In this document: piece by piece, positions 1 through 64,000 of the stretch
How positions within the stretch are numbered: position 1 is the first letter of the stretch
How the letters are laid out: every line of letters begins with the position of its first letter
Assembly (NCBI GenBank): GCA_003660975.1
Contig: QMVG01000002.1
Location: 32,001-96,000 of the forward strand
DNA: 64,000 nt
Direction of reading: 5' to 3'
DNA from: Candidatus Micrarchaeota archaeon
GTDB lineage: Archaea; B1Sed10-29; B47-G15
The notes under the pieces: generated by a model
What the model was told of the DNA's origin: nothing
The model's input: only the letters and a program-made list of their open reading frames with translations
The model's database searches: none
Program-made: the position numbers and the translations under genes

Positions 1-1
1 A

Positions 2-295
2 GGCACAATAAGGAGAGTTACAGAACTTGCAGAGCTTACTGCTGTGTCCAATGAAGGCGACGTTCATTTACAAACGCTGTTTTCATGGGATCCTGTCTCA
101 GATAGTATAAATCATATGAAAATCAACTCACACTATCTCAAAGAGCTATCCAGATATGCGGGTATGTCTGTTGATGACATTGAGCTTGAAATAGAGAAAA
201 GGAAACAGGTTTTAGAAGAGCTTACATCCAAAGGGATTAGAGACCTTAAAACTGTGTCTACATATCTAAACCGTTTTGAGGTAAGTAATAAATGA
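2..295 (+). CDS. Type IV pilus/secretion ATPase (VirB11/TadA/ArlI-like), C-terminal part; 5' end lies outside the window
   Basis: Frame is open from base 2 (GTIRRVTELAEL...LFSWDPVSDS...EIEKRKQVLEEL..GI), typical of archaeal VirB11-type ATPase C-termini; its stop overlaps the TadB/C-like gene. Confidence 0.85.
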   Translation, partial: GTIRRVTELAELTAVSNEGDVHLQTLFSWDPVSDSINHMKINSHYLKELSRYAGMSVDDIELEIEKRKQVLEELTSKGIRDLKTVSTYLNRFEVSNK

Positions 296-1404
296 CAGAA
301 ATAAAGAAACTAAAAAAAATTTTGGAAGCCGAGGATAGGAAAGAGAAAGAGCAGTCGCCATACCTGAACAGACAGTTGCTTTCTAAGATAATAAAGAGGA
401 TGGAAAAAAAATATGAAAAGGAGGGACTTAGCACCCCTGATTATGCTGCAAGAGAAAAAAAAGCAGAAAAGCTTAAAGTAATCACAGGCTCTCCAAAGGA
501 ATTGCTCTTGTCAAAAAAGCCAATAGTAAGGTTTCTAATTAGCATATATATGTTATCTTCTCCAATCAGTTATTACCTTCTAACATTTCTTGAGAAAATT
601 TTAGGCAAGAGCTTGGAAAAAGACCTTAAAGCTTCTGGCATGATGTATTCCCAGAAGCAATACCTTGCATTGACTATGTCGCTTGTGTTTATCCTGTGGG
701 TTTCATTTTTAATCCCTCTGACAGCACTGACGCTGCTCTTTCATTTTTCTCTATTCTACCTGCTTCTTTCAGCCATTTTAATCCCTTTGCTTGCTTTTTC
801 AATTGCATTTTTACTACCAAGCACAAGGGCCAGCAAAATAGCAAATGAGATTGACAAGGAGCTTCCATTTGCATTGAGACATATGAGCATACAAATACGG
901 GCTGGAGTTGGAATATACAATTCCATGGAGTCAATAGCTGTGTCTGATTATGGCTATTTGTCAAAAGGTTTCAAATTCGTTCTCAGCAATATCCAAAAAG
1001 GCATGCCAACTGAAGAAGCTTTAGAGTCGTGGGCATATATGACACGGTCAGAAGCCCTTCAAAGGGTTATAAGCCACATAGTTAGAGCTCTAAGAACAGG
1101 CGGCAATCTCTCTGATATTATGCTAAGCATTTCAGAGGACATATCATTTGAAAGAAGAATGAAAATATCTGACTTTGCCGAGAAACTCAACCTCATGGCT
1201 CTTTTTTTGATGATGGTGGCCATAGTAGTACCTGTTATGGTAGGCATACTGACTGCCATTGCATCAATGCCCTCTCTTAGCTCTTATGTAAATGTCTTTT
1301 CTATATTCTCACTAACTTTTCTGCAGTTGCTGTATTTTCTGATAAGCCCAAGCCTTATATTGCTCTTCCTTTACTTCATAAAGATCTCAGATCCAGGTGC
1401 TTGA
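292..1404 (+). CDS. Type IV pilus platform membrane protein (T2SSF/TadB-TadC family)
   Basis: IDKELPFALRHMSIQIRAG, ALRTGGNLSDIM, several TM helices; follows the ATPase. Confidence 0.9.
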   Translation: MTEIKKLKKILEAEDRKEKEQSPYLNRQLLSKIIKRMEKKYEKEGLSTPDYAAREKKAEKLKVITGSPKELLLSKKPIVRFLISIYMLSSPISYYLLTFLEKILGKSLEKDLKASGMMYSQKQYLALTMSLVFILWVSFLIPLTALTLLFHFSLFYLLLSAILIPLLAFSIAFLLPSTRASKIANEIDKELPFALRHMSIQIRAGVGIYNSMESIAVSDYGYLSKGFKFVLSNIQKGMPTEEALESWAYMTRSEALQRVISHIVRALRTGGNLSDIMLSISEDISFERRMKISDFAEKLNLMALFLMMVAIVVPVMVGILTAIASMPSLSSYVNVFSIFSLTFLQLLYFLISPSLILLFLYFIKISDPGA

Positions 1405-2259
1405 ATGAAGGCATTAGAAAAGTATCAAGAAATAGCCCATTTCGCAGGGATTTCACAGCCCTGGCTTTTGTTGGGAGGAAGTATTTCAATAGGCGCAATA
1501 CTGTTTTTCCTTTTGTTGTCCTATGACCCAATACTCTCAGTGCTTGTATTACTTATCTCCTTAGATGTATCTTTCGGCCTGCCTTTTTTGCTCGCAAGTA
1601 GGAAGGTTGAGAAGATTGAAGACAGCTTGCCAGATGTATTGCAGCACATAAGCACCACACTGAAAGCAGGCTCCACAATAGAGATGGCTCTAAAGGAGGT
1701 CTCCTTAGTTGACTATGGCCCAATAAGCCAAGAGATGAAACGGATGCTGGACGAAATAAACAAAGGCAAGACATTTGAAGAGGCCTTCAACGACTTTGCT
1801 GAAAGTTCTCACTCAAAACTTGTTAAGAAGATTGCAATCATAATCTCAGCCGCAAGGCGAAGCGGTGGGGCTCTATTACAGACTTTGAGCCTCACAGCAG
1901 AGGATATAAGAGCTGTTAACCGCTTGAGACGGGAGAGAAAAAGCAAAACACTTATGCAGTTCTTGTTTTTGATAGCAGCAAGCTCTATCGTAGCTCCTTT
2001 TATATTTGGCATAGTGCGGGCTGTTCTGTCAACACTTCTTTCAATAAGCCCTTTTACCAACACAGATACATTGCAAGCCTTTGATTTTACATTTAAGCTA
2101 TTTCTGGTATTGCAAGGTACTCTTACAACTATTGGAGCTGTTATGGTGAAAGAAGGCAAATTAGAAAAAAGTGCGCTTTACATCCCATTTTCTCTCTTCT
2201 CTATTTACGTGATATACAGCCTCGTGTCTGTCCTCTTTATGTCTTTAATAGGTGTTTGA
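1405..2259 (+). CDS. Second pilus platform membrane protein (T2SSF/TadC family)
   Basis: IEDSLPDVLQHISTTLKAG, YGPISQEM, RSGGAL motifs; TM segments. Confidence 0.9.
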   Translation: MKALEKYQEIAHFAGISQPWLLLGGSISIGAILFFLLLSYDPILSVLVLLISLDVSFGLPFLLASRKVEKIEDSLPDVLQHISTTLKAGSTIEMALKEVSLVDYGPISQEMKRMLDEINKGKTFEEAFNDFAESSHSKLVKKIAIIISAARRSGGALLQTLSLTAEDIRAVNRLRRERKSKTLMQFLFLIAASSIVAPFIFGIVRAVLSTLLSISPFTNTDTLQAFDFTFKLFLVLQGTLTTIGAVMVKEGKLEKSALYIPFSLFSIYVIYSLVSVLFMSLIGV

Positions 2260-2260
2260 T

Positions 2261-2566
2261 ATGAAAGCCCAAACTGCTATGGAATACCTAGTCCTGACAG
2301 CTGTTGTGTTGACCATTGTAACTGTTGTAAGTTATATGATACTTACGGCATCAAAAGCAAGTGGTCAGACAGCCTCAGAGATGACCTGCAGGGCAACAGC
2401 CTCCTCATATAAGTTAGCTATAATGGCAGACCCAAATGCCTGCGATGCAGAATGCGAAAAGGCCTGCGAAAAAGCCTGCGTGGACAGCAATGGCTATGAT
2501 GTAATTGGAGGCGAAAAAGGTTGCGGAACAGGTTGTCAGGCTTGCAAAAGCGGGACATTGCATTAA
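2261..2566 (+). CDS. Pilin-like protein with class III signal peptide and Cys-rich C-terminus
   Basis: MKA/QTAMEYL plus hydrophobic helix; 8 Cys in the mature part; GGTG SD-like motif upstream. Confidence 0.85.
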   Translation: MKAQTAMEYLVLTAVVLTIVTVVSYMILTASKASGQTASEMTCRATASSYKLAIMADPNACDAECEKACEKACVDSNGYDVIGGEKGCGTGCQACKSGTLH

Positions 2567-2568
2567 TC

Positions 2569-2596
2569 TTTTTATAGAACAATGCTCTTATGTTCT
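2569..2596 (+). promoter_or_regulatory. Putative internal TATA box followed by inverted repeat AGAACA-N9-TGTTCT
   Basis: TTTTTATA at 2569-2576; inverted repeat arms 2576-2581 and 2591-2596; GGTG at 2599-2602 before ATG 2608. Confidence 0.4.
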
Positions 2597-2607
2597 CTGG
2601 TGTTATC

Positions 2608-2916
2608 ATGAAGGCACAGGGCTCACTTGAATACCTAATCATATTAGCAGCTGTATTGGCAATAGGAGCTATAGTGGTTTTGTTTGTGACAGATGCTTTT
2701 AGCCAGACAAAAACAGCTGCGAGCGTTGAGAATTGTAGAAATGCACTTACAAAAGTATATCAAGAATACAAACTTCACGGGTCTGTTGCCAAAGACATTT
2801 CGGACAGCTGCTATGAAATCTGCAAGGATTTCGTTTATGCATCCTCACCAGCAACAGACTTTTGTGATGGGGAAGGTTTGACAGAAGACATAATAAACCA
2901 CATAAGCCAATCCTAA
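2608..2916 (+). CDS. Type IV pilin (class III signal peptide, Epd-like); candidate major pilin
   Basis: MKA/QGSLEYLIILAAVLAIG, canonical +1 Q and +5 E; 4 Cys. Confidence 0.88.
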   Translation: MKAQGSLEYLIILAAVLAIGAIVVLFVTDAFSQTKTAASVENCRNALTKVYQEYKLHGSVAKDISDSCYEICKDFVYASSPATDFCDGEGLTEDIINHISQS

Positions 2917-2948
2917 TCGTTAAATATTCTTTTTGATACTATTCTCCT

Positions 2949-3899
2949 ATGTATGCTTTTCTAGCATTTGCACTGTTGCTTACAGCAAGCTATTTTGACT
3001 TAAAGGATAGGAGAATACCTCCCACGCTAAGCTACTCATTCATCTTGATTGGACTCACAGCCCACCTATTAGAAGGAATATCTCTCCAATATATCTATAT
3101 CGTGTTTGCCTCTTTTTTCTTTGCCTACGCACTTTATAAGTTTGGGGTGTGGGCAGGGGGAGACTTCAAACTATTCGTGGCGCTTTCCCTCCTACTGCCC
3201 ACATACAAATCTATTGACTTCTTTTCATTTTATGTGCTGTTTTTTGCTGTGCTTGCCGTTCTGCCTTTTCTACTTGTATTTTTTGCGTACAAGCTTTTTC
3301 TTTCGAAAGAGTTCAGGAGAGGGGCGAAGGCAAAAGCTAAATCATGGCTAAAGCGTTCACTTTTTATCGCTATAATCGCTACAGCCTCTTATGAACTTTC
3401 ATCATTTTTCACATTGCCTCCTGAGTTATCTGTGCTCTTCTTTTTCATGCTTTTCTTGCTTAAGCAAAGTGGCTCTTTCATTGCTGTAGTTTTTCTATTA
3501 AACAGCATAATCAGAAATCCATCATATGTCTTAACAGTCATTTACTTGTTTTTAGTTTCCCTGCTTATTTCCATAGCTATCTACTCATTTAAGGTTTTGA
3601 GAAAAACTGTTCTCAGAAAAAAGCTGCCCATAGCCAAGATAAAGGAAGGCATGATACCTGCCCAGCACTTAATAAAGAAGGGAAAGAGGTATTATCTAAA
3701 AGAAGCAGAATGGCGCGACTTATTCCATAAAGATAATATCGTGATAGACTCTATGAAGGCCAGAGGGCTGAACAGGGATGAAATCCTATTGATTAAGAAA
3801 TCAGGCATAAAAGAAATAGAAATAAAGAAGTCACTTCCTTTTGTCCCCTTCATGTGCCTGGGATTTGTTCTAGCTCTCCTTAGTTTATTTATATTTTGA
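2949..3899 (+). CDS. eppA: Prepilin peptidase, A24 family, EppA-type with extra TM insert
   Basis: YFDLKDRRIP (Asp 1), WAGGDFKL (Asp 2), C-terminal LPFVPF; extra central TM block; lies inside the pilin operon. Confidence 0.88.
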   Translation: MYAFLAFALLLTASYFDLKDRRIPPTLSYSFILIGLTAHLLEGISLQYIYIVFASFFFAYALYKFGVWAGGDFKLFVALSLLLPTYKSIDFFSFYVLFFAVLAVLPFLLVFFAYKLFLSKEFRRGAKAKAKSWLKRSLFIAIIATASYELSSFFTLPPELSVLFFFMLFLLKQSGSFIAVVFLLNSIIRNPSYVLTVIYLFLVSLLISIAIYSFKVLRKTVLRKKLPIAKIKEGMIPAQHLIKKGKRYYLKEAEWRDLFHKDNIVIDSMKARGLNRDEILLIKKSGIKEIEIKKSLPFVPFMCLGFVLALLSLFIF

Positions 3900-3914
3900 C
3901 TGCCTTATTCTATC

Positions 3915-4082
3915 ATGGATGACAGGGCCCAGGTAAGCACGGAGTATCTAATAATACTCGCAGTGTCTTTGGTTCTAGCAGCAGTTGTGACTCTTTTAAC
4001 AGTGAACCTCTTTAGCGTGAAGTCATCCGTGAAGGAATTGATAGAAATATACTACAAACGCGCCTTGCAACTGGTGACTTAA
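3915..4082 (+). CDS. 55-aa mini-pilin (not in ORF track)
   Basis: Hand translation MDDRA/QVSTEYLIILAVSLVLAAVVTLLTVNLFSVKSSVKELIEIYYKRALQLVT; fills an operon gap. Confidence 0.85.
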   Translation: MDDRAQVSTEYLIILAVSLVLAAVVTLLTVNLFSVKSSVKELIEIYYKRALQLVT

Positions 4083-4250
4083 ATGGATGATTGCGCACAG
4101 GTTTCAATAGAATATATGTTCACAGCAGCTATTTTTCTTATAATTGCAGCCATTCTATCTGTTTACGTAGAGAGGATATTTGCAATGAAAGACACGATTT
4201 TCAAGACAAACAGCATATATTCAAAATCACTCTCAAACCTATTAAAGTGA
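4083..4250 (+). CDS. 55-aa mini-pilin (not in ORF track)
   Basis: Hand translation MDDCA/QVSIEYMFTAAIFLIIAAILSVYVERIFAMKDTIFKTNSIYSKSLSNLLK; abuts the previous stop codon. Confidence 0.82.
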   Translation: MDDCAQVSIEYMFTAAIFLIIAAILSVYVERIFAMKDTIFKTNSIYSKSLSNLLK

Positions 4251-4254
4251 TATT

Positions 4255-4635
4255 ATGAAAGCTCAGCTGACATTGGAATACCTTATTATTTTTGTAATCT
4301 TACTGCTACTGTTTTCAAATGTTTCTATGGATTTAATGGGTTCTTCAATGAGCTCTGCCCTGCAGATACAGAAGCAACAGATAATGAAAGCAGCCAATCT
4401 CTCTTTAGAGTCAGCTGCATCCAAGCTTCAGTATCAGGGAGAAGGGGCCAGGATATTAGTAAAGATAAGAGCAGCACCTGATTGCAATTACATATTTGAG
4501 GAGAAAAGAGCATACGCTGAATGCAGGAGCGGAACTTATGATATAGGTCCAAATCCTTTACCAGCTGATTTGGTGTACTCTGAAAAGACAATAAAGGAGA
4601 ATGAGTTGGATGTTGTTGAAATTAGTAAAGAGTAA
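4255..4635 (+). CDS. Minor pilin-like protein, class III signal peptide
   Basis: MKA/QLTLEYLIIFVILLLLF. Confidence 0.85.
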   Translation: MKAQLTLEYLIIFVILLLLFSNVSMDLMGSSMSSALQIQKQQIMKAANLSLESAASKLQYQGEGARILVKIRAAPDCNYIFEEKRAYAECRSGTYDIGPNPLPADLVYSEKTIKENELDVVEISKE

Positions 4636-4957
4636 GGGACAGCTTTCAATTGAACTTTTGTTTATCATTTCAATACTGATTCTCCTATGCTCATCCATAA
4701 CACTGGACGCATTGGCCACTTCATCACGAATGTTTGACATATCACACGTTAAAGACGCTGTAAATACTTATCTTTACAAAAAAGGCATTGAAGACAAAGC
4801 ATGCCTTTCAATGAGGCTTTCTGCGTTGTCAGTAAAGCAAAATACAGTTTACGTCAGGATAGATGGAGACAAAAGCTGCAAGCCTAGCTCTGATGAACTG
4901 CTTTATTTAATAAAAAAAGAAAACCCTTCTTTTGCGCTTTCCGTGGAGGTGATTTAA
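4610..4957 (+). CDS. Minor pilin-like protein, class III signal peptide
   Basis: KSKG/QLSIELLFIISILILL; alternative start at 4601. Confidence 0.8.
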   Translation: MLLKLVKSKGQLSIELLFIISILILLCSSITLDALATSSRMFDISHVKDAVNTYLYKKGIEDKACLSMRLSALSVKQNTVYVRIDGDKSCKPSSDELLYLIKKENPSFALSVEVI

Positions 4958-5494
4958 TTGGAATGGACTAAAACTAATGTTATTATACTGCTTCAGTCAG
5001 CAGTCCTATTCGCTGTCATTCTCGCAGTAGTTGCGAGTTTTTTGTCAGAACCATTTTTACTGCTTCTGGACATGGTTAGCTTGATTATGCTTGGTTATGG
5101 CCTTTGCTTAGTATATAAAAATTGGAGAAAGGAGTTCAAAACATATGCATTGCTTTTCAGTGTTCTCTTTTTTATAACAGTAGCTTTCCCAATTTTGATA
5201 ATATCCAAATTTATAAACAGTTTCAATACCTCTTTATTACTTCTCTTTTTGCTGCTTTTCTATTTTATCTTGAAGGCTTATTTGACACCAAAGCAGCTGG
5301 AAGGTATAGTAGTAATGGCAGACAAAGAGAGAGCAGTGGTGCATATAGATTACAATATCCTTTTGTCATTACCTGCAGGGGATTATGTTGTCAGAAATAA
5401 TGGAGCCAAGAAGGGACATAAAGTTCTGCTGTCTTATAAAAAGAGCATATTCAGGACTGTAAAGCCAGAAGCCGTGATCAAGGTGATAAAATGA
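4958..5494 (+). CDS. Pilus-locus membrane protein (DUF2101-like)
   Basis: About 4 TM helices plus a C-terminal beta domain (EGIVV...YNILLSLPAGDYVV...KKGHKV...PEAVI); operon position. Confidence 0.65.
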   Translation: MEWTKTNVIILLQSAVLFAVILAVVASFLSEPFLLLLDMVSLIMLGYGLCLVYKNWRKEFKTYALLFSVLFFITVAFPILIISKFINSFNTSLLLLFLLLFYFILKAYLTPKQLEGIVVMADKERAVVHIDYNILLSLPAGDYVVRNNGAKKGHKVLLSYKKSIFRTVKPEAVIKVIK

Positions 5495-5865
5495 AGAAGG
5501 GCATGTTTAGCATAGATTTTATTATGGCCCTTGTGATAGTTAGCTTTGTAGTTTTCTTTATACAAGAGCATACATATAGGAGTTTGAGACACAGCGAAGA
5601 GTTTGGAAGATTGGAGCAGCTCTCAAGCATGACATCTTCTGTTGCATCTCAGCTAAATGCTTTTTATGCCCTATCACCAGAAAAGGGAGACTTCTTTAAT
5701 TTATTACCCCCTAAAATAAGCAGTTTCAGCAGAACCCAGGATTGCACTGTCTTGAAATACGCTTCGTCTCTGACACTTAGTTGTGGAGATTCTTCCCTCT
5801 CCTTTCCACTTTGTTTTGACGATGCATCTTACGAGGTTGGTGAAAAGGCGGTTGAGAAGGTATGA
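5491..5865 (+). CDS. Minor pilin-like protein (Asp-type class III signal)
   Basis: MKKG/MFSIDFIMALVIV. Confidence 0.78.
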   Translation: MKKGMFSIDFIMALVIVSFVVFFIQEHTYRSLRHSEEFGRLEQLSSMTSSVASQLNAFYALSPEKGDFFNLLPPKISSFSRTQDCTVLKYASSLTLSCGDSSLSFPLCFDDASYEVGEKAVEKV

Positions 5866-6263
5866 AAGCACAGATATTTTCATTGGACGCCATGCTTGCC
5901 ATTGTAGCTCTTACAGTTATCGTGGGCTATTTTTCGTGGTCCCTTGAGAATACATTACATAGCGCAGATATTTCGGAGTATGAGAGCTTGCAGCGTATGG
6001 CAGATGATTGGGCACAGCTGGCTGTTAAAAGAATCTTGGCGCAAAGAGACGAACCAAATAAGGTAGACAGCTCAAGGCTTAGTGATCTTGCAGCGCAGAT
6101 GTCAGAACTGCTTGTTTCACCATATGACTTTGAGCTGCATCTTGGCAATTCTAAGCTGGGTGGGGACTGCAGTTCAAAGCAAAATGTGGTTTCTGTCAGG
6201 CGATTGGTTTATGACAAGGACTCAGCAGAAGGGAAAGTATTTGAATTGAGGTTATGTGTATGA
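5862..6263 (+). CDS. Minor pilin-like protein (Asp-type class III signal)
   Basis: MKA/QIFSLDAMLAIVAL. Confidence 0.8.
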   Translation: MKAQIFSLDAMLAIVALTVIVGYFSWSLENTLHSADISEYESLQRMADDWAQLAVKRILAQRDEPNKVDSSRLSDLAAQMSELLVSPYDFELHLGNSKLGGDCSSKQNVVSVRRLVYDKDSAEGKVFELRLCV

Positions 6264-6559
6264 AAGGCTTGCTCTTTAGCGTTGATTCGGTGTTGGCATT
6301 GTTGCTGTTGTTTGTAATTAGCTCAACATATCTTGTTATGCTGGAAGTGCAGGAAAAAAACAAAGACAACGTTTTGATGCTTAGCAGGTTGGCAAGAGAC
6401 ATAATAGACATAAGGTATTACCAGCCTTCATATTCGCCGCCAGACTGGCTAAAAGAGGAAAACTGCCAGCACAATGTGGTTTCTCTGGACTATTTTGTTT
6501 ACGATAGCAGCTCTAATAAGGTAATTAAAAAAACTCAAAAGGTGTGCTTCAATGAATAG
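6260..6559 (+). CDS. Minor pilin-like protein (Asp-type class III signal)
   Basis: MKG/LLFSVDSVLALLLL; ATGA overlap with the previous gene. Confidence 0.78.
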   Translation: MKGLLFSVDSVLALLLLFVISSTYLVMLEVQEKNKDNVLMLSRLARDIIDIRYYQPSYSPPDWLKEENCQHNVVSLDYFVYDSSSNKVIKKTQKVCFNE

Positions 6560-7031
6560 GGCCTTCGTTATCTCCTCATCTGTCTTCATTCTGCTGTTAG
6601 CCAGCTTATTTCTCATAAACTTTATTATGCTGACCTCTACATACCAGTCATCTGCTGATGAAAGGAAGCTGATGCTGGATTCCCTTTACAATGTTTTAAC
6701 AGATGCAAAGCGCCTCTTATTCTACGCAGGAGAGAATGTGCTTGATGATGCTGTGGCGGACCATATAGGACACTGCCCTAAAGACGCGATTCTTGAGGCA
6801 TGGGTAGATAACGCATTGCAAAACAGCATTGCAGAAATGAACAGCTTTTTGAGAGATAAAAACATAAGGCTTAGCTTATCCTATGACGGGCCCTTTGTCA
6901 GTAAAACTGGGCTGTGCTCTTATAAGGTGAGCTTAACAAATGTTAAAATTACTGCTGTTAAGCAGATGGGAGACATAACAGAAGCAAAGCTCAGCCACAG
7001 TTTGCCAGACATAAACAGGAATTATCCTTGA
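6552..7031 (+). CDS. Pilin-like protein with degenerate class III signal
   Basis: MNRA/FVISSSVFILLL; single N-terminal hydrophobic helix; last gene of the overlapping run. Confidence 0.62.
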   Translation: MNRAFVISSSVFILLLASLFLINFIMLTSTYQSSADERKLMLDSLYNVLTDAKRLLFYAGENVLDDAVADHIGHCPKDAILEAWVDNALQNSIAEMNSFLRDKNIRLSLSYDGPFVSKTGLCSYKVSLTNVKITAVKQMGDITEAKLSHSLPDINRNYP

Positions 7032-7085
7032 CTAACCTATAACCGTTGGTAAATTCTTAAAAAAATAACGAAAAACAAACGTAGC

Positions 7086-7418
7086 ATGCGGCTTTTAACA
7101 GGCGTTTATATGCTGACTGCATTGTTTTCCTTATCTCTTATCTACTTTTTCTCACCCCAGCTTTCATACAAGGCAGTTAGTGCTGAGGAGCTTTACAGCA
7201 ACTGTGAAGGCAGCGTGCAGGCAACTGTTCTTCTTCAAGATGTCTTCATATCAAAAAATGGAAACCGAATAGGTATCGTGTCAGATAGCCCTCGCACTTT
7301 TGTGCTGCTCAATGATATTTACGCCACAAAAGGGGACCGCTTGCTGTTGAAAGCCAGAGCCTCTCGCTTTAGAAAGGCCTGTTGGCTTTTTCCTGAAAAG
7401 GTGAAATGGCTTGATTGA
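7086..7418 (+). CDS. Membrane-anchored OB-fold-like protein
   Basis: N-terminal TM, then beta-rich domain ending KGDRLLLKARASRFRKACWLFPEKVK, resembling the OB-fold GDxVxVxGxVxxYxG pattern. Confidence 0.55.
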   Translation: MRLLTGVYMLTALFSLSLIYFFSPQLSYKAVSAEELYSNCEGSVQATVLLQDVFISKNGNRIGIVSDSPRTFVLLNDIYATKGDRLLLKARASRFRKACWLFPEKVKWLD

Positions 7419-8547
7419 CTTTGCTTTTTTCTTTCTCGGCATTTTTATTGGGATTTTAGTTGGCTTCATTCCAGGACTCCATGTGAATAGCATTCTGCCT
7501 TTTCTTTTTCTCACTTCAGGGTATCAAATGCACTGCCTTGTTATCCCTATGTCTGTTGCCTTTGTCTTTTCATCCTTCTTTCCAGCAGCACTTCTTGGGC
7601 TGCCTGACGAAGACAACGCATTATCTGTTTTGCCTGCTCACAGGTTGTTAGCAAGGGGAAAGGCATACACTGCGTTTAGGCTCTATTTTTTAGGCGCTCT
7701 GACCTCGTCTTTCTTTTCATTCATCTTTCTGGTTTTCTTTTTGATATTTCTGAAGGACTTCTATCAAGCGCTAAAGCCCATTATTCCTCTCATTTTGCTT
7801 TTCATACTTGTTGTTATGCTATTTTCTAACAAATACGCTTTCATAGTCATAGTGCTGTCTTCTGCACTAGGATATATGACAGTTAATTACAACACAATCC
7901 TTCCACTGCTTACAGGTTTCTTTGCAATGAGCAACCTTATCCTCTCACTGTTTTCCACGGGCAGACAGCCAACGCAAAGGCTGAAAAGTGAAATCTCAAT
8001 AAGCAGGTTTGACATAATTCATAGCTCTCTTGTGGCTTCTGTTCTGGCCTCTTTCTTCTCCCTTATTCCGGCAATTTCTTCTGGCATATCTGCTACTGCT
8101 TCCAAGATTTTCGGGCGTTTCAATACAGAAGAGTTTCTAGTATTGATAGGCTCTACAAATATGGCATATATGGTTTTTTCATTTTTTACACTGTCTTTGC
8201 TGGGCATAAGCAGAAGCGGTTCTGCTGTTTTATTATCAAACGTAGAGAATGTTAGCGCTTTTTTTATGGCTGCTTTGGTACTCCTCTCCTCTTTGCTAAG
8301 TTTTCTGATATTGGAGTCCGTTTACAAAAGACTGCTGCCTTTGTACACAAAGCTTAAACAGAAAAGCATAAACATTGCAGCGGCGTTTGTACTACTTCTT
8401 ATAGTCTTTTTAACTTCTTCTTACTTCGGCCTTCTCGTTTTCTTGGCATCTACCAGCATAGGCCTGCTCTCTAATGAATTAGGAGTGAAACGAATAAATT
8501 GCATGTCTGCCCTAATTTTTCCAACGGTGCTGTTGATATGGCAGTGA
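7411..8547 (+). CDS. Archaeal TctA-like membrane protein (DUF112/COG1784)
   Basis: GFIPGLHVN, ALLGLPDEDNALSVLPAHRLLARGK, RSG motifs; many TM helices. Confidence 0.85.
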   Translation: MIDFAFFFLGIFIGILVGFIPGLHVNSILPFLFLTSGYQMHCLVIPMSVAFVFSSFFPAALLGLPDEDNALSVLPAHRLLARGKAYTAFRLYFLGALTSSFFSFIFLVFFLIFLKDFYQALKPIIPLILLFILVVMLFSNKYAFIVIVLSSALGYMTVNYNTILPLLTGFFAMSNLILSLFSTGRQPTQRLKSEISISRFDIIHSSLVASVLASFFSLIPAISSGISATASKIFGRFNTEEFLVLIGSTNMAYMVFSFFTLSLLGISRSGSAVLLSNVENVSAFFMAALVLLSSLLSFLILESVYKRLLPLYTKLKQKSINIAAAFVLLLIVFLTSSYFGLLVFLASTSIGLLSNELGVKRINCMSALIFPTVLLIWQ

Positions 8548-8897
8548 AAATAAAGAGAGAAGTGATTGGAAACTTATTGGAGCTATGCAGGGCTGCCTAT
8601 CCCAACGAGGTAGGCGGTATGCTCCTAGGGAAGGAGATAATAGATGATTTTGTTTTAACACCAAGTGAATATGGACCCTCTTCAATAATAACGAGAATGC
8701 AGGACATGCCAATATACACTAACATCGCAGGCAGTTTTCATTCCCATCCAACAGGAGACAATAGGCCATCCAGGGCAGATTTAAACTTTTTCTCCAAGAC
8801 AGGCAAATACCACCTTATAATTGCGTATCCATATACTTTAAATAAGGTGGCAGCTTATGATGTTAAGGGCAGAGCTGAAGAATTGGTGATAATATGA
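8538..8897 (+). CDS. JAMM/MPN+ metalloprotease
   Basis: YPNE...GSFHSHPTGDNRPSRADL fits the E-HxH-x7-S-x2-D motif. Confidence 0.9.
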   Translation: MAVKIKREVIGNLLELCRAAYPNEVGGMLLGKEIIDDFVLTPSEYGPSSIITRMQDMPIYTNIAGSFHSHPTGDNRPSRADLNFFSKTGKYHLIIAYPYTLNKVAAYDVKGRAEELVII

Positions 8898-10075
8898 AGC
8901 AGATAATATATCTTCTCTTGGACGGTCTCGGTGATTATTCTTATGCAGAGTTAGGCATAAAAACACCCTTAGAATATGCTAACACTCCCTTCTTTGACTC
9001 TCTTGCCTCAGGAGGAAAAGAGGGGCTTATAGTACCAACAGGTCTTGGAAGGGAAATCTTGATGGAAAACGCCTCTCTCATGCTTTTCAGCGATCTTGGT
9101 TATGACTTGAGGACCTTTCCTCATGCAAGAGGCATTATTGAGGCTGTTGGCCATGGCTTTGATGTTAAAGATGGTGAGCTGTGGGCAAGAACTAATTTTG
9201 CTACTGTTGATGAGAATTGGGTATTGATAGACCTTAGGGCAGGTAGAATCTCCCAGACAGAGGAACTGGTAAAGGCAGTGAACGAAATCCAAATGGATGT
9301 GGAGTTTCATTTCTATGGCACTCAGGTATATAGGGGCCTCCTTGTTTTTAGGGATGACAAAGCGCTGTCTGATGAAATAACAGGCGTTGACCCGCACATG
9401 CCCGGGAAGAAAGTAATGATGGCAAAGGCTTTGAAGCCAGAAGCAAAGCGCTCAGCTGAACTGATAAATGATTTTATGAAAAAGGCTTATGAGGTGTTAA
9501 AGCAGCATCCAATTAACATTGAACGAAGAGAGATGGGCTTGCCTGAAGCCAACTTTATTCTGCCAAGGGGAATTGGTTCAAAACTTCCCCACTTACAGCC
9601 TTTTGAGGAAAGGCATAACTTAAAGGCGGTCTCAATTACTGGCATAAATGTCAATAAGGGCATATCTAAGTTATTGGGGATACCTATATGGGAAGTGCCT
9701 GAAGAAATAGGAGAAAAGGAATATGAAGTTAAAAGAGAGCCTATTCTAAAAGCCATTGACCAAGGCTATGATTTTATATCAGTACATGTGAAGCCAACAG
9801 ATGACGCTGGTCACGATGGCGATGTGCATAAAAAGGTTAGGGAGATTGAAAGGGCAGACGCTTTCTTCTCTTCCTTAGAGCTTGATGATGTGCTGTGGGC
9901 GATATACGCAGACCACTGCACTCCTTGTTTCATAAAGGCACATTCTAATGACCTAATACCCTCTTTGATATCTTCTAAAAAAGCATCTGGGAGGCAGTTT
10001 GCCGAGAAATATTGTACTGATTATACAGTTCAAGCATACGATTTTATCAAACTCGCTTTAAAGGAAGCGCGTTAG
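8894..10075 (+). CDS. apgM: Cofactor-independent phosphoglycerate mutase family (archaeal ApgM-like)
   Basis: DGLGD, KTPLEYANTP, RAGRI, HVKPTDDAGHDG, ADHCTP, HSND metal-ligand motifs. Confidence 0.85.
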   Translation: MKQIIYLLLDGLGDYSYAELGIKTPLEYANTPFFDSLASGGKEGLIVPTGLGREILMENASLMLFSDLGYDLRTFPHARGIIEAVGHGFDVKDGELWARTNFATVDENWVLIDLRAGRISQTEELVKAVNEIQMDVEFHFYGTQVYRGLLVFRDDKALSDEITGVDPHMPGKKVMMAKALKPEAKRSAELINDFMKKAYEVLKQHPINIERREMGLPEANFILPRGIGSKLPHLQPFEERHNLKAVSITGINVNKGISKLLGIPIWEVPEEIGEKEYEVKREPILKAIDQGYDFISVHVKPTDDAGHDGDVHKKVREIERADAFFSSLELDDVLWAIYADHCTPCFIKAHSNDLIPSLISSKKASGRQFAEKYCTDYTVQAYDFIKLALKEAR

Positions 10076-11826
10076 ACTGAGTAATAATATCTACCTGATT
10101 TTCTTTGTTCTATATCCTTCTGGGAGCCTTTTTTGTTTATCCTTGGCCTGCCAGTGCTCGGGTCTCTTCTGAATGTAATCTCCATCATCTTGAGGAAGTC
10201 ATTCATGCCTTCTTCCATTGCTTTTGCTCTTTTCGCTCTTCCGTATCGCCCAGGCTTTCCCTCAAAATTTATAATCCTGTTTGAAACAGCATCTATGAAG
10301 ATTATGTCATGGTCTATAACCATCGTCGCTTCTTCCTTCTTTTCACTTACCCTTTTTATCAGCTCTGCCAATCTCAGGCGTTGCTCTATATCTAGGAAGG
10401 CGCTAGGCTCGTCTAATAGACAAAGGTCTGCGCGCTTAGCCAGCGTTAAGGTTATTGCCAACCTTTGCAGTTCGCCTCCAGACAGGTTTTCCAATTCCTT
10501 CTCCATTAAATCTTCAACAGTGTTCCTCATCAAACTGTTGAACAGCTCCATGTCAATATCTTGATTTCTTATAAAGTCCATAACCTTCACGTGTCCGCTC
10601 GCTTTCACATACTGAGGCTTATACGCTATCCTTAATTTTAACCCTGGCTCTCCCTCTGTAGTTTTTTCAATGCCAGCAAGCACTTTAAAGAAGGTTGACT
10701 TTCCAATTGCATTAGGTCCTAATATGCCTATGCACTCTCCTCTTTTGATTTCGCCCCCTTCTACCTCCAAAGTAAAACCAGGATAATCTTTCCTAAAAGC
10801 ACCATATTCAAACATCTCTTTATTTTTCCACTCCTCCGCAGGAGGCCTTGGAGGGAAGCTAATGCTGTAATCCCTTATCCTTATGTTCTCTGCCTTCAAA
10901 AAGCCGTCCAAGAACTCGTTTATGCCTGCCCTTGATGTTTTTAATCCAGAAACAACACCATACACTCCAGGTTCACCAAACAGTATATGCACATAGTCTG
11001 TCAAATAGTCAAGTATTGCCAGATCATGTTCAACAATAAATACTGTTTTGTCTTCGCCTAACCTCCTTAAAAGCTTCGCGACCTTTATTCTTTGTCTTAC
11101 ATCTAGATAAGAGCTTGGCTCATCAAAAAAGTAATAATCGGCCTCCTTCATCATAGTAATCGCTATAGCCAGCCTCTGTAGTTCTCCACCACTGAGCTCT
11201 GAGACCTTTCTTTTCCTCGCCTCTTCCAACTCAAACAACGATATGTACTCATCTAAGACTCCTTTTTCATCTGCAACTTTTAAGACATCCCCCACAACTT
11301 TGTCTCTCCTGCCCTCAAAAAAGGCATCTATATCCTGTGGCTTGTAAGATAACTTAGCTTTTTTCTCACTTAGCGCTTTCAAGTAACCATGAATCTCATG
11401 GCCTTTTAGCTCTGCCAGAATCTCGTCCCATGAAGGAGCATTGTCATGGTGGCCTAAATTTGGTTTTATTTCTCCTGCCAGTATCCTCACAAGCGTGCTC
11501 TTTCCAATACTGTTTCTACCTACGATCCCTATGACAGCCTTTTTCGGTGAAGGCAGATTATACAACCTAAAGCTATTCTTTCCGTATTGGTGGATTATCT
11601 GTCCCAGCTCTTCTGCTGTGTTTATTATCTTTATAGCTTTGTAGGGGCATTTCTTAGGACATATGCCACAGCCAGTGCATAACAGTTCATTTATTATTGG
11701 GTATCCATCCTCCCCCTGCACTATGGTTTCATCGCCCATTCTTACGCCAGGACATACAGAAATACAAATATAGCCACATTTCTTCGGAGAACATTTTTCC
11801 CTGTCAATCACAGCAATCCTGACCAT
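10072..11826 (-). CDS. rli1: Ribosome recycling ATPase ABCE1/Rli1
   Basis: N-terminal Fe-S domain (CTGCGICPKKCP), two ABC domains (LSGGELQR), C-terminal ITFRRDP..GRPRINK. Confidence 0.97.
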   Translation of the reverse strand: MVRIAVIDREKCSPKKCGYICISVCPGVRMGDETIVQGEDGYPIINELLCTGCGICPKKCPYKAIKIINTAEELGQIIHQYGKNSFRLYNLPSPKKAVIGIVGRNSIGKSTLVRILAGEIKPNLGHHDNAPSWDEILAELKGHEIHGYLKALSEKKAKLSYKPQDIDAFFEGRRDKVVGDVLKVADEKGVLDEYISLFELEEARKRKVSELSGGELQRLAIAITMMKEADYYFFDEPSSYLDVRQRIKVAKLLRRLGEDKTVFIVEHDLAILDYLTDYVHILFGEPGVYGVVSGLKTSRAGINEFLDGFLKAENIRIRDYSISFPPRPPAEEWKNKEMFEYGAFRKDYPGFTLEVEGGEIKRGECIGILGPNAIGKSTFFKVLAGIEKTTEGEPGLKLRIAYKPQYVKASGHVKVMDFIRNQDIDMELFNSLMRNTVEDLMEKELENLSGGELQRLAITLTLAKRADLCLLDEPSAFLDIEQRLRLAELIKRVSEKKEEATMVIDHDIIFIDAVSNRIINFEGKPGRYGRAKRAKAMEEGMNDFLKMMEITFRRDPSTGRPRINKKGSQKDIEQRKSGRYYYSV

Positions 11827-11877
11827 AGTACCACATAGATAACATTAAGCAAAAACAGAAAAAGAGAGAAAATTGGA

Positions 11878-12078
11878 TTAAAGCACGAGCAACATTATGC
11901 CTATCAATATCATAATTACTGCCAGAATTAATATACCGCCCTCAATTGCCGTTACTACGGCGTTTATAAGTCCCTCCAGTGTCCATACACCGTTGCTCAT
12001 GAAGCCGAAGTGGAGCATTGCCACTAACAATATTAAGCCAACAACAAGCGAAGCCACGCCGAACTTGTCCACCTTCAT
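11878..12078 (-). CDS. Small two-TM membrane protein
   Basis: MKVDKFGVASLVVG...; GGTGGTGA SD upstream; fills the gap between rli1 and pelota. Confidence 0.7.
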   Translation of the reverse strand: MKVDKFGVASLVVGLILLVAMLHFGFMSNGVWTLEGLINAVVTAIEGGILILAVIMILIGIMLLVL

Positions 12079-12139
12079 TGTTTTCACCACCTTTTTATAG
12101 AGAGAACTATATTTAAAAACGTTTTCATATAATAAAGCC

Positions 12140-13165
12140 ATGCTCATACTGTACAGGAAGGATAATCAGATTAAACTTAGGGTTCAAAGCTTGGAAGACC
12201 TCTGGCATTTGGAAAAGATAATCAGAAAGGGGGACAGGGTCTCCTCCCTTACTACAAGAAAATTCGTTGCAGATTCAGGAAGCCAGGAGAGAAAGAAGCT
12301 TTTTATCAAGATAGCAGTAGAGAAGCTCAGCTTTCACAGAGACATGTCAAAGCTGCGTATTTTGGGAAGCATAGTTGAAGCACGCCCAGAGGAGTTAGCC
12401 CAAATAGGGCAGCACCACAGTATTGATATTGGTGTTGGCGATGAGCTAACAGTAGAAAAGGACAGATGGACCAATTACGAGCTTGCAAGATTGAGGGAAG
12501 CTGAAAAACATGGCAAAAGAGAAAAGTTATCCGTGCTAACGATAGATGACTCATCAGCGCAACTTTTCCACATCTTAGGTTATGGCTTAAAAGAAGCTGG
12601 GGAAGTTCATGCTAGAGGGCTGCGAAAATACAGGCAGGTTTCGGATAAGGCGAGGCAAGATTACTACAACGATATCTATCAGCTGATTTCCTCTGTTGAT
12701 AAGTTAATAATAACTGGCCCTGGCTTTGAGAAAGACAGATTCAGGAAGTATCTAGAAGAAAAAGGAAAGGCAACAAAAATTATGTTCGAGAAAAGCAGTT
12801 CTACTGGCAAATCAGCTGTTGCTGAGCTGATAAACAAGGGAGTCATAGACAAAATTATGCGTGATTCCAGGCTGGTAAAAGAAAATAAGGCGGTTGAAGA
12901 GTTTGTTTCTTCGTTGGCCAAGGGCAGAGCAATATACGGGGAGAAAGAAGTTATAAATGCCTTAAAGTCAGGAGCTGTTGCGAAATTGCTTATTCTTGAT
13001 GAGCTACTTTTTACTCACAGGGAAAAGATAGATATGCTGTCTGAATTAGCTTCCAGAACAGGGACTGAACTGCTGTTTATAAGCCGTGAGAACGAGGCAT
13101 CGGAGAAAGTGAAGGCATTTGGCGGAATTGTCGGGATTTTGCGCTTTTCCCTAAGTAAATCATAA
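12140..13165 (+). CDS. pelA: mRNA surveillance protein Pelota
   Basis: SLEDLWHL, LRILGSI, IGQHHSI, TGPGFEK, AIYG, FGGIVGILRF. Confidence 0.95.
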   Translation: MLILYRKDNQIKLRVQSLEDLWHLEKIIRKGDRVSSLTTRKFVADSGSQERKKLFIKIAVEKLSFHRDMSKLRILGSIVEARPEELAQIGQHHSIDIGVGDELTVEKDRWTNYELARLREAEKHGKREKLSVLTIDDSSAQLFHILGYGLKEAGEVHARGLRKYRQVSDKARQDYYNDIYQLISSVDKLIITGPGFEKDRFRKYLEEKGKATKIMFEKSSSTGKSAVAELINKGVIDKIMRDSRLVKENKAVEEFVSSLAKGRAIYGEKEVINALKSGAVAKLLILDELLFTHREKIDMLSELASRTGTELLFISRENEASEKVKAFGGIVGILRFSLSKS

Positions 13166-13188
13166 ATAGTTTGTAAATCTTCAAAACT

Positions 13189-15063
13189 ATGGTTGTTATG
13201 AAAAAGAAAGCCTTGTTGATTCTTTTGATTTTTAGCCCAGTTGTAAACGCCATCGCGCTTAATATAGTCCCACAAGTGTTAAACAATACCATAGGCAATG
13301 TTTCTTTGGTTTTCTTCAACGATGAGAATATCAGCATATCGCAGTTATACTTCAATTCAAGTGACATAGCGATATCATCAGTGTCCGAAGACAATTGTTT
13401 GCTTTCAACATTTTCATTTAACTGTGATATTGATGTAAAGCCGTCTTCCCAACATTCTCTTTCTTTCACTTACATGGCGAATGCAGGCCAACACAATGCG
13501 AGCATAACCCTTGAAGACCTGTCTTCAAGGCGATTTGTTTTTAATAAATCCATAGTCGTTGACTTGGATAGACCAATTATGGCCAAGGTAGAAGTTGAAT
13601 ATCCCCCTGGCTACTTGGCTGCAAAAACAGGAACAGTTGTTATATTAAAAGCTTTCGTGGTTGATGCGACGAGTTATGTAAAAAAGGTAGTGGTTGATGC
13701 CGCTCCCATAGGCTGCGGCGAGCTTCAGTTGAGCAAGGGAGTTAGTTATTGGTCAGGCATTTGTAAGGTGGAGGCTAAGGATGGGGTTAAAATTCTGAAA
13801 GCAATTGCTTACGATGCCGCAGGAAATAAAGAAGAAAAGAACTTTCAAGTGATAATAGACAACAGTCCTTCAAAGATAAACTTAATTCACTTCAAGCAAG
13901 CTTCACGGATAGGCGAGACAGTTACATTTACATTTAATTTAAGCGAGAAGGGCACAAGCATTAAAGATGTTGTGATTGACATGTCTGAGCTGGGCTGCCC
14001 TGTCAAGCACCTTGAAGCAAGCGATGCTGTCTATTCCAGTTCATGCACTGTGGTTTCAGGAGAAGGCCATTATAATATTAGCATAGATGCTTATGATTAC
14101 GCCGGCAATGTGGAGAGAAAGCTTATAGATTTCTTCGTTGACAATCATCCTCCACAAATAAATAGTGTAGAGCTTAAGTATACAGGAAAGCAAAAGGCTG
14201 CAAAACAAGGAGACACTATTCACATCTTAGTTAACGCCAATGATTCTCTAAGTGGTGTTTCAAAGGTAATTCTACAGCAAAACAGCGTTTGTAGTGCTAA
14301 CTTCTCATATGAAAAAGGAGTGTGGGAAGGGCTTTGCACAGTTGAGGAAAAAAAGAGTGGCAATTACAAAATCATGCTTTTGGCTTATGACCAAGCAGGC
14401 AATGTCGTTAATGAGAGTATCAATATATCAATAGACAATGACGTTCCAGAAAGCCTTGAAATAGAGATGTTCAATAGCACACATCCCATTAACAATTTGA
14501 AGAACGGAGACATACTGTCCTTTGTTATCTCTGCTTATGACAGTCAGTCAGGCATTCAGTCAGTAAGGGTTTATGGTCAGGGAACTGGTTGCGATGCTAC
14601 TTTAAACTATGCTAACGGCTATTGGAGCGGCTTCTGCAAGGTTCACAGGGCTTCTATGGGGCCTGCCTCCATTGCAATTATAGCATATGATTACGCCAAT
14701 AACAGCATTTCACACAGCATTGACATCAACATAAATGACAGCTTCTGCGACAAAATCTGTGACATTGGATACAGATTAAACTACAGCACCTGCACTTGTG
14801 AAAAAATGGCATGTAACAAGATATGCCCTCGCGGCTTCAATCTTAACAGGGAGTCATGCACCTGCGAGGCTCCAAAGGTTTGCAATAAAAAATGCAAAGA
14901 AGGGGAAAAATTGAACACTCAAGATTGCGTTTGCGAAAAAGTTAAGGCAGAGGAAACAGATTATACATGGGTTTTGTATCTGGGGGTCATAGTTGTTTTG
15001 CTTGTTCCATTAACCTTTGCGTTGAACTCAAAAATGATAAATTCCTTGAAAAAATACGACTAA
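13189..15063 (+). CDS. Cell-surface protein: signal peptide, four Ig-like repeats, three Cys-rich repeats, C-terminal TM anchor
   Basis: Repeats end AYDAAGN, AYDYAGN, AYDQAGN, AYDYANN; C-x3-C-x2-G-x2-LN-x3-CxC occurs three times; many NxS/T sequons. Confidence 0.8.
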   Translation: MVVMKKKALLILLIFSPVVNAIALNIVPQVLNNTIGNVSLVFFNDENISISQLYFNSSDIAISSVSEDNCLLSTFSFNCDIDVKPSSQHSLSFTYMANAGQHNASITLEDLSSRRFVFNKSIVVDLDRPIMAKVEVEYPPGYLAAKTGTVVILKAFVVDATSYVKKVVVDAAPIGCGELQLSKGVSYWSGICKVEAKDGVKILKAIAYDAAGNKEEKNFQVIIDNSPSKINLIHFKQASRIGETVTFTFNLSEKGTSIKDVVIDMSELGCPVKHLEASDAVYSSSCTVVSGEGHYNISIDAYDYAGNVERKLIDFFVDNHPPQINSVELKYTGKQKAAKQGDTIHILVNANDSLSGVSKVILQQNSVCSANFSYEKGVWEGLCTVEEKKSGNYKIMLLAYDQAGNVVNESINISIDNDVPESLEIEMFNSTHPINNLKNGDILSFVISAYDSQSGIQSVRVYGQGTGCDATLNYANGYWSGFCKVHRASMGPASIAIIAYDYANNSISHSIDININDSFCDKICDIGYRLNYSTCTCEKMACNKICPRGFNLNRESCTCEAPKVCNKKCKEGEKLNTQDCVCEKVKAEETDYTWVLYLGVIVVLLVPLTFALNSKMINSLKKYD

Positions 15064-16019
15064 TGCCTAGAGCTTAAAACAAGATAAGCCAAAAATGCCT
15101 CCATTTGTATTCTCTCATTTGCGCCCTCACTTATTCTAAAATTATATTCTCCCAATTTATCTATAATTCTCAGCTTTGTCTCTGCATCTATTTCCATGGC
15201 ATTTATTTCTGAGTAGATCTGAGCCATCACGTCCTCACCGCTCATTCCATACTCATACAGCAAAATGTCTAATTGCTTTCTTGCCTCTTCAAACTTTCCT
15301 TTGATGGCCTCACTAAGCATCTTCTTGATTTCCTCTGGTTTGGCTCTCGTAGCCACTTTATATATCTCTGCCTCTGTGATTTTTTTAGCTGTTGTGCTAG
15401 CTGTCTGCAGGAAGTTTATCGCCTTTCTCATATCTCCCTCTGAGACATAAACCAAAGCTTCATATGCTTTTTTGTCCACATGTAGTTTTTCTTTTTCTGC
15501 TATATACTGCAGCCTTTTTATTATCTGCTCTTTGTTTAGTGGTTTGAACCTAAATACTGCACATCTGGATTGGATGGGCTCTATTATCTTTCCTGAGTAA
15601 TTGCATGACAAGATAAAACGAGTAGTGCCCGCAAATTTTTCCATAGTTCTTCTTAAAGCGTTTTGCGCGTCTTTTGTCAGGGCATCTGCTTCATCAAGGA
15701 AGATGATTTTAAAACCACTGCGACCATATGCAAGAGAACTGGCAAAGTCTTTTATCTTTCCTCTTATGATATCTATGCCTCTCTCGTCAGAAGCGTTTAA
15801 CTCTAAAAAGTTTCGCTTAAAGTCATCACCGAAAAGCTCCTTCCCAAGTGCCACTGCACACACGGTTTTGCCTATGCCTGGTGGACCAGCAAATAACATA
15901 TTCGGCATGTTTCTTTGCTTTACATATGCTTGCAGTCTCTCAACAATCCGTTCATGACCTACAACATCTGAAAGCCTGTTTGGTCTGTACTTTTCTGTCC
16001 AAGGCAGTTCGATTTCCAT
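15060..16019 (-). CDS. rfcS: Replication factor C small subunit
   Basis: PWTEKYRP, GPPGIGKT, ELNASDERG, DEAD, IQSRC. Confidence 0.97.
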   Translation of the reverse strand: MEIELPWTEKYRPNRLSDVVGHERIVERLQAYVKQRNMPNMLFAGPPGIGKTVCAVALGKELFGDDFKRNFLELNASDERGIDIIRGKIKDFASSLAYGRSGFKIIFLDEADALTKDAQNALRRTMEKFAGTTRFILSCNYSGKIIEPIQSRCAVFRFKPLNKEQIIKRLQYIAEKEKLHVDKKAYEALVYVSEGDMRKAINFLQTASTTAKKITEAEIYKVATRAKPEEIKKMLSEAIKGKFEEARKQLDILLYEYGMSGEDVMAQIYSEINAMEIDAETKLRIIDKLGEYNFRISEGANERIQMEAFLAYLVLSSRH

Positions 16020-16092
16020 GTTAAATAATATGCCAAGTGATTATTAAATATCTTTAGGGATAACTTTAAATAGGGCGCTTTAATAAAAGCTT

Positions 16093-16452
16093 ATGAGTGC
16101 TATGAAAGAATACATACATGTGGTAAGTACAGCTGAAGTGCCTGGCTATGAAATAATTGACATAAAGGGTCTTGTTTGGGGAACTACTGTTAGAGCTAAG
16201 TTTCTAGGAAAAGACCTGTTAGCTATTTTTCGCTCTCTTGTCGGCGGAGAGATAAAGGAGTATACTGATATGGTCAATATTGCAAGGAGGCAAGCAATAG
16301 AGAGAATGGTTGCCAATGCCAAGGCCTTAGGCGCAAATGCAGTCGTTAATGTTCACATTGGAAGCACATCACAGGTTCTACCTGGCACTGTGGAGCTTTT
16401 TGCTTATGGCACAGCCGTTGTTATAAGGCCTAAAAAGAAAAAGAGGAAGTAA
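16093..16452 (+). CDS. YbjQ/UPF0145 family protein
   Basis: VGGEIKEYT, AKALGANAVV, ELFAYGTAV. Confidence 0.9.
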   Translation: MSAMKEYIHVVSTAEVPGYEIIDIKGLVWGTTVRAKFLGKDLLAIFRSLVGGEIKEYTDMVNIARRQAIERMVANAKALGANAVVNVHIGSTSQVLPGTVELFAYGTAVVIRPKKKKRK

Positions 16453-16454
16453 CA

Positions 16455-16763
16455 ATGACAGTTGCAGAGATTAGCCTAAAACTTTTCGCTTTAATCTTTG
16501 GTTACTTATACCCAGATTTACTGCTTCTCTTTGGAGCAAAAAAGAAATTTGCGTTTTCTCTTATAAGTATTGCTCTACTTGCTTTTGTTATATTTGTAGC
16601 TTTTTTATTTGCACCTTTTCTCGCTTTTGGCCGTATGACTGCCTTACCAATACATGAATTTTATAAGCACGACATGTTTTGGATAGCTGTTTTTTCAGTC
16701 ATCGGTGGAGGCATTAGATTCATCCAGAACATTGTTTCAGAGAAATTTTTTAATAAGAAGTGA
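16455..16763 (+). CDS. Small membrane protein
   Basis: About 3 hydrophobic segments; tight operon spacing. Confidence 0.65.
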   Translation: MTVAEISLKLFALIFGYLYPDLLLLFGAKKKFAFSLISIALLAFVIFVAFLFAPFLAFGRMTALPIHEFYKHDMFWIAVFSVIGGGIRFIQNIVSEKFFNKK

Positions 16764-16769
16764 AATCAG

Positions 16770-17987
16770 ATGAATATCTTTCTAGACACATATGGCTGTG
16801 CCATAAACAAGGCAGATTCAAATATCATAAGAGCCATACTTGGAAAGCACAACTTCACTTCTCTGGAAAAGGCAGAAATCGTTATAGTTAACTCATGCGC
16901 TGTCAAAGCACAAACAGAGTCACGAGTGGCTGATGCTGTCAGGAAATACAAAAGATTAGGGAAGAGGGTTATTCTACTTGGTTGTTTGCCCCGTATCAAC
17001 CCAAAACTCAGCAGAAGCTTGGGCGTCGAAATTGTGGACTTAGACGACTATCACTTATTGCCTTATATTATAGATGGGGACAGAGCGCTTGAAGAAAAAG
17101 ACAGAATCAAATTGCCGATGTACGATGATTCTTCAGTAACAGGCATAATACCAATAGCAGAGGGCTGTTTGGGGAATTGCACTTATTGCGCAGTTAAAAA
17201 TGCAAGGGGAAGGCTAAGAAGCTATCCAGAGGACTGGATTGTCAAGAAGCTAAAACATTTAGTCAAAATCGGAAAAAAGCAGATTTTTATAACTGCTCAG
17301 GACACTGGTTGCTATGGCCTTGACATCAACAGCTCTCTCCCTGAACTGGTAAAAAAATTGCTGGAAGTAGAAGGAGAATTCCGTATCAGGATTGGAATGA
17401 TGAACCCACAATTTGCCAAAGAGATAAGCAAAGACTTACTGCCCTTATTTTCTGATAAAAGGTTGTACCGCTTTGTTCACATCCCACTGCAATCTGGCTC
17501 GAACAAAGTATTAAAAGATATGAAGAGAAGCTATACTGTTGAGGACTTTATGGAAACAGTCAAAAATTTTAGAAAAGTTAAAGACATGTCTATCGCAACA
17601 GATATGATAGTTGCGTATCCAACAGAAAGTGAAGGGGATTTTGAAGATTCGATGGAAGTTCTAAAAAAGACAAAACCAGATGTTACCAATATATCAAAGT
17701 TTTATCCAAGACCCATGACAGAAGCAGCCCGGCTTAAGCCTCTTCCAACGCAGATTCTCGCAGAACGCTCCTTGAAAATGTCAAAATTGTGTAGGCAAAT
17801 AAGCCTCGAGTCAAATTTGAACTATGTTGGCAGAGAATTAGAGTGCTTGGTCACTGGGAAGACAAAATATGGTCAGCTTAAAGGCAGGGCCATAAACTTC
17901 AAGCAAGTAGCTCTTCACAGCGGTAGACTGGGAGAATTTGTCAAAGTAAAAGTAAAGGGCGCGAGCCCCACGCTTTTGAAGGCATAA
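16770..17987 (+). CDS. tRNA t6A37 methylthiotransferase (archaeal MtaB/CDKAL1-type radical SAM)
   Basis: TYGCAIN, NSCAVK, GCL (UPF0004 domain); EGCLGNCTYC; RIGMMNP; C-terminal TRAM domain. Confidence 0.9.
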   Translation: MNIFLDTYGCAINKADSNIIRAILGKHNFTSLEKAEIVIVNSCAVKAQTESRVADAVRKYKRLGKRVILLGCLPRINPKLSRSLGVEIVDLDDYHLLPYIIDGDRALEEKDRIKLPMYDDSSVTGIIPIAEGCLGNCTYCAVKNARGRLRSYPEDWIVKKLKHLVKIGKKQIFITAQDTGCYGLDINSSLPELVKKLLEVEGEFRIRIGMMNPQFAKEISKDLLPLFSDKRLYRFVHIPLQSGSNKVLKDMKRSYTVEDFMETVKNFRKVKDMSIATDMIVAYPTESEGDFEDSMEVLKKTKPDVTNISKFYPRPMTEAARLKPLPTQILAERSLKMSKLCRQISLESNLNYVGRELECLVTGKTKYGQLKGRAINFKQVALHSGRLGEFVKVKVKGASPTLLKA

Positions 17988-18028
17988 CCCTCGTATATTT
18001 TATATAGAAGTTAAACCCTATTTTTATC

Positions 18029-18772
18029 ATGCAACTTGCATTAAAGAAGAGCATTAAAATGTATCTAGATTCATTCGGAATTATTGCAGGTTTTAGCATA
18101 TTTGCCCTTTGTTCTTTGATTCTAATTCCTCTAATTGCCAGCTATATTGATTTGGGCAGTGGTTTTATTAGGTACTCATCATTATACCTTGATATAAACA
18201 CGGTTCAAGCAACTGTTTTCCTCTTTGTCGGGATTATCTCCCTGCTTTTCATGGCTTTCTTTATGTCCTCAATTATTACAACCGTCAAATTAAAAGAGAC
18301 CCTGGACCACGTGGGCTTTACAAAAGTGCTTCATTCATTTTACTCTTATGTGCTACGTATATTCTCTTTGCTTGTGTTTTTGGGCATAGCAACAGCTGGC
18401 ATCGGAGTCCTATTTACATATCTTCAGCTTCCAAACGCAGCGCTCCAGTTAATAATATTTGCCATATGGCTGCCATTTATCTTTGTTCCACAAATTGTCA
18501 TTCTCGATGATTTCAGTATAACTAAGGCAATAAAGGATTCATTCAACTTTATAGTAAATAATCCCAAGCCGACTTTATTTTACTTTATTGTGGGATTCGC
18601 TTTGATGCTCATATTGGCAGTAATAGAAGTACTGCTGGGACACCTCTTCATATGGGAACATAAACTAATCACGATATTCTTGCTCTCATTGGGGGTTTTG
18701 CCTTTTATGTTGATATTCACAACCGAGCTATACCTAAGCAGGTATCCTCTCTCCCATACTAAGTCGGTTTAA
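18029..18772 (+). CDS. Polytopic membrane protein, unknown function
   Basis: About 6 TM segments; AIKDSFNFI motif; TATA-like TTTATATA about 25 nt upstream. Confidence 0.7.
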   Translation: MQLALKKSIKMYLDSFGIIAGFSIFALCSLILIPLIASYIDLGSGFIRYSSLYLDINTVQATVFLFVGIISLLFMAFFMSSIITTVKLKETLDHVGFTKVLHSFYSYVLRIFSLLVFLGIATAGIGVLFTYLQLPNAALQLIIFAIWLPFIFVPQIVILDDFSITKAIKDSFNFIVNNPKPTLFYFIVGFALMLILAVIEVLLGHLFIWEHKLITIFLLSLGVLPFMLIFTTELYLSRYPLSHTKSV

Positions 18773-18809
18773 GCAAATCTTTTTATATGCTGCCTACTTT
18801 TTAAGACTG

Positions 18810-19196
18810 ATGAGGAAGAGAGATACAGATTATTATCTCATTGTCTTAGCTATTCTTCTATTTTTGGGAGGCCTCTTGATGATGGCCTACGATTATAAGT
18901 TTTCTGCTTCTGCAGTAAGAAAATTCGAACAAAAGCTTCCACCGCAGGTTTCCTTTAATTATGGCCAGTGCGGAGAAGACCCCTTAACTTACTGTTTTGA
19001 GGGAGGGGCTTATGACCCTGATGGTGGAGACATCCTCTTTATGACGTGGGACCTTGGAGATGGCAGGATAGCCAGCTCGCTCTACAATCACATAGAGCAC
19101 CACTACAAAAAAGCAGGGACATACACTGTTACGCTTAGATGCATAGATGATGAAAATACCATGTCAAGCTATTCAAAGACAATCCATGTGGGCTGA
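18810..19196 (+). CDS. Membrane-anchored PKD-domain protein
   Basis: N-terminal TM; YDPDG...WDLGDG...HHYKKAGTYTVTL PKD signature. Confidence 0.85.
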   Translation: MRKRDTDYYLIVLAILLFLGGLLMMAYDYKFSASAVRKFEQKLPPQVSFNYGQCGEDPLTYCFEGGAYDPDGGDILFMTWDLGDGRIASSLYNHIEHHYKKAGTYTVTLRCIDDENTMSSYSKTIHVG

Positions 19197-19229
19197 CTTT
19201 TTATACTTGATATTCCAATAAGATAAAGC

Positions 19230-21233
19230 ATGAAATTGATTATAGCTGAAAAGGCCAGTGCAGCGCGTAGGATTGCGGAGATACTTGGCATTAAAAAAAG
19301 CGAGAAATATAAGGGCATTCCAATATATCATCTAAAAGACGCTGTTGTTATTCCTCTTAGAGGCCATATCGTTGATTTGGAATTTCCCAAGGAGTATTCC
19401 AGTTGGACCAGAGTAAGTCTTTCATCTCTTCTCAAAGCGCCAATACTCTATAAACTGGCCAATAAGGACATAAGAGATGTTTTAAAAAAATATGCAAAAG
19501 ATGCGGATATTCTTATAATAGCAACTGATTACGACAGAGAAGGAGAAAGCATAGGCAAAGAGGCAATAAACATAGTGAAAGAATTTAACCCAGGAATAAA
19601 AGTAAAACGCGCCAAGTTTTCTGCTATAACTGAGAAAGATATTAAAGAGGCTTTTACACATCTCCAGGATTTTAATTACAAAATGGCCAATGCAGCAGAT
19701 GCTCGCAGGGAAATAGACTTGTTGTGGGGGGCAATACTAACACGATATGTATCCTTAGCCTCTCAGCGCTTGGGAAAATCCTTTCTCTCTGTTGGCAGGG
19801 TTCAGACTCCCACCTTATCTCTCATAGTATCTAGGGAGGAGGAAATAAAAAGCTTCAAACCCAAGCCATATTGGCAGGTCAAGATTCGCTGCACAAAGAA
19901 AAAGAAGAGCTTTGATGCAGTATATCACAAAGAAAAGATTTTTGAGAAGTCAGAAGCAGATCGTTTATCTCTTTTAAAAGCTGACACTGCTAAGGTTCTT
20001 GCTGTTGAGAAGAAAAGGTTAAAGCAAGCAGCTCCTACCCCGTTCTCAACAAATGACTTTTTGAGAGCAGCAGCTTCTCTTGGCTTCAGCCCAAAAAGGG
20101 CCTTAGACATAGCGGAATCTCTTTATATTCAGGGATATATCTCATATCCAAGAACAGACAATACAGTGTATCCATCCACACTAAACCTAAGGGAGATATT
20201 AAAAAAGCTTTCTAAATCCCCTGATTACAGAGCATATGCAGAAAAAGTTCTGTCTATGAAGAAACTCCAGCCTAGCAAAGGTAGGAAAAAAGCCACAGAC
20301 CACCCACCAATACACCCAGTGGATATTGCCAAGGGATTGAGTAAACAAGAGAAAAAGATTTATGACTTAATCGTAAGAAGATTTCTGGCCACCTTGTATC
20401 CTCCAGCAGAGTTGGAAAGCGTTTCAGTTAAGTTGGGCTACTGTGGTGAGTTCTTTCTTGCCTCTGGAAAGCGTTATGTTGAAAAAGCTTGGAAGGAAGT
20501 TTATACATTTGGCAAGGACAAGGAAGAGATACTTCCTCCTTTGCTGGAAGGTGAGGAAGTTAAAGTAAAGAAATTGATTGTGGAAGAGAAAGAAACAAAG
20601 CCAAAACCAAGGTTTTCAGCATCTGCACTGTTAAAGCTTATGGAGGACCTAGGACTGGGGACCAAAAGCACCAGGGCTGAAATTATCCAGAAGCTCCAGA
20701 GCAGGGGTTATATATCTGGCGCCAAGGTTTTTGTACCATCAAAAATAGCTCATGCAGTTGTTGACATGCTCAGGAAATATGGTAGAAAAATAACAGAGGC
20801 ATCTATGACTGCTGAGCTTGAAAAGGAAATAGATGACATAGAGAAGGGGAAAAAGAAGAAAGAGGAAGTGGTTAAAAATTCAAGTAAAATGCTTTCAGAA
20901 GTGCTAGAAGTCTTGGAGGACAATAAGTTCAGAGTAGCAGGCGACCTTCAAAAGGCATTGAAAGAAGACAGCGTGCTTGGAAAATGCCCAAAATGTGGAG
21001 GAGATTTACTTATAATAGAAACGAATAAAGGCACCCGTTTTGTCGGATGCTCTGGCTACAAAAACGGTTGTGATGTTTCCTATCCATTACCTGCCAAGGG
21101 AAAGATAGTGAACCTTCATAAGAAGTGTAATGTATGTGGTCTTCCCATGATAAGGGTTATCCGTGGCAGGCGATATTTTGATATGTGCATAAACCCAAAT
21201 TGCCCCAGCAAAAAGGATTGGTCCAGCAAGTGA
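19230..21233 (+). CDS. topA: DNA topoisomerase IA
   Basis: IIAEK, ATDYDREGE, SVGRVQTP, ISYPRTD, DHPPIHP, GTKSTR, C-terminal Zn ribbons. Confidence 0.97.
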   Translation: MKLIIAEKASAARRIAEILGIKKSEKYKGIPIYHLKDAVVIPLRGHIVDLEFPKEYSSWTRVSLSSLLKAPILYKLANKDIRDVLKKYAKDADILIIATDYDREGESIGKEAINIVKEFNPGIKVKRAKFSAITEKDIKEAFTHLQDFNYKMANAADARREIDLLWGAILTRYVSLASQRLGKSFLSVGRVQTPTLSLIVSREEEIKSFKPKPYWQVKIRCTKKKKSFDAVYHKEKIFEKSEADRLSLLKADTAKVLAVEKKRLKQAAPTPFSTNDFLRAAASLGFSPKRALDIAESLYIQGYISYPRTDNTVYPSTLNLREILKKLSKSPDYRAYAEKVLSMKKLQPSKGRKKATDHPPIHPVDIAKGLSKQEKKIYDLIVRRFLATLYPPAELESVSVKLGYCGEFFLASGKRYVEKAWKEVYTFGKDKEEILPPLLEGEEVKVKKLIVEEKETKPKPRFSASALLKLMEDLGLGTKSTRAEIIQKLQSRGYISGAKVFVPSKIAHAVVDMLRKYGRKITEASMTAELEKEIDDIEKGKKKKEEVVKNSSKMLSEVLEVLEDNKFRVAGDLQKALKEDSVLGKCPKCGGDLLIIETNKGTRFVGCSGYKNGCDVSYPLPAKGKIVNLHKKCNVCGLPMIRVIRGRRYFDMCINPNCPSKKDWSSK

Positions 21234-21237
21234 TGAA

Positions 21238-22395
21238 ATGAAATTTGAAAAGCCCTTCATTGCACTTTTATTTTCAACATTTTTTCTTACAGCTGCATCA
21301 TCAATTATTGCTCCAATAGAGTCGAGGTTTATACAAACCCTAAATGCAGACCCTGCCGTGATAGGCTTTACCCTGTCAATCCCTTCAATAGTGTTTATAA
21401 TTATTTCTCCTTTAATTGGCAGGCTGTCTGTTAAGTACGGTCTTCGTAAGTTAACACTCTATTCTATCTGGTTTTCTGTTGTGATTCCCATAGTATATGC
21501 GAGTAGCCAAAATATACTCCAATATATGGGGGCAAAGTTAGGTTATGGGCTTACTGCAGTGGTCTTCGGTCCAATTATGTATTCAATACTGCAATATTAT
21601 ATATCAGATAGAAAGGAAAGCAGAGGCCAGCTATCTGGCTTTTACTTCTCTGCCCAAGCCATAGGAGGAAGCTTAGCTTCTTTCATGGGAGGGTTTATAG
21701 CAGATAGCTTTTTTCTGGCTGCCCCATATTATGCGATGGCAGTTTTTACATTGCTTTCTGCTTTGTCTATGCATTTCGTCGATGTAAAAGAGAAAATAGA
21801 AGTACCCAGATATCACAAACCATTCCAGCTCTTGAGATACTTAATAAAGGATAAAACCGTTCGTTTTACATTTATCTTTTCTTCTATGGCTAGTATGCAT
21901 TGGGGCATGAGGGCTGTAATATTTCCCCTATTTATTTTTTCTATGACAGGTGCAAACTTTTACACCGGTCTCTTGTACTCGTCAATGGGCTTGCTTGCTA
22001 TGTTTACATTACCTATGGCAGGCCATTTACTAGACAAAAAGGGCATAAGAGTAAGCATCTATGCTATTGCAGTCCTCGCTATTTCTTCCCTTCTTATGGC
22101 CTTCTCAAACAACTTTCTTTTTTTCTATTTATTTTCACTTCTTTATGTCATCGGAGAGGCATTTAACGGCACTACTCTTAGTTATGTTGATGTTAGTCAT
22201 TTACCTGAACAAATACGCAAAGAACTAATTTCTTTGAGGGCCTCTCTCTTTGCGTTGGTCTCTTTTATTGCCCCTTTTCTTGCTGGCCTCGTTCTTAAAT
22301 ACAGCTCCTACCAAGTTGTATTGCTTTTATTTTCATCTTTTTTCTGGATATTGCTTTTTTACACCTTGTTTTTGTTTGGACGGGGAGAATTATAG
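21238..22395 (+). CDS. Major facilitator superfamily transporter
   Basis: About 12 TM helices; GRLSVKYGLR and GHLLDKKGIR motif A variants. Confidence 0.88.
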   Translation: MKFEKPFIALLFSTFFLTAASSIIAPIESRFIQTLNADPAVIGFTLSIPSIVFIIISPLIGRLSVKYGLRKLTLYSIWFSVVIPIVYASSQNILQYMGAKLGYGLTAVVFGPIMYSILQYYISDRKESRGQLSGFYFSAQAIGGSLASFMGGFIADSFFLAAPYYAMAVFTLLSALSMHFVDVKEKIEVPRYHKPFQLLRYLIKDKTVRFTFIFSSMASMHWGMRAVIFPLFIFSMTGANFYTGLLYSSMGLLAMFTLPMAGHLLDKKGIRVSIYAIAVLAISSLLMAFSNNFLFFYLFSLLYVIGEAFNGTTLSYVDVSHLPEQIRKELISLRASLFALVSFIAPFLAGLVLKYSSYQVVLLLFSSFFWILLFYTLFLFGRGEL

Positions 22396-22456
22396 AAAAC
22401 ACTAACATAATCTTTAAAAATAGCCTATGTCATTTAATACTCAGCTGGTGAGTGTC

Positions 22457-23491
22457 ATGAATACCTCTCGTTTTAGGATTTTAGTTAAGCACCCTTTTCA
22501 CGTGTTGAGGTTTGTGCTGAAAAAGGACATTCCCATATTCACACATATCTATGTGACAAGAAGATGTAATTTGCACTGTGCAAAATGTAGGGTAATTGAG
22601 AGGAGAGGTTCAAGAGAGCTGAGCCTGGAAGAATGGAAGAAAGTAATGGACAGAATGAGTGAATGGGGAACGATAATACTTACTGTTCAGGGTGGGGAAG
22701 GAATGTTAAGGCCAGATATTTATGATATTCTATCTTATGCATCAAAGAAATTCTACACCACATTTTATACTAATGCAGTTTTATTGGATGAAGTAAAAAT
22801 TAATAAGTTAATAAGCACAGGTATTGCAGGTATTGGTGTCTCTCTTGACTCTCTCTCTGCTGTGAAGGAAGCAAAGATGGGGAGAGGAGACATTGCAACT
22901 AAGAAAGTGATAGAGTTTCTAGAATACGTGAAAAATATAAAAAGGAAACCAAAGATTACAGTAAATACAGTAATAACACACCTTAACCTGTCAGAGATAC
23001 CTGACCTGGCCAAGTTTGCCAATGAGCATGGTGCATTTTTCTCAGTGGCAGTTCTAGAGTCAACACCTGGAGACAGGTGGTGGTTCAGGAATTATGCTCC
23101 TTTCCTGGAGATAAAAGAGAAAGATTATCCAGAGCTAGAGAGGGTTATCAATGAGCTAATTAGAATGAAGAAGAAGGGCTATAAAATCTCCAACGATGTA
23201 AACCAATTGAAAAATGCCGTTCGTTATATCAAAAAAGAATACACTCCGCCCTGTAATGCAGCCAAGCTTTATTATTCTGTAAATGAAGACGGGCGTTTTA
23301 TGGGCTGTCAGGACCTGGAACCTATACCTAAGAGGATTGATGAAATGCAGTCAATAAAGGAAGCCTGGCAATACAAAAAGATGATTAAGGACATTGAGAC
23401 ATGCCCAGGTTGCTACTATGGCTGTTATGTTTCTATAACTGATTTGGCCAGCAATCCTTTGAAGTTTTTGATAGGAGAAATTCTCCATTAG
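22457..23491 (+). CDS. Radical SAM protein with SPASM/twitch-like C-terminal Cys cluster
   Basis: CNLHCAKC, GGE, TN, VSLD; C-terminal CNAA...GCQ...CPGCYYGC; GGTGA SD before 22457 (alternative start 22427). Confidence 0.88.
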   Translation: MNTSRFRILVKHPFHVLRFVLKKDIPIFTHIYVTRRCNLHCAKCRVIERRGSRELSLEEWKKVMDRMSEWGTIILTVQGGEGMLRPDIYDILSYASKKFYTTFYTNAVLLDEVKINKLISTGIAGIGVSLDSLSAVKEAKMGRGDIATKKVIEFLEYVKNIKRKPKITVNTVITHLNLSEIPDLAKFANEHGAFFSVAVLESTPGDRWWFRNYAPFLEIKEKDYPELERVINELIRMKKKGYKISNDVNQLKNAVRYIKKEYTPPCNAAKLYYSVNEDGRFMGCQDLEPIPKRIDEMQSIKEAWQYKKMIKDIETCPGCYYGCYVSITDLASNPLKFLIGEILH

Positions 23492-23503
23492 AAGGTGTGG
23501 TAT

Positions 23504-24637
23504 ATGAAATTGGCTGTGATACAACCACACCTCCATGTATATGGCGGTGTAGAAAAGGTCATATTAGAAATCGCAAAGAATTTTGATGTCACTGTTTATA
23601 CTTTGACATATAAGCCTGAATCTCTGTATCCTGAATTTGGTAACCTAGATATTAGAGTACTCAAACCCATGTGGCCAAGCGCTTTATTACCTAGCAACCG
23701 AATTTTCAACGCCCTCAAAGCTTCGTGGACTTTCTACAAAACAGAATTAGATGATTATGATATCATAAACCCCCATGGCAGTCCGGCAGAATGGATAGCT
23801 AATAAAAATTCAAATGTTTTGTGGTACAATCATGGAATAATGCGTGAAGTTTTTGACATTTCTTCTTTTAGAAGGAAAGCATATAAACCACCAACACGCG
23901 TTGCACATTTTGTTTTCTCAAATATCTTCAAATTCATAGAGAAACACATGGTGAAAAATATAAGTTACACTTTAACAAACAGCAATTATTCAAAGACCCT
24001 GCTTTGGAAATATTTAGGTATTGAAGCAGAGGTTTTGCACCCTGCAGTAGATTTAGGACATTTTAAACCGAAAGCCCACAGCAAATATTTCCTGGTTGTC
24101 TCTAGAATTGGGTATGAAAAGCGCCAGCATTATGCAATAGAAGCATTCAAGAAATTTATACAAAAGACTAAGAGAAAAGATTGGAAATTGATAATTGCAG
24201 GAGGATATGGAGATGGAGGCAAAGCCCAAGAAGATTATTTTAATATGTTAAAAAGTATTGCACCAAAAAATGTACAGTTTATGTTAAACATAACTGAGCC
24301 AGAGAAGAGAAAATTGATTGAAAATTGTTATGCTTTGCTTTTCCCTTCAATGAATGAGCCATTCGGCATTGTTCCTTTAGAGGCCATGGCCGCTGGAAAA
24401 GTTGTTATCGTCATGAGGGACTGTGGAGGGCCATTGGATTACATGCAAGAAGGCAAGAACGGTTTTATTGCACCTTCAATAGAAGCAATGGCGGATAGGA
24501 TGAATTTTCTTGTTGAGCATAGAAAAATTAATGAGGAAATGGGCAAGTTTGCAAGAAAATACGTATTTAATAACTTCAAAACGCACGACTTTATAAGAGC
24601 TTTTAAGAAAGCCTGCCGTTTAGTTATGGGTGGGTAG
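23504..24637 (+). CDS. Glycosyltransferase family 4 (Alg2-like N-terminus)
   Basis: QPHLHVYGGVEK, SRIGYEK, EPFGIVPLEAMAAG. Confidence 0.92.
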   Translation: MKLAVIQPHLHVYGGVEKVILEIAKNFDVTVYTLTYKPESLYPEFGNLDIRVLKPMWPSALLPSNRIFNALKASWTFYKTELDDYDIINPHGSPAEWIANKNSNVLWYNHGIMREVFDISSFRRKAYKPPTRVAHFVFSNIFKFIEKHMVKNISYTLTNSNYSKTLLWKYLGIEAEVLHPAVDLGHFKPKAHSKYFLVVSRIGYEKRQHYAIEAFKKFIQKTKRKDWKLIIAGGYGDGGKAQEDYFNMLKSIAPKNVQFMLNITEPEKRKLIENCYALLFPSMNEPFGIVPLEAMAAGKVVIVMRDCGGPLDYMQEGKNGFIAPSIEAMADRMNFLVEHRKINEEMGKFARKYVFNNFKTHDFIRAFKKACRLVMGG

Positions 24638-24638
24638 C

Positions 24639-25415
24639 ATGGAAATTGTGATAGACCCCAAGAAATCTATTAATGAAAATATATCTCACTATTATGAAAA
24701 AGCGAAAAAGGCAAAGGCAAAGCTGAAAGGTCTTGAGAGAGCCATTGAAGAAACAAAAAGGCTGATTGCGATTGAAGAGGAAAAGGAAGCAGAAGCAAAT
24801 GTTTTGCAAAAGAAAAAAGTTAGGAAAAAAGAATGGTATGAAAAATTTCACTGGTGCTTTACTAGGAACGGTCTTTTACTGCTTGCTGGAAAAGATGCTA
24901 AAAGCAACCAGGTTTTGGTTTCAAGGCATATGGAGAAGGATGACTTGTACTTCCATGCAGATGTGCAGGGAGCACCTTCTGTATTGTTGAAGAAAGGCAG
25001 GAATGCAAAGCAAGAGGATATAGAAGACGCAGCAGTATTTGCAGCCTCATATTCAAGCGCTTGGAAAAAAGGAGCCAATGCTGTTGATGTGTATTATGTT
25101 GGACCCTCACAGGTTAGCAGGTCTGCTCCATCTGGAGAATATTTGCCTAAGGGAGCTTTTATGATCAAAGGAAAGAAAAATTACATAAGAAATGTTCCTT
25201 TGCAGTTATGGGTTTCTTTCTTTGATGGTAAACTGCAAACCCTTCCATACAAGACAAATGAAAAAGCATTTCTAATAAAGCCAGGAGGCAGCAGCTCAAA
25301 ACACGAAACTGCTAAAAAGTTGCTCAAGCTATTGAAAGAAGCGTTTCCAGATGCAGACATTGACATTGACTGGCTAATGCAGAGACTACCTAATGGAAAC
25401 TCCATAGTTATGTGA
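24639..25415 (+). CDS. NFACT-R (DUF814) protein: C-terminal portion of Rqc2/RqcH
   Basis: IDPKKSINEN..YYEKAKK, WYEKFHW, AGKDAKSN, YFHADVQGAP, APSGEYLPKGAFMIKG. Confidence 0.88.
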   Translation: MEIVIDPKKSINENISHYYEKAKKAKAKLKGLERAIEETKRLIAIEEEKEAEANVLQKKKVRKKEWYEKFHWCFTRNGLLLLAGKDAKSNQVLVSRHMEKDDLYFHADVQGAPSVLLKKGRNAKQEDIEDAAVFAASYSSAWKKGANAVDVYYVGPSQVSRSAPSGEYLPKGAFMIKGKKNYIRNVPLQLWVSFFDGKLQTLPYKTNEKAFLIKPGGSSSKHETAKKLLKLLKEAFPDADIDIDWLMQRLPNGNSIVM

Positions 25416-26463
25416 TAAATTCCTTTAGCCTTCTCACCGCGTTTTTCTTTTCCTTATCCCCTATTTTCGCCTTTTCTATGGCCTCCTCCAACACAGATAT
25501 GCTTTTATCATATACTGCTTTATTAACTGGATAAGGAAAGCCGTCCTTACCGCCATGAGCAAAGGAATATTTTACTGGGTCCTTCCAACTAAGCTCTGCG
25601 CCGTATATCAGTTCAGAAATAAGCGCCAAAGCTCTGATTGTTTTTGGACCAAGCCCTCTTATCGCTATCAGCTCTTGGTAATTTTCAGGCTGCAATTCAT
25701 AAGCTTTGTATAAAACTTTCCATGCTCTTTTGCTCAAATCACTTTTTTTCACTTGGTGGTGCTTGGGCAACTTCAAATATTTCATAGAGGTCTGGCCGTT
25801 AAAGTATTTTTCTAAATGCACAGGATTGTCTTTAACAATGTCAACAGATACCTTTCTCGCCTCCTCGCTGTTCTTTGATGTCATGTCTAAAACATTTCTC
25901 TTTTTGACATCTCCACATATCGCTGTGTGAGGTTCTATAACCAATGATTTTAAGCCCTCAGACAACCAATGATATCTTCTTGCATTGCCTGAAGCAGCCA
26001 TCCCCTGCTGTATAACAGCCCAATTACCTGTTTCAGATATAAAAAATGAGTGTTGGTATAGCTGATAGCCATCTTGTATACAAGCATTGTCCACTTTAGC
26101 GACAATCCTGCTTGTTTTTACAAGTTCTTCATTCCCTGTTGTTTTTATTATCTCTTCAGGCGTTCTCCTAGAAGCTTTTCCTTTTCCCCCACAAACCACA
26201 ACACCATGTTCTTTCAGGGATAAAGACAGCTTCAAAGCAGCGCATAGTGTTGTGGTGCTTCCTGATGAGTGCCAGTCAAAACCCAGCACACAAGCAAAAG
26301 CTTGAAACCAGTAGGGATCTGATAACCTTTTTAACAACTCATTAGGGCCATAATCATCAACTATTATTTTACTTACTGTTCCACCCAATCTCTGCATTCT
26401 CTCAAATAGCCATTTTGGTGCCTTCCCATAATGCAATGGCAGGTCAGCAATGCCAGTCCTCAT
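25408..26463 (-). CDS. DUF763 family protein
   Basis: ADLPLHYGKAPKWLF, GFDWHSSG, QDGYQLY, SFAHGGKDG. Confidence 0.9.
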   Translation of the reverse strand: MRTGIADLPLHYGKAPKWLFERMQRLGGTVSKIIVDDYGPNELLKRLSDPYWFQAFACVLGFDWHSSGSTTTLCAALKLSLSLKEHGVVVCGGKGKASRRTPEEIIKTTGNEELVKTSRIVAKVDNACIQDGYQLYQHSFFISETGNWAVIQQGMAASGNARRYHWLSEGLKSLVIEPHTAICGDVKKRNVLDMTSKNSEEARKVSVDIVKDNPVHLEKYFNGQTSMKYLKLPKHHQVKKSDLSKRAWKVLYKAYELQPENYQELIAIRGLGPKTIRALALISELIYGAELSWKDPVKYSFAHGGKDGFPYPVNKAVYDKSISVLEEAIEKAKIGDKEKKNAVRRLKEFIT

Positions 26464-26528
26464 GTAGCTCCCATAGAAAATTAAGAGGGATATACTTATA
26501 AACGCACGCTGCACATGGCGATTGTCCT

Positions 26529-27185
26529 TTATTCATCATCTACTATGCCACTGCCAACTATTCTAAAAAGAGCTTCCTCACCCTCTTTTTTAAAGAGGTG
26601 CTTCCTGAGTATTGCCTTCCTTCTCCCATCTCCACCATTTTTCTGCAGTTCTACTATTACCTTTGAGTCATACTTTACTGTATCTCCCCCAACAGGCTCA
26701 ACTCTGCCAGAGTCAAAGTTTTCATATACTTGGTTAGTGACAAGAACAGGCACATCATAGGTTCTTGCATATTGCAGAAGGCTGTTCATCTGCTTACCCA
26801 TAAGCCTATTTATCTCTTTAACATTACTCTCATCTCTCTCCAACCTATACAAAGATGAGATGCTGTCTACAATTACAAAATCTGCTCTTTTGAGATTTTT
26901 TATCACTTTATCCTGCTCTTCAAAGCTTGTAATTTCATATAAAATGGTGTTTTTAAGCACCTCTTCATAGCTCTTAGCAGCTATCTGCCTCAGTCTTTTC
27001 TCATTGAAGCTTCCTTCAGTGTCTATGAAAATGGCTTTTTTTCCTATTTTTACAGCATTGACGAGAGCTTGGAGGGCAATATTGGTTTTTCCACTGCCTG
27101 CAGGTCCATATATCTGGGTAAGCATCTTTTTTGCTATGCCTCCTCCAAGGAGTTGGTCCAATGCTCTGCAACCAATAGGAACCAT
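26529..27185 (-). CDS. radB: DNA repair protein RadB
   Basis: QIYGPAGSGKT, IDTEG, TNQVY, ILRKH basic patch; no RadA N-terminal domain. Confidence 0.92.
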   Translation of the reverse strand: MVPIGCRALDQLLGGGIAKKMLTQIYGPAGSGKTNIALQALVNAVKIGKKAIFIDTEGSFNEKRLRQIAAKSYEEVLKNTILYEITSFEEQDKVIKNLKRADFVIVDSISSLYRLERDESNVKEINRLMGKQMNSLLQYARTYDVPVLVTNQVYENFDSGRVEPVGGDTVKYDSKVIVELQKNGGDGRRKAILRKHLFKKEGEEALFRIVGSGIVDDE

Positions 27186-27233
27186 AAAGTTATTATACCC
27201 TTAATTCTTTATACTGCTTGCGACGGTGACTGT

Positions 27234-27428
27234 ATGGACAAAATACAAGCAGTAATACTGGGCGTTTTCGTTATACTTGTTCTGACAGGTCTTATAGGTA
27301 GCTCCAGCTCTCCAACCTCTATTGAGCAGGAGATAACATTTATGAGCTTTGAAGAGTATCACCAAATGCAACATAGCGAGGCTATGGGCAATGTTCAGAG
27401 TGTTCAACCATTAGGTTTTAATTCATAA
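27234..27428 (+). CDS. Small exported or membrane-anchored protein (64 aa)
   Basis: GGTGA SD; MDKIQAVILGVFVILVLTGLIG hydrophobic N-terminus; EEYHQMQH segment. Confidence 0.55.
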   Translation: MDKIQAVILGVFVILVLTGLIGSSSSPTSIEQEITFMSFEEYHQMQHSEAMGNVQSVQPLGFNS

Positions 27429-29612
<2,184 letters not shown>

Positions 29613-29613
29613 T

Positions 29614-30228
29614 CTAGAGTAAAGACCTTACCAGCTCTACTGTGCCTCCAAAGCCCAGCCAGAAATTGAACAGCAACATTGTGATAAAGACAACAGCCCA
29701 GACCTTGAAGCTCCATGCAGCTACTTTTGAGCCGTCAAGTGGAGGTATTGGCAGGAGGTTGAAGAGGCCTAAAAAGATATTTATGGTAAATCCCCAAGAG
29801 GCAAGTGTTTTAATGAAAGCGATCTGGGGAAGAAGGACATAAAGAAACACAAAAAGTATGGACAGCACAAAATTGGAAAAAGGCCCTGCTAAGCTTATAA
29901 TGCCATCTTCTCTTCGCGTTAGATTTGCCTTGTAAATGTAAACAGCACCAGGCGCTGCGAATATAAACCTACCTCCTGTTATAACTGCCATCATAAGCGC
30001 AAAAACAAGCCCCATGGTCCATGCCTTGTAAAACGCATGACAGCCAAAATGGATAGCCACGAACCTATGAGATAACTCGTGGACAACAAAGCCAAGGCCA
30101 ACTGCAAGAAATATTATTGGAATAAGCTGATAATTGCCAAAGTTTATGGCAAAAAGACTGAATGCTAATGAAATGGTGAAAAAAGACACAAACAAGTCAA
30201 AAATCTCTCCTCTGTAAAACAGCCCCAT
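29614..30228 (-). CDS. Site-2 protease family (M50) metalloprotease
   Basis: HELSH, LAGP, FNLLPIPPLDG. Confidence 0.93.
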   Translation of the reverse strand: MGLFYRGEIFDLFVSFFTISLAFSLFAINFGNYQLIPIIFLAVGLGFVVHELSHRFVAIHFGCHAFYKAWTMGLVFALMMAVITGGRFIFAAPGAVYIYKANLTRREDGIISLAGPFSNFVLSILFVFLYVLLPQIAFIKTLASWGFTINIFLGLFNLLPIPPLDGSKVAAWSFKVWAVVFITMLLFNFWLGFGGTVELVRSLL

Positions 30229-30316
30229 GGGAATCAAGAAGATTACTCAGAAGATATAAAAAAGCTTTACCAATACGTTTAAAAATTTGTCAGTTCACAA
30301 TAGATGGGGGATCGCT

Positions 30317-31069
30317 ATGAAATTTGTAAATGTATTTGTTGTACTTGTATCAGCCGTTGCAATTGTTATGCTTTCACTTTTAATCCATCCAGCGAACAAT
30401 GCAGTGGCGGCCCAAGAGGGGCAGATAACAGAGAGCTTTAATGTTTCTGTAACAGGAGAAGCCTCTGTATATCTCAACCCAAATAAGGTAATTGTTAATC
30501 TGGGAGTTGAAACGCTCTCAAAAACCGCAAAAGAGTCTCAGGAGAGAAACGCAGAAATAATGAACGACGTGCTTGCAGCTTTAGAGCAGGCAGGCATAAG
30601 CAGGGAGCAGATAAAGACAACGCACTACAGCTTATATGCTGACTATGACTGGAGTAATGGAGATAGGGTATTCAAAGGCTATAAAACAAGGCATTACATA
30701 CAAGTGAGCTCTAAGAACATAGACAAGGCAGGAAGCATAGTTGACGCTGCCTCCTCAGCAGGGGCCAACTACATAGGAGACATACAATTTACATTAACAG
30801 ATGAGGCTATGCTGGAAGCCAAGAAAGCTGCAATTGCCATAGCTACAAACAATTCCAAAGAAAAGGCAATGGCAATCGCCAGAACCTTCGGAAATTACCG
30901 CATTGTGCCTGTGAAGCTGAGCCTTTCTTCATATAGCCCATATCCCATATACAAAGGTGCCATAGGAAACTATATGGAAAGCGAGAGGTCTGCCTCAACA
31001 CAGATATATAGTGGAGACATACGTGTTTCAGCAACTGTTCAGGCCCTCTATAAGGCGATTCCCTCTTAA
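30317..31069 (+). CDS. SIMPL domain (DUF541) protein
   Basis: N-terminal TM; VSVTGEA, IKTTHYSL, AGANYIGDIQF. Confidence 0.9.
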   Translation: MKFVNVFVVLVSAVAIVMLSLLIHPANNAVAAQEGQITESFNVSVTGEASVYLNPNKVIVNLGVETLSKTAKESQERNAEIMNDVLAALEQAGISREQIKTTHYSLYADYDWSNGDRVFKGYKTRHYIQVSSKNIDKAGSIVDAASSAGANYIGDIQFTLTDEAMLEAKKAAIAIATNNSKEKAMAIARTFGNYRIVPVKLSLSSYSPYPIYKGAIGNYMESERSASTQIYSGDIRVSATVQALYKAIPS

Positions 31070-31094
31070 CTCTTTTTAACCTTTTCTTGTTGGG

Positions 31095-31115
31095 AAACAG
31101 TTTTAAGCCCTGTTT
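31095..31115 (+). promoter_or_regulatory. TATA-like box flanked by inverted repeat AAACAG-N9-CTGTTT
   Basis: TTTTAAG at 31101-31107, about 23 nt before the mini-pilin ATG (leaderless spacing). Confidence 0.4.
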
Positions 31116-31129
31116 TTTCAAAGACAGTT

Positions 31130-31309
31130 ATGGACAATAGGGCCCAAATTTCTATAGAGATGCTCCTCGTGGCAGGGGCTTTGTTCGCCGTGGCAGTTCT
31201 TGTTGTCAGCAGCCTGACGCAGAGTTCAAAAGAAGCAAGTGATAAGATGAGCGCCAAGGTAAGCGAGGTTTTGGAGAAAATTGACAAGATGACAGAAGGT
31301 GCTTCCTAA
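31130..31309 (+). CDS. 59-aa mini-pilin (not in ORF track)
   Basis: Hand translation MDNRA/QISIEMLLVAGALFAVAVLVVSSLTQSSKEASDKMSAKVSEVLEKIDKMTEGAS. Confidence 0.87.
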   Translation: MDNRAQISIEMLLVAGALFAVAVLVVSSLTQSSKEASDKMSAKVSEVLEKIDKMTEGAS

Positions 31310-31476
31310 TGGACGATAAAGCGCAGATTAGCCTTGAAATGCTCTTGTTGGCAGCTGCGTTGATAGCTGTGGCTGTCTTGTTTCTGAGCGGTGTTAGGAC
31401 TTCTTCAAAGTCATTCCAATCAAAGATGACTGCCAACAGCAAGCAGGCCCTGTCAAAATTGGGGCAAATCAAATGA
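31309..31476 (+). CDS. 55-aa mini-pilin (not in ORF track)
   Basis: Hand translation MDDKA/QISLEMLLLAAALIAVAVLFLSGVRTSSKSFQSKMTANSKQALSKLGQIK; TAATG and ATGA overlaps with neighbours. Confidence 0.87.
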   Translation: MDDKAQISLEMLLLAAALIAVAVLFLSGVRTSSKSFQSKMTANSKQALSKLGQIK

Positions 31477-31871
31477 GGGGTCAGCTGAGCCTTGAAATGT
31501 TATTGCTGATGTCTGCAATGATGGGAGCGTTAGCAGTTATCCTGCCTTTATATAACTCACTATTTTCTGCTTCCAACACCGTTCTTGAAAAACAAGGGGC
31601 TCTGGAAATGGCAAGGAGCTTTAAACATTTATGCTCAATGCTTGATGTTATGGGGAAGGAGTCCTCGGCTAACTTTCTTTTTAATTCTCCATGCGATTAT
31701 GAGATTAGGAAAAAAGAGAATTCAGCAGAAATCAGCTTTGGAGAAGGAAGTATCAGCTTTGAGCTGGAGGAAAACTGTGAGCTGCCAACCATGGTTGGAA
31801 GGGGCAAGCACAATTTTTTTGTTAAGAAAGAGGGGAGCAAGGTTATTGTTTATGACAGACAAGCAGGTTAA
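31473..31871 (+). CDS. Minor pilin-like protein
   Basis: MRG/QLSLEMLLLMSAMM. Confidence 0.82.
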   Translation: MRGQLSLEMLLLMSAMMGALAVILPLYNSLFSASNTVLEKQGALEMARSFKHLCSMLDVMGKESSANFLFNSPCDYEIRKKENSAEISFGEGSISFELEENCELPTMVGRGKHNFFVKKEGSKVIVYDRQAG

Positions 31872-32148
31872 AGCTCCCATCAATCTTTTTTCTTGAGAAG
31901 CTGATGCCTGTCTCGCAGTCCTCATCAAATGCCACAGAGACACCAACATGATTCATCAGCTTTTTTACGCAGCTTTTGCTTAACTCAGCTTTGAGGTTGC
32001 AGACCTCTATCGCATCTTGCGTCATTTGGAACAAGATTTCATTGTTTAGGTCAGGGAGTGGCTGCCTTGACATAATCATAACAGACAATATGACCATAAC
32101 TAAGAAAAATGCCAGCAAAGCGTCTGTTGTGAACAGAAAAGCTTTCAT
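31843..32148 (-). CDS. Minor pilin-like protein (Asp-type)
   Basis: MKA/FLFTTDALLAFFLV; ATGA overlap with the upstream gene. Confidence 0.78.
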   Translation of the reverse strand: MKAFLFTTDALLAFFLVMVILSVMIMSRQPLPDLNNEILFQMTQDAIEVCNLKAELSKSCVKKLMNHVGVSVAFDEDCETGISFSRKKIDGSFNLLVCHKQ

Positions 32149-32591
32149 TCGCATTTGCCCCACAGCTCCACTACACATTCTTTATTTCCACATAGCGCGA
32201 ACCTTCTTAGCGCCAGCCCCTCCTTTTTTCCAGCTGAGAAAAGCTCACGCCCATTTATCTCATAAATAAACAGACCCCAATGCCTCGGCAGTGCCAGTTC
32301 CCTGCCCAAATCGTCATGTTTTTTAAGCATTTCAATGCTTTTTTTGGATAACTGGTGGTGTTTTACGTTATTGGCCATTTTTACAGCAAGACCTATGCCA
32401 TTGTCCTCAGATGATGTGGAGATTAGCAGCTCTGAGGCATCTATCAGCGCCCTCTGGCTTTCGAAACAATTATATGATTGTTTTATAGATGCATATCTTT
32501 GCGTAATGAATATTTGGAATAGAGAAATGGACAGGATTAAGACAAAGAAAGCAATTAACACATCACTTAGGAATATCTGGGCCTTTCGCAT
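32145..32591 (-). CDS. Minor pilin-like protein (Asp-type)
   Basis: MRKA/QIFLSDVLIAFFV. Confidence 0.8.
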   Translation of the reverse strand: MRKAQIFLSDVLIAFFVLILSISLFQIFITQRYASIKQSYNCFESQRALIDASELLISTSSEDNGIGLAVKMANNVKHHQLSKKSIEMLKKHDDLGRELALPRHWGLFIYEINGRELFSAGKKEGLALRRFALCGNKECVVELWGKCE

Positions 32592-32860
32592 CCTAACACC
32601 TTTTTTGATAGCATGTCTTTCCCCAACTTTAGATATATCTTATCACCTTGCTTGCCAGCGTAGGCAAAATGAAAATCGCTGTCAAATAAGAGCCTATTGC
32701 AGGCAGAGGCGTAGTAGCTCAACTCTGCCTCTTTTTTAAGCTTTGACAGGCCTGAAGCCAGCATAGTGTTGCTTTTCTCAGCTGTGAATATTATCATTGA
32801 GATAACGCTCGCTATTAATGCCACAGAAATTATAAACTCAAGGCTAAGCTGCCCTTTCAA
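32567..32860 (-). CDS. Minor pilin-like protein
   Basis: MKG/QLSLEFIISVAL (TTG start, purine-rich SD). Confidence 0.8.
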   Translation of the reverse strand: MKGQLSLEFIISVALIASVISMIIFTAEKSNTMLASGLSKLKKEAELSYYASACNRLLFDSDFHFAYAGKQGDKIYLKLGKDMLSKKVLGCERPRYS

Positions 32861-33446
32861 GCACTTCCCCTCCCCTTATGATTAGGTGAACCGTTTTACC
32901 TCCTATCTTCTTCTCAGCAACAAAGGCTGGTTCAGGCATCTTCATTTCGGATTTTAGCCTGCTGGCCACTTCATTGAGAATTCCCCTGACCTCTTTTATT
33001 GACTTTAAGTATGCAGGGCAAGCAGTGATATCCAAGAGAGGCGGACACTTTTCGCTGATTTCAACATTGTTGTTGTTAAAACCTATGAAGAGCATGCACT
33101 GGGCATAACTCATTTTTTCGAAAGGCGGGACAAAGAAAAGGATATTAGCGCCATCAGTATACGCTATGCCTGTTTTTGCATCCAGACCAGAAGCCCACTC
33201 GTATATTTCATGACACAGCCGGACATCATCAATATACACATCACCAGTTCTCATTTCAAACGCTTCTTCAGCAATATCAAAAAAAGCGTCTTCTATTTCA
33301 TACCTAAACTCATCAAAGGCCAGCCTTTCGTTTATGTTTTCCTTTACCTGCCACATCGCCTCACTGATTCCTTCTTCCTGCTCTAAATAGAGCAGCACAA
33401 ATGGGCTTATTACAATAAGCAGTGATATGCTTAGGAAGGCTCTCAT
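32844..33446 (-). CDS. Pilin-like protein with degenerate class III signal
   Basis: MRA/FLSISLLIVISPFVLL; first gene of the minus-strand pilin run. Confidence 0.6.
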   Translation of the reverse strand: MRAFLSISLLIVISPFVLLYLEQEEGISEAMWQVKENINERLAFDEFRYEIEDAFFDIAEEAFEMRTGDVYIDDVRLCHEIYEWASGLDAKTGIAYTDGANILFFVPPFEKMSYAQCMLFIGFNNNNVEISEKCPPLLDITACPAYLKSIKEVRGILNEVASRLKSEMKMPEPAFVAEKKIGGKTVHLIIRGGEVLERAA

Positions 33447-33549
33447 CTCTCTTAATCCTGTCCTGTCCTCATTTATCTGTTTTGCTACCTTTAACAGTTA
33501 AACTAAGTTAATCGTTATTTTAAAATACCTATAACGTCCAAAAATACAC

Positions 33550-34197
33550 ATGGCAATTTTTAAGAAGAGCAAGTTAGCTACGAAGGACATACAGTCTCTT
33601 GTTCTTGAAATGATTACAAAGGCAAAGCCAAAGGAAGAGGTAATTCAGACGCTGACAGCATCAGGTCTGTCTGGTGAAGAAGCCGAAATGATTTATGAAT
33701 CTGCCAAAAAAGAGTACGAAAAGCTGCTGAAGTCAGAGATAGGCAAAGCAATACAAAAAGCGGCTGATGAAAGAAAGCAGGAGATTATAAGGCAATTGGA
33801 GGAAGAGATGGCAGCAATGGAAAAAGAGCTTAAAACACACCTGGACCTTGAAGCTATGAAGGAGAAACAGGAGCTCAACAAAAAACTTGAACATGTGGAT
33901 GCAGAGGTTGGTGCCTTAAAGTCAGAGCTTTTTTCAGTCAAGATGGATACAAAGAAAAAAATCAGTGAATTGGAAAGTGAAGTAGAGACAGTGCGCCTGA
34001 AAGGCTTTATAAAAATCCTGCTTTCCATTGTTACTATCTTAGCATCCATTGTTATGGCCCTCTTCTCAGTCACTAATATATATAAGGTTTTAGCCAATAT
34101 GGAAGGAGATGTTCTACTGCCAATCGTGCTTTATTTGGTTGTTTTCATAGGCGCAGTTATGTTTACTTGGCTTGGGGTTAAGGTCTACAGAGCATAG
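33550..34197 (+). CDS. Coiled-coil protein with two C-terminal TM helices
   Basis: Long E/K-rich heptad region followed by two hydrophobic segments. Confidence 0.75.
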   Translation: MAIFKKSKLATKDIQSLVLEMITKAKPKEEVIQTLTASGLSGEEAEMIYESAKKEYEKLLKSEIGKAIQKAADERKQEIIRQLEEEMAAMEKELKTHLDLEAMKEKQELNKKLEHVDAEVGALKSELFSVKMDTKKKISELESEVETVRLKGFIKILLSIVTILASIVMALFSVTNIYKVLANMEGDVLLPIVLYLVVFIGAVMFTWLGVKVYRA

Positions 34198-34205
34198 GAG
34201 ATTTT

Positions 34206-34919
34206 ATGGCAGCAAAAGACGATATTTTATTTGAAGAGCTAGTCCAAAAGAAGAATAACTTAAGAAAAAAGCTTAGAGACATCAAAAAGAAAGTAGTTGA
34301 CTTAAAGAAAAAGAGAGATGAGAAGAACAAGACAGTAGCGGAGAACAAAGAGAAAAGGAAGAAAGCGACAGCTAAAATAATAGCAATAAAAGCAGAGCTA
34401 GATGTCTTGAACAAAAAAATGAAGGACGCTCCTGAAAAAGCGTATGCTCTGCTTAAAAAGGAATATGACAGGCTTAATTGGAGATATCAAACAGAGGTAT
34501 TTAGCAGGAAGAGAGAGGAAGCCATTGTAAAGAGATTGGACGAATTAGAGCTTGAGATGGAGAGGGCTAGGGAATATGAGGAGCTAAGGAGGAGGTACAA
34601 AAAACTCATTAGGCAAATGAAAGCTCTGAAAGAGGATGCAAAGACATACCATGAAATAGTGATTCAGAACGCTGCTGAGAGCGAGGCTTACCACAGAGAG
34701 CTTGTTAAGTTATATGACTGCATGGACGAGCTGAAGAAGGAGCTTTCTTCTGTTGAAAAGCAATTGAAAGAGGAGTTTCCAGAAGCAAAAAGCATTGTGA
34801 GGAAAAGCCAGAAAAGGGAGATGAAGCAGAAGGCGACTCAAATACTTGAAGAGTTCAAAAAAGGCAAGAAAAAAATAACCACAGAGGATTTGGCCGTGCT
34901 CCAGCAACATTTGGTCTAA
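34206..34919 (+). CDS. Archaeal coiled-coil protein (COG1340-like)
   Basis: WRYQTEVFSRKREEAIV, AESEAYH, FKKGKKKITTEDL. Confidence 0.75.
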   Translation: MAAKDDILFEELVQKKNNLRKKLRDIKKKVVDLKKKRDEKNKTVAENKEKRKKATAKIIAIKAELDVLNKKMKDAPEKAYALLKKEYDRLNWRYQTEVFSRKREEAIVKRLDELELEMERAREYEELRRRYKKLIRQMKALKEDAKTYHEIVIQNAAESEAYHRELVKLYDCMDELKKELSSVEKQLKEEFPEAKSIVRKSQKREMKQKATQILEEFKKGKKKITTEDLAVLQQHLV

Positions 34920-34970
34920 TTCAGGCAAAGCTTTTTAATCTATTCTGCTTTTTATTATCTTGGTGTAGCT

Positions 34971-35237
34971 ATGCCAGAGGACAAACCTTCTGATGAGGAA
35001 ATGGCCTTTAAGTTGGTCAGCTTGTATGTCAGTGAAATTTCAAGGAAGGGAGAAAAAAGACAGATGGGTTTGGACACCATAATAAACGCTTACTTTTACA
35101 CTCTCCTGCGGTTGAAGAAGAAAAGAAAGGAGATGGAATATATAGAACCAGCTGTTAAGAGGGAAGAGGAGGAATTGGCGAGCTCATTGGACGAACTTCC
35201 GATACCACAAATGGACGACCAGTTTAATTTTGACTAA
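34971..35237 (+). CDS. Hypothetical protein (88 aa)
   Basis: Own TATA-like box and GGTG SD; helical core KRQMGLDTIINAYFYTL; acidic tail. Confidence 0.7.
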   Translation: MPEDKPSDEEMAFKLVSLYVSEISRKGEKRQMGLDTIINAYFYTLLRLKKKRKEMEYIEPAVKREEEELASSLDELPIPQMDDQFNFD

Positions 35238-36382
35238 TGCCTTGTGAGTATCTGTATCACATCTCCGTCTGAGAGGCGATGCTCCCTTCCTATCTTCATC
35301 TTTTTCTTGCAGTCAAAGGCAGCTATGAACTTTTCCCCTATATCTGAATGTATCTTATAAGCGAGGTCTATGGCAGTGCTGCCTCTTTCCATTAGGTAAG
35401 CATCAGGAAGCACATTGCCTTTTTTGTCTGAAAAGTGATTTCTATCTTCCACAGGGTATACAACAATGTAGCCCAGGCTTTCAAAAACTACCTTATTTAA
35501 GACCTGTTGCACTCCGGTGCTACCGTAAACATCCAATATCTTTTCCTTTATGAATTCAAGCGCTTTTTTCTGTTTTCCAGATACTTCTTTCAGGTATTCA
35601 AAGCCAGAAGCTCCTGGCACATATCTTATTAATCCATCTGCATTGGCCCTTCTCAAAGCAAGCTCTGCCTCAGCGCAGACAGGTATTATATCATACTTTT
35701 TCTTTAGCCGTTTAAAGTTTTCCTGTGCAGATGGCAAATCTATTTTATTGCCTGCAAGCACAATGGGCTTATTTTTTTCTCTTATCCTTCTGGCAAGCTC
35801 ATATAAGCCTTCATAACCTTCTTCCACAATTTCCCTGATAAGCTCTTCTTTCATGCCCAATCCTGAGAGCTGTTTGTACAACAGCTCATATAGCTTAAAA
35901 CCCATTTTGCTCTTTCTCTCAATTTCCTTCCACTTCTTCTCAAGCATGCCCTCTATCCAAAAGTCAATTTCTTTCTCCAAAAATTCAATGTCTTTTTCAG
36001 GGTCATATCCCTCACAAGCCTCTCCCTTTTCATTGGTCATTCCAGACAAATCAAGCACATGTATCAGAGCACTGGCTTCCATCAGGTCAGAGAGAAATTG
36101 ATTTCCAAGCCCTTTGCCCAAATGCGCGTCAGGAACCAGACCAGCCACATCAACGAGAGTAATTGGAATAAAGCGCATCCCATTCTCACATTTGCCATTT
36201 TTCGGCTTGCATTTTACATTGAGCTCTCTATCCACACAGGGTTTTGAAACATACGACACGCCCACATTTGGTTTTATCGTAGTAAAAGGATACGCTGCCC
36301 TTGGCACATCTACCAGCGTAGCTGCTGAGAAAAAAGTACTTTTTCCCGAAGAGGGCTTGCCAACTATGCCTACTTTAAGCAT
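35234..36382 (-). CDS. Obg/YchF-family NTPase with TGS domain (archaeal/Ygr210-type)
   Basis: GKPSSGKST, YPFTTI, DVAGLVP, GLGNQFL, NKID, TGS domain. Confidence 0.92.
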   Translation of the reverse strand: MLKVGIVGKPSSGKSTFFSAATLVDVPRAAYPFTTIKPNVGVSYVSKPCVDRELNVKCKPKNGKCENGMRFIPITLVDVAGLVPDAHLGKGLGNQFLSDLMEASALIHVLDLSGMTNEKGEACEGYDPEKDIEFLEKEIDFWIEGMLEKKWKEIERKSKMGFKLYELLYKQLSGLGMKEELIREIVEEGYEGLYELARRIREKNKPIVLAGNKIDLPSAQENFKRLKKKYDIIPVCAEAELALRRANADGLIRYVPGASGFEYLKEVSGKQKKALEFIKEKILDVYGSTGVQQVLNKVVFESLGYIVVYPVEDRNHFSDKKGNVLPDAYLMERGSTAIDLAYKIHSDIGEKFIAAFDCKKKMKIGREHRLSDGDVIQILTRH

Positions 36383-36452
36383 GAAAATCTTCTGTTTTTT
36401 TCCTTATTAAAGCCTAACTAATTATAAAAAATAAGCGCCATAATATCTGCTA

Positions 36453-37712
36453 ATGTGGGTAGAAAAGTACAGGCCTAAGAACCTAGATGATGTGATAGGT
36501 TATCCTTCTGTAGTGGAAAAGCTCAGAATATGGGCAGACAACTGGGAAAAGGGCAGGCCCCAAAAAGCTCTTTTGTTCTCAGGCAGGCCAGGCATAGGAA
36601 AGACAGCAATAGCACTAGCCCTGGCATCCGAATATAACTGGGAAGTGCTTGAGATGAATGCTTCTGATATAAGGGATAAGAAAAGTATAGAAAGGATTGC
36701 TGGTCTTGCCTCTGTTTCAAGAACCTTTTCAGGCAATTTGAGGCTGCTTCTTTTTGACGAGATTGACGGTCTCTATGCTGCTGACAGGGGAGGAGCCTCT
36801 GCTGTGCTTAACATAATAAAGACAGCGAAGTGCCCTGTTATTTTAACAGCGAACAATGCATGGGACAGGAAGATTGCTAATTTGAGACCTGCTGTTGAGA
36901 TTATAAGTTTCAAAAAAATCCACCACAGTTCTATAAAAAAGCTGCTCCAAAAGATAGTTAAAAAAGAAGGCCTTAACATACCAGACACGGTTATTTCATT
37001 TATTGCAGAAAATGCAGAAGGGGACGTGCGCTCTGCAATAAATGACTTGGAGAGCATTGCATTCTCAAAGCACTTTGACAAGGAAGTTCTTGAGAGCATC
37101 GCGAAGAGAAACAGGCAAGAGGACATATTCAATGCTATGAAAAAAATCCTGAAAGAAAAGAACTACTTTGAGAGCATATCAGTTGTTGATGAGCTTTCTG
37201 AAGACCCCTCCATGCTCATGGCGTGGATAGAGGAAAACATTCCAGCAGAGTACAAGAGAGCAGAAGACCTGTTTAGAGCTTTTGATATACTCTCTCGTGC
37301 AGACCTCTTTTTTGGGAGGACATTGAGCAGGCAGGATTACTCTTTATGGAGGTATGCAATTACACTTATGACAGCTGGCGTTAGCTATGCAAAAAAAGAA
37401 AAATACCCTGGCTTTACCAGATACAATTTCCCAAAGAAGATCTCTTATTTGTCAGCCAGTAAAAAGCAGAGGAACATCCTAAAAAGCATTGCCCTGAAAG
37501 TAGCTAAGCGCTGCCACCTGTCATCAAAAAAGGTTATTTTAGAATACATGCCTCTGATAAAAGTTCTAGCAAAAAAAGAGGCAGTAAAGGTGGCTGCCCA
37601 GTTTGAGCTTTCAGATGAAGAGTTGAGTTATCTCGGTGTTAAAGACAGCAAAAAAGTTGTTAAGGAAGCAAATGCATTAAGGGAGGAATATATTAAAAAA
37701 CTAGTCGCCTAG
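36453..37712 (+). CDS. rfcL: Replication factor C large subunit
   Basis: WVEKYRP, GRPGIGKT, EMNASD, DEIDG, WIEENIP. Confidence 0.95.
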   Translation: MWVEKYRPKNLDDVIGYPSVVEKLRIWADNWEKGRPQKALLFSGRPGIGKTAIALALASEYNWEVLEMNASDIRDKKSIERIAGLASVSRTFSGNLRLLLFDEIDGLYAADRGGASAVLNIIKTAKCPVILTANNAWDRKIANLRPAVEIISFKKIHHSSIKKLLQKIVKKEGLNIPDTVISFIAENAEGDVRSAINDLESIAFSKHFDKEVLESIAKRNRQEDIFNAMKKILKEKNYFESISVVDELSEDPSMLMAWIEENIPAEYKRAEDLFRAFDILSRADLFFGRTLSRQDYSLWRYAITLMTAGVSYAKKEKYPGFTRYNFPKKISYLSASKKQRNILKSIALKVAKRCHLSSKKVILEYMPLIKVLAKKEAVKVAAQFELSDEELSYLGVKDSKKVVKEANALREEYIKKLVA

Positions 37713-39335
37713 TGGCTTTATATCTATTTCCAACGCAGACACTGGAAGCTCTATGTCAAAGTTGTTTAGCACAAGCGGATGAATCTCTCCCATGACACCT
37801 ATTTTCTTTCCATCCAGAAGGATGGCAGCGCACCTTCCTCCTATGAAAGCAGGGTCTTTTTCTTCAACCACGTCTATCTTTTTTCCACACTCTCTTGCTA
37901 CTGCCTCTGCCACTGCTTTTATTGATGAGAAATCAGCATTTTTGTGGCACAGGGCAACTGCAAGATGCAATTCCTCTCTTGCCTTGTTTTCGCTTTTCTC
38001 ATCTGGGAAAACAACACGGCCTATCTCAAAAATGTTCTGTGGGTATTCATAATGCTTGTTTTCCGAAAGCACTTTCATAAGCCCTGGCAGCAGAGAGTTC
38101 CTGATAATATTGTAGTTTTCGTTCTTGGCATTGGCCAATTCAATATATTTTTCTGCTTTTCTGTTCATCTTTTTGAACTCTTCGTCTACATTTGTTAGGT
38201 GGTAATTGTAACACTCTAAGAAGGAAAAGCCAACACAGACCTCTGCAATCTTTCTGGCTAATATCTCTTCATAGCTTTCTTCCCCCATTGTGTAAACATT
38301 TGGGATTTCTTCTTTAAAGTTGTCATATCCATAAGCAATTGAAATGTCATTTATGAGGTCAACAGGATGCAATATGTCTGTTCTATATGCAGGATAAAGG
38401 ACCTCCAAAACATCGCCCTTTACTCTTGCCTCATGCCCCATCATTGCCAGCAGTTTTGCCATTTCACTGCCAGAAAGCTTTAGACCAAGCCTCCTGTTCG
38501 CGTCAGCTATATCAACCTCCATGCTCAGTGGCTCTAGTTTAGGATAAGAAATTTCGTTAACCTTAACCTCATATATCTCTCCACCCATATCAGCCAACTG
38601 TGCAACAACAATATTTAATGTCTGCTCCACCGTTTGCTTATGCGTGCCAGTTACATCAATGAAAACATTTTTTGTTTTTTCTGTCACAGCTGTTTCTGCG
38701 CTGTTTATTATTGGTGGTAATGACAAAACCTGTTTCTTGCTGTCTATCCATATAGGGTATTTTGGACCAGCTAGCAGGTGCCCGTATGCTTTTCCTTTGG
38801 GGTGCTCTTCAAGAATTTGCTTAACAGTCATCTCATTATCATAACCCAGGGGCCTAAACTTGAAGCTGCTGTCAACAGCCTTATATGTCAGCGGAAAAGT
38901 TATTGTGTCAAGGTCATACAGGCCTATGCTGGCTTTCTTCCTGTTTCTGCACTGGGTTGTATGCAACTTCTCTTGCATCTGCATTAAGCTTTTGACAGTA
39001 TAGTCATCAACCTCTATGCCTTTTACTACTGCATTGGCCACGAACGGTCTTATCTTAACAGCGTCTTTCTCTAATATTGACTTATAATCTGATTTTTTTA
39101 CTGCGTACCTTCTCAGCCCTGTTCTTATGCCCAAAAAAGATGAAAGCGCTCTGGCAAAGCCTTCCTCTGAAAGCATGTCAGGTCTGTTTGGAAATATCTC
39201 AACGTCTATCTCTGCGTCAGTCACGGCGCTGAGGTCTGTTCCTAACATAGGTATTTTCTCTATAAGCTCCTTATCACTAATTTCTTTTCCAAGGTAGTCA
39301 AGCACCTTTCTTTTGTTTAATATTATGTTCGGCAT
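37701..39335 (-). CDS. pheT: Phenylalanine--tRNA ligase beta subunit
   Basis: NRPDMLS, QEKLH, RNRKKASIG, RTDILHPVD, GEIHP. Confidence 0.96.
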   Translation of the reverse strand: MPNIILNKRKVLDYLGKEISDKELIEKIPMLGTDLSAVTDAEIDVEIFPNRPDMLSEEGFARALSSFLGIRTGLRRYAVKKSDYKSILEKDAVKIRPFVANAVVKGIEVDDYTVKSLMQMQEKLHTTQCRNRKKASIGLYDLDTITFPLTYKAVDSSFKFRPLGYDNEMTVKQILEEHPKGKAYGHLLAGPKYPIWIDSKKQVLSLPPIINSAETAVTEKTKNVFIDVTGTHKQTVEQTLNIVVAQLADMGGEIYEVKVNEISYPKLEPLSMEVDIADANRRLGLKLSGSEMAKLLAMMGHEARVKGDVLEVLYPAYRTDILHPVDLINDISIAYGYDNFKEEIPNVYTMGEESYEEILARKIAEVCVGFSFLECYNYHLTNVDEEFKKMNRKAEKYIELANAKNENYNIIRNSLLPGLMKVLSENKHYEYPQNIFEIGRVVFPDEKSENKAREELHLAVALCHKNADFSSIKAVAEAVARECGKKIDVVEEKDPAFIGGRCAAILLDGKKIGVMGEIHPLVLNNFDIELPVSALEIDIKPLGD

Positions 39336-39339
39336 GAAA

Positions 39340-40815
39340 TCAACCCATCAACCACTTTTTGCTTTGCCTCAATTTTTGGATGTCGTTTTTGTAAAGCTCT
39401 CTCAAGTCGTTTATCTTGTAGTAATCCATCATTATTCTGTCAAGACCAGGCCCCCACGCAAGCACAGGAATATCCTCTCCCAATAGAGGCACAACCACTT
39501 CTGGCCTAAATATGCCTGCTCCTCCAAGCTCTATCCATTGTTTCTGAGCAGGGTGGAATATCTCCATCTCTGTGCTGAAATATGTATAAGGGAAATAAGC
39601 AGGCCTAAATCTGGCTTTAAGCTTCATTTTTTTGAAGAACTGCTTCAGGTAGCCTAAAAGGTGTCTAAAATTGGCATTCTTATCAACAACTATACCCTCA
39701 AATTGGTTGAACTCAAAGCTGTGACTCCAATCAACTGTTTCATTCCTAAAGCACCTACCTATGGCAAAGTACTTTGCAGGCAGGTCTTTTTTTATGTCCA
39801 GAGACGCAAGTGTTATAGCACTTAGACAGGTAGTGTGTGTTCTCATGACAAGTTTTTTAGCTTCATCTGCACTCCATTTGTAATTCCACCCTTTTGAGCC
39901 ATGTCCCCCTTCTTCGTGCATTCTTTTGACTCTCTCAACAAGCTCTTTTTTTGGAAGCTCTCCTTTTCCCTTTACATAAAAGGTATCCTGCATTTCCCTT
40001 ACTGGATGGTCTTGAGCAGTGAAGAGAGCGTCAAAATTCCAAAAAGCAGTCTGTATTAATGAACCAGTCATTTCCTTGAAGCCCATTTCAAGCCATATCT
40101 TTCTGGCATAGTCTTCTGCCTGCCTTACAAAATGCCTCTTTCCAGGATATATGCTTCCTGCCTCTGCTTTAACATCATATTTTCTGAATACTAAGTTTTT
40201 CCATTTTCCTGTTTTTATCATTTCAGTGTTCAACTGTGATACTTCTTCTCTTGTTCCTTTTTTTAGCACAGACAGACCCGCGTTCGTTATCTTAGCGAAA
40301 AGCTTTTTCCTTTTCTTTAACTCAATCAAAGAGGCCCTTTTTTCCAGCTCTTTTAACGCTTTTATCTTGTCTTTGGGAATTTTTCCCTTGCTGATTAAAA
40401 ACAGCATCTCCTCATGAGGCAGGCTTTTTTTCAAGAATTGCCTGCCTGTTGCTGTAATTTTTATTTTTCCAGAGGAGATTGTTGCAAGGTTCAGTTTTCT
40501 AGCCCATGTAAGAGCTATCTGAATTTCGTTTCCCAGCTCTTTTCTGGCCTGCTTTAAGCTGATCTCCTTTTCTTTTATAAGATTTAAAAGCCTCCTCTCA
40601 GGAAAGCCTTTTTTTATATATTCTCTTGCTTCATCTGACAATTTTATTTCAGTGAGCTCTTTTTCTTCAATGTCAACAAACTTTTTCTCAGCCAACATGG
40701 ATATAGCATAGCTTACAGAAGCTTCAGGCAGTTTTGTTATCTTGCTCAATTCACATAATTCTCTTTTCTTTCCATCTTTTAGAGCATTCAAAACTTTTAT
40801 TTCGTGCTTGTGCAT
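39340..40815 (-). CDS. pheS: Phenylalanine--tRNA ligase alpha subunit
   Basis: WNFDALF..QDHPVREMQDTF, RTHTT, FRNE, YFPYT, ELGGAGIFRPE. Confidence 0.97.
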   Translation of the reverse strand: MHKHEIKVLNALKDGKKRELCELSKITKLPEASVSYAISMLAEKKFVDIEEKELTEIKLSDEAREYIKKGFPERRLLNLIKEKEISLKQARKELGNEIQIALTWARKLNLATISSGKIKITATGRQFLKKSLPHEEMLFLISKGKIPKDKIKALKELEKRASLIELKKRKKLFAKITNAGLSVLKKGTREEVSQLNTEMIKTGKWKNLVFRKYDVKAEAGSIYPGKRHFVRQAEDYARKIWLEMGFKEMTGSLIQTAFWNFDALFTAQDHPVREMQDTFYVKGKGELPKKELVERVKRMHEEGGHGSKGWNYKWSADEAKKLVMRTHTTCLSAITLASLDIKKDLPAKYFAIGRCFRNETVDWSHSFEFNQFEGIVVDKNANFRHLLGYLKQFFKKMKLKARFRPAYFPYTYFSTEMEIFHPAQKQWIELGGAGIFRPEVVVPLLGEDIPVLAWGPGLDRIMMDYYKINDLRELYKNDIQKLRQSKKWLMG

Positions 40816-40835
40816 ACTCTTACCCTTTTTATGAA

Positions 40836-40909
40836 TGGGGTGGGCCGGATTTGAACCAGCGACACCCAGGTCTTCAGCCTGGTGCTCTCCCGGTCTGAGC
40901 TACCACCCC
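40836..40909 (-). tRNA. tRNA-Phe(GAA), intronless, CCA not encoded
   Basis: GGGGTGG TA GCTC AGACCGGGA GAGC A CCAGG CTGAAGA CCTGG GTGTC GCTGG TTCAAAT CCGGC CCACCCC A: full cloverleaf. Confidence 0.97.
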
Positions 40910-40954
40910 TCGAAGAGTTAACGAAGCACTTCTTTATTAATTATAGCTTTTAAA

Positions 40955-41054
40955 CTGCCGGTTTTGAGGCCCAGAAAGAGCGCAAAACCAGCAGGCTAAC
41001 TCATTGATTAAACACTGTAAATATAAACGCTGAGGCCTGCTTTCTGCTTTGCAT
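40955..41054 (-). ncRNA. Putative structured leader RNA or small RNA with possible pseudoknot
   Basis: 12-bp stem 40994-40983/40966-40955 (one G-U on minus strand); 7-bp stem 41041-41035/40996-40990 plus CTCA/TGAG; CAGAAAG (41046-41040) is complementary to loop CTTTCTG (40978-40972). Confidence 0.45.
41001..41054 (-). CDS. Putative 17-aa Phe-rich leader peptide (uORF)
   Basis: MQSRKQASAFIFTVFNQ*, three TTT codons within six; ATG about 23 nt downstream of TATAAATA. Confidence 0.3.
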   Translation of the reverse strand: MQSRKQASAFIFTVFNQ

Positions 41055-41076
41055 GAAAATATTATTTTTTAGCTTT

Positions 41077-41092
41077 TATTTATATCTTTTCC
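41077..41092 (-). promoter_or_regulatory. Putative BRE-TATA promoter
   Basis: Minus-strand GGAAAAGA-TATAAATA; predicted TSS near 41054. Confidence 0.45.
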
Positions 41093-41179
41093 TGGCACCC
41101 TGAAGAACACTCTCTTCAATACTTATCAGTTATTTCCAAACTTACTTACTACTAACTTATTTAAGCTTCTTGCTTTCGC

Positions 41180-41398
41180 TTATATTACTCCTGCCTCTTC
41201 CTTTACTGCATCTACAAACATATCACTGCACTCATCAGAGCAAAAATGATATGTATGCTCCACTCCCTGCCCATCCACTTCCATTGTTATTCTATCCGTG
41301 AACAATGCCTTCCCTGTCATCAGTTTTCCACAGTAGTCGCACCTATGGATTACTCTGCCACAGGTATCGCAAATCCAAAACTCCTCTTTTTTCACCAT
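41180..41398 (-). CDS. Small Zn-finger protein (TRASH/YHS-like plus an extra CxxC)
   Basis: CDTC...CDYCG...YHFCSDEC; GAGGT SD. Confidence 0.78.
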   Translation of the reverse strand: MVKKEEFWICDTCGRVIHRCDYCGKLMTGKALFTDRITMEVDGQGVEHTYHFCSDECSDMFVDAVKEEAGVI

Positions 41399-41572
41399 CT
41401 TTATTACCTCATTGACTAATGCAATAGTTAATATAAAAAGCCCACCATCTTATAGTTGTAAAATAAATCATAACTCTGATCCTTTTTAGCTTTGAGTTTC
41501 AAAATCAAGCGCATTGCTTATTTTTGGGCCTTCTCTTTATAAATATCTTTTTACGTAATGCATATGGTGCTT

Positions 41573-41968
41573 ATGAAATTCGTTTTGGATGCGAGTGCTT
41601 TCATCAATGCTTCTGCCCTTGACGTGAATGAAGGTGATAGTTACTATACTGTATCAGACGTTGAAGAAGAGATAAAAGATGCATCCTCCAAAGGCTTGTT
41701 GGAGAGATTGAAGGCCTCTAAGGCCTTGGTGTTTTTGAGCCCTTCAAAAGAAGCCATAAAAATAGTGGAAAAAGCCGCGTCTAGGTTGGGAAGCATAAGG
41801 CATCTGAGCAATACAGATATAAAGGTGCTGGCCCTTGCCCTTGATTTGAAAGCCACATTAATCTCAGATGACTTCACCATGCAAAACGTTGCTATGGACC
41901 TTGGCATAAGCTTTGAGGCTGTTTTGAGAGGCAAGATAAAAGAAAAGAAGCGTTTCAGGAAGATTTAA
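41573..41968 (+). CDS. Nob1-family PIN nuclease lacking the Zn ribbon
   Basis: VLDASAFI, LSNTDIKVLALA, LISDDFTMQNVA; ends GKIKEKKRFRKI. Confidence 0.85.
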   Translation: MKFVLDASAFINASALDVNEGDSYYTVSDVEEEIKDASSKGLLERLKASKALVFLSPSKEAIKIVEKAASRLGSIRHLSNTDIKVLALALDLKATLISDDFTMQNVAMDLGISFEAVLRGKIKEKKRFRKI

Positions 41969-42789
41969 AGCTCTTTTTTAGGTAAGCTTATTTCCTCTTC
42001 ACCAGCAAAGCTTTCTATTACGAGAGAAGCAATTTGCTTTCTGTAAATAATCACCAGTACAAGCAGTATTAACAATGTAATGCTGTATATCGGTTTTTCT
42101 ATCAGAAAGGCCACCAAGCCTGTTGCTAATCTCTGCAGGTCAAATGTCTCGCTTATAGTCTTTTCAACAGAGAATTTAAATTCAAACGTGTCAGCCAGCA
42201 ATGGCTTGTTCCAGATGTAGACAAGCCTTCCTCCTGTTAACACACCTTTAACAACCTTCGCGCCTTCCACAATCTCGCTATCAGGTCTTGGATTTACACC
42301 TATGATTTCCAGTCTTTTTGAAGGAGATATCTTTATCTCAAGCGTATTTTTTCTAGGTATGACAAAACGCTTGGTTTCATTGTGGTAGTAAAGAAAGTCC
42401 TCTCCTCTAAGAACCCTAATTACTGCTCTTGGCCTCTCTTCTGATATTTTTGCCAGGTTTTTAACTTTGTATTGTATAACAATGTCTGTTCCGAATTGGG
42501 GGTCTGTTTCTGTGCTTACGCTGACGTCTTCAATATTCCCCTTAACATAAAAATCAATGTCATTCAAAAAGCTCTTCCAAAGATTAAGGTCATTTTTGGC
42601 AATTATGCTAAGGTTATGTAGTTGTTCAAACTCAGAGGTATTTTGTATGTCTACTTTATATTCTTCTGTTACTATAGCATCTCCATTTTCTTCTAAGATT
42701 ATTTCTACATTGTGACCTATCAACTCCTTTGCATATGCAGGTCCTAACAATACCATAAAAAGCAAAAACAATGCAATAACTCTTTTCAT
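41965..42789 (-). CDS. Exported protein with C-terminal TM anchor
   Basis: Signal peptide MKRVIALF...AYA; beta-rich ectodomain; C-terminal TM and short tail. Confidence 0.75.
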   Translation of the reverse strand: MKRVIALFLLFMVLLGPAYAKELIGHNVEIILEENGDAIVTEEYKVDIQNTSEFEQLHNLSIIAKNDLNLWKSFLNDIDFYVKGNIEDVSVSTETDPQFGTDIVIQYKVKNLAKISEERPRAVIRVLRGEDFLYYHNETKRFVIPRKNTLEIKISPSKRLEIIGVNPRPDSEIVEGAKVVKGVLTGGRLVYIWNKPLLADTFEFKFSVEKTISETFDLQRLATGLVAFLIEKPIYSITLLILLVLVIIYRKQIASLVIESFAGEEEISLPKKEL

Positions 42790-42833
42790 AACCCTCACCT
42801 ATTTGATGGCTTTTAGCGCTTTTAAAGATTTTG

Positions 42834-43733
42834 TCAAACGCTCAACTTCATAAAATCTTCAGCAACTTCTGTGTTTCTGAATATCTGCTTTGCCTCCTTT
42901 TTTAGTATCTTAACATCCTCATAACGGGGGCTGAAATGAGTTAGAATTAGTTGCTTTACTTCTGCCTCTTTCGCAATCCTAGCTGCATCCCTTGCTGTCA
43001 TATGGCCATAATCATGTGCCTTTTCTTTTATAACATCGCTAAAGGTGGCCTCCATTATAAGCAGGTCAGAACCCCTTACATAATCTACAATTTTTTTAGA
43101 GGGATTGGCATCCATTACTATAGATATCTTCCGTAGGTGCTTTTCCTTTACGAGCACATCCTCAGGTTTTATTACTTTGCCCCTGAACCTTATGCTTTTT
43201 CCCTCTTTTAACTGTCTGCAAAGCGGATTGTTTAGCAACCCCAGTTTCTTGAGTTTCTTTTTGTCCAGATTCGGCTCTTTTTTTTCTTCAAACACAAAAG
43301 CATAGCAAGGACAAGTGTGCTCAACGCTGAAAGCAGTTACTGAGTAGTCCTTGTTCTCAAAAATAACTCCGTCCTTTTTTATCTGGTGGACAATTACTTT
43401 ATAGGAAGGCTCAAAGTAATCCCAATTTACATAAAAATTAACGTGCCTTCTTATGCCAGATGGACCAAATATGTGCAGCTCTCCATCTCTCTTCATCAAG
43501 CTTAGGGATTGGATTAGACCTCCAAGACCAAGCACGTGGTCTGCGTGCAGATGACTTATAAAGATGTTTTGAACTTTGTAAGGGCTTATTCCAGCTATTG
43601 CTAACTGTCTTTGTGTCCCTTCCCCACAATCGAACAGCATTGAGTTTCCTCTAAACTTTAGGTGAATACTGGGGTGGTTTCTGCTTTTTGTTGGAAGGGA
43701 AGCTGAGGTCCCAAGAAATGTTACTTCTATCAT
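42834..43733 (-). CDS. rnz: Ribonuclease Z
   Basis: FLGTS, FDCGEGTQRQ, SHLHADHVLG, exosite, EATF, THFSPRY. Confidence 0.96.
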   Translation of the reverse strand: MIEVTFLGTSASLPTKSRNHPSIHLKFRGNSMLFDCGEGTQRQLAIAGISPYKVQNIFISHLHADHVLGLGGLIQSLSLMKRDGELHIFGPSGIRRHVNFYVNWDYFEPSYKVIVHQIKKDGVIFENKDYSVTAFSVEHTCPCYAFVFEEKKEPNLDKKKLKKLGLLNNPLCRQLKEGKSIRFRGKVIKPEDVLVKEKHLRKISIVMDANPSKKIVDYVRGSDLLIMEATFSDVIKEKAHDYGHMTARDAARIAKEAEVKQLILTHFSPRYEDVKILKKEAKQIFRNTEVAEDFMKLSV

Positions 43734-43785
43734 AATTTTATTGAGTACTAACAACTTTTTATATCCAATATGTATATTTTTAAAT

Positions 43786-45132
43786 ATGTTTGATTTTTCT
43801 CCTTCCATACTTAATGCAGACGTTGATTATATTGAATTTCGGGCTTCTAAGATCTTGTCAAACAGCATATCTGTTAAAAATGCAAGGCTTGAGAAAGTTA
43901 GCAGTGATACTGCAGAGGACTTTTGTTTTAGGGTTATGGTAGATGGAGCATGGGGCATGGCCTCAAGCAATCGCTTTGATAAGATAGATAAAATTAAGAA
44001 GGAAGCCATAAAGATGGCAAAGCTTGCTAAGAAAAGAACCTTGGAGTCTTTCCTAAGCGAGGAGAAAACGCATACGGACAGTGTGGAAGCTAAAGTAAAG
44101 GTTAAGAACGAGGACATTCCAATAGACAGAAAAATCAAAGACTTAATTGAAATGAACAAAGAGATGAAAATAGACAAAAGAATAGTGAATTACTCCCTGC
44201 AGTTGTCTGAGCTTAAAACTGAAAAATACTTTATTAATTCTGAATCAACAGAGATTTTTTTAAAGCAACAGGACACTTTGCTCTCTTTTTCCTCATACGC
44301 AAAGGCAGGCATTTTGCAATCCAGCCACGATGTTTTTGGGGCTCAGAAAGGATATGAGTTAGTCAAAGAGAATTGGGGTAAGGGAAGAAGGAATGCAGAG
44401 AAAAGCATATCTCTGTTGTATGCCAAGAGAATAAAGCCAGGTTCTTATGATGTGGTGTTAGATGGAAAGATGGCAGGTGTCTTAGCCCATGAGGCAGTGG
44501 GCCATGCGAGTGAAGCAGACGCCGTGTTAACTGGAGAGTCATGTTTTTCCGGAAAACTAGGAAAGCGCCTGGCCTCCGAGCTTGTGAGCATTGTTGATAA
44601 TCCAAGGTTGAAATATCAATATGGCTCTTACCCTTATGATGATGAGGGGGTTAAAAGCAGTAAGACCTCTATAATTGAGAAAGGGATATTAAAGACATAT
44701 CTTCACTCAAGAGAAACAGCATACAAGTTAAATAGCAAGTCCACAGCCAACGCTAGAGCGCAGCACACCAATAGATTTCAATTAGTTAGGATGAGCAACA
44801 CTTATTTTGATGTTGGTGATTTTAGTAGAGATGAAATTTTTGATTTAAAGCACGGCATATATCTGGAGGGCAGCAGTGGAGGCGTTGTTGATGTCAGTAC
44901 AGGTGATTTTCAGTTCGCAGCAGAGTTGGGCAAGACAATAAAGAATGGTGAAGAAACAGGGCTACTGAGAGACGTGGTTATACATGGAAACATTCTTAAG
45001 GTTTTGCAAAAAGTTGACGCTCTTGGAAAGAAAATATACCTGAATCCTGGAATTTGTGGAAAGGGTTCACAGCTGGTGAGGGTTAGCAGTGGCGGGCCAC
45101 TTGTAAGAATCAGAGGTGTTAATCTTGCATGA
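43786..45132 (+). CDS. tldD: TldD family metalloprotease
   Basis: HEAVGHASEAD, YDDEGV, RMSNTY, GICGKGSQ. Confidence 0.93.
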   Translation: MFDFSPSILNADVDYIEFRASKILSNSISVKNARLEKVSSDTAEDFCFRVMVDGAWGMASSNRFDKIDKIKKEAIKMAKLAKKRTLESFLSEEKTHTDSVEAKVKVKNEDIPIDRKIKDLIEMNKEMKIDKRIVNYSLQLSELKTEKYFINSESTEIFLKQQDTLLSFSSYAKAGILQSSHDVFGAQKGYELVKENWGKGRRNAEKSISLLYAKRIKPGSYDVVLDGKMAGVLAHEAVGHASEADAVLTGESCFSGKLGKRLASELVSIVDNPRLKYQYGSYPYDDEGVKSSKTSIIEKGILKTYLHSRETAYKLNSKSTANARAQHTNRFQLVRMSNTYFDVGDFSRDEIFDLKHGIYLEGSSGGVVDVSTGDFQFAAELGKTIKNGEETGLLRDVVIHGNILKVLQKVDALGKKIYLNPGICGKGSQLVRVSSGGPLVRIRGVNLA

Positions 45133-46375
45133 GCTCATAGAGAGAGCTTTAAAATATGTGGATGAGGTAGAGATTTCCAGAGCAAGGACTAGTTCAAAGG
45201 AATTTAAGATGCTTCTTAACAGCTTTGAGGTTTTTGAAGCAGGCAGTTATGAAGCTTTCACTCTCAGAATCATAAACAAAGGTCACATTGGTTTTTCTTA
45301 TTTTGAAAAAGCTGAGCAGTTCAGCGAAGCCCTTCGCAGAGCAATAAAACTTTCAAAATTTTCAAAGAAAATAAACCCACACTTTCCAGAAAGGCAAAGG
45401 TATAGAAAGGTGAAGGTTTATCACAACTCCTTAGAGAAGGCAGATGAGCATTTTGTGGAAAGCCTCTCTGACGCTGTTTCTGTTTTTGACAAAGGTCCTG
45501 TTAGGCACATACAGTCAAGATTATCGCTGTCCTTTTCTGAAAATGAGATCGTTAATTCCAATGGTCTGGAGATGAAAAGAAAAGAGTCCTTGCTGTCTTT
45601 CTTAAGCTCTGCCAATTCAAAAGGAATGACTCTCTATGATGTAAAGTCATCAAGAAAACTTTTTGACATGAGGGCTTTTTCAAAAGAAGTCAGAAAGAGG
45701 ACAATGATTATGCGGAATGCGAAAAAGCTTGTTGGGGATTTTAACCTTATATTGTCAGCAGACGTTATTGAAACGCTATTTGATTATTTTCTCTTGCCTG
45801 CTGTAAACGGCAAGGCCGTATTTGAGAATAGAAGCCCATTAGCAGGGCAGCTTGGCCGTAAGATAGCTTCTGAATCTCTGAATCTTATTGAAGAGCCGCT
45901 TATTGATTACAGGCCTTCCTCTTCTTTTGCAGATGATGAAGGTGTTCCTTGCAAAAGAAAATTTTTGATTAAGGAAGGGCTGCTTAATACATTTCTTTTC
46001 AATATTGAAACAGCTGCAGAAACTTCGGAGAAAACGACAGGAAACGGCTTTAAGTATAAGTTCTCGAAACCACCGGGCATAGGGCTAACTAATCTCCTAT
46101 GCGAAAGCAATGAAGTTCAAGATATTCCAAGTAAGGCAGTTTTGATAAAAAGCATTATGGGTTTGCACAATGCTAATCGAAGCAGTGGTGATTTCTCAAT
46201 ACAATTACGAGAAGCATACATTTTAAATAAAGGCGAAATTGGAAGGGGAGTGATTTCATCAGAATGGAGAGGCAATTTTTTTGACATTCTGAAGCAAGTT
46301 AATCTTGTTGAAATGTATGAAGTGGGAAGTTATTACCAAGGACCTCTGTGGCAAATAAAAGGCAAACTGCTATAA
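45116..46375 (+). CDS. TldE/PmbA family protein
   Basis: DDEGVP, TTGNG, MGLHNANRSSGDFS; no HExxxH motif; overlaps tldD. Confidence 0.85.
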   Translation: MLILHELIERALKYVDEVEISRARTSSKEFKMLLNSFEVFEAGSYEAFTLRIINKGHIGFSYFEKAEQFSEALRRAIKLSKFSKKINPHFPERQRYRKVKVYHNSLEKADEHFVESLSDAVSVFDKGPVRHIQSRLSLSFSENEIVNSNGLEMKRKESLLSFLSSANSKGMTLYDVKSSRKLFDMRAFSKEVRKRTMIMRNAKKLVGDFNLILSADVIETLFDYFLLPAVNGKAVFENRSPLAGQLGRKIASESLNLIEEPLIDYRPSSSFADDEGVPCKRKFLIKEGLLNTFLFNIETAAETSEKTTGNGFKYKFSKPPGIGLTNLLCESNEVQDIPSKAVLIKSIMGLHNANRSSGDFSIQLREAYILNKGEIGRGVISSEWRGNFFDILKQVNLVEMYEVGSYYQGPLWQIKGKLL

Positions 46376-46432
46376 TTGTATACACAATACTGAGATAATC
46401 AAAAAACAAAATTAGAAAAAATGAAGAAGAAG

Positions 46433-46660
46433 TTACTTCTTTCTCTTTGTTGTCTTCCTTTTTGTTGTTGTCTTCTTCCTTGTAGTTTTCTTCTTAGTAG
46501 TCTTCTTTTTTGTTGTCTTTCTCTTTGTTGTCTTCCTTTTTGTTGTTGTCTTCTTCCTTGTAGTTTTCTTCTTAGTAGTCTTCTTTTTTGTTGTCTTCTT
46601 CTTAGTAGTCCTCTTCTTCACAGTTTTTTTCTTTCTCGTAGTCTTCTTTTTAGTTACCAT
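46433..46660 (-). CDS. Lys/Thr/Arg-rich repeat protein (histone H1-tail/protamine-like)
   Basis: MVTKKKTTRKKKTVKKRTT(KKKTT)n...; purine-rich SD, TATA-like TTTAAATG upstream; third-position variation among repeat units. Confidence 0.72.
   Translation of the reverse strand: MVTKKKTTRKKKTVKKRTTKKKTTKKKTTKKKTTRKKTTTKRKTTKRKTTKKKTTKKKTTRKKTTTKRKTTKRKK
46438..46597. repeat. Exact 78-bp tandem duplication (26 codons) built from about 15-bp KKKTT units
   Basis: Unit CTTTCTCTTTGTTGTCTTCC... starts at 46439 and again at 46517. Confidence 0.9.
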
Positions 46661-46721
46661 CCTCATCCCTCATAAAGATTTATATTTTCTGCTAATCATT
46701 AAGCATTTAAAAAACTTTCGT

Positions 46722-47594
46722 TTAGATTTTTTTCTTAGCTGTTTTGTCAACACTTATCTTATGTATATACCTCTTAAGAGACCTGTGAACTCTGCTTTCA
46801 AATATCTCTCCATCTACATCATCTATATTTAACCTCTTGTTGTAAACAAAAACAACATGCCCCTTTCTATTCACCATCTCTGTTAGCATTCCTATTATCT
46901 TGCCTTCAAAGTCACACTCATTTTTTATTTTGCTTCCTCTTCCATACGGCAAATCGCTCACAACTGCATCTGCTTTTACAGTGCTTTCAAAAGCATTGCA
47001 CACAAAAACATCTGCCTTTATACCTAAGTGCCTTAAGTTTATGTTTGCAGCTTCCACCATTTTTTCACTTACATCGCTGCCGATAACTTTCATTCCCATA
47101 AGACCTGCTTCGATAAGTATAGAACCAGTGCCACAAAAGGGGTCATAAACTGTTTCCCCTTCTCTTACTTCTGCCATGTTTAGCAGCAATCTGGAAAACT
47201 CTGCCTTCATTGTTACATGGCTTTTCATCTGGTATTCTCTTTTTATCTTTCTAAAACGCCAAAGTTCCTTACCAAAAATTACGCTGTCACCCACCTTTTC
47301 TGCTCTGACAATGTTTTCTGGAGAACTTAGGTTGACCTTTCCTTTTAGAAACTTAGGCAACTCAAGTTCTAAGTCTCTCTTTGCCTCAATTCTATACTGG
47401 CCGAGATAATCATCATAATTGTTTAACTCTGCAACGTAATGCGAAAGCACCAATCTGGAAAATGGAAATGCTTTGTCTATTATCACAATTCCGTTTTCAT
47501 CATAATGTTTAATAATTTCAACTTCGTAAGTTTTACATAGAGATTTTATTTCTTCAAATGCAAGAGGTAACCTTTTCAACTTTATGAAGAACAT
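46722..47594 (-). CDS. tRNA m2G10 methyltransferase-like (Trm11/TrmG10 family)
   Basis: YDPFCGTGSILIEA, SDLPYG, RVHRSLKRYI; reduced THUMP region. Confidence 0.82.
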   Translation of the reverse strand: MFFIKLKRLPLAFEEIKSLCKTYEVEIIKHYDENGIVIIDKAFPFSRLVLSHYVAELNNYDDYLGQYRIEAKRDLELELPKFLKGKVNLSSPENIVRAEKVGDSVIFGKELWRFRKIKREYQMKSHVTMKAEFSRLLLNMAEVREGETVYDPFCGTGSILIEAGLMGMKVIGSDVSEKMVEAANINLRHLGIKADVFVCNAFESTVKADAVVSDLPYGRGSKIKNECDFEGKIIGMLTEMVNRKGHVVFVYNKRLNIDDVDGEIFESRVHRSLKRYIHKISVDKTAKKKI

Positions 47595-47603
47595 GTGATT
47601 ATA

Positions 47604-49520
47604 ATGGTGGAGAAATTACTTAAAAGCAACTTCAAGACAACTGAGGAACTGGAAGTTCCAAAAAGATTGGTAGACCAGATAATCGGTCAGGACACTGGAG
47701 TTGAATTAATAAAAAAAGCAGCTAAGCAAAAGAGGAATATATTGCTGCTCGGTGAACCAGGCACAGGCAAGTCAATGCTTGCCCAAGCAATGGCAGAGCT
47801 TTTGCCAACTGAAAATCTTGAGGATTTTCTTGTATACCCAAATAAAGACGATCCCAACAATCCTAAGGTTAAAACAGTGCCTGCAGGCACTGGTCGAAAA
47901 ATAGTGGAGGAAGAGAAAAAAAAGCTTATGAGGGAACAGGCGCCAGTGCCTGATGTAAAGAATGCGCCTGCCCTGTTTATGGCCCTAAATCTGGTATTTA
48001 TTCTGGGAATAGCAGCTGCCATATACTTTAAGATTGTATCAGATGTTATCCTGGCTGCTTTTATCATATTGGGCGGATTGGGAATGTTTGGCCTTATGTT
48101 TGCCTCCTCATTGGTTACTGGTTTGAAGACATTTAGGTTAGGTGGCTCTGCAGAGCAGATGGCACCAAAATTGCTAATAGATAATTCAAACAAAAAAATA
48201 GCGCCTTTCGTTGAAGCTACCGGGGCCAGAGCAGGGGCTTTACTAGGGGATGTGAGGCATGACCCTTATCAATCAGGAGGCTTGGGCACCCCTGCCCATT
48301 TGAGGATAGAGCCAGGAATGATTCACAAGGCGCATAAAGGAGTGCTGTTTATTGATGAGATATCTACGCTTTCCCCCAAGAGCCAGCAGGAGTTGTTGAC
48401 AGCCCTACAGGAGAAGAAATATGCCATTACTGGGCAATCAGAGTTGTCTTCAGGGGCTATGGTCAGAACAAACCCTGTACCATGTGATTTTATTCTTGTA
48501 GCTTCAGGTAATTTGATGGACCTCCAGCATATGCACCCTGCTTTGAGGTCTAGGATAAGAGGATATGGCTACGAGATATATCTCAACGAAACGATGCCTG
48601 ACACGCTTGAAAACAGGGAACTTCTCGCAAGGTTTGTTGCCCAGGAAGTCAAAAAGGATGGAAGAATCCCGCACTTTACAAGGGAAGCAGTGACTGAGAT
48701 TATAAGAGAGGCAAAAAGAAGAGCAAGCATGAAAAACAGGTTGACATTGAAGCTGCGGGATCTGGGAGGTCTTGTTAGGGCAGCTGGCGACATAGCTAGG
48801 TCAGAGGGCGCTGATTACGTGAGCAAGGAACATGTTTTAAAAGCAAAGAAGTTTGCTAGGACTCTGGAGCAGCAGCTGGCGGATAGGCAGATTCATCTGA
48901 AAAAGGAATACGAGTTGATAAACGTAAAAGGCTATGCTGTCGGAAAGGTGAATGGCTTAGCGGTAATAGGCGAGGGAGGAATCCTGCTTCCGATAGAAGC
49001 AGAGGTTGCCCCTGCTCAAAGTGAAAGAGAAGGGAAGATAATAGCTACAGGAAAGCTTGGAGAAATAGCCAAAGAGGCAGTACAGAATGTTTCTGCTGTT
49101 TTCAAGAAATACAAAGGCACAGACATAAGCTCTCTTGATGTTCACATACAGTTCTTGCAGACCTATGAAGGTGTTGAAGGTGATTCTGCCAGTGTAAGTG
49201 TGGCAACTGCTGTTATAAGTGCCCTTGAAAGGATTCCAGTGAAGCAGGATGTGGCTATGACCGGCAGCCTGTCTGTTAAGGGCGAGGTTTTGCCTGTCGG
49301 AGGCATAACAGCCAAAGTAGAGGCAGCAATTGATGCTGGCATTAAGCAAATTATAATTCCGTCTGCCAATAAAGATGATTTAGCAATAGACCCAAAGCGA
49401 TTGAGAAAAATAAAGATAACAACTGCAGACAATATCTGTGACGTGTTAAAAATAGCTCTGAAGGAAGGCAAGAAAAAAAGGCAGTTGATTTCCAAGATAA
49501 AGAAAATAATATCAGAGTAA
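47604..49520 (+). CDS. lonB: Membrane-anchored Lon protease LonB
   Basis: GEPGTGKS, TM hairpin, GDVRHDP, EGDSAS, PVGGITAK Ser-Lys dyad. Confidence 0.96.
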   Translation: MVEKLLKSNFKTTEELEVPKRLVDQIIGQDTGVELIKKAAKQKRNILLLGEPGTGKSMLAQAMAELLPTENLEDFLVYPNKDDPNNPKVKTVPAGTGRKIVEEEKKKLMREQAPVPDVKNAPALFMALNLVFILGIAAAIYFKIVSDVILAAFIILGGLGMFGLMFASSLVTGLKTFRLGGSAEQMAPKLLIDNSNKKIAPFVEATGARAGALLGDVRHDPYQSGGLGTPAHLRIEPGMIHKAHKGVLFIDEISTLSPKSQQELLTALQEKKYAITGQSELSSGAMVRTNPVPCDFILVASGNLMDLQHMHPALRSRIRGYGYEIYLNETMPDTLENRELLARFVAQEVKKDGRIPHFTREAVTEIIREAKRRASMKNRLTLKLRDLGGLVRAAGDIARSEGADYVSKEHVLKAKKFARTLEQQLADRQIHLKKEYELINVKGYAVGKVNGLAVIGEGGILLPIEAEVAPAQSEREGKIIATGKLGEIAKEAVQNVSAVFKKYKGTDISSLDVHIQFLQTYEGVEGDSASVSVATAVISALERIPVKQDVAMTGSLSVKGEVLPVGGITAKVEAAIDAGIKQIIIPSANKDDLAIDPKRLRKIKITTADNICDVLKIALKEGKKKRQLISKIKKIISE

Positions 49521-50735
49521 TCAAAATCTCTTTCTTATTATTATGTAATCTTTGACGAGAACCACATCTTTTAGTGGGAGGCTTATAGGAGCATCTTTTC
49601 CCTTTATTGTCAGCCGTTGCTTTTCCTTGTTTATGTTAAAAGCAGTGCCAACAATTTCCCCATGTTGGTCGTATACCTCCATGCCTTTTTTTATCCTCAT
49701 CACTATAAAGCGCTTTATATAGAAGTTCCTTACGACTGCAAGACCTATTATGGTGCCTATGAAGATTGCAAACAAGTACATTATGAACAAGTCAGCAGGT
49801 ATCTTACCTACAATCAATTCAGCAGTGGATGTAACAACCATCCACATAGAAACAACAGTTACCGAGGATAGCAAGTACTTCTTTATCTTGTGGGGTTCGT
49901 TTCTGTAATACATATCGCCAATCCTGCCCAAGATAAACAGCAGTAGGCCCATTGTGAAAAGGAACATGAAGCCTTCAACAAATGTAGCTGTCTTTACAAC
50001 GACATCCCGGCTTTCAGCAGTCCCCATCTGCTGAGCTCCTGCCCAAAAGCTCAGGAGAATCATTATCAGTGAAGCAATGTAAAGAGGAAAACTGGCCCTC
50101 TCAACACTTGTTGTTTCCCTAAATGAGTGGATTAGGTTTATTATAGGCTCTTCAAAACCAAAACCTTTCAACAACAGGTAAAGACCAATAACGAATATGA
50201 TTATCTTCATTCCCATCTCTTCCAGGAAGGAGAGTGTTAGCAGAATTATTCCTGGAAGCCCAAAGATTAACCTTGCAAAATTTGGGTCTTTCAATACTTC
50301 CTTTAACACATAATAGCTTTTCTCAAGCTGTTGAGCTTGCTTGACCAAAAGCACACGTTTAGAAATTATCTTGACCCTTGACTGGATTATTGGTATTAGC
50401 TCATCATCGTCTGCCCCGTCTGTGACAAGTATCACACCTTCAATATCAGCAAACTTTTTCAGCACTTTATCCAGCTGTTTCAGCACTTCCCTGTCTGCCC
50501 TATAGCCTCTATTCCTATCTCCAGTTATAGTTACCACTTCAACAGCATCTTTATTGCTCTTTTTTATCCTTACTGCTTCAAAAATTGTGTTGCCATCTGC
50601 CTCTCCAGGGTCTGCCATAAGCAGTGCATTTGCAGCCTTTATGTTTTTTTCCTCCCCTATTACTGGCCCTTTTATTTTTGCCTTTCTCCCTAAATCATCA
50701 TCTCTATCCACACAGAGGACAAGGACTTTTCCCAT
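49521..50735 (-). CDS. DUF373 membrane protein with C-terminal PRC-barrel-like domain
   Basis: VLCVDRDDDLGRK, TDGADD, VKQAQQLEKSYY; C-terminal GMEVYDQHGEIVG...LPLKDVVLVKDYIII. Confidence 0.85.
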   Translation of the reverse strand: MGKVLVLCVDRDDDLGRKAKIKGPVIGEEKNIKAANALLMADPGEADGNTIFEAVRIKKSNKDAVEVVTITGDRNRGYRADREVLKQLDKVLKKFADIEGVILVTDGADDDELIPIIQSRVKIISKRVLLVKQAQQLEKSYYVLKEVLKDPNFARLIFGLPGIILLTLSFLEEMGMKIIIFVIGLYLLLKGFGFEEPIINLIHSFRETTSVERASFPLYIASLIMILLSFWAGAQQMGTAESRDVVVKTATFVEGFMFLFTMGLLLFILGRIGDMYYRNEPHKIKKYLLSSVTVVSMWMVVTSTAELIVGKIPADLFIMYLFAIFIGTIIGLAVVRNFYIKRFIVMRIKKGMEVYDQHGEIVGTAFNINKEKQRLTIKGKDAPISLPLKDVVLVKDYIIIRKRF

Positions 50736-50831
50736 GAGTTTTTTATAGTGTTTAACAGTTTAAAAACATAGTGTAATGACACCACAGCATTTAAGTATTA
50801 TAATTGCATTAAAGTTAGTGAAGGTGTCCAA

Positions 50832-51845
50832 ATGGATGAATCCCAAAAGCAGGTGGTAATTTTCGTTACTCTTATAGTTTTTATGGTAGTTGCCTTTGGA
50901 ATCCTGTGGTTCTTTAATATGTTAAATATAACTGCCATTCTGTTAATAATATTCTTTGTTCTCTTTGTTACCTGGACCCAGGCCCCAAACTACTTTGCCC
51001 AGCTTCAGGAATATGAAAGAGCTGTCGTTTTTAGGATGGGCAAGTTTAAGAAGGAAGCAGGCCCTGGCTGGCTTTTTGTTATCCCTTATATTGAATCATT
51101 TAGACGTGTTGACTTGCGGGTGAAAACCATAGACATACCTGTGCAAGAAGTGGTAACCCACGATAACATAAAGTTGAAGATAGACGCGATTATCTACCTT
51201 CGGGTTAAGAGTGCCACAAAGGCCGTGCTAAATGTGAGAGATTATGAGAAAGCAGCTGTGAGCTTCACCCAGGCAAGACTAAGGGATGTTGTTGGCAAGA
51301 TGAAGTTAGCAGATGTGATATCAAATGTAGATGTGATTAACAAACACTTAAAGGCAGGACTTCAAGAGGTTGCTGATGATTGGGGGATTTCTGTTGAGAA
51401 TATTGAAATTCAATCAATAACATTGCCAAAAGGAGTCCAGGAAGCTATGCACCAATTGAAAGAGGCAGAGCAGAAAAAATTAGCAGCCAAGGAGTTGGCA
51501 GAAGGAACTAAGATAAAGATAAATGCTTTACAGGAAGCTGCAGGCAAGCTAACTGACCCAACACTTAACTACCTTTACCTCCAATCGCTTCAAAAGATTG
51601 CTGAAGGAAAGTCAAGCAAGATTATATTCCCTATGGAGCTATCCAAATTGGCAGAAAACATATCTCATAGGTTTGGAGGAGATTACGAAAAAGCACAGGA
51701 AAAGGCACTTGCTGATTATAGAGAATTGGTAAAAGATGGCGCAAAGAAAGAAACCATTTTGGAAGCACTTAGAAAGGGAAAGCTATCTAAAAAAAGCAAG
51801 AAAAGGAGCAAGAAAAGCAATGATTTCTTGGATATGAGTTCATAA
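50832..51845 (+). CDS. Stomatin/SPFH family protein
   Basis: EYERAVVFRMG, VDLR, DNIKLKID, WGISVENIEIQ. Confidence 0.93.
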   Translation: MDESQKQVVIFVTLIVFMVVAFGILWFFNMLNITAILLIIFFVLFVTWTQAPNYFAQLQEYERAVVFRMGKFKKEAGPGWLFVIPYIESFRRVDLRVKTIDIPVQEVVTHDNIKLKIDAIIYLRVKSATKAVLNVRDYEKAAVSFTQARLRDVVGKMKLADVISNVDVINKHLKAGLQEVADDWGISVENIEIQSITLPKGVQEAMHQLKEAEQKKLAAKELAEGTKIKINALQEAAGKLTDPTLNYLYLQSLQKIAEGKSSKIIFPMELSKLAENISHRFGGDYEKAQEKALADYRELVKDGAKKETILEALRKGKLSKKSKKRSKKSNDFLDMSS

Positions 51846-52676
51846 GTAAACTTCTATCAAAGCTCCGATAAATATCATTATCACAGATATTGAAGAATAA
51901 AAACCAACATCTTCAATTATAGGTTTGTAATGCTCCCAACTTTTGTATCTTTCCTGAATCAATGCCGCGCTCAGTATTCCCCCAGCCACTGCACCAAAGA
52001 AGTAAGCCCCTATCTCAAATATGCCATGGGGGAGAAGGGTTAATAATGTCAAAGGCAGAGCAACAACATAGTTCAAGATTGGATTGCCGAGATGTGACAA
52101 ACCAAAGGCAGAGGGGTTTTGAGAGATTTTTCCTATTAGAGTGCCAATAAGAGTTGCATTCCAGCTTATTAGAAAAACAGCTCCTGCGCCGAGTACAAAT
52201 GAGAAAACAATAGCAAGCCCAAGCACTATTAGGTTGTTTTCAAATATCTCCACAAAGCTCAGGCTTTTTGTGGCCATACCAGAGGCAGCGCTTTTTTGGA
52301 TAACATGCGCATTTTCCAATTCCTTTAATTGGTCAGTAAATATTTTTTCAGCCACAGTTGGGTTTAAGCTGTAAAAAAATGAAGAAGCGATTATGACTGA
52401 AAGGAAAAACCACGCATACACTCTTATGATTTTTTCATGCCTTTGAAATATATTTCCCCTCTTTCTCTCTTCTATCTTGAAAATATGAACGAAGAAGGGC
52501 GCTGCTGCCACACTTATGAAGGCTACAACGAGATAACCTACTCCGTGTCCATAAGGAGAGGGACTGCCAACATTCCCTGCTAGCAGTATTGCCACCAAGG
52601 TGAAAATGAAGCCAGCTATGAATGCTTTCCATGGTTTTTTCTCTAATATTTCTGGGGATACAATAGACTCAATCAT
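51840..52676 (-). CDS. SpoIIM-family membrane protein
   Basis: IFENNL, LISWNA, LLPHGIFEI, GALIEV. Confidence 0.85.
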   Translation of the reverse strand: MIESIVSPEILEKKPWKAFIAGFIFTLVAILLAGNVGSPSPYGHGVGYLVVAFISVAAAPFFVHIFKIEERKRGNIFQRHEKIIRVYAWFFLSVIIASSFFYSLNPTVAEKIFTDQLKELENAHVIQKSAASGMATKSLSFVEIFENNLIVLGLAIVFSFVLGAGAVFLISWNATLIGTLIGKISQNPSAFGLSHLGNPILNYVVALPLTLLTLLPHGIFEIGAYFFGAVAGGILSAALIQERYKSWEHYKPIIEDVGFYSSISVIMIFIGALIEVYL

Positions 52677-52747
52677 CCAATTAATTAAATACCGTTTTAT
52701 TTAAATATCTGCGTATTCCAAATAATAGCGCTGTTTTTGGTGAGACA

Positions 52748-53314
52748 ATGAGCAGTTTTGTTATACCTGGAGATTATGTAGGCAAGGAAGAGGAGTTTAT
52801 CCCTTCCTTTGGTGTTTATAGTGAAGGTGGGGAGCTTTATTCCTCCATCATAGGATATGTTAAAACCGATGCAGAGAAGCACAATGTGAAAGTTTTCTCT
52901 AAAGCCAAGATTCCTCGCATGCAGAAGGAATCAACAATAGTTGTTGGGATTGTTGCTGAGTTAAATGATAACATTGCAATAGTGGATTTAATGCCAATAA
53001 AATCAAAATCTTTCTTATTTGTGCCTAATGAGGTTGTTGCTGTGTTGAAGGTGGCCAATGTTAGCAGGTCTTTTACCAAGAGCCTTAGAGATGTGCTTGG
53101 CATAGGAGATATTATAAGGGCAAAGATAGACAGTGTTTACGCCCACTCAGTGCAGCTTAGGATAGACGAGGCGAATTTAGGCGTTATAAAAGCATATTGC
53201 AAGAGGTGCAGGCACCCACTCAAACTGAAGGGACGCAGGCTGGTTTGCGAAAACTGTGGCCATGTTGAGACAAGAAAGCTCGCAAAGGACTATGGCCAAG
53301 GGAAGGTGATGTAA
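52748..53314 (+). CDS. csl4: Exosome RNA-binding protein Csl4
   Basis: VIPGD, S1 domain, LGVIKAYCKRC...CENCG..ETRK. Confidence 0.93.
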   Translation: MSSFVIPGDYVGKEEEFIPSFGVYSEGGELYSSIIGYVKTDAEKHNVKVFSKAKIPRMQKESTIVVGIVAELNDNIAIVDLMPIKSKSFLFVPNEVVAVLKVANVSRSFTKSLRDVLGIGDIIRAKIDSVYAHSVQLRIDEANLGVIKAYCKRCRHPLKLKGRRLVCENCGHVETRKLAKDYGQGKVM

Positions 53315-53577
53315 TGAGGATAAACATAATAAGCAATAGAGCTAAGCAGATGGAGTTTTCTCTTGAAGGAGAAGGCCATTTATTCGCTCAGCTTCTAGTT
53401 TCAAAGCTCCTTGAGGATAAAGATGTTGAAGTAGCGCAGTATACAATAGACCATCCCTTGACAGGACTGCCTACTTTTTTTCTTAAAACAAAAAGCAAAA
53501 AACCTGTGGATGCATTAAAGAAAGCTGTAGATTCACTTAAGAGAGATATCAATTCCCTGGCGAAGGCATTTAAATGA
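53314..53577 (+). CDS. rpoL: RNA polymerase subunit Rpo11 (L)
   Basis: GEGHLF, AQYTIDHPL; conserved position after csl4. Confidence 0.92.
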   Translation: MRINIISNRAKQMEFSLEGEGHLFAQLLVSKLLEDKDVEVAQYTIDHPLTGLPTFFLKTKSKKPVDALKKAVDSLKRDINSLAKAFK

Positions 53578-54182
53578 AACAAAAAATCAGAATACTTGGA
53601 ATAGACGACGCATCATTTAAGAAAAAGCAGGACAATGTGTTAGTAGTAGGAGCTTTGGTAAGGCCAAGTAGTTTTGAAGGCTTTTACCTTGAAGCAGTGC
53701 TGTCCACATCTGTTAAGAAAGACGGCTTGGACGCTACAGATAAAATAATATCTATGATTGAAAGTTCTCGGTTTTCGAAACAAGTAAATTATATAATAAC
53801 ACAGGGCACTGTTCTGGCTGGTCTAAACCCAATAAATATAAAAAAGATCAGTGAAGCACTGTCTGTTCCTGTCCTGAGTGTCGTGAGGGACAGGCCTAAC
53901 AAAAAAAGGTTCTTAACAGCAGTGAGAAAACTACCAAATGCTGAAAGAATAATTAAAGAGCTGGAAGCTAATGGAGAGATTTACAAGTATGAACGCTGCA
54001 TAAGAGCTGTAAATTACCATAGGTGCAAAACACTGTATTATTACTTGGCAGGCATGGGCAGAAAGGAAGCAGAGGAATTGATACGCTTCTCTACTTATAT
54101 GGGAAACATCCCAGAACCAGTAAGGATTGCCCATGTGATTGCAAGCGGTGTTAGTAGGGGCGAGAGTACGAAGAGGGTATAA
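53574..54182 (+). CDS. DUF99 endonuclease V-like protein
   Basis: RILGIDD, DGLDAT, IPEPVRIAH. Confidence 0.9.
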   Translation: MKQKIRILGIDDASFKKKQDNVLVVGALVRPSSFEGFYLEAVLSTSVKKDGLDATDKIISMIESSRFSKQVNYIITQGTVLAGLNPINIKKISEALSVPVLSVVRDRPNKKRFLTAVRKLPNAERIIKELEANGEIYKYERCIRAVNYHRCKTLYYYLAGMGRKEAEELIRFSTYMGNIPEPVRIAHVIASGVSRGESTKRV

Positions 54183-54872
54183 ATGGATTGGAAAAGAATA
54201 AGAAAATTGCTGTTTGGAAAAAAGAAGCAAAACGTCTCTGACGAGATAAAAGATTGGGTAGTTTCTTTTATAGTAGCTGCTGTGATATACTTTGTGATTA
54301 TGCCTGCTGTTTTTAACAGCCCTTCTCCTGCAGTTGTTGTCTCTTCTTGCTCTGAGAAAGGCAACCTGAACATAGGAGACATCATATTCGTAGCAGGTGT
54401 TGATGTCAAAGACGTACGTGCTCCTATGGTAAACCTAAACAGCTCCTCAAAAATTAAGCCCATTGTAAATGACTCTTTCTTCGTGAATGAGATGCTTTTT
54501 GGCGATAAGCTAATTCGCTTTAACAACAGCAATGATATAGTGGTTTACAACTCAAGGCCATATAACTATCAAATAATCCACCACGCTTTCGCAATCCTTA
54601 ATTTGAGTTCCAAATATTATCTGGTAACAAAAGGCTCTGCAAATGCAATACCTGACCAAATAGGTAAGAACGGCGTTTTTTGTTTAACCGAGAATCCTGG
54701 CACATGCCTGTCAACAGCAGTAGATGACAATATGCTTCTTGGCAGGAAGGTTCTTTTTACCATTCCCTTATTAGGACATATAAAGCTCTTTTTATGTGAT
54801 CTAACCTTTAACAAGCTGTGTGAAGGCCATGCAAATGCAGGCACTGATTATTATTATGTGCTTTCATGCTAA
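54183..54872 (+). CDS. Signal peptidase I (Sec11-like) with divergent motifs
   Basis: TM, then VVVSSCSEKGNLNIGD, DIVVY, IIHH, TKGSANAIPD, IPLLGHIK. Confidence 0.75.
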   Translation: MDWKRIRKLLFGKKKQNVSDEIKDWVVSFIVAAVIYFVIMPAVFNSPSPAVVVSSCSEKGNLNIGDIIFVAGVDVKDVRAPMVNLNSSSKIKPIVNDSFFVNEMLFGDKLIRFNNSNDIVVYNSRPYNYQIIHHAFAILNLSSKYYLVTKGSANAIPDQIGKNGVFCLTENPGTCLSTAVDDNMLLGRKVLFTIPLLGHIKLFLCDLTFNKLCEGHANAGTDYYYVLSC

Positions 54873-54917
54873 TACTTTTATAATAGAATGTTCTAAACTA
54901 TTGCTAAGGGTGTTTTT

Positions 54918-55661
54918 ATGTTCGATATTAGCTTTGAGAATGCAAAGCTCTTTAAGGACTGTGTTGATGCGATAGTAAACCTCATCAATGAAGGGGAGTT
55001 TGAGATTTCTTCGGAAGGCATAACACTTAGGGCAATGGACCCTTCACAGATAGCTATGGTTGATTTCAAAATGCCTAAGAAGGCCTGCTCTTCTTATAAG
55101 GTTGAAGGAGATGTGAAAATAGGAGTAAACTTTGAAGACCTATCACGGGTTATGGGCAGAGCAAGACCAGAAGAGTCTTTAAACCTCAAGTTAAAGGATT
55201 CAAGGCTTGAGATGACATTTAAAGGAAAGTTTACCAGGCGCTTTAATCTTCCTCTGTTAGACATCGGAGGCACAGTTCCAAAGGAACCAAAGATAGAATT
55301 TGATGCAAACATTAAGCTGAACGCAAGCGTGCTTAAGGACAGCCTCAAAGACGCCTCTCTCGTGTCGTCCCATGTTGTGCTTAGCATAGACAAGAACTCA
55401 TTTGTTATAGAAGCCACTGGCGATAGGGGAGACGTGTTGATAGAGACCAAGAAGGAGGAAACAGTTGTAATTGCACATGAGTGCACAAACAATGCGAAAG
55501 CAATGTTCCCTCTAGAGTATCTGAATGACATATTAAAAGGCGCTGATTCGAGCACTGTTATAACCTTGTACCTCAAGACAGACGCCCCGTTGAAAGTGGA
55601 GTATCCAGTGGGACAGGCAGAGATAGTCTATTATCTTGCGCCAAGAATAGAAAACGTCTAA
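54918..55661 (+). CDS. pcn: PCNA sliding clamp
   Basis: LRAMDPSQIAMV, YYLAPRIE. Confidence 0.97.
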   Translation: MFDISFENAKLFKDCVDAIVNLINEGEFEISSEGITLRAMDPSQIAMVDFKMPKKACSSYKVEGDVKIGVNFEDLSRVMGRARPEESLNLKLKDSRLEMTFKGKFTRRFNLPLLDIGGTVPKEPKIEFDANIKLNASVLKDSLKDASLVSSHVVLSIDKNSFVIEATGDRGDVLIETKKEETVVIAHECTNNAKAMFPLEYLNDILKGADSSTVITLYLKTDAPLKVEYPVGQAEIVYYLAPRIENV

Positions 55662-55718
55662 GCAGACAGCGTAATTATATCTATGTCTTTTGGTTTTCAG
55701 CGCAACATCACGTTTTTA

Positions 55719-55736
55719 TTTATTGTGTACAATAAA
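55719..55736. promoter_or_regulatory. Palindromic candidate operator TTTATTGT-GT-ACAATAAA upstream of the dehydrogenase
   Basis: Perfect 8-bp arms in the intergenic promoter region. Confidence 0.45.
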
Positions 55737-55774
55737 CTAAACATCTGCGTTCTAAATTTTTATGAGGTGTTGTC

Positions 55775-56875
55775 ATGCAGTTTGATGATTTTGGACCTGA
55801 GAAAGTTATTCATGTTTACAACCCAAAGGCAGGCATGAAAGGTTTCGTAGTCATTGATAACACCACGTTTGGGCCTGGAAAAGGCGGCATAAGGATGACA
55901 GCCACGGTCAGCCCTGAAGAGGTCCAGAAGTTGGCAAGAACTATGACACTAAAGAACATATTGGCTGAGCTGCCGTTTGGTGGTGCAAAGTCAGGTATTG
56001 TTGCAAACCCAAAGCGGATGAGCCTTGAAAAGAAAGAGGAAATCGTTAAAGCTTTTGCAGAAGCTTTGAAGCCTGTAAGCCCTTCTATCTATATTGCTGC
56101 TCCTGATATGAATATGGGGGAAAGGGAGATGAAATGGTATGCTGAAGCTAACGGCTCTCTTGAGTCGTGCACTGGTAAGCCTAAAAGTATGGGAGGCCTG
56201 CCTCATGAATTGGGAAGCACTGGTTTTGGCGTTTTTCACGCGGCCAAAGTGGCAGCAGAGTTCATAGGCATTGACATCTCAGAGAGCAGTGTTGCTATTG
56301 AGGGTTTTGGCAATGTAGGCAACTTCGCAGCCAGGTTTCTCTCAGAAGAGGGAGCGAGAATAGTTGCTGTTTCTGACTCAAAAGGCACAATATACAATCC
56401 AAATGGTTTGGACTATGAAACACTGAATGCTGTTAAAAAGGAGAAGGGAACTGTTACAGCTTATCCCGATGGAAAGGTGATAACTTCTGAAGACCTGCTG
56501 TCTGTGGATGCGGATATCCTCATAACAGCCGCAGTGCCTGATCTGATAAGAGAAGAGCACATAGGAAATCTGAAATTCAAGCTGATAGTTGAAGGCTCAA
56601 ACATTCCAATGACTGCAGATATTGAAAAGGCATTAGCTGAAAGGAAAATAACTGTTATCCCTGACTTTGTGGCAAATGCAGGTGGTGTAATTTCATCATA
56701 TATTGAGTACAAGCGAGGGAGCGAAGGTGAAATGTTTGAGCTTATAGAGAAAACAATAAAGAAGAATGTAAGAAGGATATTAGAAGGCATCTCAAGTGAG
56801 CTTCCTACACCAAGAGACGTGGCGTATGATATCGCGATAAAGAAATTGAAAGAACACTGTAGGATATGCAGGTGA
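55775..56875 (+). CDS. Glu/Leu/Phe/Val dehydrogenase family (glutamate dehydrogenase-like)
   Basis: GPGKGGIR, LPFGGAK, APDMN, TGKP, GFGNVG, PDFVANAGGV. Confidence 0.92.
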   Translation: MQFDDFGPEKVIHVYNPKAGMKGFVVIDNTTFGPGKGGIRMTATVSPEEVQKLARTMTLKNILAELPFGGAKSGIVANPKRMSLEKKEEIVKAFAEALKPVSPSIYIAAPDMNMGEREMKWYAEANGSLESCTGKPKSMGGLPHELGSTGFGVFHAAKVAAEFIGIDISESSVAIEGFGNVGNFAARFLSEEGARIVAVSDSKGTIYNPNGLDYETLNAVKKEKGTVTAYPDGKVITSEDLLSVDADILITAAVPDLIREEHIGNLKFKLIVEGSNIPMTADIEKALAERKITVIPDFVANAGGVISSYIEYKRGSEGEMFELIEKTIKKNVRRILEGISSELPTPRDVAYDIAIKKLKEHCRICR

Positions 56876-56879
56876 TGTT

Positions 56880-57797
56880 ATGGTTGATTTTGATTTGGCT
56901 GTAATAGGTGGCGGTCCTGGAGGTATGACTGCCGTTATTTACGCCAGGAGAAAAAATCTCAAAACAGCCATATTTGAGAAAGGCCTCTTTGGAGGCAATA
57001 CTGCCTTATCCCCACTTATTGAAAATTTTCCCGGCTTTAAGGCCATATCAGGCTCTGAGCTTTCAAAGAGAATTGAAGAGCAAATGATGCAATATAAACC
57101 GATCGTGATAAACGAAGAGGTCAAGGGATTAGAGCTTAATGGTAATGAGAAGATAATAAAAACAGATAAAGGAAGTTACAGTGCAAGAGCTGTGATAATA
57201 GCCACTGGCACTAAATACAGGCAACTAGGAAAAAAAGGAGAAAAAGAGTTTCTTGGGAAAGGGGTTTTTTACTGCACAATATGCGATGCGCCTCTTATGA
57301 GGGGCAAAGAGGTGGCTGTTGTTGGTGGGGGCAATACGGCCTTAAGCTCAGCGATCTACCTTTCTGAACTATGCCCAAAGATATACTTAATCCACAGGAG
57401 AGATGCCTTTAGAGGAGATGAAGAGCTGCAAAAACAAGTAATGTCATTAAAGAATGTTGAGCTTGTTTTGGATTCAGAAGTGGAGGAAATAAAAGGCAAT
57501 CTTTTTGTTGACACTGTGGTAGTAAGAAATAAAAAGACAGGAGAAAAAAGAGAATTGAAGGTAAGCGGTCTTTTTGTCCAAGTAGGAGAAGACCCAAATT
57601 CAGAGCTTGCAGAGAGAGCAGGCATTGAGCTTGACGAAAGAAAAAGAATAAAAGTAAACCAGCTACAGGAGACAAACATAAAAGGCGTCTACGCTGTTGG
57701 AGACGTCTGCAACACCTATGCTCAGACAGTGATAGCAGCAGGTCACGGCGCTTCTGCTGCTCTAAGGGCTTACGATTACATTAAATATGGGAAGTAG
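56880..57797 (+). CDS. trxB: Thioredoxin-disulfide reductase
   Basis: GGGPGG, ENFPG, YCTICD, VGGGNTA, HRRD, YAVGD. Confidence 0.94.
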   Translation: MVDFDLAVIGGGPGGMTAVIYARRKNLKTAIFEKGLFGGNTALSPLIENFPGFKAISGSELSKRIEEQMMQYKPIVINEEVKGLELNGNEKIIKTDKGSYSARAVIIATGTKYRQLGKKGEKEFLGKGVFYCTICDAPLMRGKEVAVVGGGNTALSSAIYLSELCPKIYLIHRRDAFRGDEELQKQVMSLKNVELVLDSEVEEIKGNLFVDTVVVRNKKTGEKRELKVSGLFVQVGEDPNSELAERAGIELDERKRIKVNQLQETNIKGVYAVGDVCNTYAQTVIAAGHGASAALRAYDYIKYGK

Positions 57798-57838
57798 AGA
57801 ATGTAATTATTATAAAGTATTTCTTCTTTTTCTTTTTG

Positions 57839-59596
57839 ATGTCGCTTGCACTGCCCTTACCTGAATCGTTCTTGTTTGACATATCTATTATTATAGTAAT
57901 CGCGACCATATTTGCTTATTTTACTAGATTACTGAGGCAACCGCTTATTTTGGGCTACATTCTAGCAGGCGTTTTCATAGGGCCTTTGGGGCTGGGAATA
58001 GTCACTAACAGCGCTGAGATGGTGGCACTGTCCGAGCTTGGTATTGCCTTTCTCCTGTTTGGCGCTGCACTTGAGATTGATATCTCTAAGCTGAAAGGTG
58101 TAGCGAATGTCTCTGTACTGGCAGGTTTGCTGCAAGTTGGACTTACAATTGTTTTTGGATTCCTTGCTTCAATGTTCTTGGGTTTGGATATCATAAGCGC
58201 TACATATGTTTCTGTTATACTGGCTTTCAGCAGCACCATGGTAGTTGTAAAGCTATTGACAGATAATTTTGCAATAAACTCATTGCATGGCAGGCTTATG
58301 ATAGGTTTGCTTGTGGTTCAAGACATACTGGCCATAGTGGCAATATCCTTTTTAGATAATTTAGGAAAACCACTGTCTATGGCCTTACTGTATCAAATAA
58401 TCCTCAACGGCTTGGGTCTGCTGGCCCTTGCCGTGTTGATAAATAAACTAGTCCTGGTTTCTCTACTAAGAAGAGTCGCCAAGTCTCAGGAGCTTTTTTT
58501 CCTCACTGTGGTATCCACATGTTTTGTTTTTATGGGCTTCTCTTACTCACTTGGATTTTCAATAGCCATAGGTGCTTTCATAGCAGGCATTTCTCTATCA
58601 ATGTTTAGGTATAACGTTGAAATAAGTGGTGAAGTGCGCTCTTTGAGAAATTTCTTTTCAACGCTGTTTTTCGTTTCATTAGGTATGCAGCTGACCACAA
58701 TAGGAAGGGCCGAGGTCAGCATGTTGCTGCTCTTCCTTTTCATTGCCATCTTTGTCAAACCACTAATAATAAGCTTAGTTTATCTATTGCTTGGTTATGG
58801 GGGAAAACTCTCCTTGAGAATAGGTCTGTCTCTTGCTCAGGTGAGTGAATTTTCTTTCATTATAGCAGCTGCAGGCGTGTCATCAGGGCAGCTGAGCCCG
58901 GAGCTATTCTCTGTTGTTACTACTGTCATAATTGTGAGTGTTTTGCTTACACCTTATTTATTTAGGTACCATAGCTTCATATATGATATCTTGTGGGCTT
59001 TTGAACAGATAAGCAACATTTCAGTCCCTTTGTTTTTCAGGCGCCGCATAAGGAGGCATACGCGTGAACATGAATTGCTTCCCAGGAAGAGCATTGTTCT
59101 CATTGGCTGCGACAAGATGGGAGAGAGAATCTTAAACGAGCTGGGTGATACGAAGAAGCTATTGGTTGTTGATTATAATCCAGACGTGATTGAAAACCTT
59201 TCAAGAAGAAACATATATTCAATATATGGAGACGCGTACAGCGATGCAGTGATCAAGAGGATGAATGTGGAAACAGTTAAAGTGTTTATATCTACAATTC
59301 CTGACAGCCAGATAACAGCAGCCTTAATAAAAAGGATAAAGAAATTAAACCCAAAGGTTGCCTTTTTGGCAAGGGCCAACTTTACTGATGATGCCATTGA
59401 CTTGTACAAGGCAGGAGCTGATATGGTGATAATGCCAGACATAGTGGCAGGCCAAAGAATGGCAGAATACATAAGGTTGCTTCACAGGAACCCCCAAAAG
59501 ATTCAGGAAATAAAGAAAAGGCATTTGGAGTATTTAAGAAAGGAGATAAAGCAGCACAGACGACACTTTCTTGATAAGCTTATTTTCAATGATTGA
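57839..59596 (+). CDS. CPA2 cation/H+ antiporter with TrkA-N domain (KefB/C-like)
   Basis: QPLILGYI, SSTMVVVK, VQD, GAFIAG, QVSEFSF, YGDA. Confidence 0.92.
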   Translation: MSLALPLPESFLFDISIIIVIATIFAYFTRLLRQPLILGYILAGVFIGPLGLGIVTNSAEMVALSELGIAFLLFGAALEIDISKLKGVANVSVLAGLLQVGLTIVFGFLASMFLGLDIISATYVSVILAFSSTMVVVKLLTDNFAINSLHGRLMIGLLVVQDILAIVAISFLDNLGKPLSMALLYQIILNGLGLLALAVLINKLVLVSLLRRVAKSQELFFLTVVSTCFVFMGFSYSLGFSIAIGAFIAGISLSMFRYNVEISGEVRSLRNFFSTLFFVSLGMQLTTIGRAEVSMLLLFLFIAIFVKPLIISLVYLLLGYGGKLSLRIGLSLAQVSEFSFIIAAAGVSSGQLSPELFSVVTTVIIVSVLLTPYLFRYHSFIYDILWAFEQISNISVPLFFRRRIRRHTREHELLPRKSIVLIGCDKMGERILNELGDTKKLLVVDYNPDVIENLSRRNIYSIYGDAYSDAVIKRMNVETVKVFISTIPDSQITAALIKRIKKLNPKVAFLARANFTDDAIDLYKAGADMVIMPDIVAGQRMAEYIRLLHRNPQKIQEIKKRHLEYLRKEIKQHRRHFLDKLIFND

Positions 59597-59631
59597 TATG
59601 TTATTTATGGAAGTTGAGTAATAATATTAAC

Positions 59632-60600
59632 ATGGTTTCTGTTGACAAGCGTGAGGGCCACACAATATCTCATTACCCTTTCTCAAGACTGGCAAAAGCT
59701 TATCTTGAAAAAGAAGGCGTAGACATATCTAAGGTCTCAGATGATGATTTGCAATTAGCTATTGAACGAGTAAAAGCAACTTTGACCAAGAAAAACAGGG
59801 AGCTATGGTCTTTTGACGCAGAAGCCAAAAGCTACGCACTGGCTAAGATATTGGTTGCACTGTTAGGCGATTTTTATGTTAAAAAACAATTTGCGAAAGG
59901 AGAAGCAAATAGGGCCTTTAATTACTTGATGTCAGAAAAAGAAGAGATATTTGATGAGATTGCCTCCCAATTTTTTGACTACGAAAAAAAAGGAGGGAGT
60001 TATTCTATATCTTTTATTGATTACCTAAACAATGCGCCGAACTCTGAAAATTTTCATTTGATAAATCAGGAACTCAGGAAAGGAAAAGTATATCTGCACA
60101 AAAGCAATATGGCTGCATTGATTTCTGAGAAACTATACAACAACATAATCAACACACAGCTTAAGAAAAGCGATTTTCCCAAAAAATTTGTTGAGGCCTC
60201 CAAACAATTGCAAGTGTTCAGGCGATTTGAGGAAGAGATTTCTGGACCTGTTGAGCTTTCTGCATTTCCCCCCTGTATGAGAAAGATATATCTTGACTTA
60301 CAGACAAAACCAAATGTACCTCACAACGCACGCTTCGTGTTTGCTACTTTTTTAGCTAACATCAAAATGGACATAGACCAAGCGGTAAAACTTTTCTCCA
60401 AGCAGGAAAACTTTTCAGAGCAGAAAACTAGATATCATTTAGAACACGCTTACGGCACCAGAACAGGCAGAAAATATGCTGTCCCATCGTGCAGCAAGAT
60501 ACAAAGCTATGGCCTCTGCTACAAGAATGAAAGTTGCAAATGGGCGTCTCCAATTACTTATTATAAAAATATGTTGAGGAGGAGACGATGGAAAACATAA
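59632..60600 (+). CDS. priL: DNA primase large subunit
   Basis: FHLINQEL..GKVYL, FPPCM, HNARF, YAVPSC...GLC...C (Fe-S ligands). Confidence 0.92.
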   Translation: MVSVDKREGHTISHYPFSRLAKAYLEKEGVDISKVSDDDLQLAIERVKATLTKKNRELWSFDAEAKSYALAKILVALLGDFYVKKQFAKGEANRAFNYLMSEKEEIFDEIASQFFDYEKKGGSYSISFIDYLNNAPNSENFHLINQELRKGKVYLHKSNMAALISEKLYNNIINTQLKKSDFPKKFVEASKQLQVFRRFEEEISGPVELSAFPPCMRKIYLDLQTKPNVPHNARFVFATFLANIKMDIDQAVKLFSKQENFSEQKTRYHLEHAYGTRTGRKYAVPSCSKIQSYGLCYKNESCKWASPITYYKNMLRRRRWKT

Positions 60601-61667
60601 ATTTCATAAAAGAAAAATTTAGGGAGTACTATAAAAAGAAAAAGCTTAGCCCTCCGCCAGATTTTCAGAAAAGGGAATTTGGTTTTGGAGACATAAAAAA
60701 GATAGATTATAGGCATGTGAGTTTTAGCTCTGTTGATGAATTTCGCAGGCATTTTGTGGAGAAAGCGCCTTTATATGCATCATATTCTGCTGCTTATTAT
60801 GAGTTTCCATCTGCGAGGCCGATGCAAAACAAGAAGATAATTGAAGCTGACCTAATATTTGAATTTGACGCTAAAAGTGATGAGAAAAGCTTAACACCTG
60901 TAGCAGCTTTAGAAAAAGCGAAAGAGGACACTATAAGGCTGATTGAAGATTTTCTAGTAAATGATTTTGGTATAAGCAAAAGCAAGATATCAGTGAACTT
61001 CTCTGGAAGCAGGGGCTACCATATCCATGTTTTTGATGATGAGGTGAAAAAGTTAAACAGCAAAGCAAGAAGAGACATTGTGCGATACATAAAGCCATCA
61101 CCAGAGTTGATAGCAAGAGTATATGACCCCTCCAAAAACTATACATGGCATAATAGGATAAAAAAAGCACTGCAACAGTACAAGGCATTAAGAGAAAAAA
61201 GAGAAGACACGTACAAAGAATATGGTATCAACAAAAGAGAAGATGAAAGGCTGATGCTTATAATCGATCAACTGATAGGAAATAAGGCAAAATTTGATAT
61301 AAAAAACAAATCAGCCCGCTCTGCTTTTGAAAAACTTATCAAGCACTACTTGTATATGAAAACTCTGGCGGTTGATGAGGCAGTTACCTTTGACATGTCT
61401 AGACTGATAAGAATACCAAACACTCTACATGGTGGTTCAAGCCTTTTGGCTGCGAAGCTTAAGTCTTTGGACAAATTTAATCCATATGTAGATGCAGTAG
61501 TATTTTATAATCCACCAATCAAAATAAAAGTGCTTGAAGCAGTCAGTCCATTTGAGTTAAGAGAGGTCAAATTCGGGCCTTTCAAAAAAGACGAGATTGT
61601 TAAGATACCTGAGTATGCAGCGATGTACTTGATATGTAAAGGAGTGGCAAGGCCGTATGGAGTATGA
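60588..61667 (+). CDS. priS: DNA primase catalytic subunit
   Basis: REFGF, SAAYY, DLIFEFD, FSGSRGYH, VDEAVTFDMSRLIRIPNTLHG. Confidence 0.95.
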   Translation: MENINFIKEKFREYYKKKKLSPPPDFQKREFGFGDIKKIDYRHVSFSSVDEFRRHFVEKAPLYASYSAAYYEFPSARPMQNKKIIEADLIFEFDAKSDEKSLTPVAALEKAKEDTIRLIEDFLVNDFGISKSKISVNFSGSRGYHIHVFDDEVKKLNSKARRDIVRYIKPSPELIARVYDPSKNYTWHNRIKKALQQYKALREKREDTYKEYGINKREDERLMLIIDQLIGNKAKFDIKNKSARSAFEKLIKHYLYMKTLAVDEAVTFDMSRLIRIPNTLHGGSSLLAAKLKSLDKFNPYVDAVVFYNPPIKIKVLEAVSPFELREVKFGPFKKDEIVKIPEYAAMYLICKGVARPYGV

Positions 61668-62244
61668 TGACTTGCGCAAGTTGCAGAGGCTTGAAAGAAA
61701 TAGCCCTAAGTTAAATAAAGTTCCTGATAATTACCTTTCAGCTTTAGCAGACTTGGTCAAAAAGGCAAAGCAAAGTTTTGACAAAAGCGGTAGCAGAGAA
61801 GATATGAGAATGCTTGAGAATGTTCTTGAGGTTGCCAGGGACATATACAATAGAAGAGAGCAAAAGATTATTATGAAGGCGCTTGCTGATGCGAGAACAA
61901 GTACTGATGACAGTTCAAACATGCTGCCTGAAGAACAGAACCTCTATTTTCGCATAAAAGAAGCGCTCAAAGACAGTAGGTCTGACTTCTCCGTCATACT
62001 AGCAGGCAAAACTCCGAAAAAAGCAGAGACAAATGTGCTAAACGAAAAGCTTGGTGATGAAATCGCGAAGGAAGATAAGCAGGAAGATTTAAATATTATT
62101 CTTGTAAGAACTATAAAGAAGGTGCCTAAATTTGTGGGTTCTGATTTGAAGGAATACGGGCCCTATGAAGCCAACGAGCTCGTGAATATTCCCAAAAAAG
62201 AAGCAGAGCTTCTTTCAAAGCAAGGTTTCATTGAAATCATCTAG
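61657..62244 (+). CDS. GINS subunit (Gins15/51)
   Basis: RREQKI, MLPEE, C-terminal B-domain FVGSDLKEYGP; conserved position after priS. Confidence 0.88.
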   Translation: MEYDDLRKLQRLERNSPKLNKVPDNYLSALADLVKKAKQSFDKSGSREDMRMLENVLEVARDIYNRREQKIIMKALADARTSTDDSSNMLPEEQNLYFRIKEALKDSRSDFSVILAGKTPKKAETNVLNEKLGDEIAKEDKQEDLNIILVRTIKKVPKFVGSDLKEYGPYEANELVNIPKKEAELLSKQGFIEII

Positions 62245-62252
62245 GTGATAGA

Positions 62253-62549
62253 ATGAAGGTTCCATCTAAGATAAAAACATATTGTCCATACTGCAGGAAG
62301 CACACAGAGCATAAGGTAAAGTCAATAGTGCAGAAGCACTCACCAGCTAAGCCAAGAACACTAAGCTGGGGGCAGCAGAAGCACTTAAAGAAGATAAAGG
62401 GTTACAAGAGCAAAGTGGCAGGTAGCGCAGACCATGTAAAGCAGTCTGCCCGAAATGTGCTCTATTTACAGTGTACTATTTGCGGTAAGCAGCACCATAT
62501 GTCTATAGGCTCTAGAACAAAAAAGAAAATTGAAAAGAAAAAGGAGTAG
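62253..62549 (+). CDS. rpl44e: 50S ribosomal protein L44e (eL42)
   Basis: TYCPYCRKHTEHKV...CTICG. Confidence 0.93.
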   Translation: MKVPSKIKTYCPYCRKHTEHKVKSIVQKHSPAKPRTLSWGQQKHLKKIKGYKSKVAGSADHVKQSARNVLYLQCTICGKQHHMSIGSRTKKKIEKKKE

Positions 62550-62557
62550 GTGGTTTG

Positions 62558-62746
62558 ATGGACAACTTATTCCTGAAGCCAAAGTCAAAGTTCGTTAAGG
62601 TAAAATGCGAGAACTGTGGAAATCAGCAGATAGTCTTTCAATCTTCTGCTACAGTGGTTAAATGCTTAAAGTGCAATGCGGTTCTGGTTGAGCCTACAGG
62701 TGGAAAAGCAAAGATTAATGGCAGTATTGTTAAGGTTCTTGATTAG
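62558..62746 (+). CDS. rps27e: 30S ribosomal protein S27e
   Basis: PKSKFVKVKCENC...CLKC...PTGGKA. Confidence 0.96.
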   Translation: MDNLFLKPKSKFVKVKCENCGNQQIVFQSSATVVKCLKCNAVLVEPTGGKAKINGSIVKVLD

Positions 62747-62755
62747 GGTTTTGTT

Positions 62756-63529
62756 ATGAGTAGGAAGGAATGGCCAGAAACCGGTGAATTGGTTGTAATT
62801 AAGATAAAGAGGGTTAGTCATTACGGTGCAATAGCAGAGCTGCTTGAGTATCCTGGAAAAGAGGGTTTCATTCATATTTCAAATGTGGCCAATTCTTGGG
62901 TTAAAAACATAAGGAGTTTTGTTTCTGAAGGGCAGGTAAGGGTTGCTTCTGTAATCAGGGTAAATCCAGACAAGAGGATAGCAGACCTCTCTCTCAGAAA
63001 GATCTCCGCGCAGCAGGAGAAGAGGAGACTTTCTGATTGGAAGAGAAAAAAGAGAGCCAACAAGATATTTGAGAATCTCTGCAAAAAGCTAAAAGAAGAC
63101 CCAGAAAAGGCATATGCGAAGGTGGCAGAGCCGTTAATAGATGTGTTTGGTGATTTGTATTCAGTATTTGAGAACATAAAGCTAAACGGACCTGAGGTTT
63201 TAGACGCTGTTAAGATACCTGAGAAATGGAAGAAGCTTCTAATAGAGTATACAAACGAAAACATAAGCATACCTGAAGTAGAAATAAAAGGTGTGCTAAC
63301 TTTGACAAGCACTGCTCCAGACGGCGTTGACTTGATAAAAAAAGCCCTGCTAAAAGCTAAGTCAAATAATGTTAACATATATTATATATCTGCCCCAAGA
63401 TATGCCATTGAGGTAAAGGGAAAGACATATCAAGAAGCTGAAAAGAGAATGGAGAAGGCCGTGGCATCCGTTGTTGATTATATGAAAAAGCACGGAGGAG
63501 AGGCTTCATTTGAAAGGATTAAGACCTAG
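62756..63529 (+). CDS. eif2a: Translation initiation factor aIF2 alpha
   Basis: PETGELV, LLEYPGKEGFIHIS, DLSLR, ISAPRY. Confidence 0.95.
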   Translation: MSRKEWPETGELVVIKIKRVSHYGAIAELLEYPGKEGFIHISNVANSWVKNIRSFVSEGQVRVASVIRVNPDKRIADLSLRKISAQQEKRRLSDWKRKKRANKIFENLCKKLKEDPEKAYAKVAEPLIDVFGDLYSVFENIKLNGPEVLDAVKIPEKWKKLLIEYTNENISIPEVEIKGVLTLTSTAPDGVDLIKKALLKAKSNNVNIYYISAPRYAIEVKGKTYQEAEKRMEKAVASVVDYMKKHGGEASFERIKT

Positions 63530-63680
63530 GCTTATGAGATGTCCGAAGTGTGGCAGATATACTATGAAAAATAGCTGCCCTCTCTGCGGTGCTGAAACAG
63601 TCAAAGCAGAGCCGCCGAGGTTTTCACCACTAGACAAATATGGGGAGTATAGGAGAAGATTGCTGTATGAAAGAAGCTAA
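63510..63680 (+). CDS. nop10: H/ACA RNP protein Nop10 (not in ORF track)
   Basis: Hand translation ...MRCPKCGRYTMKNSCPLCG...PPRFSPLDKYGEYRR; start TTG 63510 or ATG 63534. Confidence 0.93.
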   Translation: MKGLRPRLMRCPKCGRYTMKNSCPLCGAETVKAEPPRFSPLDKYGEYRRRLLYERS

Positions 63681-64000
63681 AATAAAGGTTCTGGCAAGAC
63701 CTAAATTGAAGAGACCGATACTCATAGAGGGACTGCCAGGTTTGGGTCTTGTAGGCAAAATTGCCATTGACCACTTAATAAGAAGCTTGAAGGCCAAAAA
63801 GTTTGCAGAACTTTACTCACCTCATTTTCCCCCAATAGTTATCATTATGCCAGATGGCAGCGTAAGAATGATAAAAAATGAGTTTTACTATGCCAAAATG
63901 CGCGGGAAAGCCAGAGATTTGATACTTCTCACAGGAGACCATCAGGGCCTCACTGTAGAGTCATTTTATGAACATGCTGGCAAGATTATAGATTTCGCTA
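63667..64000 (+). CDS. PAC2-family proteasome assembly chaperone, 5' part; runs off the window
   Basis: Hand translation ILIEGLPGLGLVGKIA...YSPHFPP...LLTGDHQ; conserved position after nop10. Confidence 0.92.
   Translation, partial: MKEAKIKVLARPKLKRPILIEGLPGLGLVGKIAIDHLIRSLKAKKFAELYSPHFPPIVIIMPDGSVRMIKNEFYYAKMRGKARDLILLTGDHQGLTVESFYEHAGKIIDFA

Follow-up and report, generated by a model that had tools for sequence, protein, structure and literature searches.

An OB-fold/TctA-like gene pair at the tail of an archaeal type IV pilus operon: a probable pilus and nucleic-acid importer operon in a small-genome archaeon

To our knowledge, archaea lack ComEC, and how DNA passes across the archaeal membrane is therefore an open question; we know of no candidates for this step other than a pair of adjacent genes encoding an OB-fold protein and a TctA-like membrane protein. 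Such a pair is encoded in the stretch of 64,000 nucleotides analysed here (hereafter the window), directly behind pilus genes and ahead of genes for a JAMM peptidase and a phosphoglycerate mutase, which raises the question of what this operon does. In Methanococcus maripaludis, the pair emerged from a transposon screen, and natural transformation was abolished by in-frame deletion of each of two neighbouring genes, MMJJ_13020 (OB fold, one transmembrane helix) and MMJJ_13030 (TctA-like, 11 transmembrane helices); the deletions could be complemented (Fonseca et al., 2023; PMC10133366). Deletion of the TctA-like gene of Methanoculleus thermophilus also abolished transformation, and the authors proposed the TctA-like protein as a DNA transporter (PMC10133366). 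The idea of DNA uptake by the pair is thus not new, as it has already been published for Methanococcus; the pair itself is known, and the difference here is its context of pilus operon, JAMM gene and phosphoglycerate mutase gene. An earlier note on this DNA had proposed the OB protein as DNA receptor and the TctA-like protein as translocation channel of a system working with the pilus. This agrees with the genetics of M. maripaludis and M. thermophilus, the receptor and channel roles themselves remaining proposals.

Gene layout of the pilus operon and its tail

The three overlapping plus-strand genes previously noted at 7086–8897, directly 3′ of the last pilin-like gene, were recovered in the list of open reading frames (Table 1). 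The OB and TctA-like genes overlap by 8 nt, the TctA-like and JAMM genes by 10 nt, and the JAMM gene and the following apgM by 4 nt, so that the coupled string comprises four genes rather than three. The JAMM gene most likely starts at the internal ATG at 8538, since its homologues begin there (M-x-I-K...). The A/T-rich stretch ahead of the OB gene, TTAAAAAAATAA, is a possible, putative archaeal TATA-like internal promoter. A promoter and terminator scan returned fewer sites than were found in shuffled sequence, its consensus being bacterial and not informative for archaea.

Table 1. Features of the pilus operon and of the genes that follow it, in positions of the window.
Feature	Position	Strand	Remarks
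Type IV pilus ATPase, C-terminal end	2–295	+	cut by the window edge; resembles FlaI C-terminus
Two platform genes	292–1404, 1405–2259	+	T2SSF (PF00482), E 3e-19 and 6.7e-20
Six class III signal-peptide pilin genes around the prepilin peptidase gene	2252–4957	+	PF04021
Prepilin peptidase gene	2949–3899	+	Peptidase_A24, E 8.8e-12; Arc_PepC, E 5e-06
DUF2101 membrane protein	4958–5494	+	178 aa; PF09874, E 1.2e-4, 22.3 bits vs. cut-off 22
Four overlapping small genes	5491–7031	+	124, 133, 101 and 159 aa; pilin-like hydrophobic N-termini, by eye
A/T-rich stretch	7056–7068	+	18–30 nt ahead of the OB start codon; read by eye
OB-fold gene	7086–7418	+	110 aa; hydrophobic helix first
TctA-like gene	7411–8547	+	378 aa; arCOG04469/COG1784 type
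JAMM gene	8538–8897	+	119 aa from ATG 8538; longest reading frame from TTG 8499 (8499–8897)
apgM	8894–10075	+	cofactor-independent phosphoglycerate mutase; TIGR00306, PF10143, PF01676

By a Pfam scan, the genes at 2–7031 make up a type IV pilus operon of the archaeal kind. The ATPase fragment matched the C-terminus of FlaI with an E-value of 4.4e-10, far under the cut-off of that model, and the PF04021 matches of the six pilin genes were over the cut-off in two cases and weaker in four. The four small genes ahead of the OB gene gave no Pfam match over threshold, and their likeness to pilins is limited to the N-termini; their homologues hold the same position elsewhere in the taxonomic order of the window, as found with tblastn. 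In combining an ATPase gene and two platform genes with class III pilins of short length and an A24 peptidase of its own, all at a single locus, the operon resembles the Epd/T4F system 1, which is reported in methanogens and in some Nanobdellati/DPANN (PMC13705601). TctA and DUF2101 each occur zero times in the main text of that paper. The DUF2101 gene directly precedes the OB gene in four loci of the class to which the window belongs (L031, L043, L044 and L051) and in three genomes of other families (G051, G116 and G095), and in a further genome, G031, it lies one gene ahead of the OB-TctA pair with no pilus genes nearby. Its product is likely a third membrane partner of the pair and is put forward as a candidate for this.

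The OB-fold and TctA-like proteins

The 110-residue protein encoded by the first gene of the tail, which contains the string KARASRFRKACWLF of the earlier note, had no Pfam or NCBIfam match, and a word-index homologue search returned the protein itself alone; its relatives were found by position and with tblastn. The OB fold claimed for it was confirmed by profile comparison (hhalign probability 97.25%, E 2.8e-11, for the profile of its family against that of the canonical OB neighbours), by an AlphaFold2 model (pLDDT 93.1) and by Foldseek. The model consists of one N-terminal helix at residues 2–21 and a five-strand OB barrel at 42–108. Among the 71 Foldseek matches at E <= 0.001 were nucleic-acid-binding OB folds (HIN-200, RPA, Stn1/Ten1 and LysRS), and whole-length structural neighbours of 121–133 aa in Methanobacteriota, retrieved from the Atlas, are a lead only. 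Residues C40, G42, S93 and C99 are invariant within the order. The basic face previously ascribed to the protein is weak: the soluble part holds 13 K+R vs. 9 D+E, a net charge of +4. Nine of the 11 canonical OB neighbours matched PF01336, and four of them weakly matched DUF4131 (best E 0.0058), which we take to be the N-terminal OB domain of ComEC.

Small carboxylates are the known substrates of the TctA family. The TctA-like protein matched PF01970 with an E-value of 5.6e-36 (124.5 bits vs. a cut-off of 28.9), 361 of its residues covering 421 of the 423 model positions, and a crude hydropathy window indicated approximately 10 hydrophobic stretches. The lack of a TctB or TctC partner, noted earlier for the window, extends to the 1.33-Mb genome, which is 89.66% complete: PF03401 and PF07331 gave zero matches each, and both gave matches in control genomes. 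The AlphaFold2 model of the protein is all-helical (pLDDT 90.8, pTM 0.89). Foldseek returned no PDB match at E <= 0.001 (best 0.045), and a PDB profile search gave 0 matches. In VIA-align, the nearest structure was the OPT-family transporter 7wsr, with a Z value of 11.8 that is under the level safe for helical bundles, followed by the TRAP, DASS, ArsB and AbgT types at Z 5.5–6.1, values that are likewise inconclusive for such bundles. The nearest solved folds are thus secondary carriers, and no resemblance to an obvious wide pore was seen. No fused OB-TctA or TctA-JAMM protein was found among longer proteins, which is weak evidence.

The window pair shares with MMJJ_13020/13030 the two-gene layout, the Pfam families and the absence of TctB and TctC, the match being one of family, architecture and gene order. 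It differs in that, by the coordinates in Table 1 of PMC10133366, the Methanococcus pair lies apart from the epd loci, whereas the window pair closes a pilus operon, with JAMM and apgM genes behind it; the same published table contains neither a JAMM nor a DUF2101 gene. The OB protein has moreover diverged past Pfam detection and carries an invariant Cys pair specific to its order, unlike the MMJJ_13020 type. From TctABC, the system of the TTT family in Salmonella and other bacteria, the window system retains the PF01970 membrane subunit, here of 378 aa, but it has an OB-fold partner and neither TctB nor TctC. The proposed logic of pilus, surface DNA receptor and polytopic membrane conduit resembles that of bacterial ComEA/ComEC, although OB domain and conduit are separate proteins and the window locus has no MBL nuclease domain; among the 21 operon proteins, no Pfam match to the ComEC competence or MBL families was obtained at E <= 0.1.

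Conservation of the pair and of its neighbours

Among 151 genomes, the TctA-like profile matched 123 and the OB profile 115, and only three of the 28 genomes without TctA had an OB match, all of them partial. In 24 of 30 related loci, TctA is immediately preceded on its own strand by a single-helix OB-like reading frame. Among the 96 genomes outside the class, a hand count among the matches listed gave at least 24 in which OB adjoins TctA, OB being non-adjacent in up to 72. The earlier note had made its reading depend on a conserved linkage to pili, and this linkage is kept: pilus genes stand directly upstream of the pair in 20 of 23 loci of the order and class, and the string T2SSE-T2SSF-T2SSF-pilins-A24-(DUF2101)-OB-TctA-JAMM recurs in G051, G137, G116 and G095, of four other families. 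In four class loci more pilin-like genes, recognised by eye, follow JAMM, and a T2SSE-T2SSF pair is found one gene away from TctA in G056, G141 and G099, which represent three families of larger genome size. Nine TctA-positive genomes had no T2SSF match, and three of these keep OB next to or near TctA, which indicates that the pair is more than a component of the pilus. In all seven of the first-sampled genomes outside the class, no pilus gene was found within 6 kb of TctA. Our literature searches found no published account of a linkage between the pair and pili; one preprint returned by the term TctA (10.64898/2026.06.21.733656) contains it inside a PCR primer only and is irrelevant.

JAMM directly follows TctA in every class genome with the two genes (26 of 26) and in five genomes of five other families. 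Outside the class, 44 of the 49 genomes with both genes have JAMM far away from TctA, and eight genomes have JAMM without TctA. In a TctA tree (FastTree, midpoint root, 37 sequences, no support values; the partial sequences L042 and L051 excluded), the class formed one clade and the five other JAMM-linked sequences fell outside it and not together. In the genus g37, JAMM is far from TctA and approximately 1.4 kb from DUF2101, which constitutes a second, separate link of JAMM to the same gene set. As the conserved block of the class also includes ABCE1 and Pelota, shared gene order among class relatives is weak functional evidence.

The assignment of the third gene as a JAMM protein held (PF14464 Prok-JAB, E 1.3e-13), and the protein matched AF2198/AfJAMM (1oi0, 1r5x) over its full length (residues 2–118, E 4.7e-22). 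The intact E...HxH...S..D zinc site is kept as in AfJAMM, and E24, H68-S-H70, S78 and D81 are invariant in 19/19 aligned TctA-linked JAMM homologues; the window gene differs from AfJAMM in its translational coupling to the TctA-like gene. We know of no cellular function assigned to AfJAMM itself, and the support for a DNA-related role of the window JAMM is its conserved gene position only. A ThiS-like protein of 89 aa ending in GG is encoded on contig C67 of the same genome, so that an ordinary desampylase role is possible; on finding it, we dropped the argument that the JAMM protein cannot be a desampylase because the system is missing from the genome.

The apgM gene matched TIGR00306 with an E-value of 3.7e-96 (322.6 bits vs. 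a cut-off of 320). A mutase-type gene follows TctA-JAMM in the order of the window and in 5/5 loci outside the class, namely the five genomes of other families that carry the string (DUF2101)-OB-TctA-JAMM-phosphoglycerate mutase, and its slot there is occupied by apgM twice, by iPGM twice and by His_Phos_1 once. This refilling of one slot by three unrelated enzyme families argues for selection on the gene arrangement and is an unusually clear mark of it. The same genome encodes a RuBisCO large subunit (E 4.8e-95), an AMP-phosphorylase-like gene and an IF-2B-family (ribose-1,5-bisphosphate-isomerase-like) gene adjoining a 529-aa Glycos_transf_3 reading frame, and SAICAR synthetase, present in 14/14 control genomes, was not found in it. 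Given this gene set, in which SAICAR synthetase was not detected, imported nucleic acid may be used as food and as a supply of nucleotides no less than for recombination. Transformation of Methanococcus needs a thermonuclease (SNase); none was found in the genome, which counts against the importer reading.

Function of the operon

We consider it fairly likely that the OB/TctA-like pair is the small-genome-archaeon version of the Methanococcus natural-transformation pair, located at the tail of an Epd-like pilus operon. The evidence lies in the gene content, the folds, the conserved order and the genetics published for a pair that shares its family and layout. As the tail of the pilus operon holds the gene kinds that methanogens need for DNA uptake, the operon probably encodes both a pilus and a nucleic-acid importer. 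The pilus would capture extracellular DNA, possibly RNA, and the OB domain, which its one helix would anchor at the outside of the membrane, would take over the nucleic acid; the short TctA-like protein, which lacks the TctB and TctC of carboxylate transporters, would then carry this nucleic acid, whole or in fragments, through the membrane, with DUF2101 as the likely third membrane partner and with the AfJAMM-type peptidase and the phosphoglycerate mutase co-encoded downstream. The binding of DNA, what is transported and in which direction, and the topology are inferred, as would be any part played by the JAMM protein or the mutase.

The pair, possibly with DUF2101 and JAMM, could instead be an accessory of pilus biogenesis or function that supplies or removes something for assembling, modifying or anchoring pilins, and transformation would then be lost only through failure of the pilus. 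This would fit the occurrence of the pair within pilus operons or as their last genes in the 20 of 23 class loci and the four other families, the pilin-like genes on both sides of it in some class loci, and the presence beside pilin genes of a peptidase that could act on pilins. The word stems 'piliat' and 'microscopy' are absent from the main text of PMC10133366, which contains no piliation test of the Methanococcus mutants, so that the effect on transformation may be indirect, through the pilus. We nevertheless regard a purely accessory role as distinctly unlikely, given the nine TctA-positive genomes without a platform match, the seven sampled genomes without pilus genes near TctA, the position of the M. 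maripaludis pair far from the epd loci according to Table 1 of PMC10133366, and an OB fold of the nucleic-acid-binding type; the JAMM protein lacks both a signal sequence and a membrane segment, and the A24 peptidase already takes care of pilin processing. Less probable still, and in our view very unlikely, is a small-molecule importer of the carboxylate type in which the OB protein replaces TctC as extracytoplasmic receptor and in which imported phosphoglycerate or glycerate could feed the mutase. The PF01970 score is well over its cut-off, the predicted fold resembles secondary carriers (by inconclusive Z values), a mutase-type gene recurs after TctA-JAMM, and members of arCOG04469 have been suggested as possible carboxylate transporters (Makarova et al., 2015; PMC5898192, section 3.5), all of which would suit such an importer. 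A metabolite carrier would, however, hardly explain the operon fusion with a pilus. The OB partner is of the nucleic-acid-binding type, no TctB or TctC was detected in the genome, published genetics connect DNA uptake with a pair alike in family and layout (PMC10133366), and the mutase also fits nucleotide catabolism via RuBisCO to 3-phosphoglycerate.

How far the importer extends along the operon is a separate matter. Should shared descent alone account for the neighbours of an otherwise real pair, JAMM would be a general desampylase-type peptidase and apgM a housekeeping gene of glycolysis, both riding a well-expressed operon and playing no part in uptake. In keeping with this, the conserved block of the class carries ABCE1 and Pelota as well, JAMM is mostly unlinked to TctA outside the class (the 44 of 49 genomes) and occurs without it in eight, the window JAMM is the sole Prok-JAB gene of its genome, and the ThiS-like GG protein is present. 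Yet the strict succession of TctA and JAMM in the 26 class genomes and in five further families, the proximity of JAMM to DUF2101 in g37 and the refilled mutase slot speak against descent alone; no ThiF-type E1 was found (0 matches in the 89.66% complete genome), and the NCBIfam desampylase model NF041370 gave 30.5 bits vs. a cut-off of 130. We therefore judge this account unlikely. At the other extreme, pilus, DUF2101, OB, TctA-like protein, AfJAMM and phosphoglycerate mutase would form one unit, an operon for nucleic-acid capture, import and catabolism in host-dependent small-genome archaea, which we offer as a rather doubtful extension. Extracellular or host DNA or RNA caught by the pilus would pass to the OB receptor and on to a TctA-like/DUF2101 membrane complex; breakdown via AMP phosphorylase, ribose-1,5-bisphosphate isomerase and RuBisCO would yield 3-phosphoglycerate, which the co-encoded mutase would feed into lower glycolysis, and AfJAMM would act as the dedicated cytoplasmic processing or regulatory peptidase of the importer.

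With respect to the favoured reading, a pilus operon that ends in a nucleic-acid importer, the recurrence of the pilus-pair operon across several deep small-genome lineages gives independent genomic support for a joint working of pilus and pair, and the operon names further candidates, DUF2101 and the AfJAMM-type peptidase. This points to a capacity for nucleic-acid uptake, whether serving gene exchange or nutrition, in many uncultured archaea of the DPANN type, which bears on the life of these reduced cells on their hosts.

Gene content of the locus and its host genome

The ORF list bore out the earlier note's description of three overlapping plus-strand genes that immediately follow a series of pilin-like genes and encode an OB-fold protein, a TctA-like protein and a JAMM protein, with overlaps of 8 nt (OB/TctA) and 10 nt (TctA/JAMM). 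The internal ATG 8538 is where homologues of the JAMM protein begin, so this protein was taken to have 119 aa, and because apgM runs over the JAMM stop by 4 nt, the coupled string comprises four genes. The pilus operon contains an ATPase end, two T2SSF platform genes, class III pilins, a prepilin peptidase of family A24, a DUF2101 membrane protein gene and four more pilin-like genes. After apgM lies the ribosome-recycling pair ABCE1 and Pelota, found near the module across the class, followed by a gene for a predicted surface protein that starts with a signal-like helix, continues in repeated beta-rich modules and has, at its C-terminal end, a Cys-rich repeat region and a membrane anchor. A single TctA gene was present in the host genome (1.33 Mb, 130 contigs, 89.66% complete), and neither TctB nor TctC was found in it, which extends the lack of a partner remarked on for the window to the whole assembly.

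Coordinates of the locus (window positions) and of features in the host and other sampled genomes (C, contig; L, fetched locus)
Feature	Position	Strand	Basis
Archaeal type IV pilus operon, upstream of OB gene	2–7031		ORF list, Pfam, NCBIfam
OB-fold gene, 110 aa	7086–7418	+	ORF list; fold from profiles and model
TctA-family gene, 378 aa	7411–8547	+	PF01970, E 5.6e-36
Prok-JAB/JAMM gene, 119 aa	8538–8897	+	E 1.3e-13
apgM (mutase slot)	8894–10075	+	TIGR00306, E 3.7e-96
ABCE1 and Pelota	10072–13165	ABCE1 −	
Predicted surface protein, 624 aa	13189–15063		ORF list only
Mutase slot, other lineages	L058:10564–11256; L059:9593–11146; L061:15835–17400; L057:2789–3994; L060:2538–3812		
T2SSE genes with intein	L057:11413–14565; L061:4295–7402		
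Pilus operon split by insertion, G095	L060:7791–14443		
Surface protein, 822 aa	L047:9491–11959		
TctA-like genes and their neighbours, G036	C1:1575738–1577812; L046:6892–8055		
JAMM and MBL-fold genes, G043	L065:4133–7190		
Host nucleotide genes	C3:87884–90397; C16:4143–5006		
Host ThiS/MoaD-like protein	C67:851–1120 (L067)		

Predicted folds of the OB and TctA-like proteins

The 110-aa protein had no match in Pfam or NCBIfam, and a word-index search returned only the protein itself. Alignments were built from the ORFs that immediately precede TctA homologues in related genomes, yielding 13 sequences from the window's order (A1), in which C40, G42, S93 and C99 are invariant, and 11 more distant sequences (A2), nine of which matched PF01336 and four, weakly, DUF4131 (best E 0.0058). 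The A1 and A2 profiles aligned with an hhalign probability of 97.25% (E 2.8e-11), the AlphaFold2 model from A1 combined a single helix at the N-terminus with a five-strand barrel (pLDDT 93.1), and Foldseek on this model gave 71 matches at E ≤ 0.001, among them the OB folds of HIN-200, RPA, Stn1/Ten1 and the LysRS anticodon-binding domain. By these profiles and models the protein is an OB fold, as had been proposed. Its soluble part has a net charge of only +4, and the OB domain would face outward, because the N-terminus is short and positively charged. Whole-length structural neighbours in the ESM Atlas, taken as a lead only, were named OB-fold proteins of 112–133 aa from Woesearchaeota, Nanobdellota and Methanobacteriota. 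Searching 1.84 billion representatives with the OB profile gave 3972 proteins at E ≤ 0.001, in which single helix-plus-OB proteins (~100–135 aa) were mixed with arrays of up to 12 modules.

The AlphaFold2 model of the TctA-like protein was confident (pLDDT 90.8, pTM 0.89) and all-helical, and no solved relative was found by sequence profile search or by Foldseek. VIA-align ranked the OPT-family transporter 7wsr first (Z 11.8, 233 residues, rmsd 4.5), followed by TRAP, DASS, ArsB and AbgT carriers (Z 5.5–6.1), although Z values of this size can come from common helical arrangements. The modelled fold can be called 'secondary-carrier-like' at most, and would argue neither for nor against the passage of a polymer.

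Conservation of the module and its linkage to pili

Comparison of 21 window proteins with 30 fetched loci by tblastn (~8 kb each side of TctA where the contig allowed) showed that loci of the window's order run pilus operon–OB–TctA–JAMM–apgM–ABCE1 (opposite strand)–Pelota. The neighbourhood check found the pilus linkage of the pair conserved, with pilus genes directly upstream at 20 of the 23 loci from the order and class (exceptions L033, L034 and L047). Several class-level loci read DUF2101–OB–TctA–JAMM, with further genes after JAMM whose N-termini look pilin-like by eye. A helix-plus-OB ORF stood directly upstream of TctA in 24/30 loci and was absent there from L035, L039, L040, L041 and L045; L046 had a 388-aa anchored protein without a Pfam match instead. 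The genome of L046 (G036, 1.9 Mb) carries a further TctA-like gene, which adjoins a gene for a 992-aa multi-OB protein. Because the conserved block includes ABCE1 and Pelota, gene order among relatives says little by itself about a common function; some of the synteny is inherited, not functional. At L047, from the window's order, the place just before OB–TctA–JAMM–apgM is taken by an 822-aa DUF2341/beta-helix/fn3 surface protein instead of the pilus genes; a DUF2341 protein of the Methanococcus epd locus is listed among the transformation-screen hits in Table 1 of PMC10133366.

Across 151 sampled genomes, the host genome among them, matches were found for the TctA-like profile in 123, the OB profile in 115, T2SSF in 128, the JAMM protein in 83 and DUF2101 in 45; as relatives are not independent, these are counts only, without statistics. 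Of the 28 genomes that lacked TctA, just three had an OB match, each of them partial; the one in G055 lies next to DUF2101 where a contig starts. JAMM immediately followed TctA, in the same orientation, in all 26 order and class genomes having both, and in 5/49 such genomes outside the class, from five families; eight genomes had JAMM without TctA. Outside the class, OB adjoined TctA in at least 24 of 96 genomes (hand count, among the matches listed), and nine TctA-positive genomes had no T2SSF match (G047, G052, G075, G090, G093, G108, G114, G124 and G129).

Pfam scans of the five outside-class TctA–JAMM loci gave, for G051, the string T2SSE (intein)–T2SSF–T2SSF–pilins–A24–pilin–x–DUF2101–OB–TctA–JAMM–apgM. 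G116 differed in its last gene, a bacterial-type iPGM (PF06415), and G137 in ending with His_Phos_1 (231 aa) and having no DUF2101 match, while G095 ended with apgM but had an insertion of sugar-synthesis genes and an IS200 transposase within its pilus part. G074 read OB–TctA–JAMM–GNAT–iPGM, with its pilus operon 6–11 kb off on the other strand. All five thus carry a downstream phosphoglycerate-mutase-type gene, drawn from three different families, and the slot looks like in-place replacement by analogous enzymes. The G095 insertion, with an IS200-like transposase, rhamnose-synthesis genes and a GT2 glycosyltransferase, splits the operon between the A24 peptidase and the DUF2101–OB–TctA part, and the T2SSE inteins of two lineages contain LAGLIDADG and HTH domains. 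In the first seven outside-class loci sampled, no pilus genes lay within 6 kb of TctA; one, G031, read DUF2101–NUDIX–OB–TctA next to a nucleoside diphosphate kinase gene. In G056, G141 and G099 (three families, 1.5–2.2-Mb genomes) a single oppositely oriented methyltransferase gene separated TctA from a T2SSE–T2SSF pair, and no OB gene adjoined TctA.

Proposed DNA uptake and linked enzyme genes

According to the paper on the Methanococcus maripaludis transposon screen (Fonseca et al., 2023; PMC10133366), in-frame deletion of either gene of the pair (OB-fold MMJJ_13020 and TctA-like MMJJ_13030) abolishes natural transformation and is complemented, deletion of the TctA-like homologue of Methanoculleus thermophilus likewise abolishes it, and Epd-type pili are required (Fonseca 2020, as cited there); its authors propose that the TctA-like protein transports the DNA. 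The DNA-uptake reading of the pair is therefore already in print. The earlier proposal of a putative DNA receptor and translocator agrees with these genetics, as the Methanococcus genes belong to the same families and are arranged alike; the word stems 'piliat' and 'microscopy' are absent from the main text of that paper, so the effect on transformation may be an indirect one via pili. No paper was found on the pair inside pilus operons or on its link to the JAMM gene, and the main text of a 2026 survey of archaeal type IV filaments (PMC13705601) mentions neither TctA nor DUF2101. As far as our searches show, what goes beyond print is the operon-level fusion of the pair with an Epd-like pilus in several deep small-genome lineages, and the recurrent partners DUF2101, an AfJAMM-type peptidase and a replaceable phosphoglycerate mutase.

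The JAMM protein, the only Prok-JAB protein encoded in the host genome, matched AfJAMM/AF2198 (1oi0, 1r5x) over its full length (E 4.7e-22), with zinc-site residues invariant in 19/19 TctA-linked homologues. It scored far below the cut-off of the NCBIfam desampylase model, and no ThiF-type E1 was found in the host assembly (89.66% complete); it may nevertheless have a desampylase-type role, because a ThiS/MoaD-like protein of 89 aa ending in GG is present (2.6-kb contig, beside integrase-like ORFs). RadC, a bacterial JAB-domain protein, belongs to competence regulons, an analogy rather than evidence. By coordinates, the six genomes of genus g37 (G043, G066, G087, G108, G129 and G150) keep JAMM near DUF2101 (~1.4 kb) and well away from TctA, in G043 as x–JAMM–MBL-fold hydrolase–DUF2101–DUF2100. 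As ComEC has an MBL nuclease domain, this MBL-fold gene may, by analogy, deserve a look. At L049, DUF2100 lies ~700 nt downstream of TctA.

The mutase link could possibly reflect carboxylate import; Makarova et al. (2015; PMC5898192), who saw arCOG04469/COG1784 genes as standing alone for the most part, wrote that they 'could be carboxylate transporters'. Nutrient use of imported nucleic acid is one reading that also fits the link. In the host genome, a 529-aa Glycos_transf_3 ORF (AMP-phosphorylase-like) adjoins an IF-2B-family gene, and the gene for a RuBisCO large subunit (E 4.8e-95) lies elsewhere, a trio that would make up the archaeal AMP-to-3-phosphoglycerate route. SAICAR synthetase was not found in this genome (14/14 control genomes were positive), nor was an SNase-type nuclease. 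The host's gene content suggests that it salvages and catabolises nucleotides instead of making purines de novo, and its metabolic genes fit with imported nucleic acid serving as a nutrient.
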